Shown here one piece after another: positions 1 to 42,103 of a stretch of 42,103 nucleotides of DNA; positions within the stretch are counted from its first letter, which is position 1, and every line of letters starts with the position of its first letter. The DNA is taken from IMG/VR virus record IMGVR_UViG_2675903468_000011, positions 1 to 42,103 of that record. One strand, written 5' to 3'. This DNA is from a virus (lineage: Duplodnaviria > Heunggongvirae > Uroviricota > Caudoviricetes). The notes below the pieces were generated by a model that was not told the DNA's origin, ran no database searches, and saw nothing but the letters and a program-made list of their open reading frames with translations. The translations under genes and the position numbers were made by a program.

Positions 1-507
1 ATGCAAAAATCTATTGGGCAACCAAGTGATAACGAAGAAACTGAGTTCGAGGAAGTTGAGGAAGAGCTAAGTAACGAGATTATCCAAAACCCAGATGCAT
101 TTACTCGCGTGCTTGACCGACCAGAAATTCAGGAAATTGTTGTTGCTCATCACGCATTCCAAGGACCACTTCCACCACCTTATCTTCTTCGTGGGTATCA
201 GGATATTTTACCTGATGCCCCTGAACGGATTTTCCAGTTGACGGAAAAAGAGTTTGCTCACCGCCAAAAAATGGAAGAAAAGGCCCTTGATGGAGCGATA
301 AACCGGGATAAACGAGGACAATTTTATGGTCTTGCTGCGACTCTTTTTACAGTAACATGTGCAACCATATTGGGGCTAACTGGTCACGAAATTTTGGCAG
401 GAACAGTGATCGGTACTGTTGTCGCAGTTACGGGTATTTTTGTTCTTCGAAAAAAACCAAGCACTAAAAACAAATCTAAAAACGACAATAACCACGATGA
501 AGAATAG
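1..507 (+). CDS. Membrane protein, DUF2335-like (acidic N-terminus, two C-terminal TM helices)
   Basis: ORF of 168 aa; hydrophobic stretches LAATLFTVTCATILGL and GTVIGTVVAVTGIFVL; followed by a hairpin plus T-run terminator. Family assignment from memory only. Confidence 0.45.
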   Translation: MQKSIGQPSDNEETEFEEVEEELSNEIIQNPDAFTRVLDRPEIQEIVVAHHAFQGPLPPPYLLRGYQDILPDAPERIFQLTEKEFAHRQKMEEKALDGAINRDKRGQFYGLAATLFTVTCATILGLTGHEILAGTVIGTVVAVTGIFVLRKKPSTKNKSKNDNNHDEE

Positions 508-528
508 CCCGCGCTGCGGGCTTTTTTA
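508..528 (+). terminator. Rho-independent terminator
   Basis: GCCCGCGCTGCGGGC hairpin followed by TTTTTT immediately after the stop of the 1..507 ORF. Confidence 0.6.
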
Positions 529-600
529 TGGACGAAACAAAAGTCAGTGCTACACTCATTGATGCCACATTGAGGTGGCTTATAGATGGAAATCTCACAA

Positions 601-761
601 TGAAAAAAGCATTTGCTGCACTGTTCGTTTTGTTGTCTCTGGTGGCTTCAACTCAGGCCTCTGCTGGTCGTTGTCAGCACGATAGCGATACTGCCGCTGA
701 CGGCTCCCGCTGCGGTGGGCGCTCTGCGGATTCCCGCCCGGGAGGCGGTGGCATTCGTTAA
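601..761 (+). CDS. Small secreted protein (53 aa) with Sec-type signal peptide
   Basis: Internal start MKKAFAALFVLLSLVASTQASA: n-region KK, hydrophobic core, AXA cleavage motif; Gly/Cys-containing mature part. Confidence 0.4.
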
Positions 762-850
762 AAACAAGGCCGCAAAAATGGCCTGTGACATGCCACATTA
801 ACTTTTTTCAGCCAGCCGTGGCACGTTCTTGCATACGACGTGCTACGGTT

Positions 851-1006
851 TCATTCATCTTCGACCGGAAACTTCTTATACAAAGTCGATACGCCAACAT
901 CATAGATGATCGCCACTTTCTGGCGAGAAACTCCTGATGCAATTTGTCGTCCAGCCTGCGCCCATTGCTCCGGCGTGAGAGTAAGACAGTAAACTGTAGA
1001 AAAATC
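851..1006 (-). pseudogene. Remnant of a Pin/Gin/Hin-family serine DNA invertase (C-terminal HTH only)
   Basis: Minus-strand frame translates to ...LTLTPEQWAQAGRQIASGVSRQKVAIIYDVGVSTLYKKFPVEDE*, the characteristic C-terminal DNA-binding helix-turn-helix of tail-fibre invertases. No catalytic N-terminal domain; an in-frame stop lies immediately upstream. The ORF-track entry 808..1071 is a different frame. Confidence 0.6.
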
Positions 1007-1063
1007 TCATTAAACTTAATATAATAATAAGTTACAGAATTATCTTTACTAAATAATAGATAT

Positions 1064-1609
1064 ATGAACATTAGTGAACTTAAAAACTGTATACACTATG
1101 AAGTAATAGGTTATAAACGCCATTTTTCCTGGCGAAAAGCGATTGTTCGCGCAATAAAACACAGAAGATTACGTTATTTATTTTGGTGGCGCATAGCCAA
1201 ATACCTTTTTGATAAAGGCGGATACTGTCGGAAGATTGCGGGAAAAATAGAGCGTTTCATTCTTGATAAATATAATGTAACCGTTCCCTTAACTGTAAAT
1301 ATTGGTAAAGGGTTCGACATATCTTATCTCAATGGCGTTGTTATCGGTCACAAAGTTACAATAGGTGAAAATTGTTCAATTAAGCCTGGAGTAACTATTG
1401 GACTTCGCGGTGAATTTAATGATATGGATATTGTCATAGGAAATAATGTAACCATTGGCTGTAACGCCACCATCCTTGGTGGCAAAGTGCATATAGGGAA
1501 TAATGTAAAAATAGGAGCTCATGCATTGGTACTGCATGACATTCCTGATGACTCCACATTCATTACTAAATTTCACTCTGAAATTATTTATAACTCATCT
1601 CACACATAA
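1064..1609 (+). CDS. Hexapeptide-repeat (left-handed beta-helix) acetyltransferase, serine/sugar O-acetyltransferase-like
   Basis: Repeated [LIV]-G-x-x-x-x hexapeptides (VVIGHKVTIGENCSIKPGVTIG...VIGNNVTIGCNATILGGKVHIGNNVKIGAHALV); very AT-rich gene and upstream region, unlike surrounding phage DNA. Confidence 0.7.
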   Translation: MNISELKNCIHYEVIGYKRHFSWRKAIVRAIKHRRLRYLFWWRIAKYLFDKGGYCRKIAGKIERFILDKYNVTVPLTVNIGKGFDISYLNGVVIGHKVTIGENCSIKPGVTIGLRGEFNDMDIVIGNNVTIGCNATILGGKVHIGNNVKIGAHALVLHDIPDDSTFITKFHSEIIYNSSHT

Positions 1610-1619
1610 TTCCGTTTAA

Positions 1620-2192
1620 TCACAGCTCTGGCCATACGATATCCGGGGCTGTATTTATATCAATCCGACTCACTAATACCCGGTATTTTTTCCAGGAAGA
1701 TAGCATCGATACTTCCTCATCAGTTGCCATTTCAAAATTAACAGCATCCTGCAGAATTGTTATGTTATCAGTGGCTTCCTGGATTAATCTTGCCTTTTTC
1801 TCTTCCGCCTCCCGGATCCGGAACAGTTTTTCTCCTTCTGCATCTTTCACCCAGGCTGTGCCGTTCCACTTCTGAAACTCCCCATCCGGCGACAACCAGG
1901 TGACGTTTTCCGGTAATGGGCCAAGTTCAGAAATAAATAACGCGTCGCCGGAAGCCACGTCATAAACCGTTTTACCCCGATGATCTTCAACGAGATGCCA
2001 CGATGACTCATCACTGTTGAAAACAGCCACGAAGCCAGCCGGAATATCTGGCGGTGCAATATCGGTACTGTTTGCAGGCAGCCCTGTATGGGGTGGAATA
2101 TATGCATCACCTTCACCAATAAATTCATTAGTTCCGGACAGCAGATTATAAATTTTTATGGTCCGTGATTGTTCACTCATTCTGAATGCCAT
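1620..2192 (-). CDS. tfa: Tail fibre assembly protein (Tfa family)
   Basis: 190 aa; N-terminus [48 protein letters not shown] is the conserved Tfa chaperone signature of e14/Mu/lambda-type tail fibre assembly proteins; lies directly downstream of the tail fibre gene. Confidence 0.85.
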
Positions 2193-3307
2193 TATGCAAG
2201 CCTCACAATATAGTTAAATGCGATGTTTTTGACGGTGTTTTCCGCGTTACCAGCAGCGTTAACGGTGATGGTGTGTCCATGTGAACCAATCGCAACAGAG
2301 TGCGTATGTGCACCAATAGCGACAGTATGTGTATGCGCCCCAGCACTTGCTGCAGTACCTGATACTGAGTGGGTATGCGCGCCAGCAGAATTCGTTGCAC
2401 CTAAGTGAGTTTGAGCAGAGTTCGACGAAGCTACTCTACCGGAGCTAACGTTAGCATTATCCCCCTGAGATATCGGATGCGTATGTGCACCTGCTGAAGC
2501 TGCTGTTCCGCTAACGCTATGGGTATGCGCACCAGTGTTATTCGTAGATTTAGTTCCATAATCAAACGACGATGTGGTTTTCGTCCCCAAATCCGTACTG
2601 GATGCGCTGGCGCTGTGGGTATGCGATTTAATGCCATCCTGTTCCTGAGACAATACGGCACGACCACTGGCGGGTTTGCCCTTAATCGTCCAGCCACGCA
2701 TATCAGGGATCACGCCTGACGGATAAGCGACTGCAAGTTTCGGGTATGCAGATTTGTCAAAAGTCTGCCCCTGCATCAGGGCATAACCAGATGGAACTGA
2801 ATCTGATGGCCACGGGATCGGGGCACCTACAGGAAAGGTCGAATTATTTTCCAAACCAAGATATTTAAGGACATCAGCAACAGAGCTTTTTGCCAAAATA
2901 TCTCGCCCAACCTGTGTCAGGTCAGCCAAATTAGCGGTATCTTGATTGGTAAAATACGGTAATTTGTTTTCGGATGCTGAAAGATTAGCAAGTGCGGTAA
3001 GTATGGCATTAATTCTCTGATAGTTCTTATCTAATGCAGACGACATTTTTGCGATAAAGCCGGCCTGATCGCCATCGTCCTGTACATCCAGTCCACTTTC
3101 ATTTGCTGTATATTGTGCTATTGCAGATGCAATAAAGCTGGCCTGCCGAATAACCTTATTGACTTGCGCACTGGATGCTTTCCCTGCTGTAAATCCGGAT
3201 AAAAGCGCAGGCAACGCTTCCCATTCCTCCTGCGACATAACATTGGCATTTTTACCCGTTGCGAATGTTTTAAAGTCATTTTTTGCCATCAGAGTAATAC
3301 TCCCCAT
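2192..3307 (-). CDS. Tail fibre protein with His-rich (GAHTH) repeat tip
   Basis: 371 aa; position between baseplate genes and tfa; Ser/Thr/Gly/Ala-rich; tandem repeats [19 protein letters not shown] near the C-terminus. Confidence 0.75.
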
Positions 3308-3969
3308 GCCCCTACATCAAAACCACTGATAAATTCGTTATCCATATCAAAACCAAAAAATTTTGAACCTTCCGATGGAGTTTCCACCGAAGGTGTTTCA
3401 ATGCCACCCGCCCATACCCCGGCGGCTTTAACTGTGAGATACCCCTGTTTAATTGCCGCAATTAACTCACGCGATACATCTGAAATATCAGTATCAGGAA
3501 AGACCCAGACCGATATCGTCATGTCCTGGTTATCGACTATCTGCATTCGCAGCCCGGATCCTGCTGTTGCAGCGTCAAGAATTGCCGGAAGCGAATCATT
3601 CCGTCCATCCCAGTTATTAATCGCAATCTTCGCTTTAAGAATGACACGATAAGTTTCATCGCTGAGGTACATGTATCCGGAATCAGGATCGTATGGTCCC
3701 TGCCATACCCCCTGATCATATCCAAGCCCGTCGGTATCCCAGCTGAAATAGACACCTGAAATAGGCTGGCTGACAACACGGCTACGTCCGATCCACAATC
3801 CCAGAATGTCAAGTTGCACACCAACCGCAGAGTCAATATCAAATGCAGTAATCAGCCCGCTGGTGGCAGCCGCAACATCAATAAGCGGCCGGGTCATCAG
3901 ATCAACATGTGCAAGAAATTTAGGTTTGGTGGCGTGGTAGTTCGTGATTAGTTCGGTGTATTTGCTCAT
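3289..3969 (-). CDS. Baseplate/tail protein, Mu gp48 / YmfQ-like
   Basis: 226 aa, in conserved position between baseplate J-like gene and tail fibre gene; start overlaps upstream gene stop. Confidence 0.5.
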
Positions 3970-5165
3970 GACTCCACCGTTATAACGATATTTTCCGGGG
4001 TACAGGACGCAGATTCGTTATATCTGATATCAATGTTTGATGGCGACAAAGCCCCCGGGGATTTCCCAATCGTCAGTTCCTGAATATCGTAATAGCGTGC
4101 ATTCCCGCCACTCACCACGCCAAGATTTGCCGGTGAGTAAATGCGACTCAAAAGGATCGAATCACCAATCGTCAGACTATTGATATAGTCGGAAATAGCC
4201 TGCTGGATCTGCTGCCCTATCTGTGAGGTATAACCCGTAAAAACTTTTAATTTGATCTGGGCATAAACAGGTACATCACTGGAACGCGAGAACTTGATTA
4301 CATGGGGATTGCCGTATTTATCCGGAACCGTAACGGATGTTGTACCGTGAGTGGCTGTCCCCTGACCTTTATTCCCTCTGATAGCCTGAGCAATATCCGT
4401 CACATCACCGCCATCCACAATCACAGCAACAGAGTGTGGCGGTAACCCGTTACCGTCCTCCGAACCAGTATCATTTTCATAGAGTTTGTGGCGTGTTACA
4501 CCGGCAACATTAGAAACAGCACCATCCAGTGCTTCAAATGGGGTTATTGATGGCAACGCAACACTTTGCGACTGGCGGATACGTAACTCCGCATCAGTTT
4601 CTGCCGGAGTGCCCACAGTGGCTGCAGCAGGATTGGTTACCGAAACCCAGCCACGGGTTGGCGTATTAATTTCAGTGATAGTTCCAGCCAGCGCCGCCAC
4701 TGCACCACTGACGGAACATGTTGCGGTCACCATCACTGTACCATCCACGCCTACCACCACTGAAGCAGGCAAACGCCATATCACATTATTACTGTCTTTC
4801 ACGCTGCCATTAATGATGGTTGTTCCGGCAGTTCCTGTAAGAAGCAAATCAACCGTAGAGTTCGTCGCGCCTTTACGTGAAATACCATTTATTTTCACGT
4901 TACTGGTCAGTGCAGCCCCATAGCCGGTTGCCGGTGAAAAACAGTTGTAGACAGTTATCGCCGTATTATTGGCATCATGAATCGCCAGCGCCATCAGAGC
5001 CACCATCTGGCCGTCTTTGCTGTCCGGTTCGAGGTAGGCATCACTACCATAAATCTGCTGAAAATAGCTAATCAGGGTGCTGAGTATCGTCTGATAATCA
5101 GGCGCACTGATCCCCTCCGCGGTTACCTTTGCAGATAAACCGAGAGAATCAAGGTTCAGAGCCAT
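3966..5165 (-). CDS. Baseplate J-like protein (Mu gp47-like)
   Basis: 399 aa; size and position typical of baseplate J family; translationally coupled to neighbours. Confidence 0.65.
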   Translation of the reverse strand: MALNLDSLGLSAKVTAEGISAPDYQTILSTLISYFQQIYGSDAYLEPDSKDGQMVALMALAIHDANNTAITVYNCFSPATGYGAALTSNVKINGISRKGATNSTVDLLLTGTAGTTIINGSVKDSNNVIWRLPASVVVGVDGTVMVTATCSVSGAVAALAGTITEINTPTRGWVSVTNPAAATVGTPAETDAELRIRQSQSVALPSITPFEALDGAVSNVAGVTRHKLYENDTGSEDGNGLPPHSVAVIVDGGDVTDIAQAIRGNKGQGTATHGTTSVTVPDKYGNPHVIKFSRSSDVPVYAQIKLKVFTGYTSQIGQQIQQAISDYINSLTIGDSILLSRIYSPANLGVVSGGNARYYDIQELTIGKSPGALSPSNIDIRYNESASCTPENIVITVES

Positions 5166-5518
5166 TACGCCTCCGATGTAACAGTCGTTATTCCATAAAG
5201 AGTGTCGATTTCAGCGGAAAACATGACACGTCGGGTCGTGGTATCCACCGTCGTATTGAAAGAGAGGATTGATTTAACGCCCTGCGTTTCCAGAATGCGC
5301 TTACGGATCGCCAGGTTGTAGGTTTCCGGCTTCTGCCTGCCCAGCACGGACTGGATCCATGGAGTCCCTTCGGTGGTGTCGAGAAACCATTGCCCATACC
5401 ACAATTCGAATCGCGTTTTTACCGCCTGCGCCACGGCCTCCGGTGAGTTAATCAGCCAGGTGTCATCACCGCTGCCAAAGGTGTAATCACCATCGGCGTC
5501 TTCACGTCTGTATCGCAT
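5165..5518 (-). CDS. Baseplate protein, GP46-like (gpW-like)
   Basis: 117 aa; start overlaps upstream stop; conserved position between spike and J genes. Confidence 0.55.
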   Translation of the reverse strand: MRYRREDADGDYTFGSGDDTWLINSPEAVAQAVKTRFELWYGQWFLDTTEGTPWIQSVLGRQKPETYNLAIRKRILETQGVKSILSFNTTVDTTTRRVMFSAEIDTLYGITTVTSEA

Positions 5519-6270
5519 CAGTTTACCCCATCGGTATTGCTTCCACCGCGCTGAACACCGCCATGAGTGTGCGTATCATCGATTGGCTTGCCGTTAGCCT
5601 TAACGCTCCCCAAGAACTCAACAGCACCAGTGATTTTTGAAGCCACACCAGAAACAACAGACCCCACCATGCCCCCCATCCAGGTTAACAGGCCATGAAT
5701 GGTTACTTTCTCAGAAAAGTCAGCCAGAGGGGCGACCACATCAAGCCCCCCGGGAGCGACAATTTTAATTTTCCGGGTATCAGGATTAAGCTCAAAATAG
5801 GTGCTGCCGTCATCACTACGCAACTGTGTGGCACTGGTATTAATACCGCTAATCTTCCTTGCCTGCGACTGGGGACCGACAATACAAAACGCATCCGATA
5901 AATCATGCATTCTGTCATCGACCGGCTCCTGTATCCCGCCGCTCTGCCACCAGAAATCAATACAACGATCGGCAAAAACGACAAGACACTCATTCCCGGC
6001 TTTAACCGGAAAAGTCAACGTACAGCCTCCGCCGCGCGGAAATACCACCGGCACATCCACCAGCAGGGGTAATGTCGTCGACTGGTTGATTCCATTTGAG
6101 TCCGGCTCATAGCCTTTAATCGCAGGTTGAACAACTACCGTTACCGTGTCCGGATCAAATGACTGGACAATTCCGGGCATAGAAACACGCAGCGCCGACA
6201 TGACAGAACCAGCAAGTCTTACATCGGCCTGTTCTTTGCTACCAAGTTGAGCGCTTAAAGAAACGGGCAT
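5518..6270 (-). CDS. Baseplate assembly/spike protein (gpV / Mu gp45-like)
   Basis: 250 aa; Gly-rich; C-terminal H-x-H (DDTHTHGG) as in phage spike tips. Confidence 0.55.
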   Translation of the reverse strand: MPVSLSAQLGSKEQADVRLAGSVMSALRVSMPGIVQSFDPDTVTVVVQPAIKGYEPDSNGINQSTTLPLLVDVPVVFPRGGGCTLTFPVKAGNECLVVFADRCIDFWWQSGGIQEPVDDRMHDLSDAFCIVGPQSQARKISGINTSATQLRSDDGSTYFELNPDTRKIKIVAPGGLDVVAPLADFSEKVTIHGLLTWMGGMVGSVVSGVASKITGAVEFLGSVKANGKPIDDTHTHGGVQRGGSNTDGVN

Positions 6271-6293
6271 TCATATGTCTCCAGAAAGTAAAA

Positions 6294-6313
6294 AACCCGC
6301 CGGGTAGCGGGTT
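6294..6313 (-). terminator. Hairpin plus U-run terminator on minus strand
   Basis: ACCCGC-CGGGTA-GCGGGT hairpin; on the minus strand it is followed by TTTTTT. It sits just upstream of the baseplate spike gene, inside the late operon. Confidence 0.5.
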
Positions 6314-6387
6314 ACTGATCAAATATCAGGGTGTTTAATGCATATTTTATGGATATATTGCAATGGTATTTTCGATAAGGAAAAACC

Positions 6388-6843
6388 ATGCTTAATCATG
6401 AAGATCCACGCACAGCTTTAATTGATTTTTTGAAAAGCATTCCGCAAAACCTAAGAATAGATGAATACCTCTTCATTATTCTCATGTGTTGCGGTGAAAA
6501 CCCGCCGGAGGATTTAGACGATTTCGAACCAATCGTTGAGAAATATCTAAGCCGAACAGGATACGCTGGTTTTGGCGCTGTTATTTGCACCATAGCCATA
6601 CTGGAGCGTAGGTTATCAAGTGTAATGTTAAAACTGGAACGAGCTGAGGAGTCGTTGAAAGCATTATCTAATGAGAACGCTGATTTCTCTCAATATCCGC
6701 TGCTAAGCATGCCTCTGAAAAAGCGGCAATATGCTCAGGTTGTTGAGCGCTGGAGAGCTCTCTTACGCGGTGCGCTATCTGCTGAAAACCTTGCTTATTT
6801 CGAACAAAATCCGCAAGCGTTATCACTGGTGACAAAAGAATAA
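6388..6843 (+). CDS. Hypothetical protein (moron, opposite strand to tail operon)
   Basis: 151 aa ORF with AAGGAAAAA ribosome-binding site; low-GC; bracketed by hairpins; no recognisable domain. Confidence 0.5.
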   Translation: MLNHEDPRTALIDFLKSIPQNLRIDEYLFIILMCCGENPPEDLDDFEPIVEKYLSRTGYAGFGAVICTIAILERRLSSVMLKLERAEESLKALSNENADFSQYPLLSMPLKKRQYAQVVERWRALLRGALSAENLAYFEQNPQALSLVTKE

Positions 6844-7010
6844 AATCCCGAACTTCTTCATCTGTCATTTGCATCTCTCATAAGTTTGAGTGTAAGAAAC
6901 AATCGTTCTGCTTAAGTGCCTGCCTTCAACCAGGCACTTCTTGCACGGGAAAGAGCCAATAACTTTCGGCGCATCCATGCTGTTCTGCAGAAGCTGGACG
7001 CCAATGTAAT

Positions 7011-7319
7011 TCACTTCACCTTCCGGCAATCATACGTCCAGAACTCCCGAGGCTCGTCCATATTTTTGCGGATAACTTCAACGTTGAGGATCGCTTTTTT
7101 GTTTCGTTTGATGTAGTCCATACCTAACCAACGTCCAGTATTAGGATCAGGTAACATCCATTGCATCATGACATTATCGAAATCGTCTTTTTGTTTCAAA
7201 AAGGTCATTTTTTGTGTTTCTGGCTTTTGACCATTGATGTGCATGAGGCCATCATTACCAGCATCAAAGCGGAATGGTCCGCACTGCGTTGCCGCCGAAA
7301 CTGTTAACGGCAGGGCCAA
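7011..7319 (-). CDS. Small secreted protein; 5' end ambiguous (possible frameshift in A/T homopolymer)
   Basis: Track ORF uses TTG start (MALPLTVSAATQC...). An upstream GTG (7345) followed by an A6 run would give a canonical signal peptide MKK(S/V)IFCLFLALPLTVSAATQC only if the A-run were one base longer. Confidence 0.45.
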   Translation of the reverse strand: MALPLTVSAATQCGPFRFDAGNDGLMHINGQKPETQKMTFLKQKDDFDNVMMQWMLPDPNTGRWLGMDYIKRNKKAILNVEVIRKNMDEPREFWTYDCRKVK

Positions 7320-7341
7320 GAATAAACAAAAAATACTTTTT

Positions 7342-8376
7342 TCACTCTACATCTCCGACTTTGTCCAAAGTGCCTTTTGCCAATAGTTCTTTGCCACCTT
7401 TAGCCAGGCAAAGCAGGTCCATATACCACGCCTGCCCTCGGGTGTCGCCAGTATAATCAATGCTGCCCACAATGTAATCACCGTCAGTATTAATGCTGGC
7501 AGGCTGTGACATGCCTGGCAGACCGTTAACGTAGAGATTACCGTCGCTTTCAGACTCATCCAGTCGTGCTGGCGATTTCGCTACCTGGTCATTACTCAAA
7601 GAGGCACGGTATACAGATGCCTGATCCAGACGAATAAGCCCACCGAGCTTAATATTTGGATTAATCAGACATCTGACATTTACGCCAGCTCCCATCGTCT
7701 GCTGTGGCATACCGATAAGCCCGGTGTTAGCATTCAACACCGTAGCAACACCAATATATTTATCTTCAGGAACAATATTTACCAGATTATTTTCATACCA
7801 CCAGTTAGCCTTACACTGCCCTGCGATATGATTCATCAACCTTGATGTGTTTTGATAAACAACGCGACCCCGGGGAAATACCGTTTCAGGCATGTCAGGA
7901 ACTGCGCCGGATTCGATGCCATATGGTTCGAATGATTTCATACCCAGACTGAAAAGATCTCTGTACTTCCAGCCAGCTGCCACTGTGGTTTTCACACTTG
8001 CGTTCAGGTGGCCTTCCCAGCTGTCAATACACTGCAACATGATCCAACTGTCTGTGGCATTATCTTTACCAGTGACAGTAAAACGGATATCTCCATTGAA
8101 TATCATACCAACGTTTTCATCAGGATAATTACCTGCTGCATCCGGTTGCCCCTTGTATCCGGCAATAACCTGTATACGCGAAAACTCCTTCTGCATAATC
8201 CGGTTCTGAGTGGTAGGGGACAGGTTATAAACCTTAAAATTCCCAACGAATCCATTGAATATGGTCGCAGGCATTTTCTGAATATTGAAAGTGACTTTAA
8301 GCTCAGAAATTTTTATCCCGTCGCCCTTATCATCAACAAGCAATAATTCAAAGTGACGCATCCAGTTTTTCGACAT
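7342..8376 (-). CDS. Baseplate hub / tail protein (Mu gp44-like)
   Basis: 344 aa; position between tape-measure-proximal genes and baseplate genes; assignment by synteny and size. Confidence 0.5.
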   Translation of the reverse strand: MSKNWMRHFELLLVDDKGDGIKISELKVTFNIQKMPATIFNGFVGNFKVYNLSPTTQNRIMQKEFSRIQVIAGYKGQPDAAGNYPDENVGMIFNGDIRFTVTGKDNATDSWIMLQCIDSWEGHLNASVKTTVAAGWKYRDLFSLGMKSFEPYGIESGAVPDMPETVFPRGRVVYQNTSRLMNHIAGQCKANWWYENNLVNIVPEDKYIGVATVLNANTGLIGMPQQTMGAGVNVRCLINPNIKLGGLIRLDQASVYRASLSNDQVAKSPARLDESESDGNLYVNGLPGMSQPASINTDGDYIVGSIDYTGDTRGQAWYMDLLCLAKGGKELLAKGTLDKVGDVE

Positions 8377-8378
8377 TG

Positions 8379-8681
8379 TTACTCCGTGAAAACATAGAGG
8401 TGTGAGAGCGTTCCAAGATCGAATTGCGTCGGATTCTCCTGCCCTGCCACGTCGCAGAGCACCACCAGAGAAAAACCCAGATCCATATATCGATACTGTG
8501 CCAGCAGGTCAGCCCCCGTAATCATCGGTATACCTGATATAATGGCGGAGCCATTGCTGTCAGCAAGATCCAGAACCCAGTACTCGCCTCGCCAGATGAC
8601 AGACAGGTGATAAACCGAACCGTTAATTGTGGTGGCAAAAGTCTGATTGTCAGCAACCAGTGGGATTTCTACGGCTTTCAT
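8379..8681 (-). CDS. Tail protein, hypothetical
   Basis: 100 aa ORF tightly packed in tail operon. Confidence 0.4.
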   Translation of the reverse strand: MKAVEIPLVADNQTFATTINGSVYHLSVIWRGEYWVLDLADSNGSAIISGIPMITGADLLAQYRYMDLGFSLVVLCDVAGQENPTQFDLGTLSHLYVFTE

Positions 8682-8684
8682 GAA

Positions 8685-9338
8685 TCACCTTCCCAGAAAT
8701 AAATTGCTCAAATACCCATCAACAGTGGAGATACCTTCTTGCGCCATCTGTGGCAGCGATTTCAGAATGGAATTATTCGGCGGCACCGTTGTTTTGGTGC
8801 CTGTATTCTGCACAGCAGACGTTCCGACTCCCTCGGTCATATTGTTTTTCGGGGCAACCCTGACTGACTGCGTGGAGGTAATAATTACTTCCCTGAGGGT
8901 AAGTGTCGCCAGAAGCACATTTTCACTACTCTTATCGGTCGTGACCTCCAGCGTTTTTATCAACATATTGTTGTAAATACGCTTGCCGGTTGTCACATCG
9001 AAAGGAATACGATTCCGCTGCAGGTTAAGCAGTTCCTGATACAGTTCTTTCGGGCTCAGCCCCAGTAAACTGGTAGCAGTCAGGTTACTGGCAAAATCAA
9101 GCAGCGATCCGCCTCCGGAAAAACCGGTTTCCATCACAACCTCAGAAGGGCGCCTGAATGCGTGTTCTGATATATAACCAGCGCCCTCACCACTGGCACC
9201 AGCATTCGTGGGCTGTTCAACCGGATGTTCCGTAATTTCCAGGGCGTCAGTGTGCTTTTCGGTAATAACCACATCAGGAATAATGATTCCTATTGAGCGG
9301 GTTCGCTGCTGCAGTAAAACAGATAAAAAGTCCATCAC
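8685..9338 (-). CDS. Tail protein, hypothetical
   Basis: 217 aa ORF immediately downstream of tape measure gene, overlapping its stop. Confidence 0.4.
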   Translation of the reverse strand: MMDFLSVLLQQRTRSIGIIIPDVVITEKHTDALEITEHPVEQPTNAGASGEGAGYISEHAFRRPSEVVMETGFSGGGSLLDFASNLTATSLLGLSPKELYQELLNLQRNRIPFDVTTGKRIYNNMLIKTLEVTTDKSSENVLLATLTLREVIITSTQSVRVAPKNNMTEGVGTSAVQNTGTKTTVPPNNSILKSLPQMAQEGISTVDGYLSNLFLGR

Positions 9339-11362
9339 GCAGGCCCTTTCAATTGCTGTACCGCCCTGGCATTTACAGCCCCCTGCTTGTCAGCAATCAG
9401 ATTAGCCGCCTCCTGAGGGTTGTTAACTCCATGAACATTTATAACAGTCTGCTGGTTAAGGCTGCCAGCGGCGGCCTGATACGCCAGCGGGCTGTTCCAG
9501 TTTGAATAACCTTCTTTGCGCGCCATCGACTGCATCAATGCTCCCATAGTCCGGGGATCTGTAAGATTCAATATTGCATTCGGTGATACTCCCATCCATT
9601 TCGCAACATCCTGTGCATACTTTTTCGGATCGTTGTTATCACCTGCCGGGGCCCAGGTACTGACAATATCCTGAATAGTCTGTAATGCCCGTCCGGTTGT
9701 TTTCCCGGTAAAGTAACGCATGAGCTGGTTTTTCATCGCCTCCCAGCCCTTAAGCGCTGATTCGAAAAACCGGAACCCTTTACCGCTCACCGGGCGAATG
9801 TTCCCGGGGTTATTGTTGCGATCAGCAAGAGTGCCGCCGCCGGGGATGTCGGGCTGGACGTTGGAGCCATGCACTACACCGTTACTCTGTCCCTGCCGGA
9901 TAACTTTACCGGGTCCACCGTGCAACCAGTCCATCCACGCAGGCCATTCACGGACCTCACTGACATCCCTGCGTCCGATATCTGTTTTTATACCAATAGC
10001 AGCCAGCGTGTCGCCGATAATTCGCTTCGTATACCTCAGTGAAGATTTTGCGCTATCGGCAATATTTTCTCTGTCACTAACAATATAGCCCGCGTAAAGC
10101 GCCCACAATTTAAGCCAGGGTGGGACCGGTAAACCTGATATTTTTCCGAAAGCCCCCAGAACCTTGGATACCCAGACACCCGCGATGAATGTACCGAGGA
10201 TTTCCAGTGCATTTTGCCAGCCGCCAACACCATCTTTTAGTTCCAGAAGGTGATCACGAAGCCAGGTGATCGCATCCTTCGCTTTATCTATTGCCGGTTG
10301 CCATTTTTCCCAGTCGATAAGGCTGTTACCGCCTTCTTTCCATGTTTTGTAGTCTTCCCACAAGAGACCGAGAGCCACGATCAGACCAGTAATCAGCCCT
10401 ATAGGTGACATCCAGAAAGTAGAGTTAAGTATCCGCATGGCGACAACCAGACCGCCGATAACCTCTATCAGGGTTTTCGTTTCGGCATCCAGTTTCCCCC
10501 ACCACTCGATGATATCTCCGACACCATCGACTATCCGAAATGCAACCCGCCCGACTATCTCACCCAGCCAGAAGATCCCCTTTATGACCTTTGTGATGGT
10601 GACTTCAATTTTGGGAAAATTTTCAATTATCTTTTTGCGCAGGTTATCAATCTGCCCCGCCAGTCCGTCCGCAAGATTCGATCCGATTTTGTCCCGCGCC
10701 ATCCCGGCCATTTCACCGAGCGATTTCAGCGAGGTCATAAACCGGTTTGACGATAAGGCAGCCTGATCGGCATTAAATCCGATCGCTTTCACCATTTCTG
10801 AATACTGAGCGCTGAACTGCCCCACACCACGACGCATGGCCATCAGGGTATTTTCGTCAATGCCCAGCATCTGCGCATACTGGTTAGCCCGGTAATACGG
10901 CATGCTGCTGAGTTTCTGTCCAACGCCCGTAAAAATAGCGGCCATGTCACGCATGTTACCGCTGGCATCACGGGTCTGTACGCCCAGGCGATTCAGAAAG
11001 CCTTCTGCACCGGGATTGTTACGAATAAACCGGGAGAGGCTTTCCAGAGAAGATCGCGCAGCGTCCACGCTGCCGCCAACCTGCGAAACCGCATAGCCAA
11101 TAGACTGAATTCCCTGGACTGTCGCGCCGGTGCGCTGTGACGCCCAGTAAAGATTATCCAGGCCGGAGGCGATCTTAGCCGTGAAGGCCACCACGGACAA
11201 CGCAGCTCCTTCAACGGCCAGTCCCATTTTGATGACATTTGCAGTTGTACCGGCGAGGACAGAACCGAACTTTTTCGCTCCTGCATCATCCACACTGAAG
11301 CCAAGCGAGACGAGGAAATCTTTAATAGTTTCAGCGTTCATTATCCTCTCTCCATTTCTCAA
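9335..11362 (-). CDS. Tail tape measure protein
   Basis: 675 aa; Ala/Gly-rich helical N-terminal half, central hydrophobic segments (LIEVIGGLVVAMRIL, IGLITGLIVALGLLW); follows chaperone gene with frameshift extension. Confidence 0.8.
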   Translation of the reverse strand: MRNGERIMNAETIKDFLVSLGFSVDDAGAKKFGSVLAGTTANVIKMGLAVEGAALSVVAFTAKIASGLDNLYWASQRTGATVQGIQSIGYAVSQVGGSVDAARSSLESLSRFIRNNPGAEGFLNRLGVQTRDASGNMRDMAAIFTGVGQKLSSMPYYRANQYAQMLGIDENTLMAMRRGVGQFSAQYSEMVKAIGFNADQAALSSNRFMTSLKSLGEMAGMARDKIGSNLADGLAGQIDNLRKKIIENFPKIEVTITKVIKGIFWLGEIVGRVAFRIVDGVGDIIEWWGKLDAETKTLIEVIGGLVVAMRILNSTFWMSPIGLITGLIVALGLLWEDYKTWKEGGNSLIDWEKWQPAIDKAKDAITWLRDHLLELKDGVGGWQNALEILGTFIAGVWVSKVLGAFGKISGLPVPPWLKLWALYAGYIVSDRENIADSAKSSLRYTKRIIGDTLAAIGIKTDIGRRDVSEVREWPAWMDWLHGGPGKVIRQGQSNGVVHGSNVQPDIPGGGTLADRNNNPGNIRPVSGKGFRFFESALKGWEAMKNQLMRYFTGKTTGRALQTIQDIVSTWAPAGDNNDPKKYAQDVAKWMGVSPNAILNLTDPRTMGALMQSMARKEGYSNWNSPLAYQAAAGSLNQQTVINVHGVNNPQEAANLIADKQGAVNARAVQQLKGPA

Positions 11363-11573
11363 TGCGCCGCTGGTTATCCGCTTTTACCGCCAGATGGTCA
11401 TTCAAGAGAGCAATATCGTACAAATCGACAGAGCCATCTTTAAGTGCTGTATAGGGAATTAACCCGGCGTCAACCGGATTGAGAAGGTAGGACAGCCCGT
11501 CCGGCAGGCTGTTAAACGTCAGCCCTGTTGCAGGCTCTGCGTCGTGCTGGTAAGGGGTGTAGGCAAAAAATTT
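11331..11573 (-). other. Putative programmed -1 frameshift extension of the tail assembly chaperone (G/GT-like)
   Basis: Slippery heptamer A_AAT_TTT (11573..11567, minus sense) near the 3' end of the chaperone gene; the -1 frame stays open for 78 codons across the chaperone stop and ends at 11331..11333, overlapping the tape measure start. Confidence 0.5.
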
Positions 11574-11971
11574 CCCAGCGAATCGGCGACCACCCGCGCC
11601 ACCAGCTGCAGCATGACCAGCAAGTCAATATCATCAAACATCAGTTCGCCCTGGGTAAATACCGGCACCCATCCGTCCATATGACGCCGCGATACCACCG
11701 CAAGACAGGGATGAATAATCGCATCGGTGTCATCTTCGGTCAGGGAAGACAGTTCCTCAGCGATACGCGGGAGCATGGTTTCAAACACCGGTTTTAACTG
11801 TTCGAATTTCACGGTGTCGATTTTGCCGTCAGCAGGCAAACGGGAGCGAATACTCCCGAAATCTGACATCATTCCTGCCAGCACCGGCAGAAGTTTGCGG
11901 GTCACTTTCAGCTGGTCAAAAACGCTGAGTTTTGCCGTGCGATATTTCACGCCTTTAATTTCGAATTCCAT
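11519..11971 (-). CDS. Tail assembly chaperone
   Basis: 150 aa, acidic, between tail tube and tape measure genes; carries the frameshift site. Confidence 0.6.
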   Translation of the reverse strand: MEFEIKGVKYRTAKLSVFDQLKVTRKLLPVLAGMMSDFGSIRSRLPADGKIDTVKFEQLKPVFETMLPRIAEELSSLTEDDTDAIIHPCLAVVSRRHMDGWVPVFTQGELMFDDIDLLVMLQLVARVVADSLGNFLPTPLTSTTQSLQQG

Positions 11972-11974
11972 GCA

Positions 11975-12415
11975 TTAAAACTCCCCGAGAACCTGGTCAA
12001 TCTTGCCGCAGTCAAACACCCACGGCATCGTATTACCGGTTTTAGCGTTGGCGTTATCCGGTTGTTTCTGGAACGCAACACTGCGTGCCGTGATGATGTC
12101 GCCGCTGACCTTGTTGCGGATCACGATAACGTTATTCCCCCATGTGGCAGAAGACTGGCTCTGTGCGTTATACGCCAGCGACAATTTTTTATTTGTCGGT
12201 GATGTCTTCAGAAGGTTAACGGTAATCGTCCCGCTTTTATCTGCATGGAGACTGTGCATCACTTCGCCATCAGCACCGATGGTCATGGTGTTTTTAGGAC
12301 CGCCCATCGCAACCACAATCCCCTCTTCAGAACTTGCCGAACCGTACCCGAGGTCAATCGAACCTGTCGGCCCGGTCAGCGTCGCAGTGACATCCATAAA
12401 AGAATAGGTAGACAT
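11975..12415 (-). CDS. Tail tube protein
   Basis: 146 aa ORF directly downstream of sheath gene; size and position typical of contractile-tail tube proteins. Confidence 0.6.
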   Translation of the reverse strand: MSTYSFMDVTATLTGPTGSIDLGYGSASSEEGIVVAMGGPKNTMTIGADGEVMHSLHADKSGTITVNLLKTSPTNKKLSLAYNAQSQSSATWGNNVIVIRNKVSGDIITARSVAFQKQPDNANAKTGNTMPWVFDCGKIDQVLGEF

Positions 12416-12425
12416 TCACTTCCCC

Positions 12426-13571
12426 TTAGCGAACAACGTTAATCTGTACGTCAGCGTAATGAACCGCGCCTGCAAGTTTTATTGCAGCCTGAATCACCGG
12501 AGCCTTACGGGCTTCACGTTCTGATTGTGCCTGTTCATCCAGCGGCTGGGCGTATACGTAATAACCTTTGGGCAGCGTGTCACCTGATGACAACTGACCA
12601 AGGTCGCCCCCGTTCCATACGCCCGGAGCAATCAGTCCATTCTGAACGGCCTGATCCAGTGATTTTTCAACACTTGATAACAGTCGGGTAATACCGGCTT
12701 CAGTCTGGGGAACTTTCGTGGTGCTGGTATAAAGCAGGTTATAGAGGTTGGTCTGCACATAATTCTGTAACCAGTCCAGGCCGTGGCGTTCATCAAAGAA
12801 ATCACCGTTGGTCATCACTCCCTGCTGGAGGATAGCTGTATCATTCTGGTAGTACACGAATACGTTGCAGTTTTTTGCATCAAGTGCCGATGCCTGGCTG
12901 ACTGTCAGTGTTTCATACCCGACACCCGGCTCCTGCTTAAACTTGAGCGTAATCGCGGTATTACTGCCATTGAAATTAACCGTGAATGCCCGGCCAAATG
13001 CAGATAACGCAGCGTATTTATTACCCGATGAATACTGAATAAAACTGCGTGAATATCCGGCGGTTTTCAGTTTTGATGCCAAATCATCTCTGGATGCAGT
13101 CTGCAGGCATTTCTCATCGCTTGTCGTAATCGCCAGAATACGGCTTACAGAAGAGGATTCGATCGCCGCAGCCACTTTCAGCCAGTCTGCATCCGGAATA
13201 TCTGCATCGTCTGCAATCCCCAGCCCATACCATGAAGTATAATCAAGCATGGCATTCACAGCCTGCTCCAGCGTCTCAGACGTGGCCTGTTCGCTGTCTC
13301 CCTTCGTTTTCACCCAACGACCAACAAAAACCTCCTGAGGTTTCGGTGATTGTGAGAAAAACACCTGCGCAGCCTTATATTCTGGTGATTCCACGCCAAA
13401 ATCTTTTCCAATATCTTCCGCGGCAGAATAACGGCGAATGCGCTCACTTACCGGAATGATTGTGGACGGGCCGAGAATGAGTAATGCACCAAAATTTCGC
13501 CCTGATGCTGCACGCGGCGACATGATCACATCAACATTAACAACGTTTGATACAGGCAAGCCCTGTGCCAT
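12426..13571 (-). CDS. Tail sheath protein
   Basis: 381 aa; conserved position upstream of tube gene; sheath-like size. Indicates a contractile tail. Confidence 0.7.
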
Positions 13572-13574
13572 AGC

Positions 13575-14138
13575 TTAATCTCCGAAAAAGATGACTGGTG
13601 CTTCCACCAGCGATTTAATACCGTACTCGCGCACAACCTTCCGGCGCAGACGCACCGTCATATCGTAGCGGCGGACCCATTGCTGATTAATAAGTTCAGG
13701 GAAGGGAGTCAGACCTGTGTAATCGCCAAGAGACAGCCCCAGCGCATTCAGTGCTGCGTTGTTCTGCGGTACAGATATACCGTCACGAAACCGGGACGCA
13801 TACACCATCCCCGCCGGACCATAAAACGAAGCCATACACTCAATCGTTTCATGCCGCCAGAGCTGAGAGCCATCATCGGTCTGTCTGGTGAATGCCGGAC
13901 TGTCATCACCTGACCATCCGATAACCCCAAACGCACACCAGTTCGTTTCAGCCGGTAGCAGTGGCGGTTGCTCTTTCTGCCAACGCGGACGAACCATCCC
14001 GGCAGACAGACCGGAAACGTTACGCATCCACTGGCTTAACAGCCTGTCGAGCGCTTCGTCATAATCCGGATCGCCACTGGTTGGTATCAGCCATCCGCGC
14101 TCTGTGCTGGTGTTATTGCTCAACCGGAATTCCCCCAT
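13575..14138 (-). CDS. Virion/head-tail protein, hypothetical
   Basis: ORF in structural operon; internal Met start (MGEF...) chosen to limit overlap. Confidence 0.4.
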   Translation of the reverse strand: MGEFRLSNNTSTERGWLIPTSGDPDYDEALDRLLSQWMRNVSGLSAGMVRPRWQKEQPPLLPAETNWCAFGVIGWSGDDSPAFTRQTDDGSQLWRHETIECMASFYGPAGMVYASRFRDGISVPQNNAALNALGLSLGDYTGLTPFPELINQQWVRRYDMTVRLRRKVVREYGIKSLVEAPVIFFGD

Positions 14139-14502
14139 CAAACGGCAGCAACTCACAATGCGCCTGAACGAATCCGGCACCATACGCTGTATACGGGTCG
14201 ACGAAAGTCACACGATAATCACGGCCCTGATACGTCACGATATCGGCATCACGGCCAGTCTGTCCCTGCGTCAGTCGCTCAGTCGTCACAATCAGAATTG
14301 CACCACTGATTACCTGCCCGGCCTGCATACGACAGTTTTCCAGAGAGCGATCAACAGTTACGACTCCGGCAAACTGCTTTTTAACTTCGCTGTCGCTGCC
14401 GATCCCGTCCTCATCCACCGTTTGCACACGGTGTGTTACCCACAAATTGAAGTCGCAAAAATCGGGGTCAAAAAGCACATCTGTTACATCAAGAGTCGGC
14501 AT
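14113..14502 (-). CDS. Virion/head-tail protein, hypothetical
   Basis: 129 aa ORF in structural operon. Confidence 0.4.
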   Translation of the reverse strand: MPTLDVTDVLFDPDFCDFNLWVTHRVQTVDEDGIGSDSEVKKQFAGVVTVDRSLENCRMQAGQVISGAILIVTTERLTQGQTGRDADIVTYQGRDYRVTFVDPYTAYGAGFVQAHCELLPFDGGIPVEQ

Positions 14503-15043
14503 TTTTATCCCTCACAACATGGGTAATCGCTCTGCGATATTGCCCGGTGTCAATTAATGGTTTCGCCAGTTCGGTTCCCGGGGATTCGCCAGCAGCACGC
14601 CGGGCAAGTTCCAGTGTTGCCCCCTTGCGCCCCCGACGAGCCCGGGCTTCAACAGTACTGTCAGCAAGCGGCGTAAAGCCGGTAATGGTCATGTAACGCC
14701 TGACGCCATTAACGGCCAGCGTTCCGGCACGGTTGAGTGAGCTTTCTGCTCCCGCAGCATTACCATCAAGTGCAGCCTGCGCCGCGGCTTTGAGCTGCGG
14801 CACCGTCTGCTCTTCTGCCGATTTAACGCCGGGGACCAGGTGAGGTCGTGGCGGGATGTTCTGCTCTGGTGAGCCGTATTCGTTGAGGTAACCGATGCCC
14901 GCATTACCAAACGGAACCTCATCCCGTTCGCTGTCTTCCGAAGGGATGCCGACCAGCACATCTTTTTTGGTTAACGACCTGAGCGCATCCAGAATGGCCT
15001 TAGCGTTATCCACCCTCGTTGTTACACCGCTTTTGAAACTCAT
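14489..15043 (-). CDS. Virion/head-tail protein, hypothetical
   Basis: 184 aa ORF in structural operon, overlapping neighbours. Confidence 0.4.
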
Positions 15044-15459
15044 AGCTGGCGACCACCTGCACCGAACATCGTGATCAACTGATAAAATTCAGCGCCATAT
15101 CGGGTGTTATTCCAGAAACCTGCATCAGGATTCAGCGTCGCGCTGGTGTCATAGCTGACGCTTACCTTATCAACGGACTTTGAGGACTGAACACCATTGG
15201 TTGAACCGCCCGGACCACCAGCCAGAATAGCCCGGCTGTCTGCCGCCCAGAGCGTCATGTAATGCGCAACGAACAACCCGGCAAAGTACGGAAACAACTT
15301 TTTGCCGGTGACATTTTCGCTCAGCAGTTCATCGGCCAGATTCAGACGGAACCCGATTTGGGCGTCGGGATATTTTGCCGGGTCAGCAAACTGCGGGAAG
15401 TCGCGGCGAAAATCACTTACCGCTGGCAGACTTTGATTCTTTGGCATCTTTAGCCCCAT
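15040..15459 (-). CDS. Virion protein, hypothetical (DUF4054-like)
   Basis: Internal Met start (MGLKMPKNQ...); structural operon position. Confidence 0.4.
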
Positions 15460-15781
15460 TACCGCCAGTCCGGGCGGCAGTAATCTGCGCCTGCAGGCTA
15501 TCGTTCTGCTCCTGCAGTTTGAGCAATGCATCTTTCAAATCGGCAATCAGCTTATCTTTGTCGGCAATCTGCGCTTGCAGGCCGTCGATAATGGGTTGCA
15601 GATCATCGGTGTCGCTAATCACGCTTTCGGAAATTTCAGAGTGCGCCTGGGTGAACCAGTGCGACGCGACCTCTTCCGGTACGTTATGTCGTCCCCGGCC
15701 AAACTCCTGTTTTGACTGATCGCCGAGCGTCAGCGTAAACGGGGTGTGAACATGGATGGTAACCAGTTTTTCTTTCGCCAT
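15413..15781 (-). CDS. Hypothetical head protein with C-terminal coiled coil
   Basis: Start MAKEKL preceded by AGGAAA ribosome-binding site; heptad-like C-terminus ([33 protein letters not shown]). Confidence 0.45.
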
Positions 15782-15821
15782 TTCAGTTTCCTTCAGGCCC
15801 CTTTCGGGGCCATTCTGGTTA

Positions 15822-16763
15822 TCAGATACCGTCCACATAGGACAGAGTTTCTTTATACACTGGCTCAACCGCACCCAGCTTGCCGTAGTAAGTGACGATC
15901 TGATACAGACCGCGATACTGCACCGGCACGCTCTGAAGCGGAACCAGCGGGTAGCGGACGTATTTTTTATCGTTGGTGTACGCAACCATGCGATCCTTTT
16001 TCCCCACACCACGGCCTTTCAGCCATTTAACCGCGCGGATATTCAGCGGAACACCGTTCTGGTGATAGCTGATGGTGTTGGTCTGAAGATACGTCAACAG
16101 GGACTGGTTACCCGCAGATGAAACGATGATGCTGGACAACAGAGCAAACTGCTCAGGCGGGATCAGCAAATCACGCGGAACCACAGAGTAACCGGAAGCG
16201 GCCCACGCATCAGACAGCACCTGGTTAATGCTTGCGCGGATTTCGTCCGGTGTTGAAGTTGCCCACGTTTTGGCAGCGTTGTTGACAGGCACGCCGTCCA
16301 GGGTAACAAGGCCTTTCAGGTTTAATGCGGAATCGCCAACATATACCTGTTCATCGTTATCCATCTGCCATTTCAGTTGCATACCGTCATACTTCTGCGT
16401 ATCAATCGGGCGGCCGACCTGCTGAGCAGCCTGCAATTCTATGACCGTCCAGCCAAGTTCCATCCCCCACAGGTTCAGCGGGTTACCGGATTTGCCGGTA
16501 TCCACGTTTACGCCAGCAATAGCGGTTGAGTCTTTGCCTACCCAGTTTTTGCCATTCGGATTTGCACCAGTACCCGCAGCGGCGAAGCTGGTATTCGTCC
16601 AGCTGGAAATGTCATCTGCGATAGAGACATCTTCACGCAACTTAATATCGCGGGTCCAGGTGTACCCCACCAGTGGCAGGTTCAGCGTCTGGTCGAGTCG
16701 CTCCAGCTCCCCGATGAGAAAGGCACCAGAGCTGTCAACGGTTGCCTGATCAAAAGTAATCAT
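15822..16763 (-). CDS. Major capsid protein (probable)
   Basis: 313 aa ORF following scaffold/protease-like and small head protein genes; order portal - morphogenesis - scaffold - capsid. Confidence 0.55.
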   Translation of the reverse strand: MITFDQATVDSSGAFLIGELERLDQTLNLPLVGYTWTRDIKLREDVSIADDISSWTNTSFAAAGTGANPNGKNWVGKDSTAIAGVNVDTGKSGNPLNLWGMELGWTVIELQAAQQVGRPIDTQKYDGMQLKWQMDNDEQVYVGDSALNLKGLVTLDGVPVNNAAKTWATSTPDEIRASINQVLSDAWAASGYSVVPRDLLIPPEQFALLSSIIVSSAGNQSLLTYLQTNTISYHQNGVPLNIRAVKWLKGRGVGKKDRMVAYTNDKKYVRYPLVPLQSVPVQYRGLYQIVTYYGKLGAVEPVYKETLSYVDGI

Positions 16764-16774
16764 TCGTCTGTTCC

Positions 16775-17281
16775 TTAAATCTTCCAGGAAATTTCTGCAT
16801 TGCCGTCAGCATCACCGGCACCTGTGAATTCAGCGTTGGTCAGCACCACATTTTTGCCACTGACTGACGTGGACATGAATCCACCCAGCGGCACTTTGAT
16901 GGATTCATCAGTGGAGACGACAACGTATACCGGGTCGCCTTTTTTGATGGTGCTGGCATCAAAATCAGAACCGAGATTAACAGTCACGTAGCCACGCTTC
17001 ATGGCGTCGCCCGGGAAGTTCTTGCCACTCCCCACCTGGCGAACCATGTCCGGCTGCGAAGTGGTCGGATAAGGGCGCACGTAGATCCCCTTCACCTTGT
17101 CTGCGGTATCACCATCTGCCAGCGGCACGAAAAAACCGTCATCATCGTATTTACCAGCCAGCCCATAGGCAGCGAAGGCGTTATCGGATTTAAGGACCAC
17201 CGGTTCGACGGTTAAGTCCTGCGGGCGAGAGACAGCCCCGGCAATGCCAACAGGCATCCGGTACAGAAATACATTATTCAT
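16775..17281 (-). CDS. Head protein (decoration/accessory), hypothetical
   Basis: 168 aa ORF between scaffold-like and capsid genes. Confidence 0.4.
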   Translation of the reverse strand: MNNVFLYRMPVGIAGAVSRPQDLTVEPVVLKSDNAFAAYGLAGKYDDDGFFVPLADGDTADKVKGIYVRPYPTTSQPDMVRQVGSGKNFPGDAMKRGYVTVNLGSDFDASTIKKGDPVYVVVSTDESIKVPLGGFMSTSVSGKNVVLTNAEFTGAGDADGNAEISWKI

Positions 17282-17284
17282 TTT

Positions 17285-18505
17285 TTACCCTTTACGGTTT
17301 GCCCAGAATTCAGCGTTTTGTTTGTTCAGGGAAGCGATACTGGTCATGCCCATGTTTGGGCGCTGTGCATCGCCGGTGGTAGCGCGGGTGTTTCGCCCTT
17401 TGGCAATCTCAGACACGGCATTAAACGCCATGTCGACCGATTGTTTCGGCAATTTGCGGATATCCGCATCTCCGACGATCTGGCGAACCAGCGTTTTGTC
17501 AGCAGAAGCCAGAACCTCGCGTTTGAACGCGGTCGGTTTCATCTTACGGCTCAGATCGATACCCGGAACGATAACTTCGGCACGCCAGGCTGAGTCACCA
17601 GTAATCGTGGTTTCCTCTTCATCGTCCTCGCCGTCACCGGTCGGATTATCGTCAGGCTTATTATCGTTATCGCCCGTGGCATTTCCTTCCAGCTTAGCCA
17701 GCAGGGCTTTCAGTAATGTTTTGAGGTCATCATAACTGTCGCCGGTTGGACCTCCACCCATCTCTGGTGCTTTGTCCGGTAGTGGTTGCTGCGGGGACAG
17801 GTTGATGTTGAGATTAACGCCCTGCGGCAAATCCCCCTCATCTCCTGTAACCGATGCGGGAGCCGACTCCACCAGTTCGTTCATGGTGTCAGCGTCACCC
17901 GTTTTGATGGCCGTGCGCATGCGGGTCCACCAGCTTTTCTTTTGATTTGCCATTGTGTCTCTGTCTCCAATTGCACAACGATTTCCGGCTCTGCCTTTAG
18001 GGACAAGAGCCACATGGTTTCCGGTAATATCGACCTGCTCGGCTTTACCTGGCTCGGTCTGCTCATACTCCGCGTCATAGCCGCACGACACTTCGCGCAG
18101 GCCATCTTCGATAAGCTGAATGGCGCTTTCGTCTTTGACGATAAGGTCAGCCAGCATCAAATCAGACTGCTCACCCGTCCCGCGCCGGACATTCTGGAGG
18201 TGCCCGACAGCAAGCTCTTTCCAGTTCTCGGGATTTACCAGCCGCACATTCCCGTTTTCATCTTCAGGATGCAGGATCGTGATGCTCATCCCTTCGAATG
18301 AGGCAAGCGTGGCCGGATGGAATACCTGCTCAGGAGAACGCGTGACGACTATTTCACCGAACTTATCGGGTTTCAGTTTTGGCAGGTCATCAGCACCATA
18401 GAGCTGCTTACCTGTTCGTCCTATCGGCACGTCTTTGCACAGCAACGAGCCGTCAGCCAGCTGATAGCGGGTTTCCCCCAGCCGGGTATTGAAAAAATAT
18501 TTCAT
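17285..18505 (-). CDS. Head scaffold / prohead protease-like protein
   Basis: 406 aa; acidic Asp/Glu-rich low-complexity segment (TGDGEDDEEETT) typical of scaffolding proteins; follows portal and morphogenesis genes. Confidence 0.45.
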   Translation of the reverse strand: MKYFFNTRLGETRYQLADGSLLCKDVPIGRTGKQLYGADDLPKLKPDKFGEIVVTRSPEQVFHPATLASFEGMSITILHPEDENGNVRLVNPENWKELAVGHLQNVRRGTGEQSDLMLADLIVKDESAIQLIEDGLREVSCGYDAEYEQTEPGKAEQVDITGNHVALVPKGRAGNRCAIGDRDTMANQKKSWWTRMRTAIKTGDADTMNELVESAPASVTGDEGDLPQGVNLNINLSPQQPLPDKAPEMGGGPTGDSYDDLKTLLKALLAKLEGNATGDNDNKPDDNPTGDGEDDEEETTITGDSAWRAEVIVPGIDLSRKMKPTAFKREVLASADKTLVRQIVGDADIRKLPKQSVDMAFNAVSEIAKGRNTRATTGDAQRPNMGMTSIASLNKQNAEFWANRKG

Positions 18506-18519
18506 GTGTTACCTGCGAT

Positions 18520-19293
18520 TCAGGCGGGATAAGAATGGGAGGTGGGAAAAACGATTTCTTTATAACAGCGACAATTCGGGAGCTCGCCAGCGTGACCGGT
18601 CATGCCATCAAGCGTTGGAGGTTTGCCCCATTCGACAAATTTACCTTCCATTTCCCGATGAGAATGCCTGACGTCACCATCTTCGGCTGTACGCCAGATA
18701 TAACCATTCGAACCAATTGACAGCGCACGCGCCTGATCCAGCGCGCCGGTTGCACGTCCAAGTTCAGTACGGGCAATCAGGTCAGCTCTGGACTTTGCTA
18801 TATCACCCGATGCGGCTATTTCTTTAGCAAAATGTTCTGCTCTCCCGCCGGTCACAACAGCTTCTGTCGCCCGATTCTGGATGTCGTACACCCTGTCAGC
18901 CGCCTCGAGGGGGAGCGATTTGATGTACTTGACCTGTTCGGCGATGATGGATTGCATCACCTGGCCCACAGGAGCGCTTTCCACAAGATTGCGGAGCTCG
19001 CGACTGATGTTCTTGCTGTGTTGCCGCCAAACTTTCTCGTTCTGCCGGGTCAGGTCCGCAGTAAAGTTTTCCGCGACCTTTGTCGCCCATGGGGTGATGA
19101 TTTCACTGTAGCGTTCCAGCGCCTCAATAATTTCCGTGATACTGTCATTTGAACCATCGTAGCGACCATTTACGATGTCTCCGACCGCCCGCGCTATCCT
19201 GCGTAGGCTGGTTCGATAGCGGATTTCCGCCTGACGGTTCCTGCGGTTCGTCATCAGGTTCGCCGATGCCGGGCGGCGCTTCATCTTCGGCAT
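18520..19293 (-). CDS. Head morphogenesis protein (minor head protein, Mu F / SPP1 gp7 family)
   Basis: 257 aa; conserved C-terminal region ending ...GELPNCRCYKEIVFP; position after portal gene. Confidence 0.7.
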   Translation of the reverse strand: MPKMKRRPASANLMTNRRNRQAEIRYRTSLRRIARAVGDIVNGRYDGSNDSITEIIEALERYSEIITPWATKVAENFTADLTRQNEKVWRQHSKNISRELRNLVESAPVGQVMQSIIAEQVKYIKSLPLEAADRVYDIQNRATEAVVTGGRAEHFAKEIAASGDIAKSRADLIARTELGRATGALDQARALSIGSNGYIWRTAEDGDVRHSHREMEGKFVEWGKPPTLDGMTGHAGELPNCRCYKEIVFPTSHSYPA

Positions 19294-20611
19294 TCTCGAT
19301 GTCCTCGTCGGTAATGGATGCCCCGATGCCGGTTACGTCAGAATTTTCGCGCAAATCAGTCATAGCGGCTTTCAGTGTCATCAGACCATCACCCAGCGCT
19401 GTACTGATTGCGTTGGTGGTATTTAACGCCACCGTTGAACGATCGACATCAGACATTTGCCAGAGCGGGTTAAACTCAAACGTGAAATCATCCGGGAGCG
19501 GCTTGCCAAGTTCCGAACGATGCATGATGTCCAGTATCCGCCGCACCGGAAGACGTAAACGCCTCTCCTGCAACGAGCTTACCCGGTCGTAATAGTTGGC
19601 AAGGTCTGCATCGCCGGTAGAAAATCCCTTCGGGGACTGTCCGAACAACCGCACCAGTGGGATACCAACAGCGCCACTAATCTGTTCTGCAAACTGTGAA
19701 AGGATGTCATCCAGACCACTGAAGCTGTACTGATGGGTTTCAAACTTATCCCGCGAGTCCATGAGCGTCATGCCTTCATTGCTCTGGAACTGTCGAATCA
19801 GGTCGATATTCTTCAGCAACGCTTCATACGCAGGACCACCAAGTGCGATAAGCTCACGTAGCTTCTCCACGCTGTAGGTACGCAGATGCGCCTTGTAGAC
19901 CAGCTGCGCCGCACCGACAGTAGCGCTGTCGAACGCGGTAAGACGATCCCAGATACGCTCTACAACCGACATTCCCCATTCGTTCTCGGTCATCTTCTGC
20001 TGAAATGGCAGCGTGACGCCATCAAAGCGAATCAGGCGACTGTGATGAATGCGCCAGGCAGGAATTCCCGTTGCTGTGGTCACCACATCGTAAAACTCAG
20101 GTTTACCCAAGTCCGGCCCCATATCTTTAATGCGGCGGGTCAGTACCGGGTCAATCATCCAGCGGTCGAGCGGGAGAATCCCCTTAAACTTGCCCTTACC
20201 GATGGTTTCGGGTCGCAGCGGGGTCATTGGTGCCTGCCCCTCAATCATGATGAAACCCACCGCGCCGCCGTAGAGGCGCGACCATTTCAGCACGTCATTC
20301 AGCGCATCCCAGATTTGCAACTCATCCAGTTGTGATTCGAGAATGCCACGATCTTTTGCATCAATTTCCGAAGTGATGCGAATGCCTTTGCGGGTCATAT
20401 CATCCGGGATAGCATCGACTGCTTCGCCGATGATCCAGGATGAACGATAGGACCATTCCACCAGCATGCGGTTACGACTGGTGAAATTAGCCCGGTAGGT
20501 GGATGCTGAGTGCTGGTTAGGTGTCTGCATCCCTACGCGGGCGATAAAATTCTCATAACCATCAGCTGTGGCCTGCGCAGTTCGCCGCAGGGCTTGTTTG
20601 TTTCGTGCCAT
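19145..20611 (-). CDS. Portal protein
   Basis: 488 aa ORF immediately downstream of large terminase, overlapping its stop; acidic C-terminus. Confidence 0.6.
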   Translation of the reverse strand: MARNKQALRRTAQATADGYENFIARVGMQTPNQHSASTYRANFTSRNRMLVEWSYRSSWIIGEAVDAIPDDMTRKGIRITSEIDAKDRGILESQLDELQIWDALNDVLKWSRLYGGAVGFIMIEGQAPMTPLRPETIGKGKFKGILPLDRWMIDPVLTRRIKDMGPDLGKPEFYDVVTTATGIPAWRIHHSRLIRFDGVTLPFQQKMTENEWGMSVVERIWDRLTAFDSATVGAAQLVYKAHLRTYSVEKLRELIALGGPAYEALLKNIDLIRQFQSNEGMTLMDSRDKFETHQYSFSGLDDILSQFAEQISGAVGIPLVRLFGQSPKGFSTGDADLANYYDRVSSLQERRLRLPVRRILDIMHRSELGKPLPDDFTFEFNPLWQMSDVDRSTVALNTTNAISTALGDGLMTLKAAMTDLRENSDVTGIGASITDEDIENAEDEAPPGIGEPDDEPQEPSGGNPLSNQPTQDSAGGRRHRKWSLRWFK

Positions 20612-22233
20612 CAGGCCTGTCTCCCTAGCAACTCCCAGATGTTCAGGGCTGAATTCATTGGGGCATAGTTGATCATCACCGAGTCGGCAAGATTTGGCGA
20701 CCGGGTCCCATCAGGCTGTTTATCAATAACGATTTTTCCCACACCATTAATGGAATAGGTCGGCTGCGAAAGCTCGATGATGAGTTTATCTTTGAGTGCC
20801 ATGCTACTGCTGATTGAGATGATCTCGTCCGGGTTGTAAGCCATACCTTCAACCACGGCGCGCCAGGTATTCTGAAAAAGTTTACGTAACCGCCACCAGC
20901 TCTGGGCTTTGGCGTTAGCGAAGAAGTCCTTGTTCAGACGTGCGGCTTGCCCGTTGTCCCCGCGAACAGCTTCATCATCCGGATCAAATACCGCGCCACT
21001 ACCTCGAAACGGTGTGGCGAGTATTGACGGTCGACGCGCAGCGTTACGCAGTTCGTTGATAGCGCGCGCATCGCCGCGAACGCCAGCGCCCAGCCCGTCC
21101 TCGTCAAAGCGAAACTCGTCGAGGTTGTCCTGTTCGCAAAAACCGAAAACCTTCTCAACTGACTGATAAATGTCGCTGCCCACACCGGACCATTCCCGCA
21201 CATTTTCCAGGAGGAAGCCATGACGGGTGGAAAAGGCATTTTTGTCCCTGCCTTCGTCGGCGACATCCATCGCGCCAAGTCGTTTGCCTGTTGGCTGGAT
21301 ACCCAGTTTGATATGTGCATCAACGGCAGCCTGTACCCATTCGGATGGAATCAGGACGCCTTCCGCTGATGCGCTGTAGTTCAGATCAAGTTCCTGTGCC
21401 ACCACCACCGGATTATCGATTTTCTCGCATTCCCTGCGATACCACTCTTCATCCTTGCGAGGATCATCCCGCCAGTGGAATGTGAATACCGGTATCTTCC
21501 CGCCATGACGCTTCTGAGCGAACGGGTTAGCCATGCCGTTAACTGAACTCAGGTCGATACGGCAACGCGTCGTTTGTGACAACGCCGCATCAATCAGCAG
21601 AGGACGCTGAAGGAATGCAGCCTCATCAACCAGATAAAGCGTGGTACGGTCACCACGACCAATATTATCGCCAGCCTCGCCTTTGATAACGGCACCAGTT
21701 TCAGGAAACTCAACACGCATATATGGCGCGTGCTTCTTCTCGCTCCACGAACCGCGAAACTCTACAGGTAGCGTTTCCACGAACTTGCGCGCCTTCCAGA
21801 ACAATGCTTTCGGGTCACCAGTGCTGTCGACGTATTCCTCTTTACGGGAGCCGAAACCGATAACCATTTCTTTGTTGAAGAGACAAAGCGAGCAGGCCAG
21901 TCCGATCGCGGTCCAACTGAGCCCCATTTCACGGGATTTTTCGGTAATACCATTCTCCCGATTGCTCCAGCGTTCCATAATCCAGTGGATCCACTCCTCC
22001 TGCTTAGGGAAGAGTAAAAACGGAATGGTCACCGGCAGGCCATAATCAATATTACGCGGGTCCGTTGTCATGCCCCAGTCGATGATGAACTGAGCCGGAT
22101 TAGTTCGGTAAAACTGTTTTAGTGCAGGCAATATTTCAGGATTCTGGCGAATGCGCTGTAGGCGTTCCATCCGCCATTCAAAAACCATCTGGTAATCAGG
22201 ATGTTTAAAATCGAAGGGGAATGGTAACGGCAT
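20611..22233 (-). CDS. Terminase large subunit
   Basis: 540 aa; N-terminal ATPase region and C-terminal nuclease-like region; follows small terminase gene. Confidence 0.85.
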
Positions 22234-22235
22234 AC

Positions 22236-22808
22236 TTAGCCCATTATTTTTCTATACGCCTCTGCAGCCTGCTCCGGCGTTAAGTTGGTAATTTCTGTTC
22301 TGACTGGTCCTCCATCAGCGCCAGTCACTTCATTTTTGACGTTGTCTTTAAACGCCTGAACAGAAACATGACGCCCAAGCAACTCAAGGTTTTTAACCTT
22401 ATCAGGCCACTTAATCTTTTTAAGGATCCCGACCATTTCTCTGTCATCTCCTCGCCCCTCAAACATTTCAGCGAGGTTAAATCCACTCAGGTACCGACGC
22501 CACGATTCCGGCCACGCAGACAGAGGCTTAATACTTAAATCGTCCTCCAGGATGTCAGCCACATCGAGCCTGTCGATCTCAACCAGTCGCATCAGCACAT
22601 AATTCGCATCAATGCCCAGTTGATCAATACGCTCCTGCTTTAGCTCGTTGATGCGGGCGCGTATCTCAGGTTTACCGTATAGTTCAGCCCCCGTAACATG
22701 TGCTCGCCTGGAGGCGTAGCCTGCGCGAATAGCTGCTTGTGTAGCATTAAGATCGACAAGAAACTCGCGACAAAACACCTCGTGTTTTGCTTTCAGCTTC
22801 TTAGTCAT
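22236..22808 (-). CDS. Terminase small subunit
   Basis: 190 aa; N-terminal motif [33 protein letters not shown] typical of small terminase DNA-binding domains. Confidence 0.75.
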
Positions 22809-22869
22809 TTTATTTTCCAGTTATCAGGTCATTATCGAAGCCCCTCCAAGAAGAGCTTCTGTAATGCTA

Positions 22870-23394
22870 TTACCGGGATTGTTCTATTTGTCGGACACCA
22901 GCCAACTGGTTATTCGCCTTCTCGATGGCTGCCAACAATGGGTTAATCCACAGAACAGCCTGGCAATATGTCAACGTTCTGGTGGTAGTGGCACGATCAC
23001 CGGCTGGGTCAATGTACCCGGAATCGGCGTGCACTGAGCTGGCGCGTAAACGGTTCGCGTAGTTGAGCAACCCGACAGCAATATCAGCAGGAACAGGGAA
23101 ATCACAGTTCTTTTCACGGAGCAGAACCTCACGGTATTTGATGACTGTCTTCTCGTGACCGATGTCGACCAGAGAATTTAATCGGCTTGCGTTTTCTGCT
23201 ATCTGGTTAAAACGATTGAAGTTGAATGCCTGATTAGCTATCACTTTCCCTTGATATTCAGCTTCACCTTCCGCTTTATCAGCCCGCAACTTTTCTGCCT
23301 GATACTTGCTATGGTAATGGTTTGCAAGCCAGACGAGCGCCCCAAAGGCAGTGAAGAAAAATGCCGCGATGACAATCTTATAAGTCAGCTTCAT
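22870..23394 (-). CDS. i-spanin (Rz-like)
   Basis: 174 aa; N-terminal TM helix (IVIAAFFFTAFGALVWL) then coiled coil; downstream of endolysin; contains embedded Rz1 in the +1 frame. Confidence 0.6.
   Translation of the reverse strand: MKLTYKIVIAAFFFTAFGALVWLANHYHSKYQAEKLRADKAEGEAEYQGKVIANQAFNFNRFNQIAENASRLNSLVDIGHEKTVIKYREVLLREKNCDFPVPADIAVGLLNYANRLRASSVHADSGYIDPAGDRATTTRTLTYCQAVLWINPLLAAIEKANNQLAGVRQIEQSR
22971..23117 (-). CDS. o-spanin (Rz1-like lipoprotein) embedded in Rz
   Basis: 48-codon ORF (GTG start) in +1 frame inside Rz: MKRTVISLFLLILLSGCSTTRTVYAPAQCTPIPGTLTQPVIVPLPPER; lipobox LSGC, proline-rich mature region. Below the 60-aa track threshold. Confidence 0.6.
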   Translation of the reverse strand: MKRTVISLFLLILLSGCSTTRTVYAPAQCTPIPGTLTQPVIVPLPPER

Positions 23395-23854
23395 TTACCA
23401 CCCCACCAGCATCTTTAAACCTGGAAATCAGGTCACCGATTTTATGTTCATACTGACCGTAACCTGCACCAGGTAACGACGCCCAGATATTGCTGCAACG
23501 GTCGATTGCCTGACGAATATCGCCGCGGTCAATCATCGGTAAAGCGCCACGCTCTTTAATCTGCTGCAGCGCCACAGAGTCCTGACTTTCTGGCGAAAAA
23601 TCTTTCAGGCCAAGCTGCTTGCGGTAGGCATCCCACCAACGGGAAAGAATCTGGTAACGTCCGGCGGCTGTTGATTTGAGTTTAGAGTTTAGCGTGACAA
23701 GTTTGCGAGGGTGATCGGAGTAATCAGTGAACAGTTCGCCACCAACAATAACATCATAACCGTGGTTACGTGTCGGTTGTCGCCCGTTATCCGTTCCTTC
23801 TGACCATGCCACCATATCAAGGAAAGCTTTACGCTGGGGATTTAGTACCTGCAT
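23378..23854 (-). CDS. Endolysin, lambda R-type lytic transglycosylase
   Basis: 158 aa; near-identity by recollection to lambda R (NPQRKAFLDMVAWSEGTDNGRQPTRNHGYDVIVGGELFTDYSDHPRKLV...). Confidence 0.9.
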   Translation of the reverse strand: MQVLNPQRKAFLDMVAWSEGTDNGRQPTRNHGYDVIVGGELFTDYSDHPRKLVTLNSKLKSTAAGRYQILSRWWDAYRKQLGLKDFSPESQDSVALQQIKERGALPMIDRGDIRQAIDRCSNIWASLPGAGYGQYEHKIGDLISRFKDAGGVVNEADL

Positions 23855-23857
23855 AAA

Positions 23858-24199
23858 TTACTCCTTCGAGCTACCAAATTTGTTACCGATTACTCGCATT
23901 GCAGCCCCACGAATAGCATCGACACCGATCAGCCCCACGCCACCACCAATGGCAACAGAAAGCGATTTAGGCCATCCGACATACTCAAGAGCGGATGCAA
24001 AGGTCAGCGTCAGTGCGCCGCAGAGCAAAATCTCAAGCGTTTTTCGTTTCCAGCCGCCGCCACCGCCAAAATAGGCAATGCGCAAACCAGCCATAACAAT
24101 CGACATAACCACTGCGCCCAACGGCGTATCTCCACGCCACCAACTTTGTAAGAGTTCCAGTAAGTCAGGCCAGGAATGAGGAGCATTGTGCATTTTCAT
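23858..24199 (-). CDS. Holin (class I, lambda S-like) with dual-start motif
   Basis: GGAGGTG Shine-Dalgarno upstream of ATG-AAA-ATG (Met-Lys-Met dual start); three hydrophobic segments; directly upstream of endolysin. The track start at 24217 is probably too long. Confidence 0.75.
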   Translation of the reverse strand: MKMHNAPHSWPDLLELLQSWWRGDTPLGAVVMSIVMAGLRIAYFGGGGGWKRKTLEILLCGALTLTFASALEYVGWPKSLSVAIGGGVGLIGVDAIRGAAMRVIGNKFGSSKE

Positions 24200-24473
24200 A
24201 CTTCCCACCTCCGCCATTACGGGGTGTTGTTGAAAGGCGGGCCCTGCGTATACGCCCGTAGGATTGGGTTATGAGCCGTCCTTCGGTGGGCCCTGAATAC
24301 AAAAAAAAGTTCGCCATAGCGAACCTTGTTAAATTTGTTAAAAAAGAAGGTTATTTAACATAATGTACGTTATAGGAACCACACGATCACCGCTCGCAAT
24401 AGATTTGCGATGAAAGGCCTATTTAATCAACTTAAGTGGTCCAGAATGGCGAAATTCGAGTGAATAAAAGGTG

Positions 24474-24521
24474 CATAAAAAAGGGCAAAAACTGCATAGC
24501 GTTTTTTCGCAGCGAAAGCCC
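24474..24521 (-). terminator. Candidate late-leader terminator (tR'-like)
   Basis: Nested hairpin GGGC..CTGC..GCAG..GCCC followed on the minus strand by TTTTTTAT, about 270 bp upstream of the holin. Confidence 0.4.
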
Positions 24522-24645
24522 TGTTTTATTAACTTTTCCTCAGAATGGGGCAATAAAAAAGGCCCCCTTGCGGAAGCCTCTTCGTGATGAACTGTTTTCA
24601 ACAGATATCAGGCTAATCGGCTTTTTGGAATTCCACAACTATTTT

Positions 24646-24987
24646 TTATCTTACCTTGATGCCTGATGCCGTCAGATGTTTACGACAGTCCTGAATACCT
24701 TCGTTATAACCCGCATCGTAGAAGCTATCCGGCTTTGCCTTCAGCGCAGGAAGCGTAACGCTGGTAGCTCTTCGTTCGGCCAGAACACCTGCCTGAAAGA
24801 GTGTCCACATCAACTGAACTGCTGAATCACAGTAAGTAACATCTTCACTGTACAATTCTCGTTCAATCCTGATGCCAAGTTGAGCCTTCATTGATGCGCC
24901 AATATTACCTTTGACCTGCAACGACAGGTCTGGGTACCTCTGTTCCATGAAACTTTCAAATCTGTTGCGAACGCTGATCAGAGCCAT
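24646..24987 (-). CDS. Hypothetical protein between Q and the lysis genes
   Basis: 113 aa ORF; no recognised domain; sits in the Q-to-S interval. Confidence 0.45.
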   Translation of the reverse strand: MALISVRNRFESFMEQRYPDLSLQVKGNIGASMKAQLGIRIERELYSEDVTYCDSAVQLMWTLFQAGVLAERRATSVTLPALKAKPDSFYDAGYNEGIQDCRKHLTASGIKVR

Positions 24988-25018
24988 CTAGTTCCCTTAC
25001 GTGATTGATTGCTGGATA

Positions 25019-25441
25019 TTATGCCGCCGAGCAGCTCCTACGCAAAGTCCTGATAGCCTGAGGCTTTGACTGAACCGACTGATCCATTTCGAGCACCACA
25101 TCCAGCATGGCTAAGCAACCGTCAATAAATCCCTCTGCCGCCTGAAGCCTCTTCAGAACGTGGGTGTGAGATACGCCGAGCTTCTCACCCATCGCCCGCA
25201 CGGGCATGGCCTGGACGTAATGCCACTCAAGGAGCGTGCACAGATACGGATCTTTTTTCTTCAGGCAGCTCATAGCGGAGCTGATGATAAGACCGTCATT
25301 GTCACTGCATTTCAGCCTTCCAGACTGCGTCGCGGGTAGCAGATTCTTAAACCCGGCTGCAACAGGAGGAAAGTAGACGCTACCACCTTCACTCGCTGCC
25401 CAGCCTCCCCAGCGCTCTAAAACCTGTTGAATATTACGCAT
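25019..25441 (-). CDS. Late-gene antiterminator Q-like protein
   Basis: 140 aa; N-terminus MRNIQQVLERWGGWAA... and Cys-containing central region resemble the phage antitermination Q family; position upstream of lysis genes. Confidence 0.65.
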   Translation of the reverse strand: MRNIQQVLERWGGWAASEGGSVYFPPVAAGFKNLLPATQSGRLKCSDNDGLIISSAMSCLKKKDPYLCTLLEWHYVQAMPVRAMGEKLGVSHTHVLKRLQAAEGFIDGCLAMLDVVLEMDQSVQSKPQAIRTLRRSCSAA

Positions 25442-25555
25442 AGCTCTGACCTCTACGTTTTGCTACGAAAAAATTTTCTGAGAACTACGTCTGTTTATCC
25501 GTGGGTGTGGATAACGCAGTTCCGATTCGCATATTGCATGTATCAACATGCAAAA

Positions 25556-25752
25556 AGTTGCTAATGCGGAGTGGAACCACCTGCCCCCACCTGGAACCAC
25601 CTTTTCCTAACCTTTCCCTCAATCGACTTATATATATATATGGGGTTTCTAGTAGAAAGGCGGTTCCAGTGGTTCCAGTGGTTCCGCCCCGCTTGCCACA
25701 AGGTCTGCAAGGTGGAACCACCTTCTCTTTTAGGTGGTTCCGCGTGGTTCCA
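25556..25752. repeat. Replication-origin-like iteron array (GGAACCAC / GTGGTTCC) flanking an AT-rich core
   Basis: About 9 copies of the 8-bp core in both orientations (e.g. 25563, 25584, 25659, 25668, 25703, 25723, 25733), with TATATATATATAT at 25620-25632; overlaps the 3' end of the primase gene. Confidence 0.6.
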
Positions 25753-27916
25753 GCGGTTCCCAAACCTTGCATTTTTTCCCCCCAATTCGCCTTTGGGCAC
25801 GCTTATACCCGCAATTTTGCAAAACATTACTAATTCGCATTTCTTCGCGTTTTCCGATGCGGTCAGGATTTAGCCCAATCGCATCACGCAAAACATCACT
25901 TGCGCGTAAAAATTCGCAATTTCGCGGAAGTTCATTAGTCATCAGGTCGGGCGTGTCGAGCCATTTCTCTACCGTTTCAAGCCAAGCATCCTTGATGGTG
26001 TACTGTTCATGGACACTCGCTGCCAGTTGTTCAGCCTCACGGAACTGGATACCCCCCAGACGCTGAAACACCTCACGAGCCTCAGCCCAAAGTAAAAGGA
26101 GATCTCTTTTTATCGCTTTCACGTCGACTTTCGACACTTCCACGGGGAGCCAGCGACGGTTACCAGTCTTGTCCGCAAGGAATTCGTCCTCATTGGTGGT
26201 ACCAACGAACACCAGGCGACGAGGAAACTGGGTGGCAAACTCCCGGTATTTCGGGATCCAGTTTTCGTGAGTACGCGTCACAAACGCTTTGATTGACTCC
26301 AGCTCTTTGGTATTAAGTCCGCGCAGTTCACCAATCTCTGCCACCAGCCGACCACGCATTTTTCGAGCGAGATCATCGTCTTTTTCGGCAAAAGAGATTT
26401 CAGTAAAAAACGCAGGATCAGGGCTCAGTGCCTCCACTCCGGAAGACTTACCGCAGCCCTGCGGACCAACGAGGATCGGCACCATATCCGCTTTGATGCC
26501 TGGCTCCAGTACTCGCCCCGCCAACGCGGTCCACATGTACATAGACACCGCACGGGTATAAGGCGTGTCGGCAGTACCGAAGTGCGTATGGTAGAAACAT
26601 TCGATGCGCGGCACGCCATCCCACTCCAGTCCGTTCAGCCAGGTGATCGCTGAATCGAATGGTTGTTCATCGGCTGCAAGTAACACCACATCGCGAATAA
26701 GTTCACGACCAACAGGTTTAAATCCCCGCTTTTCCATCGTGATGCGCAGGCGCGCATAATCCGCATCAGTAAACGCCTGCCACTGGCCGGAGCCCGCCGG
26801 GGCGAACATGATTTCGTCACGGAACTGGTCGAAGCGAATATCGATATCCACGAAGTCAGGACGCACAACGGCTTTGGCCGCGTTGCTGATGGTGGCCTCG
26901 ATGCGGCCCCACTTATCGCGCTCGAACGCCGGCAGCGGTAACGGCTCGGTCACTTCGGTGCTGGTAAGGTCTTCGAAATCGTCGTTGCGGATCCCGATGG
27001 CATTAAGGAAATCGCCGTCGTCGCGATGCGCACAACTGGCATGCAGGCATTTAAAATGCCCCTGCTCAAAGCCCGCGGTTCCCGCAGGAAAATAAACTGT
27101 GCTTGTTGGATCGCCCCCGCTACTGTGGCCGTCTTCAAACGGACAGCGGATATATCGTTCACCATTTGCGCCATCCAGCAGCGTCCAGCCATTGGCATCA
27201 AGATATTCAGCTGTATCATCCGTCGCGCCGGGCGTGAATGCTGATCGGTCGCGCATCTTCGTGTTGCCCGCTTCGGTGGTTACCGACACAGGGAGTTGTT
27301 CAGCCAGGCGCTGCCACAGCGTTTCAAGCTGCTCACCAGTAATAGCCGGAGGTTCATCCGGCAAACCGCCGTCCCATTCAATACGCGCGCCGCTGCTGTG
27401 CGTACCGCAGGCAACGAACTGCTGCCCGTTCGCCAGCAACTCGATAATGCCCATATCCCCCGCCAGGCGATGGATACGCTTACGGAAATCACCATCAACG
27501 GCCAGCAGATACAGACACTTATTACTGTTTGCTCGCCAGCGTCGCGGCGGCAACTCACCCAGAAGTTGCACAAGCGTTTTGCGAATATCTGCCTGAATGT
27601 CTTCATCTTCGCTATCACAGTCCAGCGCCAGCCAGCCATGGCCTGTACGCACGCAGATGCCATAATCCGGTTCATTCGACCAGCGGGCAAAATCATGCTC
27701 AGTAACAACATGCCCGGTCCATTGAGCAATACCGGTGACCTGGCGGTCCCGGTTATAGCGACTCGGCGTCTTACCCAACGCTTTCAGTTTACTATCAGGT
27801 GATATGGTCGCACCGGGGTTACATACAACTGGGAGAAGATGATCAGTTCTCCCCAATACCAGGTCGAAATGAAACCACTCATCAGGCGTAGCTCCCCATG
27901 GTTTGCTATCGGACAT
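25730..27916 (-). CDS. Primase/helicase, P4 alpha-like (prim-pol N-terminus plus P-loop NTPase)
   Basis: 728 aa; Walker A GPQGCGKSS; N-terminal acidic prim-pol-like region; adjacent to iteron origin. Confidence 0.75.
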   Translation of the reverse strand: MSDSKPWGATPDEWFHFDLVLGRTDHLLPVVCNPGATISPDSKLKALGKTPSRYNRDRQVTGIAQWTGHVVTEHDFARWSNEPDYGICVRTGHGWLALDCDSEDEDIQADIRKTLVQLLGELPPRRWRANSNKCLYLLAVDGDFRKRIHRLAGDMGIIELLANGQQFVACGTHSSGARIEWDGGLPDEPPAITGEQLETLWQRLAEQLPVSVTTEAGNTKMRDRSAFTPGATDDTAEYLDANGWTLLDGANGERYIRCPFEDGHSSGGDPTSTVYFPAGTAGFEQGHFKCLHASCAHRDDGDFLNAIGIRNDDFEDLTSTEVTEPLPLPAFERDKWGRIEATISNAAKAVVRPDFVDIDIRFDQFRDEIMFAPAGSGQWQAFTDADYARLRITMEKRGFKPVGRELIRDVVLLAADEQPFDSAITWLNGLEWDGVPRIECFYHTHFGTADTPYTRAVSMYMWTALAGRVLEPGIKADMVPILVGPQGCGKSSGVEALSPDPAFFTEISFAEKDDDLARKMRGRLVAEIGELRGLNTKELESIKAFVTRTHENWIPKYREFATQFPRRLVFVGTTNEDEFLADKTGNRRWLPVEVSKVDVKAIKRDLLLLWAEAREVFQRLGGIQFREAEQLAASVHEQYTIKDAWLETVEKWLDTPDLMTNELPRNCEFLRASDVLRDAIGLNPDRIGKREEMRISNVLQNCGYKRAQRRIGGKKCKVWEPLEPRGTT

Positions 27917-27919
27917 GGG

Positions 27920-28120
27920 TTACGCCTTTTGTCTAGCTGTCACTTCCTGAAAAAGCTTTTCTATCGCACGTACTGTAGAAAAGCGAGGGTCAGAATGAAC
28001 CCCGGTGAGAAGCCGACTAATAGAAGACTGCTTCACGCCTGCAATTTCGGCAATTTGGTTTTGGGTATACCCTGAATCAATCAAGCTTTTGACCATCTCT
28101 TGTGGTGTTAGTCCGGACAT
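27920..28120 (-). CDS. Cro-like HTH regulator
   Basis: 66 aa; helix-turn-helix TQNQIAEIAGVKQSSISRLL; divergent from the CI-like repressor gene; first gene of the minus-strand early operon. Confidence 0.6.
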   Translation of the reverse strand: MSGLTPQEMVKSLIDSGYTQNQIAEIAGVKQSSISRLLTGVHSDPRFSTVRAIEKLFQEVTARQKA

Positions 28121-28261
28121 ATTTAAGTCTCCACTTTCGTCTATAGCGCAAATTTATACGAAAACGGATTATTCAGCAATACAGCAATTCTATATCATCC
28201 TAGATTAAAATATCCGATAACGCATAATCACCGTCCCTGTATACAACATGGATGAATCCAA
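28121..28261. promoter_or_regulatory. Divergent cro/cI promoter-operator region
   Basis: 141-bp AT-rich spacer between divergent HTH regulator genes; motif ATAACGCATAAT recurs downstream of cI (about 29040 and 29061). Confidence 0.4.
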
Positions 28262-28936
28262 ATGATTGATACTACCGATATCCTTTCTCAAAACATCAAG
28301 TACCTGATGGACAAAGCCAAGATAAGCTCGATAACTGAGCTGGCACGTCGGTTACAGCTGAACCAACCAACGCTACACAGGCTGGTATCAGGAGAGGTGA
28401 AAGATCCGAAATACGTAACGTTAAAGCAGATCGCCGACTACTTCCACGTGTCACCAATAGACCTGGCAGAAAGGAGCCTTCAAGAAATGGAGAAAGAGGA
28501 CGCGACAGGTATAAAAACGTATATTTCTCTTAGGTTTAATAAAGTACCTGTTTTGGGAAACACTCAGCTAGGCGTTGGAGGACTTTGGAGCGACACCCAA
28601 TATTCAGTAGGTAGCAGTGATGGTTTCATATACTGGCCGACAAAGGATGAAGATGCATACGCCCTGAAATGTGTTGGTGATTCAATGATGCCTAGAATCA
28701 AAGAGGGTGAGTTCGTAATCGTCGAACCCAACCACGACTACACTCCTGGTGATGAAGTACTTGTGGTTACCCGGGACGGTGAGGTCATGGTTAAAACCTT
28801 CTTGTTCGAACGCGATGGCCTGTTCCATCTAATGTCTGTAAATGAAGATCATCCACCAGTCAGAGTACCACGCGAAAACATTGAAAAAATCCATTACGTG
28901 GCGGGGATCGCCAAATCCGCGCTACGCATGTACTAA
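28262..28936 (+). CDS. CI-like repressor (HTH plus S24 LexA-type autopeptidase domain)
   Basis: 224 aa; N-terminal HTH (ITELARRLQLNQPTLHRLVSG); C-terminal S24 motifs GDSMMP (Ser nucleophile) and downstream Lys (EVMVKTF). Confidence 0.85.
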   Translation: MIDTTDILSQNIKYLMDKAKISSITELARRLQLNQPTLHRLVSGEVKDPKYVTLKQIADYFHVSPIDLAERSLQEMEKEDATGIKTYISLRFNKVPVLGNTQLGVGGLWSDTQYSVGSSDGFIYWPTKDEDAYALKCVGDSMMPRIKEGEFVIVEPNHDYTPGDEVLVVTRDGEVMVKTFLFERDGLFHLMSVNEDHPPVRVPRENIEKIHYVAGIAKSALRMY

Positions 28937-28965
28937 CCTTTACAGACTGATAACTTACTTCTGAT

Positions 28966-28996
28966 CAAACCGCTCTCCACAAGGGCGGTTTTCTTA
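28966..28996 (+). terminator. Rho-independent terminator after cI
   Basis: ACCGCTC..GGGCGGT hairpin followed by TTTTCTTATTT. Confidence 0.55.
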
Positions 28997-29377
28997 TTTG
29001 CAAAATAATTCATTTTCGCATTGACACAAAATCCCATAACGCATATAAATACGGTACCGCATAATTAATGCGTTTTTTAATACCAGCTCTTTAACAAACT
29101 GAACCGCGTGACAGGTAAGCCGCAGTGCTCCTGGCAAAACGAAATAGCACCCGATGGGATCGAGGTAAGCGCCGAGTCCGTATGCGTACGGTAAGCGTAG
29201 AGGACAACACCGCGACGAGCTGATAAGTCACGCAAATTGAAACGCCCCGATGATGGGGCGTGCAGTGAATTAATCAAAGGCTTCTGGCCTTTTACTAATC
29301 CACTGGCGAAGCACTGTCTAATTAATACAAGTCGAAGCCGCCGAACCACCAAAGTGAACTAAATGAGGAATTACAAG

Positions 29378-29572
29378 ATGCCTAAATATAAACTGGTTAA
29401 TGACCTGGCTATCGGCGACAAAATTGAATTCAGGGGAAAACGGATAATGGAGGTTACCCAAAAAACTGACCGCGACCAGCATAACGTTAGCCTGACTCTA
29501 GTTAACAAACATACAGGTTCTGCGACCAATACTTGTTTTAACCGAATGGATACCGTCGTCCTTCACCCATAA
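29378..29572 (+). CDS. Hypothetical small protein
   Basis: 64 aa from the second ATG, which has a GAGGA Shine-Dalgarno; the track start at 29363 lacks a ribosome-binding site. Confidence 0.4.
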   Translation: MPKYKLVNDLAIGDKIEFRGKRIMEVTQKTDRDQHNVSLTLVNKHTGSATNTCFNRMDTVVLHP

Positions 29573-29608
29573 CAATCCTCTGAATCCTCCATGTAATTGC
29601 TGTGTGTA

Positions 29609-29637
29609 GTCTTTGCCCGCCGCAAGTGACGGGCTTT
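29609..29637 (+). terminator. Rho-independent terminator
   Basis: GCCCGCCGCAAGTGACGGGC hairpin followed by TTTTTTT. Confidence 0.6.
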
Positions 29638-29700
29638 TTTTATGTCTGAAAGCGCACTCGCAACAGCGCGCTCCCCGATATGAAAAAAGGAATACAACCG

Positions 29701-29850
29701 ATGAAACCTGAATACCTCCATCGACTGACGGGGCGCGATGTTCTCCGTTATCGCCGTAAAAACTTCGATTTGATGACCTGTCTGGCCGTTGCCACTGCGC
29801 TCGGTCTGATCATCACTTTCATTCTCCTTGTAGCGAGGACCACAGTATGA
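29701..29850 (+). CDS. Small tail-anchored membrane peptide (49 aa), not in ORF track
   Basis: AAGGAA ribosome-binding site 10 nt upstream; [49 protein letters not shown]: basic N-terminus, single C-terminal TM; stop overlaps start of next gene (ATGA). Confidence 0.45.
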   Translation: MKPEYLHRLTGRDVLRYRRKNFDLMTCLAVATALGLIITFILLVARTTV

Positions 29851-30749
29851 GTTTAGAAACCAGTCTCGAACTTAATAATCAACTTCTGGCACAACATAAT
29901 GCGCTGCTTGAACGTCTTATCCGCACAATGGCATCAGGCATTGTTATGCATCCTGACACGATTTCACGAGTGCAGGAATGTCGGGATACAGCAACTGAAA
30001 CTGAAAATATGTCAGCGGCAATGACACTGGATGATCTGGAGTTCAGCGACGTTATCGCACTGGCTGGTTTCTACCCGGTAGCCACCCCTATCACAGAAGA
30101 CATGCTGCAACGTGCTGTTGCCTACCGTGATGCTGAAGGCGATAAACGAGTTGTTCAGATTGATGCTCTCGACAGCGCATTGCAGGGCGTCAAACGAGCC
30201 AGGGCGCTGCTTAAACCTGCTCTCCTGGACCTGTCCCGTAACATCCTTAAGTTCTGGGACGACCTGCCAACCATCGGCGAGCGACGTGCTTTTGCCGAGC
30301 AGCTACTTGATGCACCTGCGGATGGGCGTGATGAAGTTAAGCCGAAAAAGGCCAGTAACAAGGATGGAGAACGCACGGGGTCGTTTTACGTCAAAAATGT
30401 ATCCGGCACAGCAGCCAGTGAACTCCACACCTTACGCAAGTTGAACGAGATGCTGAAAAAAGGCCATATCGAGATCAACCGTGTTGAGTACCTTCAGCTG
30501 CAGGAAGAATTTGCACGCAGAGACGCAGCAAATTCCAGCCAGAATAATGACGCCAAAGATGACCATACAATTGATTTCGCGGCACTACGCAAACAAGCTG
30601 AAGGGTTGATCCTCCAGTTAGCAAAAGGGGGTTACCGGGCAGAAGCTATTGCAATTCTGGAAAAACAGGGAGCCAGGAAACTTGGTGAAGTAACGGATGA
30701 AAATCTCGCTGAAGTAATCACCCTGGCTGAAAAAGCACTGGAGGGTTAA
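29847..30749 (+). CDS. Hypothetical early protein
   Basis: 300 aa, helical, acidic; first large gene of plus-strand early operon; no recognised domain. Confidence 0.5.
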
Positions 30750-30751
30750 TC

Positions 30752-32053
30752 ATGCCAGACGTTCATGCACAACTTTCTCCATCATCAGCGCATCGATGGA
30801 TGCGCTGCCCAGGAAGTCTGGCGCTGGAGGCCACACAACCAGATAAAGAAACAACTTTTGCAATCGAGGGCACTGCAGCGCACGCGCTTGCTGAAAAAGT
30901 TCTACGAAACAGGCAAAGCCACCCGGAACACTACGCCGGATGCAATGTTTCTATGTTTCTCGGCTCATACCCCCTTCGCGAAAATCCTGATGATACATCT
31001 GGCCCACAGGTGGATGATGAAATGGTCGAAGCCGTTGGCCGGTATGTTGATACGGTCTGGACTCTTGCACAGAATAATGAACTATTGGTTGAACAACGTG
31101 TTGATTTCTCACATATAACGGGTGCGGAAGAATCTTTCGGAACTGCCGACGGCATAATCATCGCTGGTAACGAATTACAAATCCACGACCTGAAATATGG
31201 CAAAGGCGTCCGCATTGATGCAGAACAAAATGAGCAACTACAACTGTATGCTCTGGGTGCGCTCGAACAATTCAGCATGCTGTATGACTTTGAGACTGTA
31301 AGATTATTTATTCACCAGCCAAGGCTCAACCACGTTTCAGAATGGTCGTTAACCGTACAGGAACTTCAGTCTTTCGGTGAACGGGCACAGGAGGCCGCAA
31401 CCAGTGCGATCCTTGTTCTCAATATTGCTGAATGCGAAGGCATTGAGACACTACCGCTGGAAAACTTCATACCTGGAGAAAAACAGTGCCGCTTCTGTAA
31501 AGCAAAAGCTATTTGCACTGCCCAGAAAATGCAGCATTTACAAACAGCGGCCAGCGACTTTGAAGATCTGACAAAGCCTGTCAGCGAAATAATCACCAAT
31601 GCCAGCGCACGAGTACCTCTGTTAACCATTGAGCAGCTTGCGGAGATCTATAGTCAGGCCGACTTTATTGAATCCTGGCTAAAGGCAGTACGGGACCGGG
31701 TTCACAATGAACTCAATGCCGGACATCCGGTACCGGGGTTTAAACTGGTAACAGGAAAACAAGGTAACCGGGCCTGGAGTGATGAAGAGGCAGCTCGCGC
31801 ACTTCTGAAGGACCAGTTCAGGTACAAAACTGAAGAAGTATTCGACTTTAAACTTATTAGTCCCACAAAAGCCGAAAAACTTATCAAAAAGGCCAGTCCG
31901 CGCCGTTGGTCAAAAGTCGAGGCACTGATAACACGAGCTGATGGTAAACCCACCGTCGTTCCCGAGTCAGACCCACGCCCCGCACTCAATATCAACCTTA
32001 TAAATGATTTCGACGACGTATCCGACGATACGCTAACCGCAGACCTCATCTGA
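30752..32053 (+). CDS. PD-(D/E)XK-type nuclease with C-terminal Cys cluster (DUF2800-like)
   Basis: 433 aa; N-terminal [15 protein letters not shown] motif; Cys cluster [10 protein letters not shown] suggestive of Fe-S; upstream of DUF2815-like and DNA polymerase genes. Confidence 0.6.
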
Positions 32054-32068
32054 TTTAAGGAAATACCC

Positions 32069-32617
32069 ATGAAACTGAAGCTGAACAATGTTCGTCTGGC
32101 CTTCCCGTCTCTGTTTGAAGCTAAAACAGTAAACGGCGAAGGCGATCCACGTTTCTCCGCAGTATTTTTAATGTCTCCCAAACACCCACAACTGGAAGAA
32201 ATCCGTAAAGCTATGAAGCAGGTAGCGAAGGAAAAATGGGGGGAGAAGTGGGAGTCCATTTATAACCAGCTGGAGAAAAAACTCAATCTGTGCCTGCATG
32301 ATGGTGATGAAAAAGCAGAGTATGAAGGCTTTCCCGGCAATTTCTTCCTGAACGCTGCTAACAAAGCGCGCCCAGCTGTTCTTGATCGCGATCGTTCGCC
32401 ACTAATTCAGGCTGATGGACGTCCCTATGCAGGGTGCTATGTAAACGCCGTTATCGATATCTGGGCACAGGACAATAATTTCGGTAAACGCATTAATGCC
32501 TCACTCGGCGGAGTCCAGTTCCTGCGAGACGGCGATGCATTCGCTGGCGGCGGAGTGGCAAGCGCTGACGATTTCGACGATATCAGCGAAGGTGCTGATG
32601 CTGAAGCACTGATTTAA
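32069..32617 (+). CDS. DUF2815-like protein (putative ssDNA-binding)
   Basis: 182 aa; N-terminus MKLKLNNVRLAFPSLFEAK; conserved partner of DUF2800 and phage family-A polymerase. Confidence 0.55.
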   Translation: MKLKLNNVRLAFPSLFEAKTVNGEGDPRFSAVFLMSPKHPQLEEIRKAMKQVAKEKWGEKWESIYNQLEKKLNLCLHDGDEKAEYEGFPGNFFLNAANKARPAVLDRDRSPLIQADGRPYAGCYVNAVIDIWAQDNNFGKRINASLGGVQFLRDGDAFAGGGVASADDFDDISEGADAEALI

Positions 32618-32643
32618 AGCATCAATGTATCAGGTCGATAATA

Positions 32644-33243
32644 TCATTTGACCTGATACTTACTTGCATCTACTTTCAATAGCTGTAAATTATACTTATT
32701 TATAACTTCTCGCCCCGGGAAAAGAGTCCAGAACATAAAAACCGTAAACAAACAAAACAACATTACAACAACGCCAAGAACCATATAAACAGTACCCTTA
32801 TTTAGCAACAAACACAGAAATATTAGGCCATACACCAAATAAAAAATAGCTGCAATTTTAGAATACAAGCGATATCGTTTATATTTACCTTTATAACGTA
32901 TAAAAAATCTATCATATTTACATTGAATATGAGGTGCTAAGAACCACCACCGCCAAGATGGCATATCTAATTCAGAATACGTTCTTATATAAAGAATTAA
33001 CGGCCTAAGTTTCAAATTAACCATACCCAAGATGCTTTTTTTGATTTCTCTTTTTATTTCTGCCTTCATAAACTCTAACTCAGAAGGATCAATATACTCC
33101 CGATAATTTTCAAGAATATGTGAGAATTTTGTTGTTTTCGACAAAAACCAACTAACATCATTCAATAATTTATAAACACCCACTGCTGCGGTTATACCTG
33201 GGATTATGAGTCCGACAAGTGCAATAACATCTTTTATTTCCAT
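32644..33243 (-). CDS. Membrane protein, hypothetical (opposite-strand AT-rich insertion)
   Basis: 199 aa; N-terminal TM (VIALVGLIIPGITAAVGVY) and two C-terminal TMs (IAAIFYLVYGLIFLCLLL, VLGVVVMLFCLFTVFMFWTLF); markedly AT-rich; antisense to the surrounding replication operon. Confidence 0.55.
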   Translation of the reverse strand: MEIKDVIALVGLIIPGITAAVGVYKLLNDVSWFLSKTTKFSHILENYREYIDPSELEFMKAEIKREIKKSILGMVNLKLRPLILYIRTYSELDMPSWRWWFLAPHIQCKYDRFFIRYKGKYKRYRLYSKIAAIFYLVYGLIFLCLLLNKGTVYMVLGVVVMLFCLFTVFMFWTLFPGREVINKYNLQLLKVDASKYQVK

Positions 33244-33269
33244 ACAACTAACCCTTCGGAATAAATACC

Positions 33270-35333
33270 ATGTCCAATATACTATGGGGCGACCTGGAAA
33301 CCTATTGCGAAATCCCTATTACGAACGGCACCCATGCGTATGCCGAAGGCGTTGAAGTGATGCTGTTCGCATGGGCTATCAACGACGGGCCAGTAAACGT
33401 ATGGGATATCACTGCTGGTGGCGGTATTCCACACGAATTATACGAAGCAATCGCAGCCTCTGAAACCCTGCTTTATTTCCATAACTCTCACTTCGACCGC
33501 ACCGTTCTGCGTTATGTAATGCCGCGACTGGCACCGCCAGTCGAACGTTGGCGTGACACGATGGTGCAGGCGCTGGCGCACGGTCTCCCGGGGTCTCTGG
33601 GGGAACTCTGCGAAGTACTAGGCGTCCCGCAAGACAAAGCGAAGGACAAAGAAGGTAAAGCGCTGATCCAGCTGTTCTGTAAGCCACGCCCGAAAAACAG
33701 CAAACTGCGTCGGGCCACCAGTAAAACCCACCCGGAAGAATGGCGGCGCTTTGTTGCTTACGCCGGACTGGATATCGAGGCAATGCGCGAAGTCTATAAA
33801 CGTCTGCCGAAGTGGAATTATCAGGGGACAGAGCTGGCGCTCTGGCATCGTGATCAGCAGATCAACGACCGGGGCGTCTGCATGGACATGCAACTCGCGC
33901 GCGCTGCGATCGAAGCGGTAGACCAGGAGCAAAAGCGCCTGGCAAAGCGTACACAGGAAATGACTGATGGCGAAGTGCAGGCAGCCACACAACGGGACGC
34001 GTTGATTAAGCACATCGTTGAATCCTACGGTGTGGAGCTACCAGACATGCAACGCAGTACCCTAGAACGTCGTATAGCCGACCCCGATTTACCATCTGCC
34101 GTGAAAGAACTGCTGGCTATCCGCCTGCAAGCCAGTACTACCAGCACCAGTAAATACAAGGCACTAATGAAAGGCGTAAGCCACGACGGGCGCTTACGCG
34201 GTACGCTACAGTTCTGCGGGGCGTCGCGTACCGGGCGCTGGGCCGGACGGCTATTCCAGCCCCAGAACCTTCCCCGCCCTTCACTAAAACAGGAACAAAT
34301 AGACGAAGGCATCGAAGCACTGAAAGCCGGATGTGCAGACCTGCTGTTTGACAATATCATGGAACTAACCAGTTCAGCGTTACGTGGCTGCATTATCGCG
34401 CCAACAGGCAAAAAACTGGTGGTAAGTGACTTGTCGAACATTGAAGGCCGTATGCTGTCATGGCTGGCAGGAGAAGAATGGAAACTGAATGCATTCAGAG
34501 AGTACGACGCCGGAACGGGTCCGGACTTATATAAACTGGCGTATGCAAAAGCTTTTGATATTGCACCAGATGATGTTGATAAACACATGCGTCAGATCGG
34601 TAAAGTCATGGAACTCGGTCTGGGTTATGGTGGTGGTGTGTCGGCCTTCATCACTTTTGCACTGGTTTACGGTCTCGATCTCGACGAGCTGGCAAACGCT
34701 GCACTGCCAAACATTCCCCGCGATGTTATCCGCGAGGCGAAAAGCTGGTACGGCGAATCGGTTAAACGTAAGTCAACCTACGGGCTTTCTGAACGGGTAT
34801 TTATCGCCTGCGACTCACTTAAACGTCTCTGGCGCAGGGCGCACCCGGCGACCTGCGATTTCTGGTACGAACTGGAGCGCACCGTCCGCACTGCAATCGC
34901 CACACCGCAAAAAACATTGTATTGCGGCTATCTTAAAATCCGCCGCGATGGCGCGTGGCTGCGCATACAGCTACCATCCGGGCGCGCACTCTGCTACCCA
35001 TCCCCGTCCATCGAGAAGGGGAATATCACCTATCAGGGCGTTAACTCCTACTCGCGCAAATGGCAGCGGCTCAAAACCTACGGCGGAAAGCTGGTGGAAA
35101 ACGTCACTCAGGCGGCCGCCCGCGACGTTCTGGCCGGAAACATGCCGCTGATCGAGGATGCCGGTTACAGCATTGTGCTGACGGTACACGATGAGGTGAT
35201 CACCGAAGCGCCGGACACAGACGATTTTAACGATACGGCGCTTTCCGCGCTGCTCTCCACTAACCCCGAATGGGCGCCCGATATCCCGCTGAACGCTGGC
35301 GGCTTCGAGGCGTACCACTACCGTAAGGATTAG
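33270..35333 (+). CDS. Family-A DNA polymerase (3'-5' exonuclease plus polymerase domains)
   Basis: 687 aa; exonuclease-like N-terminus ([10 protein letters not shown]...[12 protein letters not shown]); downstream palm/fingers region ([10 protein letters not shown]...LTVHDEV). Confidence 0.75.
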
Positions 35334-35386
35334 CTGATCGCTGTCATTGCTGCTTTGCTAAATATTGCTTATTTTATAGGAAAATA

Positions 35387-36148
35387 ATGATGCAGGATCT
35401 CAATGAAATGGCTCTCAAATACCCACACCCTGTCGAAACTTTTCGTCAATTTTTAGTCGAATCCGGATTTGATGTTACCGGAGAAGAAAACAAAGCCGGT
35501 CATGATTGTTATCGTTTAAGTAATGGTGCCATCATAACGCTTTACCACACCGGAACGATTTTGATTCAAGGATCACAAGCGGCAAAACCAGAGGTTGAAG
35601 CCATTATTAATGAACACTTGGGTAATGCGCCAGCTCAACGAGTTCAGCCAGCCCTGGTTCAAGAGCCAGCCAAAAAGATTTTCATCGTTCACGGTCACGA
35701 CCATGCAGCAAAAGAGCAGCTTGAGCTCATTCTTCATAAGCTTGGGTTACCTGATCATTTTATTTTGCAGAATACAGGTGGTACTGGACTTACGATAATT
35801 GAAGAACTTGAGCGTGAAATTGGTCAAGGGCAGACAGCGACTCGTTTCGGCATTGTTCTTCTCACTCCCGATGATGTGGGATACTCCAAAAGAGACGGTC
35901 AAGAAGCAGCCCTGCCCAGGGCTCGTCAAAACGTAGTTCTAGAAATGGGGATGTTGTTATCATCACTCGGCCGCAGTAACGTGGTCATCTTGCAGAAGCA
36001 ACACCTTGAACAGCCTTCTGATGCTGCGGGTATTCTTTATCTCAACTTTAATGATCATGTTCGAGAAACTGTACCTCGCTTAATCCAGCGCCTTAAACAG
36101 GCCGGTTTCACATTTAATGAAGCTCAAATAGCGAACGCTTCATCTTAA
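35387..36148 (+). CDS. TIR-like domain protein (N-terminal unknown domain plus C-terminal TIR-like nucleotide-binding fold)
   Basis: 253 aa; C-terminal motifs KKIFIVHGHDHAAKEQLE, GIVLLTPDDVG, RQNVVLEMGMLLSSLGRSNVVIL resemble the bacterial TIR-like (COG4271-type) family from memory; own ribosome-binding site and downstream terminator. Confidence 0.5.
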   Translation: MMQDLNEMALKYPHPVETFRQFLVESGFDVTGEENKAGHDCYRLSNGAIITLYHTGTILIQGSQAAKPEVEAIINEHLGNAPAQRVQPALVQEPAKKIFIVHGHDHAAKEQLELILHKLGLPDHFILQNTGGTGLTIIEELEREIGQGQTATRFGIVLLTPDDVGYSKRDGQEAALPRARQNVVLEMGMLLSSLGRSNVVILQKQHLEQPSDAAGILYLNFNDHVRETVPRLIQRLKQAGFTFNEAQIANASS

Positions 36149-36170
36149 TCAATCATTTTCCTAAAAAGTA

Positions 36171-36196
36171 AAAAGCCCTGCAAATGCAGGGCTTTT
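36171..36196 (+). terminator. Rho-independent terminator
   Basis: GCCCTGCAAATGCAGGGC hairpin followed by TTTTT directly after the TIR-like gene. Confidence 0.7.
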
Positions 36197-36213
36197 TACT
36201 TGAGGTAACCCCT

Positions 36214-36432
36214 ATGTCATTTAAATATCGGGACAGTCCGCTGTACTACCGGACTGCGCGGGAGGCTTTGCGCCTTGAGCAGTCCGGTGAATACGACCTG
36301 GCGGCGAAGGTCTGGGCCAAAGCAAACCGCGAATCACGTAACGAACTTAATCAGGACTGGAGCGAGCGCCGGGCTGATTTTTGCCTGATGCAGAGCATGC
36401 GCGAAAAGCGTAAGGCGGTGGACGATGCCTAA
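36214..36432 (+). CDS. Hypothetical small helical protein
   Basis: 72 aa from ATG preceded by GAGG; the track start at 36184 lies inside the terminator. Confidence 0.4.
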   Translation: MSFKYRDSPLYYRTAREALRLEQSGEYDLAAKVWAKANRESRNELNQDWSERRADFCLMQSMREKRKAVDDA

Positions 36433-36619
36433 CATCGATAATAAAGGGTGGGGTTTTCCCGCCCTGTCGAAAAAAGCGCATTTCTTTAATTCAGGGGAAG
36501 CCATATCGCTATGCGGTAAATGGATGTTCACCGGCATCAGGATTGATGAATGGCATGAACACCCTGAGAACTGCGCTACCTGCATGAAGAAACGCAAAAA
36601 ACAGGAAGGCGAAAAATAA
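36425..36619 (+). CDS. Small Cys/His-containing protein (possible zinc-binding)
   Basis: 64 aa; C-x(n)-H-x-H-x(4)-C-x(2)-C pattern (LCGKW...WHEHPENCATC); overlaps neighbours. Confidence 0.4.
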   Translation: MPNIDNKGWGFPALSKKAHFFNSGEAISLCGKWMFTGIRIDEWHEHPENCATCMKKRKKQEGEK

Positions 36620-36888
36620 TGGCTTACGAACGTGAAAGCCTTATCGAAAAGCACCTCGTCGCCGAAGTGAAAAAGGCTGGCGGGTTGGCCTTTAAGTTCG
36701 TGTCACCCGGTCGCCGCTCGGTACCGGATCGCATTGTCCTGCTCCCCGGCGGTCGCCTCGTTTTCGTTGAATGCAAAGCACCCGGCAAACCACCACGCCC
36801 CGACCAGCTGCGCGAGCACGAACGGCTACGCGCGCTGGGCTTTACCGTGGTGGTACTGGATAGCAAAAATCTGGAGGGGATATTATAA
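36619..36888 (+). CDS. VRR-NUC domain nuclease
   Basis: 89 aa; PD-(D/E)XK-like core (PDRIVLLPGGRLVFVECKAP). Confidence 0.6.
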   Translation: MAYERESLIEKHLVAEVKKAGGLAFKFVSPGRRSVPDRIVLLPGGRLVFVECKAPGKPPRPDQLREHERLRALGFTVVVLDSKNLEGIL

Positions 36889-36889
36889 T

Positions 36890-37450
36890 TTAATCAGTGA
36901 CTTTTTGGTTCTGCTTCTGGTTCTCAAGCATACCTTGAAGTTCAGAATTATCATTTGCGGCAGTTTGCTGATGCTCATGATATTTTTCTTGCGTATAATT
37001 CCTTTCTTTTAACTTTTGTTCATAGTTATTAGAAATAATATCATGACGGTCTTGCAATACTTGTTCAAGTTGATTTTTAAAGTCGTTTATTTTATCTTCG
37101 GAGATCACATTTTTATATTTTTCAATATCACGACGAAGCTCTTTTTCTTTTTTCTTGTTAATACTTAACAACTGTCGATTAACACTGCCTAGTGACCATT
37201 TAAACCCTATCGATTTTATCCAGTGAGCCAAAAACATAGCACAACTAGGAAGTGCTAATAAAAGAAAAGGCTTAATTGAATTTAAATCAGAATCGATATG
37301 TGGGATATGCCCATCCCACGAGGCAACAAGTATGGTCAAAAGCCCTGTGACACCGCCAGCAGCTACATTTGAGAGCAGAGGAACTTTTTCGTAACTATCT
37401 GGCTTAGAGGCGCTACTCAAACGCACCTCCTTTGATTGTTCTTCCAGCAC
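36890..37450 (-). CDS. Membrane protein with C-terminal coiled coil (cassette gene C)
   Basis: 186 aa (alternative TTG start near 37420 after AAGGAGG); two TM segments (VAAGGVTGLLTILVASW, IKPFLLLALPSCAMFLAHWI) then Lys/Glu-rich heptad region; AT-rich. Confidence 0.55.
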   Translation of the reverse strand: MLEEQSKEVRLSSASKPDSYEKVPLLSNVAAGGVTGLLTILVASWDGHIPHIDSDLNSIKPFLLLALPSCAMFLAHWIKSIGFKWSLGSVNRQLLSINKKKEKELRRDIEKYKNVISEDKINDFKNQLEQVLQDRHDIISNNYEQKLKERNYTQEKYHEHQQTAANDNSELQGMLENQKQNQKVTD

Positions 37451-37661
37451 GAATAGCAGTCATCGCAATTTTGTAAAATTCGTCGTCAGAAGAAACATCG
37501 ACTACATCCCGACGAACAGTTCCTTCCGTGTCGATGTATTCAAGTACAAGATGGTGCTTAGATGTAAGCGCAAAGCGTAACCTATCAAACATCATCTTGA
37601 AAACCCAATACAATACAGGAAGAAGGCTAAAAAAAGCCAGCCAGAAAGCAAAAGCAATCAT
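37413..37661 (-). CDS. Small single-pass membrane protein (cassette gene B)
   Basis: 82 aa from ATG preceded by GGGAGGGG; N-terminal TM MIAFAFWLAFFSLLPVLYWVF plus soluble C-terminal domain; stop lies inside the SD/start of gene C. Confidence 0.5.
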   Translation of the reverse strand: MIAFAFWLAFFSLLPVLYWVFKMMFDRLRFALTSKHHLVLEYIDTEGTVRRDVVDVSSDDEFYKIAMTAIRAGRTIKGGAFE

Positions 37662-37683
37662 AGCCCCTCCCCATGTTAGCCTG

Positions 37684-38562
37684 CTATAAGATGCCGTGTA
37701 CTGTAACAACTATGTACGTTTTGTCCAGTGAATTCAAGTTTTCACGAATGAGCAAATCAACGTAGTAGGCATCGCTAAAAACACCGGGCTCTCTTCCAGT
37801 ACTAACACGTTGCAAGAACTCATTATCCTCTATAGATACGCTGATGGTTTCATCGTCATAGTTGACTCGCCAGCCAGTGTTTTTGTCCTTATGGATGGTC
37901 AGAAATGTGATTGGGGCCTCTTCAATCACCCTCTCAGACAAGGATTGCTCGACAGGAACACGCCGATATCTGAAAGGTTCAATACCATCTTCATGTACAT
38001 TAACTAACTCCACCCCTTGCTGGGTTGAAATCTTAAGCGATTCATACCCCTCCTTTTGCAAAGGGTTATGTATTAACTTCGATAACGATTTACGTATGCT
38101 CGGGGAAGCAAGTAAAGGTCGGAAATAGGAAGGAGCTATAATTTCCTCACCATCATCCATAATTATTTTACAATCTCCTTCCGCAGTTAAAGTCAACCGC
38201 CGTATTTGCCTACCATTAATTTGACGAATTAGGTCAATAAGAGTATTTCCTGCGGCAAGCGCGGCTGTGCCTCCGATACCAATAATGCTCAGAATATTCA
38301 AGTGATCAAGCGGATTTTGAATAATATCAATCAAATATTCGAATGAGCCTTCTCTGAATGGCTCAACTTCAACATTAATATTCTCGCTAGTACCATTGAC
38401 AACCAAATTAACTTCTTTCAGCAGGCTATTTAGACCATTTAATGACTCAGTTAAAACATCCAAATCTATTTTATGATCTGCTAGCGCTGGCCCATCATAT
38501 TTAACCACTAGCTTATCTATTATATTTTCTTCTTGCTGAATATCAGTGCTATTTGACGTCAT
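37684..38562 (-). CDS. Hypothetical soluble protein (cassette gene A)
   Basis: 292 aa; AAGGA ribosome-binding site; AT-rich; no recognisable motif; first gene of three-gene minus-strand cassette. Confidence 0.55.
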   Translation of the reverse strand: MTSNSTDIQQEENIIDKLVVKYDGPALADHKIDLDVLTESLNGLNSLLKEVNLVVNGTSENINVEVEPFREGSFEYLIDIIQNPLDHLNILSIIGIGGTAALAAGNTLIDLIRQINGRQIRRLTLTAEGDCKIIMDDGEEIIAPSYFRPLLASPSIRKSLSKLIHNPLQKEGYESLKISTQQGVELVNVHEDGIEPFRYRRVPVEQSLSERVIEEAPITFLTIHKDKNTGWRVNYDDETISVSIEDNEFLQRVSTGREPGVFSDAYYVDLLIRENLNSLDKTYIVVTVHGIL

Positions 38563-38639
38563 AACCGTTCCTTTTTAAGACAATAATTAAAGTTAATCAA
38601 ACCGTTGCTACTTAAATTCACTTATGAGGACACAATAAC

Positions 38640-40037
38640 ATGGCCTATGCTATGTTTTCACCCCGCCCTTATCAAGACCTCATCATCAACCACGAAATAG
38701 ACACCTTGCGCTGCAACATCTGGGCAGGCATGGGTATGGGTAAAACCGTGGCGACGCTCACCACGCTGGAAGATCTCTTTATAGCGGGAGCGGAGACTCA
38801 GCCCGCGCTGGTTCTCGCGCCGCTGCGCGTGGCGGCCAGCACCTGGCCGGATGAAGCGGTTAAATGGGGGCATCTGCGCAATATCGAGGTGCAGCCGATT
38901 GTCGGTAATGCCAAAGCGCGCGCGGCGGCGCTGGCGAACAGTAACGCCAGCGTGTTTACCATCAACTACGACAATCTGGTCTGGCTGGTCGAAGAGCTGG
39001 GCGGCCGCTGGCCGTTCGGTACCGTCATCCCCGACGAAAGCACCCGACTGAAATCCTTCCGGCTGCGCGGGGGCGGTAAGCGCGCGGCGGCGCTGGGCAA
39101 GGTGGCGCATAAGTATGTCCGGCGCTGGATGAATCTCACCGGTACACCAGCGCCGAATGGCCTGGTTGATTTGTGGGGGCAGGCGTGGTTTGTGGATCAG
39201 GGGCAGCGCCTCGGGCGAACTTACGGCGCCTTTACCTCCCGCTGGTTCAACTCAATTCAGTTTCCGGGGCAGAGCTGGACGAAGCTGGAGCCTTTCGCAC
39301 ACTCGCAGGACGAAATACAGCGTGCACTGGCCGACGTGACTATCTCCCTTGATGCGGCCGACTGGTTCGATATCAAAGAGCCCATCCATAACGTGATCCG
39401 CGTGGACATGCCGCCGAAGGCACGCCAGCAGTATCGTGAAATGGAAAAGGAAATGTTTCTCGAACTGAACGGCGAAGGCATCGAAGCGCCGAACGCTGCG
39501 GCAAAGACAGTGAAGTGTCTGCAAATTGCCAGCGGCGCAGTGTACACCGACGACGCCGGGAGCTGGTCAGAACTGCACGACGCGAAGCTGCAGGCGCTGG
39601 ACAGTATTCTCACCGAAGCAGCTGGCGCACCGGTGCTGGTGGCCTATCACTGGAAACACGATCTTGAACGCTTGCTTAAAGCATTCCCTCGCGGTCGTCA
39701 CCTCGACCAGGATCCACAGACACTGCGCGACTGGAATTCAGGAAAGATTCCTGTTCTCTTTGCACACCCTGCCAGCGCGGGCCACGGCCTGAACATGCAG
39801 GACGGCGGGAATATACTGGTATTTTTCTCACACTGGTGGGACCTGGAGCAGTATCAGCAAATTATTGAACGTATCGGCTCAACCAGACAGATACAGGCCG
39901 GACACAATCGTCCGGTATTTATTCACCACATTATTGCTGCCGACACTATGGACGAAATGGTGATGGAGCGGCGCAACTCAAAACGAACAGTGCAGGACAT
40001 CCTGCTCGATGCCATGAAAAAGAGAGGTATAGCATGA
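38640..40037 (+). CDS. SNF2/DEAD-like helicase
   Basis: 465 aa; Walker A GMGMGKT, DEAH-like box VIPDESTRLK, motif LTGTPAPNG; higher GC than neighbours. Confidence 0.8.
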   Translation: MAYAMFSPRPYQDLIINHEIDTLRCNIWAGMGMGKTVATLTTLEDLFIAGAETQPALVLAPLRVAASTWPDEAVKWGHLRNIEVQPIVGNAKARAAALANSNASVFTINYDNLVWLVEELGGRWPFGTVIPDESTRLKSFRLRGGGKRAAALGKVAHKYVRRWMNLTGTPAPNGLVDLWGQAWFVDQGQRLGRTYGAFTSRWFNSIQFPGQSWTKLEPFAHSQDEIQRALADVTISLDAADWFDIKEPIHNVIRVDMPPKARQQYREMEKEMFLELNGEGIEAPNAAAKTVKCLQIASGAVYTDDAGSWSELHDAKLQALDSILTEAAGAPVLVAYHWKHDLERLLKAFPRGRHLDQDPQTLRDWNSGKIPVLFAHPASAGHGLNMQDGGNILVFFSHWWDLEQYQQIIERIGSTRQIQAGHNRPVFIHHIIAADTMDEMVMERRNSKRTVQDILLDAMKKRGIA

Positions 40038-40234
40038 GCGAGAAACCCGACGATTTACTCACCCCGGATGAAGTATGCCAAAAGTTAGGTATTACACAGA
40101 AAACGCTATGTGAGTGGAATATTAAGCATCGTCATCGGGCTATCCTGGCACCAATTCGTTTCAGTGCAAAAGTAGTTCGTTATGAGCGCCGAAATGTCGA
40201 CGCTTTTATTCAAAAATGTCGCAGCCAGTATTAA
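40034..40234 (+). CDS. AlpA-family HTH regulator (excisionase-like)
   Basis: 66 aa; LTPDEVCQKLGITQKTLCEWN helix-turn-helix; adjacent and convergent to integrase. Confidence 0.6.
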   Translation: MSEKPDDLLTPDEVCQKLGITQKTLCEWNIKHRHRAILAPIRFSAKVVRYERRNVDAFIQKCRSQY

Positions 40235-41634
40235 CCTCGCCGCCGTAGCAATGCCACCTGCGCAAGTATGCTCCGCTCGTGAGCCTCGAAAGCTTCGCGC
40301 TTCAACGCAATCTCTTCCTGTAAAATCTCATCAGAAAAGTCGTAATGTTCTGCCATCGGGTCATCTGACTTGCTGGAGTGGTGAAGGCAAAGGAGGCTGA
40401 TTTCCCTTCGGTCTGAGCGGGAATAGCCTCTTTCCTTCATCAAGGCAATAACATTGCTCTTAAGGAATTTACGGCACATCGTATTAAATGCACCGTCTTT
40501 CCCTTTAACAGTCCCATCATGTTTTATTCCTTTTACAGCCCCGTCCGGGCTGTATGTTTTCACCAGCTTATCCAGTGATCGTTTTGAAAATGGCTGCATT
40601 GGCTCACGTGGCTGCAAAAATACATAATCCCTGTTGCACTCAGGAACTGAATCACGCCAGGCTTTCTGCTCGTCGATAATCCGCCGGATCTCAGGCGTTA
40701 TCGGCAGGCGGAAAGCCTTTTGTGTTTTCATAGCCCCTCGCATGCCGATAACCCCTTCCGGATAAACAATTTCACCAGCCTCCTCGTAAACGTAGTCCCA
40801 GCGCAGGTTATGGACATTAATCGGACGAACACCAGTGATGATCATGAAGCGAACAGCATTCTTCTGGTGTACAGAGGTGCAGGCAGCAACATTGAGCCAG
40901 AGTCGGGCGATTGATTCAATATCGGTAAAAAGCCGTGTGGGGGTGGGTTTCTGTACGCGGGAGGAAACATAATCATCTGGCAAACTGGCGGCAACATTGC
41001 GGCCGTTGCAAAGAATAGGTGCGCAGAACTTCCAGAACCGACGGAGCTCGGCAAACAACTCCAGGGCGTTATTGTTCGAGCGAGTGGCGATCCACTCGTC
41101 CAGCACTTCCACCAGCCGACTGTATGTTACGTCGCTGAACACCTCGCGCTCGCCGAACGTTGCTTTAATCCGGTCGATACGCACCCCGTAGGTTGTGAAA
41201 CTGTCCGGGCTCAGCTTCTGCCGGGCGACTTTGGCTTTGAGGTCATCCCGGTACATTTCCAGCGCTGCATGTACGGACTCTGCTCGCAGGCCACCGTCAG
41301 CCATACCTAGCGCTTTTTCGCGCGCCAGCTGGATAGCGAGCTCCGGCCACTCGCCGAGCTTTTTACCTTTGAGGCCCATCTTTTTTGGAAACTCGGCGTA
41401 AAATGTAACCTTACCGGCTTTGCTGAAATCGATACGGAGATAGTTCTCTTTTTCGTATTTGGAACGGCGAGCCACGCCGGAAGCAGCGAGGATGATTTTG
41501 GCGGCAGCAACACAGATTTTCATGTGTGCGCTGGTATAGGGGGGTTTACAGGCGTCCCATTTTTCAGATGCGGCTAAAACATCGTCATTATTGGGGCTAT
41601 CCGGATTATGTGTTACAGTGCGCGGCATTCTCAA
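40231..41634 (-). CDS. int: Tyrosine integrase
   Basis: 467 aa; catalytic-domain motifs TGVRPINV (box I Arg) and C-terminal LHHSSKSDDPMAEHY (His...Tyr region, comparable to lambda Int LLGHKSDTMASQY). Confidence 0.85.
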   Translation of the reverse strand: MRMPRTVTHNPDSPNNDDVLAASEKWDACKPPYTSAHMKICVAAAKIILAASGVARRSKYEKENYLRIDFSKAGKVTFYAEFPKKMGLKGKKLGEWPELAIQLAREKALGMADGGLRAESVHAALEMYRDDLKAKVARQKLSPDSFTTYGVRIDRIKATFGEREVFSDVTYSRLVEVLDEWIATRSNNNALELFAELRRFWKFCAPILCNGRNVAASLPDDYVSSRVQKPTPTRLFTDIESIARLWLNVAACTSVHQKNAVRFMIITGVRPINVHNLRWDYVYEEAGEIVYPEGVIGMRGAMKTQKAFRLPITPEIRRIIDEQKAWRDSVPECNRDYVFLQPREPMQPFSKRSLDKLVKTYSPDGAVKGIKHDGTVKGKDGAFNTMCRKFLKSNVIALMKERGYSRSDRREISLLCLHHSSKSDDPMAEHYDFSDEILQEEIALKREAFEAHERSILAQVALLRRRG

Positions 41635-41833
41635 TCCTTATCTGCGTAGGCGCAGAAAACAAGCTCACACATACAAGTCTTTTCTACGGGACAAAATGCA
41701 ATGTGTTGCGGTTTTGTGTTGCTGGACTGAGTTTATCAAGGTTAAATACACTGGATCAACATACAGTAAGTTAATGACAGTAAAGCATACAAACTCGATA
41801 CAACTTACTGATTTTAAAATGATTTAACGGTAA

Positions 41834-42103
<270 letters not shown>

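Follow-up and report, generated by a model that had tools for sequence, protein, structure and literature searches.

Among described systems, RexAB of phage lambda and Kiwa (KwaA/KwaB) are close in design to the locus reported here. RexB of lambda has four transmembrane (TM) segments, and Kiwa combines membrane protein(s) with a cytoplasmic partner that has no known enzymatic domain and occurs in defense or prophage accessory regions. Other systems (T4 Imm, P22 SieA, and HK97 gp15-type systems) block genome entry, and the injection blockers described to date are, as a rule, single small membrane proteins. Accessory defense genes are usually rare and have a patchy distribution. In addition, PDC families have been nominated on the basis of genes lying within BREX, DISARM, and type I RM loci, and the 145 PDC systems are presented as untested candidates for defense (Payne et al., bioRxiv 10.1101/2024.01.29.577857).

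The window analyzed in this study is a stretch of 42,103 nucleotides from a virus of the Caudoviricetes (IMG/VR record IMGVR_UViG_2675903468_000011). Three minus-strand ORFs at 36890–38562, located as in the initial annotation, form a cassette of genes A, B, and C. We infer, with a probability of about 50%, a defense function for this trio, which would be a lysogen-expressed module that excludes other phages by exclusion or abortive infection, with A as the sensor and B/C as the membrane effector.

Gene Organization and Composition

For the starts of A, B, and C (Table 1), a Shine-Dalgarno (SD) sequence is present before each, as initially annotated. The description of the ORFs as overlapping holds for B and C, which share 8 nt (TTGAGTAG, 37420–37413), but not for A and B, which are 22 nt apart when the supported starts are used. 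The longest ORF for B (37709..37413) has 98 aa and a TTG start. The true start is almost certainly the ATG at 37661, which follows GGGGAGGGG and gives a product of 82 aa; both the E. coli annotation and the PHROG profile begin there (phrog_15510 aligns to the 98-aa ORF from residue 17). The longest ORF for C (37450..36890) has 186 aa and a GTG start. The likely start is the TTG at 37420 (176 aa), with AAAGGAGG just upstream; phrog_15878 aligns from residue 11. The stop codon of B (TAG, 37415–37413) follows the start codon of C (TTG, 37420–37418), and the SD of C is located within the end of B. This 8-nt overlap and the position of the SD inside B suggest that the two genes are translationally coupled. 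Overlaps of 4–20 nt between B and C are also found in the Proteus, Aeromonas, Vibrio, and Serratia loci, which contain distant homologs.

The three genes have identical lengths in the E. coli copy, which shares ~85% nucleotide sequence identity with the window. These equal lengths and the low dN/dS values relative to that copy (Table 1) indicate that the genes are real and under strong purifying selection. The lower GC content that had been noted for the cassette was confirmed, with values of 0.36–0.41 for the trio and 0.55–0.58 for the neighboring polA, VRR-NUC, and helicase genes. The corresponding GC3 values are 0.31–0.37 and 0.60–0.67, respectively. For regulatory elements, consensus-like promoter sites upstream of A and consensus matches for terminators were both no more common than in shuffled sequence, and upstream of A the different genomic contexts share neither a promoter nor any other conserved sequence. 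The AT-rich stretch upstream of A, which is part of the inserted DNA, is presumed to be the promoter/5′ UTR.

Table 1. Features of the cassette in the window. The dN/dS values compare the window with the E. coli copy.
Feature	Coordinates	Strand	Evidence and remarks
Gene A	37684..38562	-	ATG start, 292 aa; ORF; matches to phrog_3243, PDC-S42, and NF053583; dN/dS 0.056
Gene B	37413..37661	-	82 aa; ORF and SD GGGGAGGGG; phrog_15510; KD peak; dN/dS 0.12
Gene C	36890..37420	-	176 aa; ORF and SD AAAGGAGG; phrog_15878; KD peaks, AF2 helices; dN/dS 0.057
N-terminal alpha/beta domain of A, residues 17–85	38308..38514	-	Invariant residues in alignment A1, Pfam stretch 19–81, AF2
Gly/Ala-rich hydrophobic hairpin of A with GRQIRR, residues 88–112	38227..38301	-	KD19 profile, low pLDDT
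Two OB-like beta-barrel domains of A, residues 117–292	37687..38214	-	Putative
Overlap of B stop and C start, 8 nt	37413..37420	-	Sequence; overlaps recur in homologous loci
AT-rich 77-nt stretch 5′ of A, divergent from the helicase start	38563..38639	-	Within the insert boundary
Whole inserted cassette, ~1.75 kb	36888..38640	.	Window aligned to L002 (empty) and L001 (trio) of E. coli

Insertion Site

An empty-site comparator shows that the cassette is accessory DNA inserted antisense into the replication module, as first described. The prophage L002 of E. coli lacks the cassette, and its VRR-NUC and SNF2 helicase genes directly overlap. Alignment with this prophage places the extra DNA of the window at ~36888–38640, exactly from the VRR-NUC stop to the helicase start. 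Because the two flanking genes abut in this related prophage, the cassette is a precise 1.75-kb insertion. No meaningful repeats flanking the insert were found. The trio is found antisense in the slot between these genes in the window, L001, and L020–25. Overall, this slot is empty or contains cargo (104-aa, 243-aa, or the trio), which is always antisense. This slot is a cargo hotspot. The 104-aa and 243-aa cargo, as well as the 199-aa and 209-aa cargo of a neighboring slot, have no PADLOC or Pfam matches and thus argue neither for nor against a defense-hotspot reading.

Other genes of the same prophage include a TIR gene that matches PDC-S35 (E = 2.6e-109), a hexapeptide acetyltransferase-type moron, and a cI-like gene at 28262–28936, away from the cassette.

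Linkage and Distribution of the Three Genes

The A clade is defined here by A homologs with 43% or higher identity. All 38 loci examined from this clade contain A, B, and C side by side in an unchanged order, although the loci cover no fewer than seven unrelated contexts. This agrees with the original description of the genes as one unit. All 21 IMG/VR loci in which A has ≥43% identity show matches to the B and C HMMs directly downstream. The trio is also present in another 13 loci (from E. coli, Serratia, Proteus, Aeromonas, Vibrio, Pantoea, Photobacterium, and one MAG), as well as in L001, L059, and L060. The co-occurrence outside the window prophage that the initial annotation proposed to check extends to further species, prophages, and islands. 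Within the A clade, sequence identity is as low as 45% for A, 32% for B, and 19% for C, and the flanking regions are unrelated. B and C are confined to one gamma-proteobacterial A clade. A search with the C profile yielded 27 clusters, none of which is outside the trio, and this search found neither C-family proteins without A nor C-like effectors paired with other sensors.

In comparison, thousands of distant A-family members with 24–30% identity occur without B/C, so the core function of the A family does not depend on the two membrane proteins. These distant members, together with the definition of PDC-S42 as a single-gene candidate in PADLOC, are what would be expected if A acts alone and B/C are unrelated neighbors. 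However, this explanation is very unlikely for the clade examined here, given that all 38 loci have B/C in a fixed order and keep the B/C overlap despite the sequence divergence and unrelated flanks, and that no C-family protein turned up without A.

The genomic contexts of the trio are diverse. It is located directly downstream of a cI-like repressor gene in three lineages (Proteus, Serratia, and L039/40), directly after the integrase gene at prophage ends, after UmuD-like/DinI genes at one prophage end, in a tail-module slot of a relative of the window prophage, and, together with VspR, in a Vibrio island. An Aeromonas element carries the trio at its end, where the neighbors are either T6SS genes or SoFic (5e-118) together with a type I REase (1.7e-270). 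Because the same Aeromonas element adjoins T6SS genes elsewhere, the SoFic/RM adjacency is perhaps incidental and may reflect merely the integration site of the element. The distribution is rare and patchy, with the cassette found in 19 of the 5,426 E. coli genomes and three of the 100,044 species representatives. Judged from these contexts, the cassette is a self-contained and horizontally mobile accessory module ("moron") of gamma-proteobacterial prophages, satellites, and genomic islands.

Such a moron may also have roles other than defense, for example as an envelope-acting lysogenic-conversion or fitness factor, a toxin-antitoxin-like addiction module that keeps the element stable, or a modulator of prophage induction or lysis timing. 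AT-rich antisense prophage cargo is not always defensive, and the same prophage carries the acetyltransferase-type moron. Moreover, C has two TM helices and a charged C-terminal tail, which are holin/antiholin-like in general features, and one strain has a frameshifted C beside intact A and B. However, the trio was never located inside lysis modules among the loci examined, and it is present in non-phage islands too. The placement after cI mirrors that of rexAB, and the PDC-S42 assignment is based on embedding in BREX, DISARM, and RM loci. With these points combined, we regard a non-defensive role as rather unlikely.

Family Assignment and Predicted Structure of A

The initial annotation found no recognizable family for the three proteins and considered the system undescribed. 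This view does not apply to A, for which the family is already cataloged in PADLOC (PDC-S42), NCBIfam (NF053583), and Pfam (DUF7946). It remains valid for B and C to the extent that these match only PHROGs of unknown function. A matches the PADLOC HMM PDLC05015 (PDC-S42) with E = 3.2e-37 and 126.6 bits (residues 17–273, profile positions 5–269 of 302), and also matches PDLC05016 and PDLC05017 more weakly. The match to NF053583 has 193.6 bits (cutoff = 60 bits) and covers residues 19–289 on profile positions 2–288 of 292, while the match to phrog_3243 has E = 3e-95. For Pfam DUF7946 (PF25678), the score of 24.8 bits is below the gathering threshold of 27 bits and only profile positions 2–71 of 183 are matched; precomputed PF25678 matches exist in A homologs, including those at 80% identity. 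The A family contains ~3,600 clusters at 50% identity, and ~7 of the ~3,600 cluster representatives belong to the window clade. Members of the DUF7946/LAPAL family often adjoin prophage repressors. Literature searches for PDC-S42, DUF7946/PF25678, NF053583, the LAPAL motif, the PHROG ids, and the E. coli accessions found no papers, and an entry for PDC-S42 is absent from the PADLOC-embedding supplements.

Residues 17–85 are the sole DUF7946-matching part of A and contain a conserved Y-D-G-x-A-L-x-x-H motif, in which Y22, G24, and L27 are invariant in alignment A1. Further invariant residues of A are G72, S73, W231, R232, D246, and F249. The secondary structure of this part in the AF2 model is E17–23, H34–56, and E63–79. 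The two putative barrels, at about residues 120–190 and 208–291, are each predicted to have a b1-b2-b3-alpha-b4-b5 (OB-like) topology. Fold searches against PDB, including Foldseek, provided no significant match. A has only a generic resemblance to OB-like barrels, and all matches in a BFVD structure search were uncharacterized phage proteins. A has a pI of 4.7 (4.6 for the C-terminal barrel), and this acidity makes nucleic-acid sensing through the OB-like barrels doubtful. Such a sensor role was considered for A and kept only as a weak possibility, since its homologs are acidic as well.

The segment at residues 88–112 is of particular relevance to the localization of A. A was first described as soluble, which is probable, but the conserved, Gly/Ala-rich helical hairpin formed by this segment is borderline hydrophobic (KD19 = 1.54). 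In most of the 55 family members, hydrophobicity likewise peaks in this segment (median KD19 of 1.54, with 18 of the 55 reaching 1.6). It has low pLDDT in the AF2 model and is followed by a basic GRQIRR motif. The alternative of A being a bitopic membrane protein was not adopted because the segment is borderline and is split by a Gly-rich turn and polar residues. Possibly, the hairpin acts as an element for docking to the membrane or to B/C.

The name of NF053583 ("LAPAL motif-containing putative phage structural protein") suggests that A is a virion structural protein, in which case B/C would be assembly accessories. The NF053583 match far above the cutoff and the location of the trio within the tail/baseplate module of one Pantoea-type prophage, on the same strand, are compatible with this explanation. 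However, close relatives of this Pantoea-type phage, including the window, carry other cargo in place of the trio at the tail position, and there are related prophages with an empty slot. Elsewhere, the trio is antisense in the replication module, after repressors or integrases, or in non-phage islands of Vibrio and Aeromonas. Moreover, the name-giving LAPAL motif is not kept in the window clade: the D-L-A-P-A-L-L-A of distant members aligns to V-L-T-E-S-L-N-G in alignment A1, such that L-T-E-S-L is found instead. The BFVD matches, all to uncharacterized proteins, also do not favor this explanation. A structural role is therefore highly improbable. The initial annotation had counted homology of A to a structural protein against a defense system. 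The name given in NCBIfam touches on this nominally, but such a role is contradicted by the contexts in which the trio occurs.

Membrane Proteins B and C

The annotation of B as a single-TM protein and C as a two-TM protein is supported by their hydrophobicity profiles. B has one N-terminal TM helix (KD peak of 2.3 at residue 1), with a predicted N-out topology and a ~55-aa cytoplasmic domain that contains a conserved D-x-E-F-Y-x-x-A-M-x-A-I-R motif. Its homologs in Proteus, Aeromonas, and Vibrio are 32–40% identical. C has KD peaks at residues 19 and 52 and long helices in its tail. In the predicted arrangement, an acidic periplasmic loop connects the two TM helices, and a K/E-rich cytoplasmic helical hairpin follows. 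The helices in the AF2 model of C (pLDDT 67) are H16–33, H50–102, H108–152, and H159–173. The predicted topology of both proteins is compatible with cytoplasmic contacts to A. Neither B nor C has any match in PADLOC, Pfam, or NCBIfam.

Two small, prophage-encoded inner-membrane proteins in lysogen-type slots, within a compact module that has no recognizable enzymatic effector domain, may also point to non-abortive superinfection exclusion. Under this hypothesis, B/C in the inner membrane would block genome entry without cell death, and A would be an assembly or regulatory factor. However, such a function would not be expected to involve a conserved three-domain partner of 292 aa whose family mostly lacks B/C, and the annotations in PADLOC, Pfam, and PHROGs indicate no homology to known Sie proteins. 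We consider this hypothesis unlikely.

Proposed Mechanism and Implications

The idea of phage defense put forward in the initial annotation gains circumstantial support from the PDC-S42 match, the post-repressor position, and the SoFic/type I restriction neighbor, although PDC-S42 itself is only a candidate. Further points in its favor are the strict linkage and mobility of the trio, the cargo-hotspot slot, the TIR gene matching PDC-S35 in the same prophage, the compatible topology of B and C, the strong purifying selection, and the rare and patchy distribution. Points against it are the missing matches of B and C in PADLOC, Pfam, and NCBIfam, the lack of similarity to RexA and RexB, the lack of a significant PDB fold match, the acidity of A, and the distant A homologs without B/C. 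In the favored reading of a lysogen-expressed sensor with a membrane effector, A would be a largely cytoplasmic and acidic protein that consists of a DUF7946-type domain, the hairpin, and two OB-like barrels, and would serve as the sensing or regulatory subunit. B (1 TM, N-out/C-in) and C (2 TM, N-in/C-in) would be produced in coupled amounts and assemble into a small complex in the inner membrane, with their cytoplasmic parts touching A. Upon an infection cue, A would switch the B/C complex and the inner membrane would be perturbed. The resulting ion leak or depolarization, as in lambda RexAB, would abort the infection. A less likely outcome of B/C switching would be the blocking of genome entry. 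Expression in the lysogen is assumed from position only, given that no promoter was identified. A more specific version, which we offer tentatively and with some doubt, is a three-component system in which A docks via the Gly/Ala hairpin onto a heteromeric 3-TM B+C complex and gates this complex on sensing infection.

If the trio is protective, the candidate PDC-S42 would become a validated system, and one clade of the family would need two dedicated membrane partners. The function of the uncharacterized DUF7946/LAPAL family, with its thousands of clusters, would also become accessible. If the hairpin-docking reading is true, it would be the first functional handle on this family of ~3,600 clusters, and most members, which have no B/C, may reach the membrane by the same hairpin. 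At 1.75 kb, the self-contained cassette is small, and natural empty-site comparators exist. Even if the trio is not defensive, the findings still provide a precisely bounded cargo slot between VRR-NUC and helicase genes, as well as several other antisense slots in this prophage lineage.

Comparison With Known Systems

A check against PADLOC, proposed in the initial annotation, found that A, B, and C match no named system. The trio resembles Kiwa in being a small operon of membrane proteins and a cytoplasmic protein, but the three proteins have no PADLOC match to Kiwa, and the TM number and sizes differ. For the OB-fold nucleic-acid binders (RPA70, SSB/PriB, and HIN-200), the scores of A reflect a generic fold resemblance with no sequence similarity, and the low pI of the protein and its C-terminal barrel counts against nucleic-acid binding. 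In the comparison with NF053583/DUF7946, A is above the NF053583 cutoff and matches the first 70 positions of DUF7946. In contrast, it is below the Pfam gathering threshold, its clade lacks the LAPAL motif, and its contexts contradict the "structural" label. PDC-S42 is similar in that A matches PDLC05015 over nearly its whole length. The differences are that PDC-S42 is a single-gene candidate, whereas A of the window clade, a small and divergent branch, is always found with B and C (38 of 38 loci), both of which are missing from PADLOC.

For lambda RexAB, homology was considered and rejected. The comparison of A (alignment A1) with lambda RexA has an hhalign probability of 0.3% over 20 aligned columns, and that of C with RexB has a BLASTP E of 3.8 over seven residues. 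The likeness is in the design: a cytoplasmic protein of ~280–290 aa is combined with small inner-membrane protein(s), and three lineages (Proteus, Serratia, and one other) have the trio immediately after a cI-like repressor gene and in the same orientation, as is the case for rexA-rexB. However, the cassette in the window is not adjacent to cI, and its membrane part consists of two proteins (1 TM + 2 TM) rather than one multi-pass RexB. If protective, the trio would represent another Rex-like "sensor plus membrane effector" design without Rex homology and would be informative on convergence.

Insertion of the Cassette and Features of Its Genes

The prophage integration site adjoins yfhL, and protein identity points to Salmonella enterica, or an enterobacterial species close to it, as the probable host. 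The initial annotation placed three genes, A, B, and C (36890-38562; hereafter the trio or cassette), as an antisense insertion between the VRR-NUC and SNF2 helicase genes. Alignment with the empty site of L002, a related E. coli prophage in which these two genes overlap directly, demonstrated that this insertion is precise. In a three-way alignment, the extra DNA extends exactly from the VRR-NUC stop to the helicase start, and the helicase 5' end of L002 is replaced by the insertion. The SNF2 gene begins with GTGAGCTCAGTAT, overlapping the VRR-NUC stop, in L002 and with ATGGCCTATGCTATG / ATGGACTATGCTATA in the window and the E. coli trio carriers. The helicase thus received from the cassette a different start and a few codons at its N terminus. 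Other E. coli relatives have an antisense gene of 104 or 243 aa in this slot, neither with a PADLOC or Pfam match. Because the slot is empty or holds the trio or one of these alternative genes across relatives, it is a cargo hotspot, which by itself is no proof of a defense hotspot.

Positions of the features discussed (window unless another locus is named)
Feature	Position	Strand	Remarks
Left-end ORF	1-507	+	
Left-end ORF	1064-1609	+	
Tail-fibre assembly gene	1620-2192		Caudo_TAP
ORF in tail/baseplate module	6388-6843	+	151 aa, antisense
cI-like repressor	28262-28936		
ORF between DUF2815 and DNA polymerase genes	32644-33243	-	199 aa, antisense
TIR-domain gene	35387-36148	+	253 aa
ANR/PerC-like gene	36184-36432		
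Extra DNA relative to L002	~36888-38640		
Gene C	TTG at 37420	-	176 aa; AAAGGAGG precedes TTG; longest ORF 186 aa from GTG
Gene B	ATG at 37661	-	82 aa; Shine-Dalgarno GGGGAGGGG before ATG; longest ORF 98 aa from TTG
Gene A	38562..37684	-	292 aa; ATG start
Helicase 5' end replaced by insertion	38640-38654		compared with L002
Tyrosine integrase	40231-41634		
Frameshift-split C, L054	5908-6499		A and B intact
L009/L010 feature	5424-5944	-	
L009/L010 feature	6951-7646	+	

ORF calling bore out the three minus-strand ORFs. For B, the PHROG profile starts at the ATG, as does the E. coli copy in RefSeq; for C, the PHROG and RefSeq models both start at the TTG. With these starts, the overlap initially described for the ORFs holds for the B stop and C start (8 nt) but not for A and B, which are separated by 22 nt. 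The lower GC noted for the trio is also evident, at 0.36-0.41 (GC3 0.31-0.37) compared to 0.55-0.58 (GC3 0.60-0.67) in the DNA polymerase, VRR-NUC, and helicase genes. The E. coli copy has about 85% nucleotide identity, and its A, B, and C are each identical in length to those of the window. Together with dN/dS values of 0.056, 0.12, and 0.057, respectively, this establishes all three as real genes under purifying selection.

Family Assignments

Contrary to the initial annotation, which recognized no family, A belongs to PADLOC PDC-S42 (PDLC05015, E=3.2e-37), NCBIfam NF053583 ("LAPAL motif-containing putative phage structural protein"; 193.6 bits, cutoff 60), and phrog_3243. It also aligns with the first 70 profile positions of Pfam DUF7946 at a score under threshold. 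The earlier statement stands for B and C, which match only PHROGs without assigned function (phrog_15510 and phrog_15878, respectively) and have no match in Pfam, NCBIfam, or PADLOC. A check against PADLOC for a known system thus yielded a candidate family for A alone. The PDC systems comprise 145 candidates, some of one gene and some of several, that were put forward on the grounds that members occur within BREX, DISARM, or type I RM loci; their authors describe them as untested (Payne et al., bioRxiv 10.1101/2024.01.29.577857). The literature search found no paper on PDC-S42, DUF7946, or the LAPAL motif, nor any that mentions the accessions of the models or of the E. coli proteins or the PHROG ids. 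In the alignment, the LAPAL motif position reads L-T-E-S-L in the A clade of the window.

Co-occurrence and Genomic Contexts

Among 1.84 billion cluster representatives, 3,622 matched the A profile at E<=1e-3 (2,217 at E<=1e-10); nearly all of the best 150 listed are 275-325 aa and matched full length. The A clade of the window accounts for only about seven representatives. In Proteus, Aeromonas, and Vibrio, A shares 45-53% identity with that of the window, and the next two genes encode proteins of 80 aa with one TM and of 157-174 aa with two, which are homologs of B (32-40% identity) and C (19-32%), respectively. Within IMG/VR, HMM matches to B and C lie directly downstream in all 21 loci with A of at least 43% identity, and in none of the 13 loci with distant A (24-30%). 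The A-B-C order recurs in 13/13 further loci (from E. coli, Serratia, Proteus, Aeromonas, Vibrio, Pantoea ananatis, Photobacterium salinisoli, and a MAG), one with a frameshifted C, and the trio is also present in L001 (an E. coli prophage), L059, and L060. A search with a diverse-C profile returned 27 clusters only, among which no case of C without A/B was found; one new cluster that was checked adjoins A and B once more. Co-occurrence outside this prophage, which the initial annotation had proposed to examine, is therefore extensive, with a fixed gene order across genera and unrelated contexts, and A, B, and C are one conserved, mobile three-gene module. That A acts alone is very improbable. 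The trio is present in 19 of 5,426 complete E. coli genomes, always on the chromosome; among 100,044 species-representative genomes, the search patterns used detected it in 3.

The contexts of the cassette are diverse. It lies antisense between the VRR-NUC and helicase genes in the window, L001, and L020-25. In L003-5, L037-38, L014-15, and L039-40, it immediately follows a cI-like repressor gene (HTH + Peptidase_S24) on the same strand; these loci represent lambdoid prophages of Proteus and Serratia and one further lineage. Other copies are found at the prophage end directly after the integrase (L026-34, L036, L054, and L055, the last two being E. coli elements integrated at tRNA-Arg), at an E. 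coli prophage end after UmuD-like and DinI genes (L016-18), in a Vibrio island with VspR (L008), and at the end of an Aeromonas integrative element (L006, L007). The left flank of the latter encodes SoFic (5e-118), a type I REase (1.7e-270), and an Mrr_N fragment in one sample and a T6SS Hcp-PAAR-VgrG in another. In a Pantoea-type relative of the window prophage (L035, L057; tail proteins 51-90% identical), the trio is located in the tail/baseplate module; in L035 it is on the tail-gene strand, between homologs of window 7017-7325 and 5788-6288. The corresponding slot in the window holds an unrelated antisense ORF (6388-6843) without family matches. Several distant A-family members without B/C are just downstream of HTH repressor-like genes.

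This spread fits a mobile accessory module that naturally resides in lysogen-expressed "moron" positions. It also speaks against the "structural protein" label of NF053583, and a structural role for A is extremely unlikely. A non-defense moron, involved for example in envelope conversion, addiction, or modulation of lysis/induction, is a fairly unlikely alternative. In L054 (E. coli O157:H16 Res13-Lact-PEA12-26), C is split by a frameshift and the element around the trio is riddled with IS elements; this natural C-defective variant is a possible comparator.

Predicted Protein Organization

The AF2 model of A (21-sequence alignment; pLDDT 77, pTM 0.62) has an N-terminal alpha/beta domain (residues 17-80), a hydrophobic helical hairpin rich in Gly/Ala (88-112) that is poorly modelled and precedes a basic GRQIRR, and two barrels (about 120-190 and 208-291), each b1-b2-b3-alpha-b4-b5. 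DNA binding is doubtful given the acidic pI of A and its homologs (4.7-5.4). In most family members, hydrophobicity peaks at the hairpin (median KD19 1.54, reaching 1.6 in 18/55), suggesting that A may be attached peripherally to the membrane instead of being a plain soluble protein. In B, basic residues come after an N-terminal TM, from which an N-out/C-in topology is predicted, with a putative cytoplasmic domain of ~55 aa carrying a conserved DxEFYxxAMxAIR motif. C has two TM helices separated by an acidic loop without K/R, hence predicted to be periplasmic, and then a K/R-rich stretch and long helices (H50-102 and H108-152; model pLDDT 67).

Other Cargo Genes and a Distant A Homolog

Between the DNA polymerase and ANR/PerC-like genes, the window encodes a protein with a CAP12/Pycsar-type TIR domain (Pfam PF10137, E=5.8e-31) that matches PADLOC PDC-S35 almost end to end (E=2.6e-109). 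This match, the low GC3 (0.37 vs. about 0.6 in the flanks), and the patchy presence among E. coli relatives (present in L011 and L013; absent in L001, L002, and L012) make it a second candidate defense cargo in the same replication module. The position of the 199-aa ORF is a third antisense cargo slot. This ORF has a GC of 0.32 and no Pfam or PADLOC match, and its product is strongly hydrophobic (one N-terminal and about two C-terminal TM; max KD 2.67). E. coli relatives have ORFs there that are similar in size, the only property compared (199 aa in L012, 209 aa in L001). At the left end of the window, beyond the tail-fibre assembly gene, one ORF encodes a DUF2335 membrane protein and the other a hexapeptide-repeat acetyltransferase (GC 0.36), which resembles a moron of the lysogenic-conversion type and may acetylate surface polysaccharide.

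In L009/L010, a distant A homolog (28% identity) without B and C is located within a cluster for polysaccharide biosynthesis and close to a RelB/YafQ pair. Two genes for small membrane proteins (78 and 95 aa), divergent and overlapping, lie upstream of it, and a gene for a Pro-rich 231-aa protein with an HTH-like C-terminal end lies downstream.

Putative Function and Comparison With Known Systems

The trio is a putative defensive or phage-exclusion module, to which we assign a probability of about 0.5, and a lysogen-expressed phage-exclusion system is the most economical reading. In such a system, A would be the sensing subunit, cytoplasmic or peripheral, and B and C would form a two-protein membrane effector; that A gates a membrane leak through B/C is proposed tentatively. 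Alternatively, the trio may be a non-abortive entry blocker, although this is decidedly unlikely. The trio is not categorically new, since the A family is already in PADLOC as a defense candidate. In the available databases and literature, no mention was found of the obligate link of this clade with two dedicated membrane proteins or of the movement of the cassette across slots. As an experimental target, the trio is clean and inexpensive, and could open up the very large A family, whose function is unassigned.

Among known systems, lambda RexAB offers a parallel. The trio is not homologous to Rex (A vs. RexA, hhalign probability 0.3%; C vs. RexB, no BLASTP match), but its proposed layout is analogous, and in three lineages its location downstream of cI is also that of rexA-rexB.
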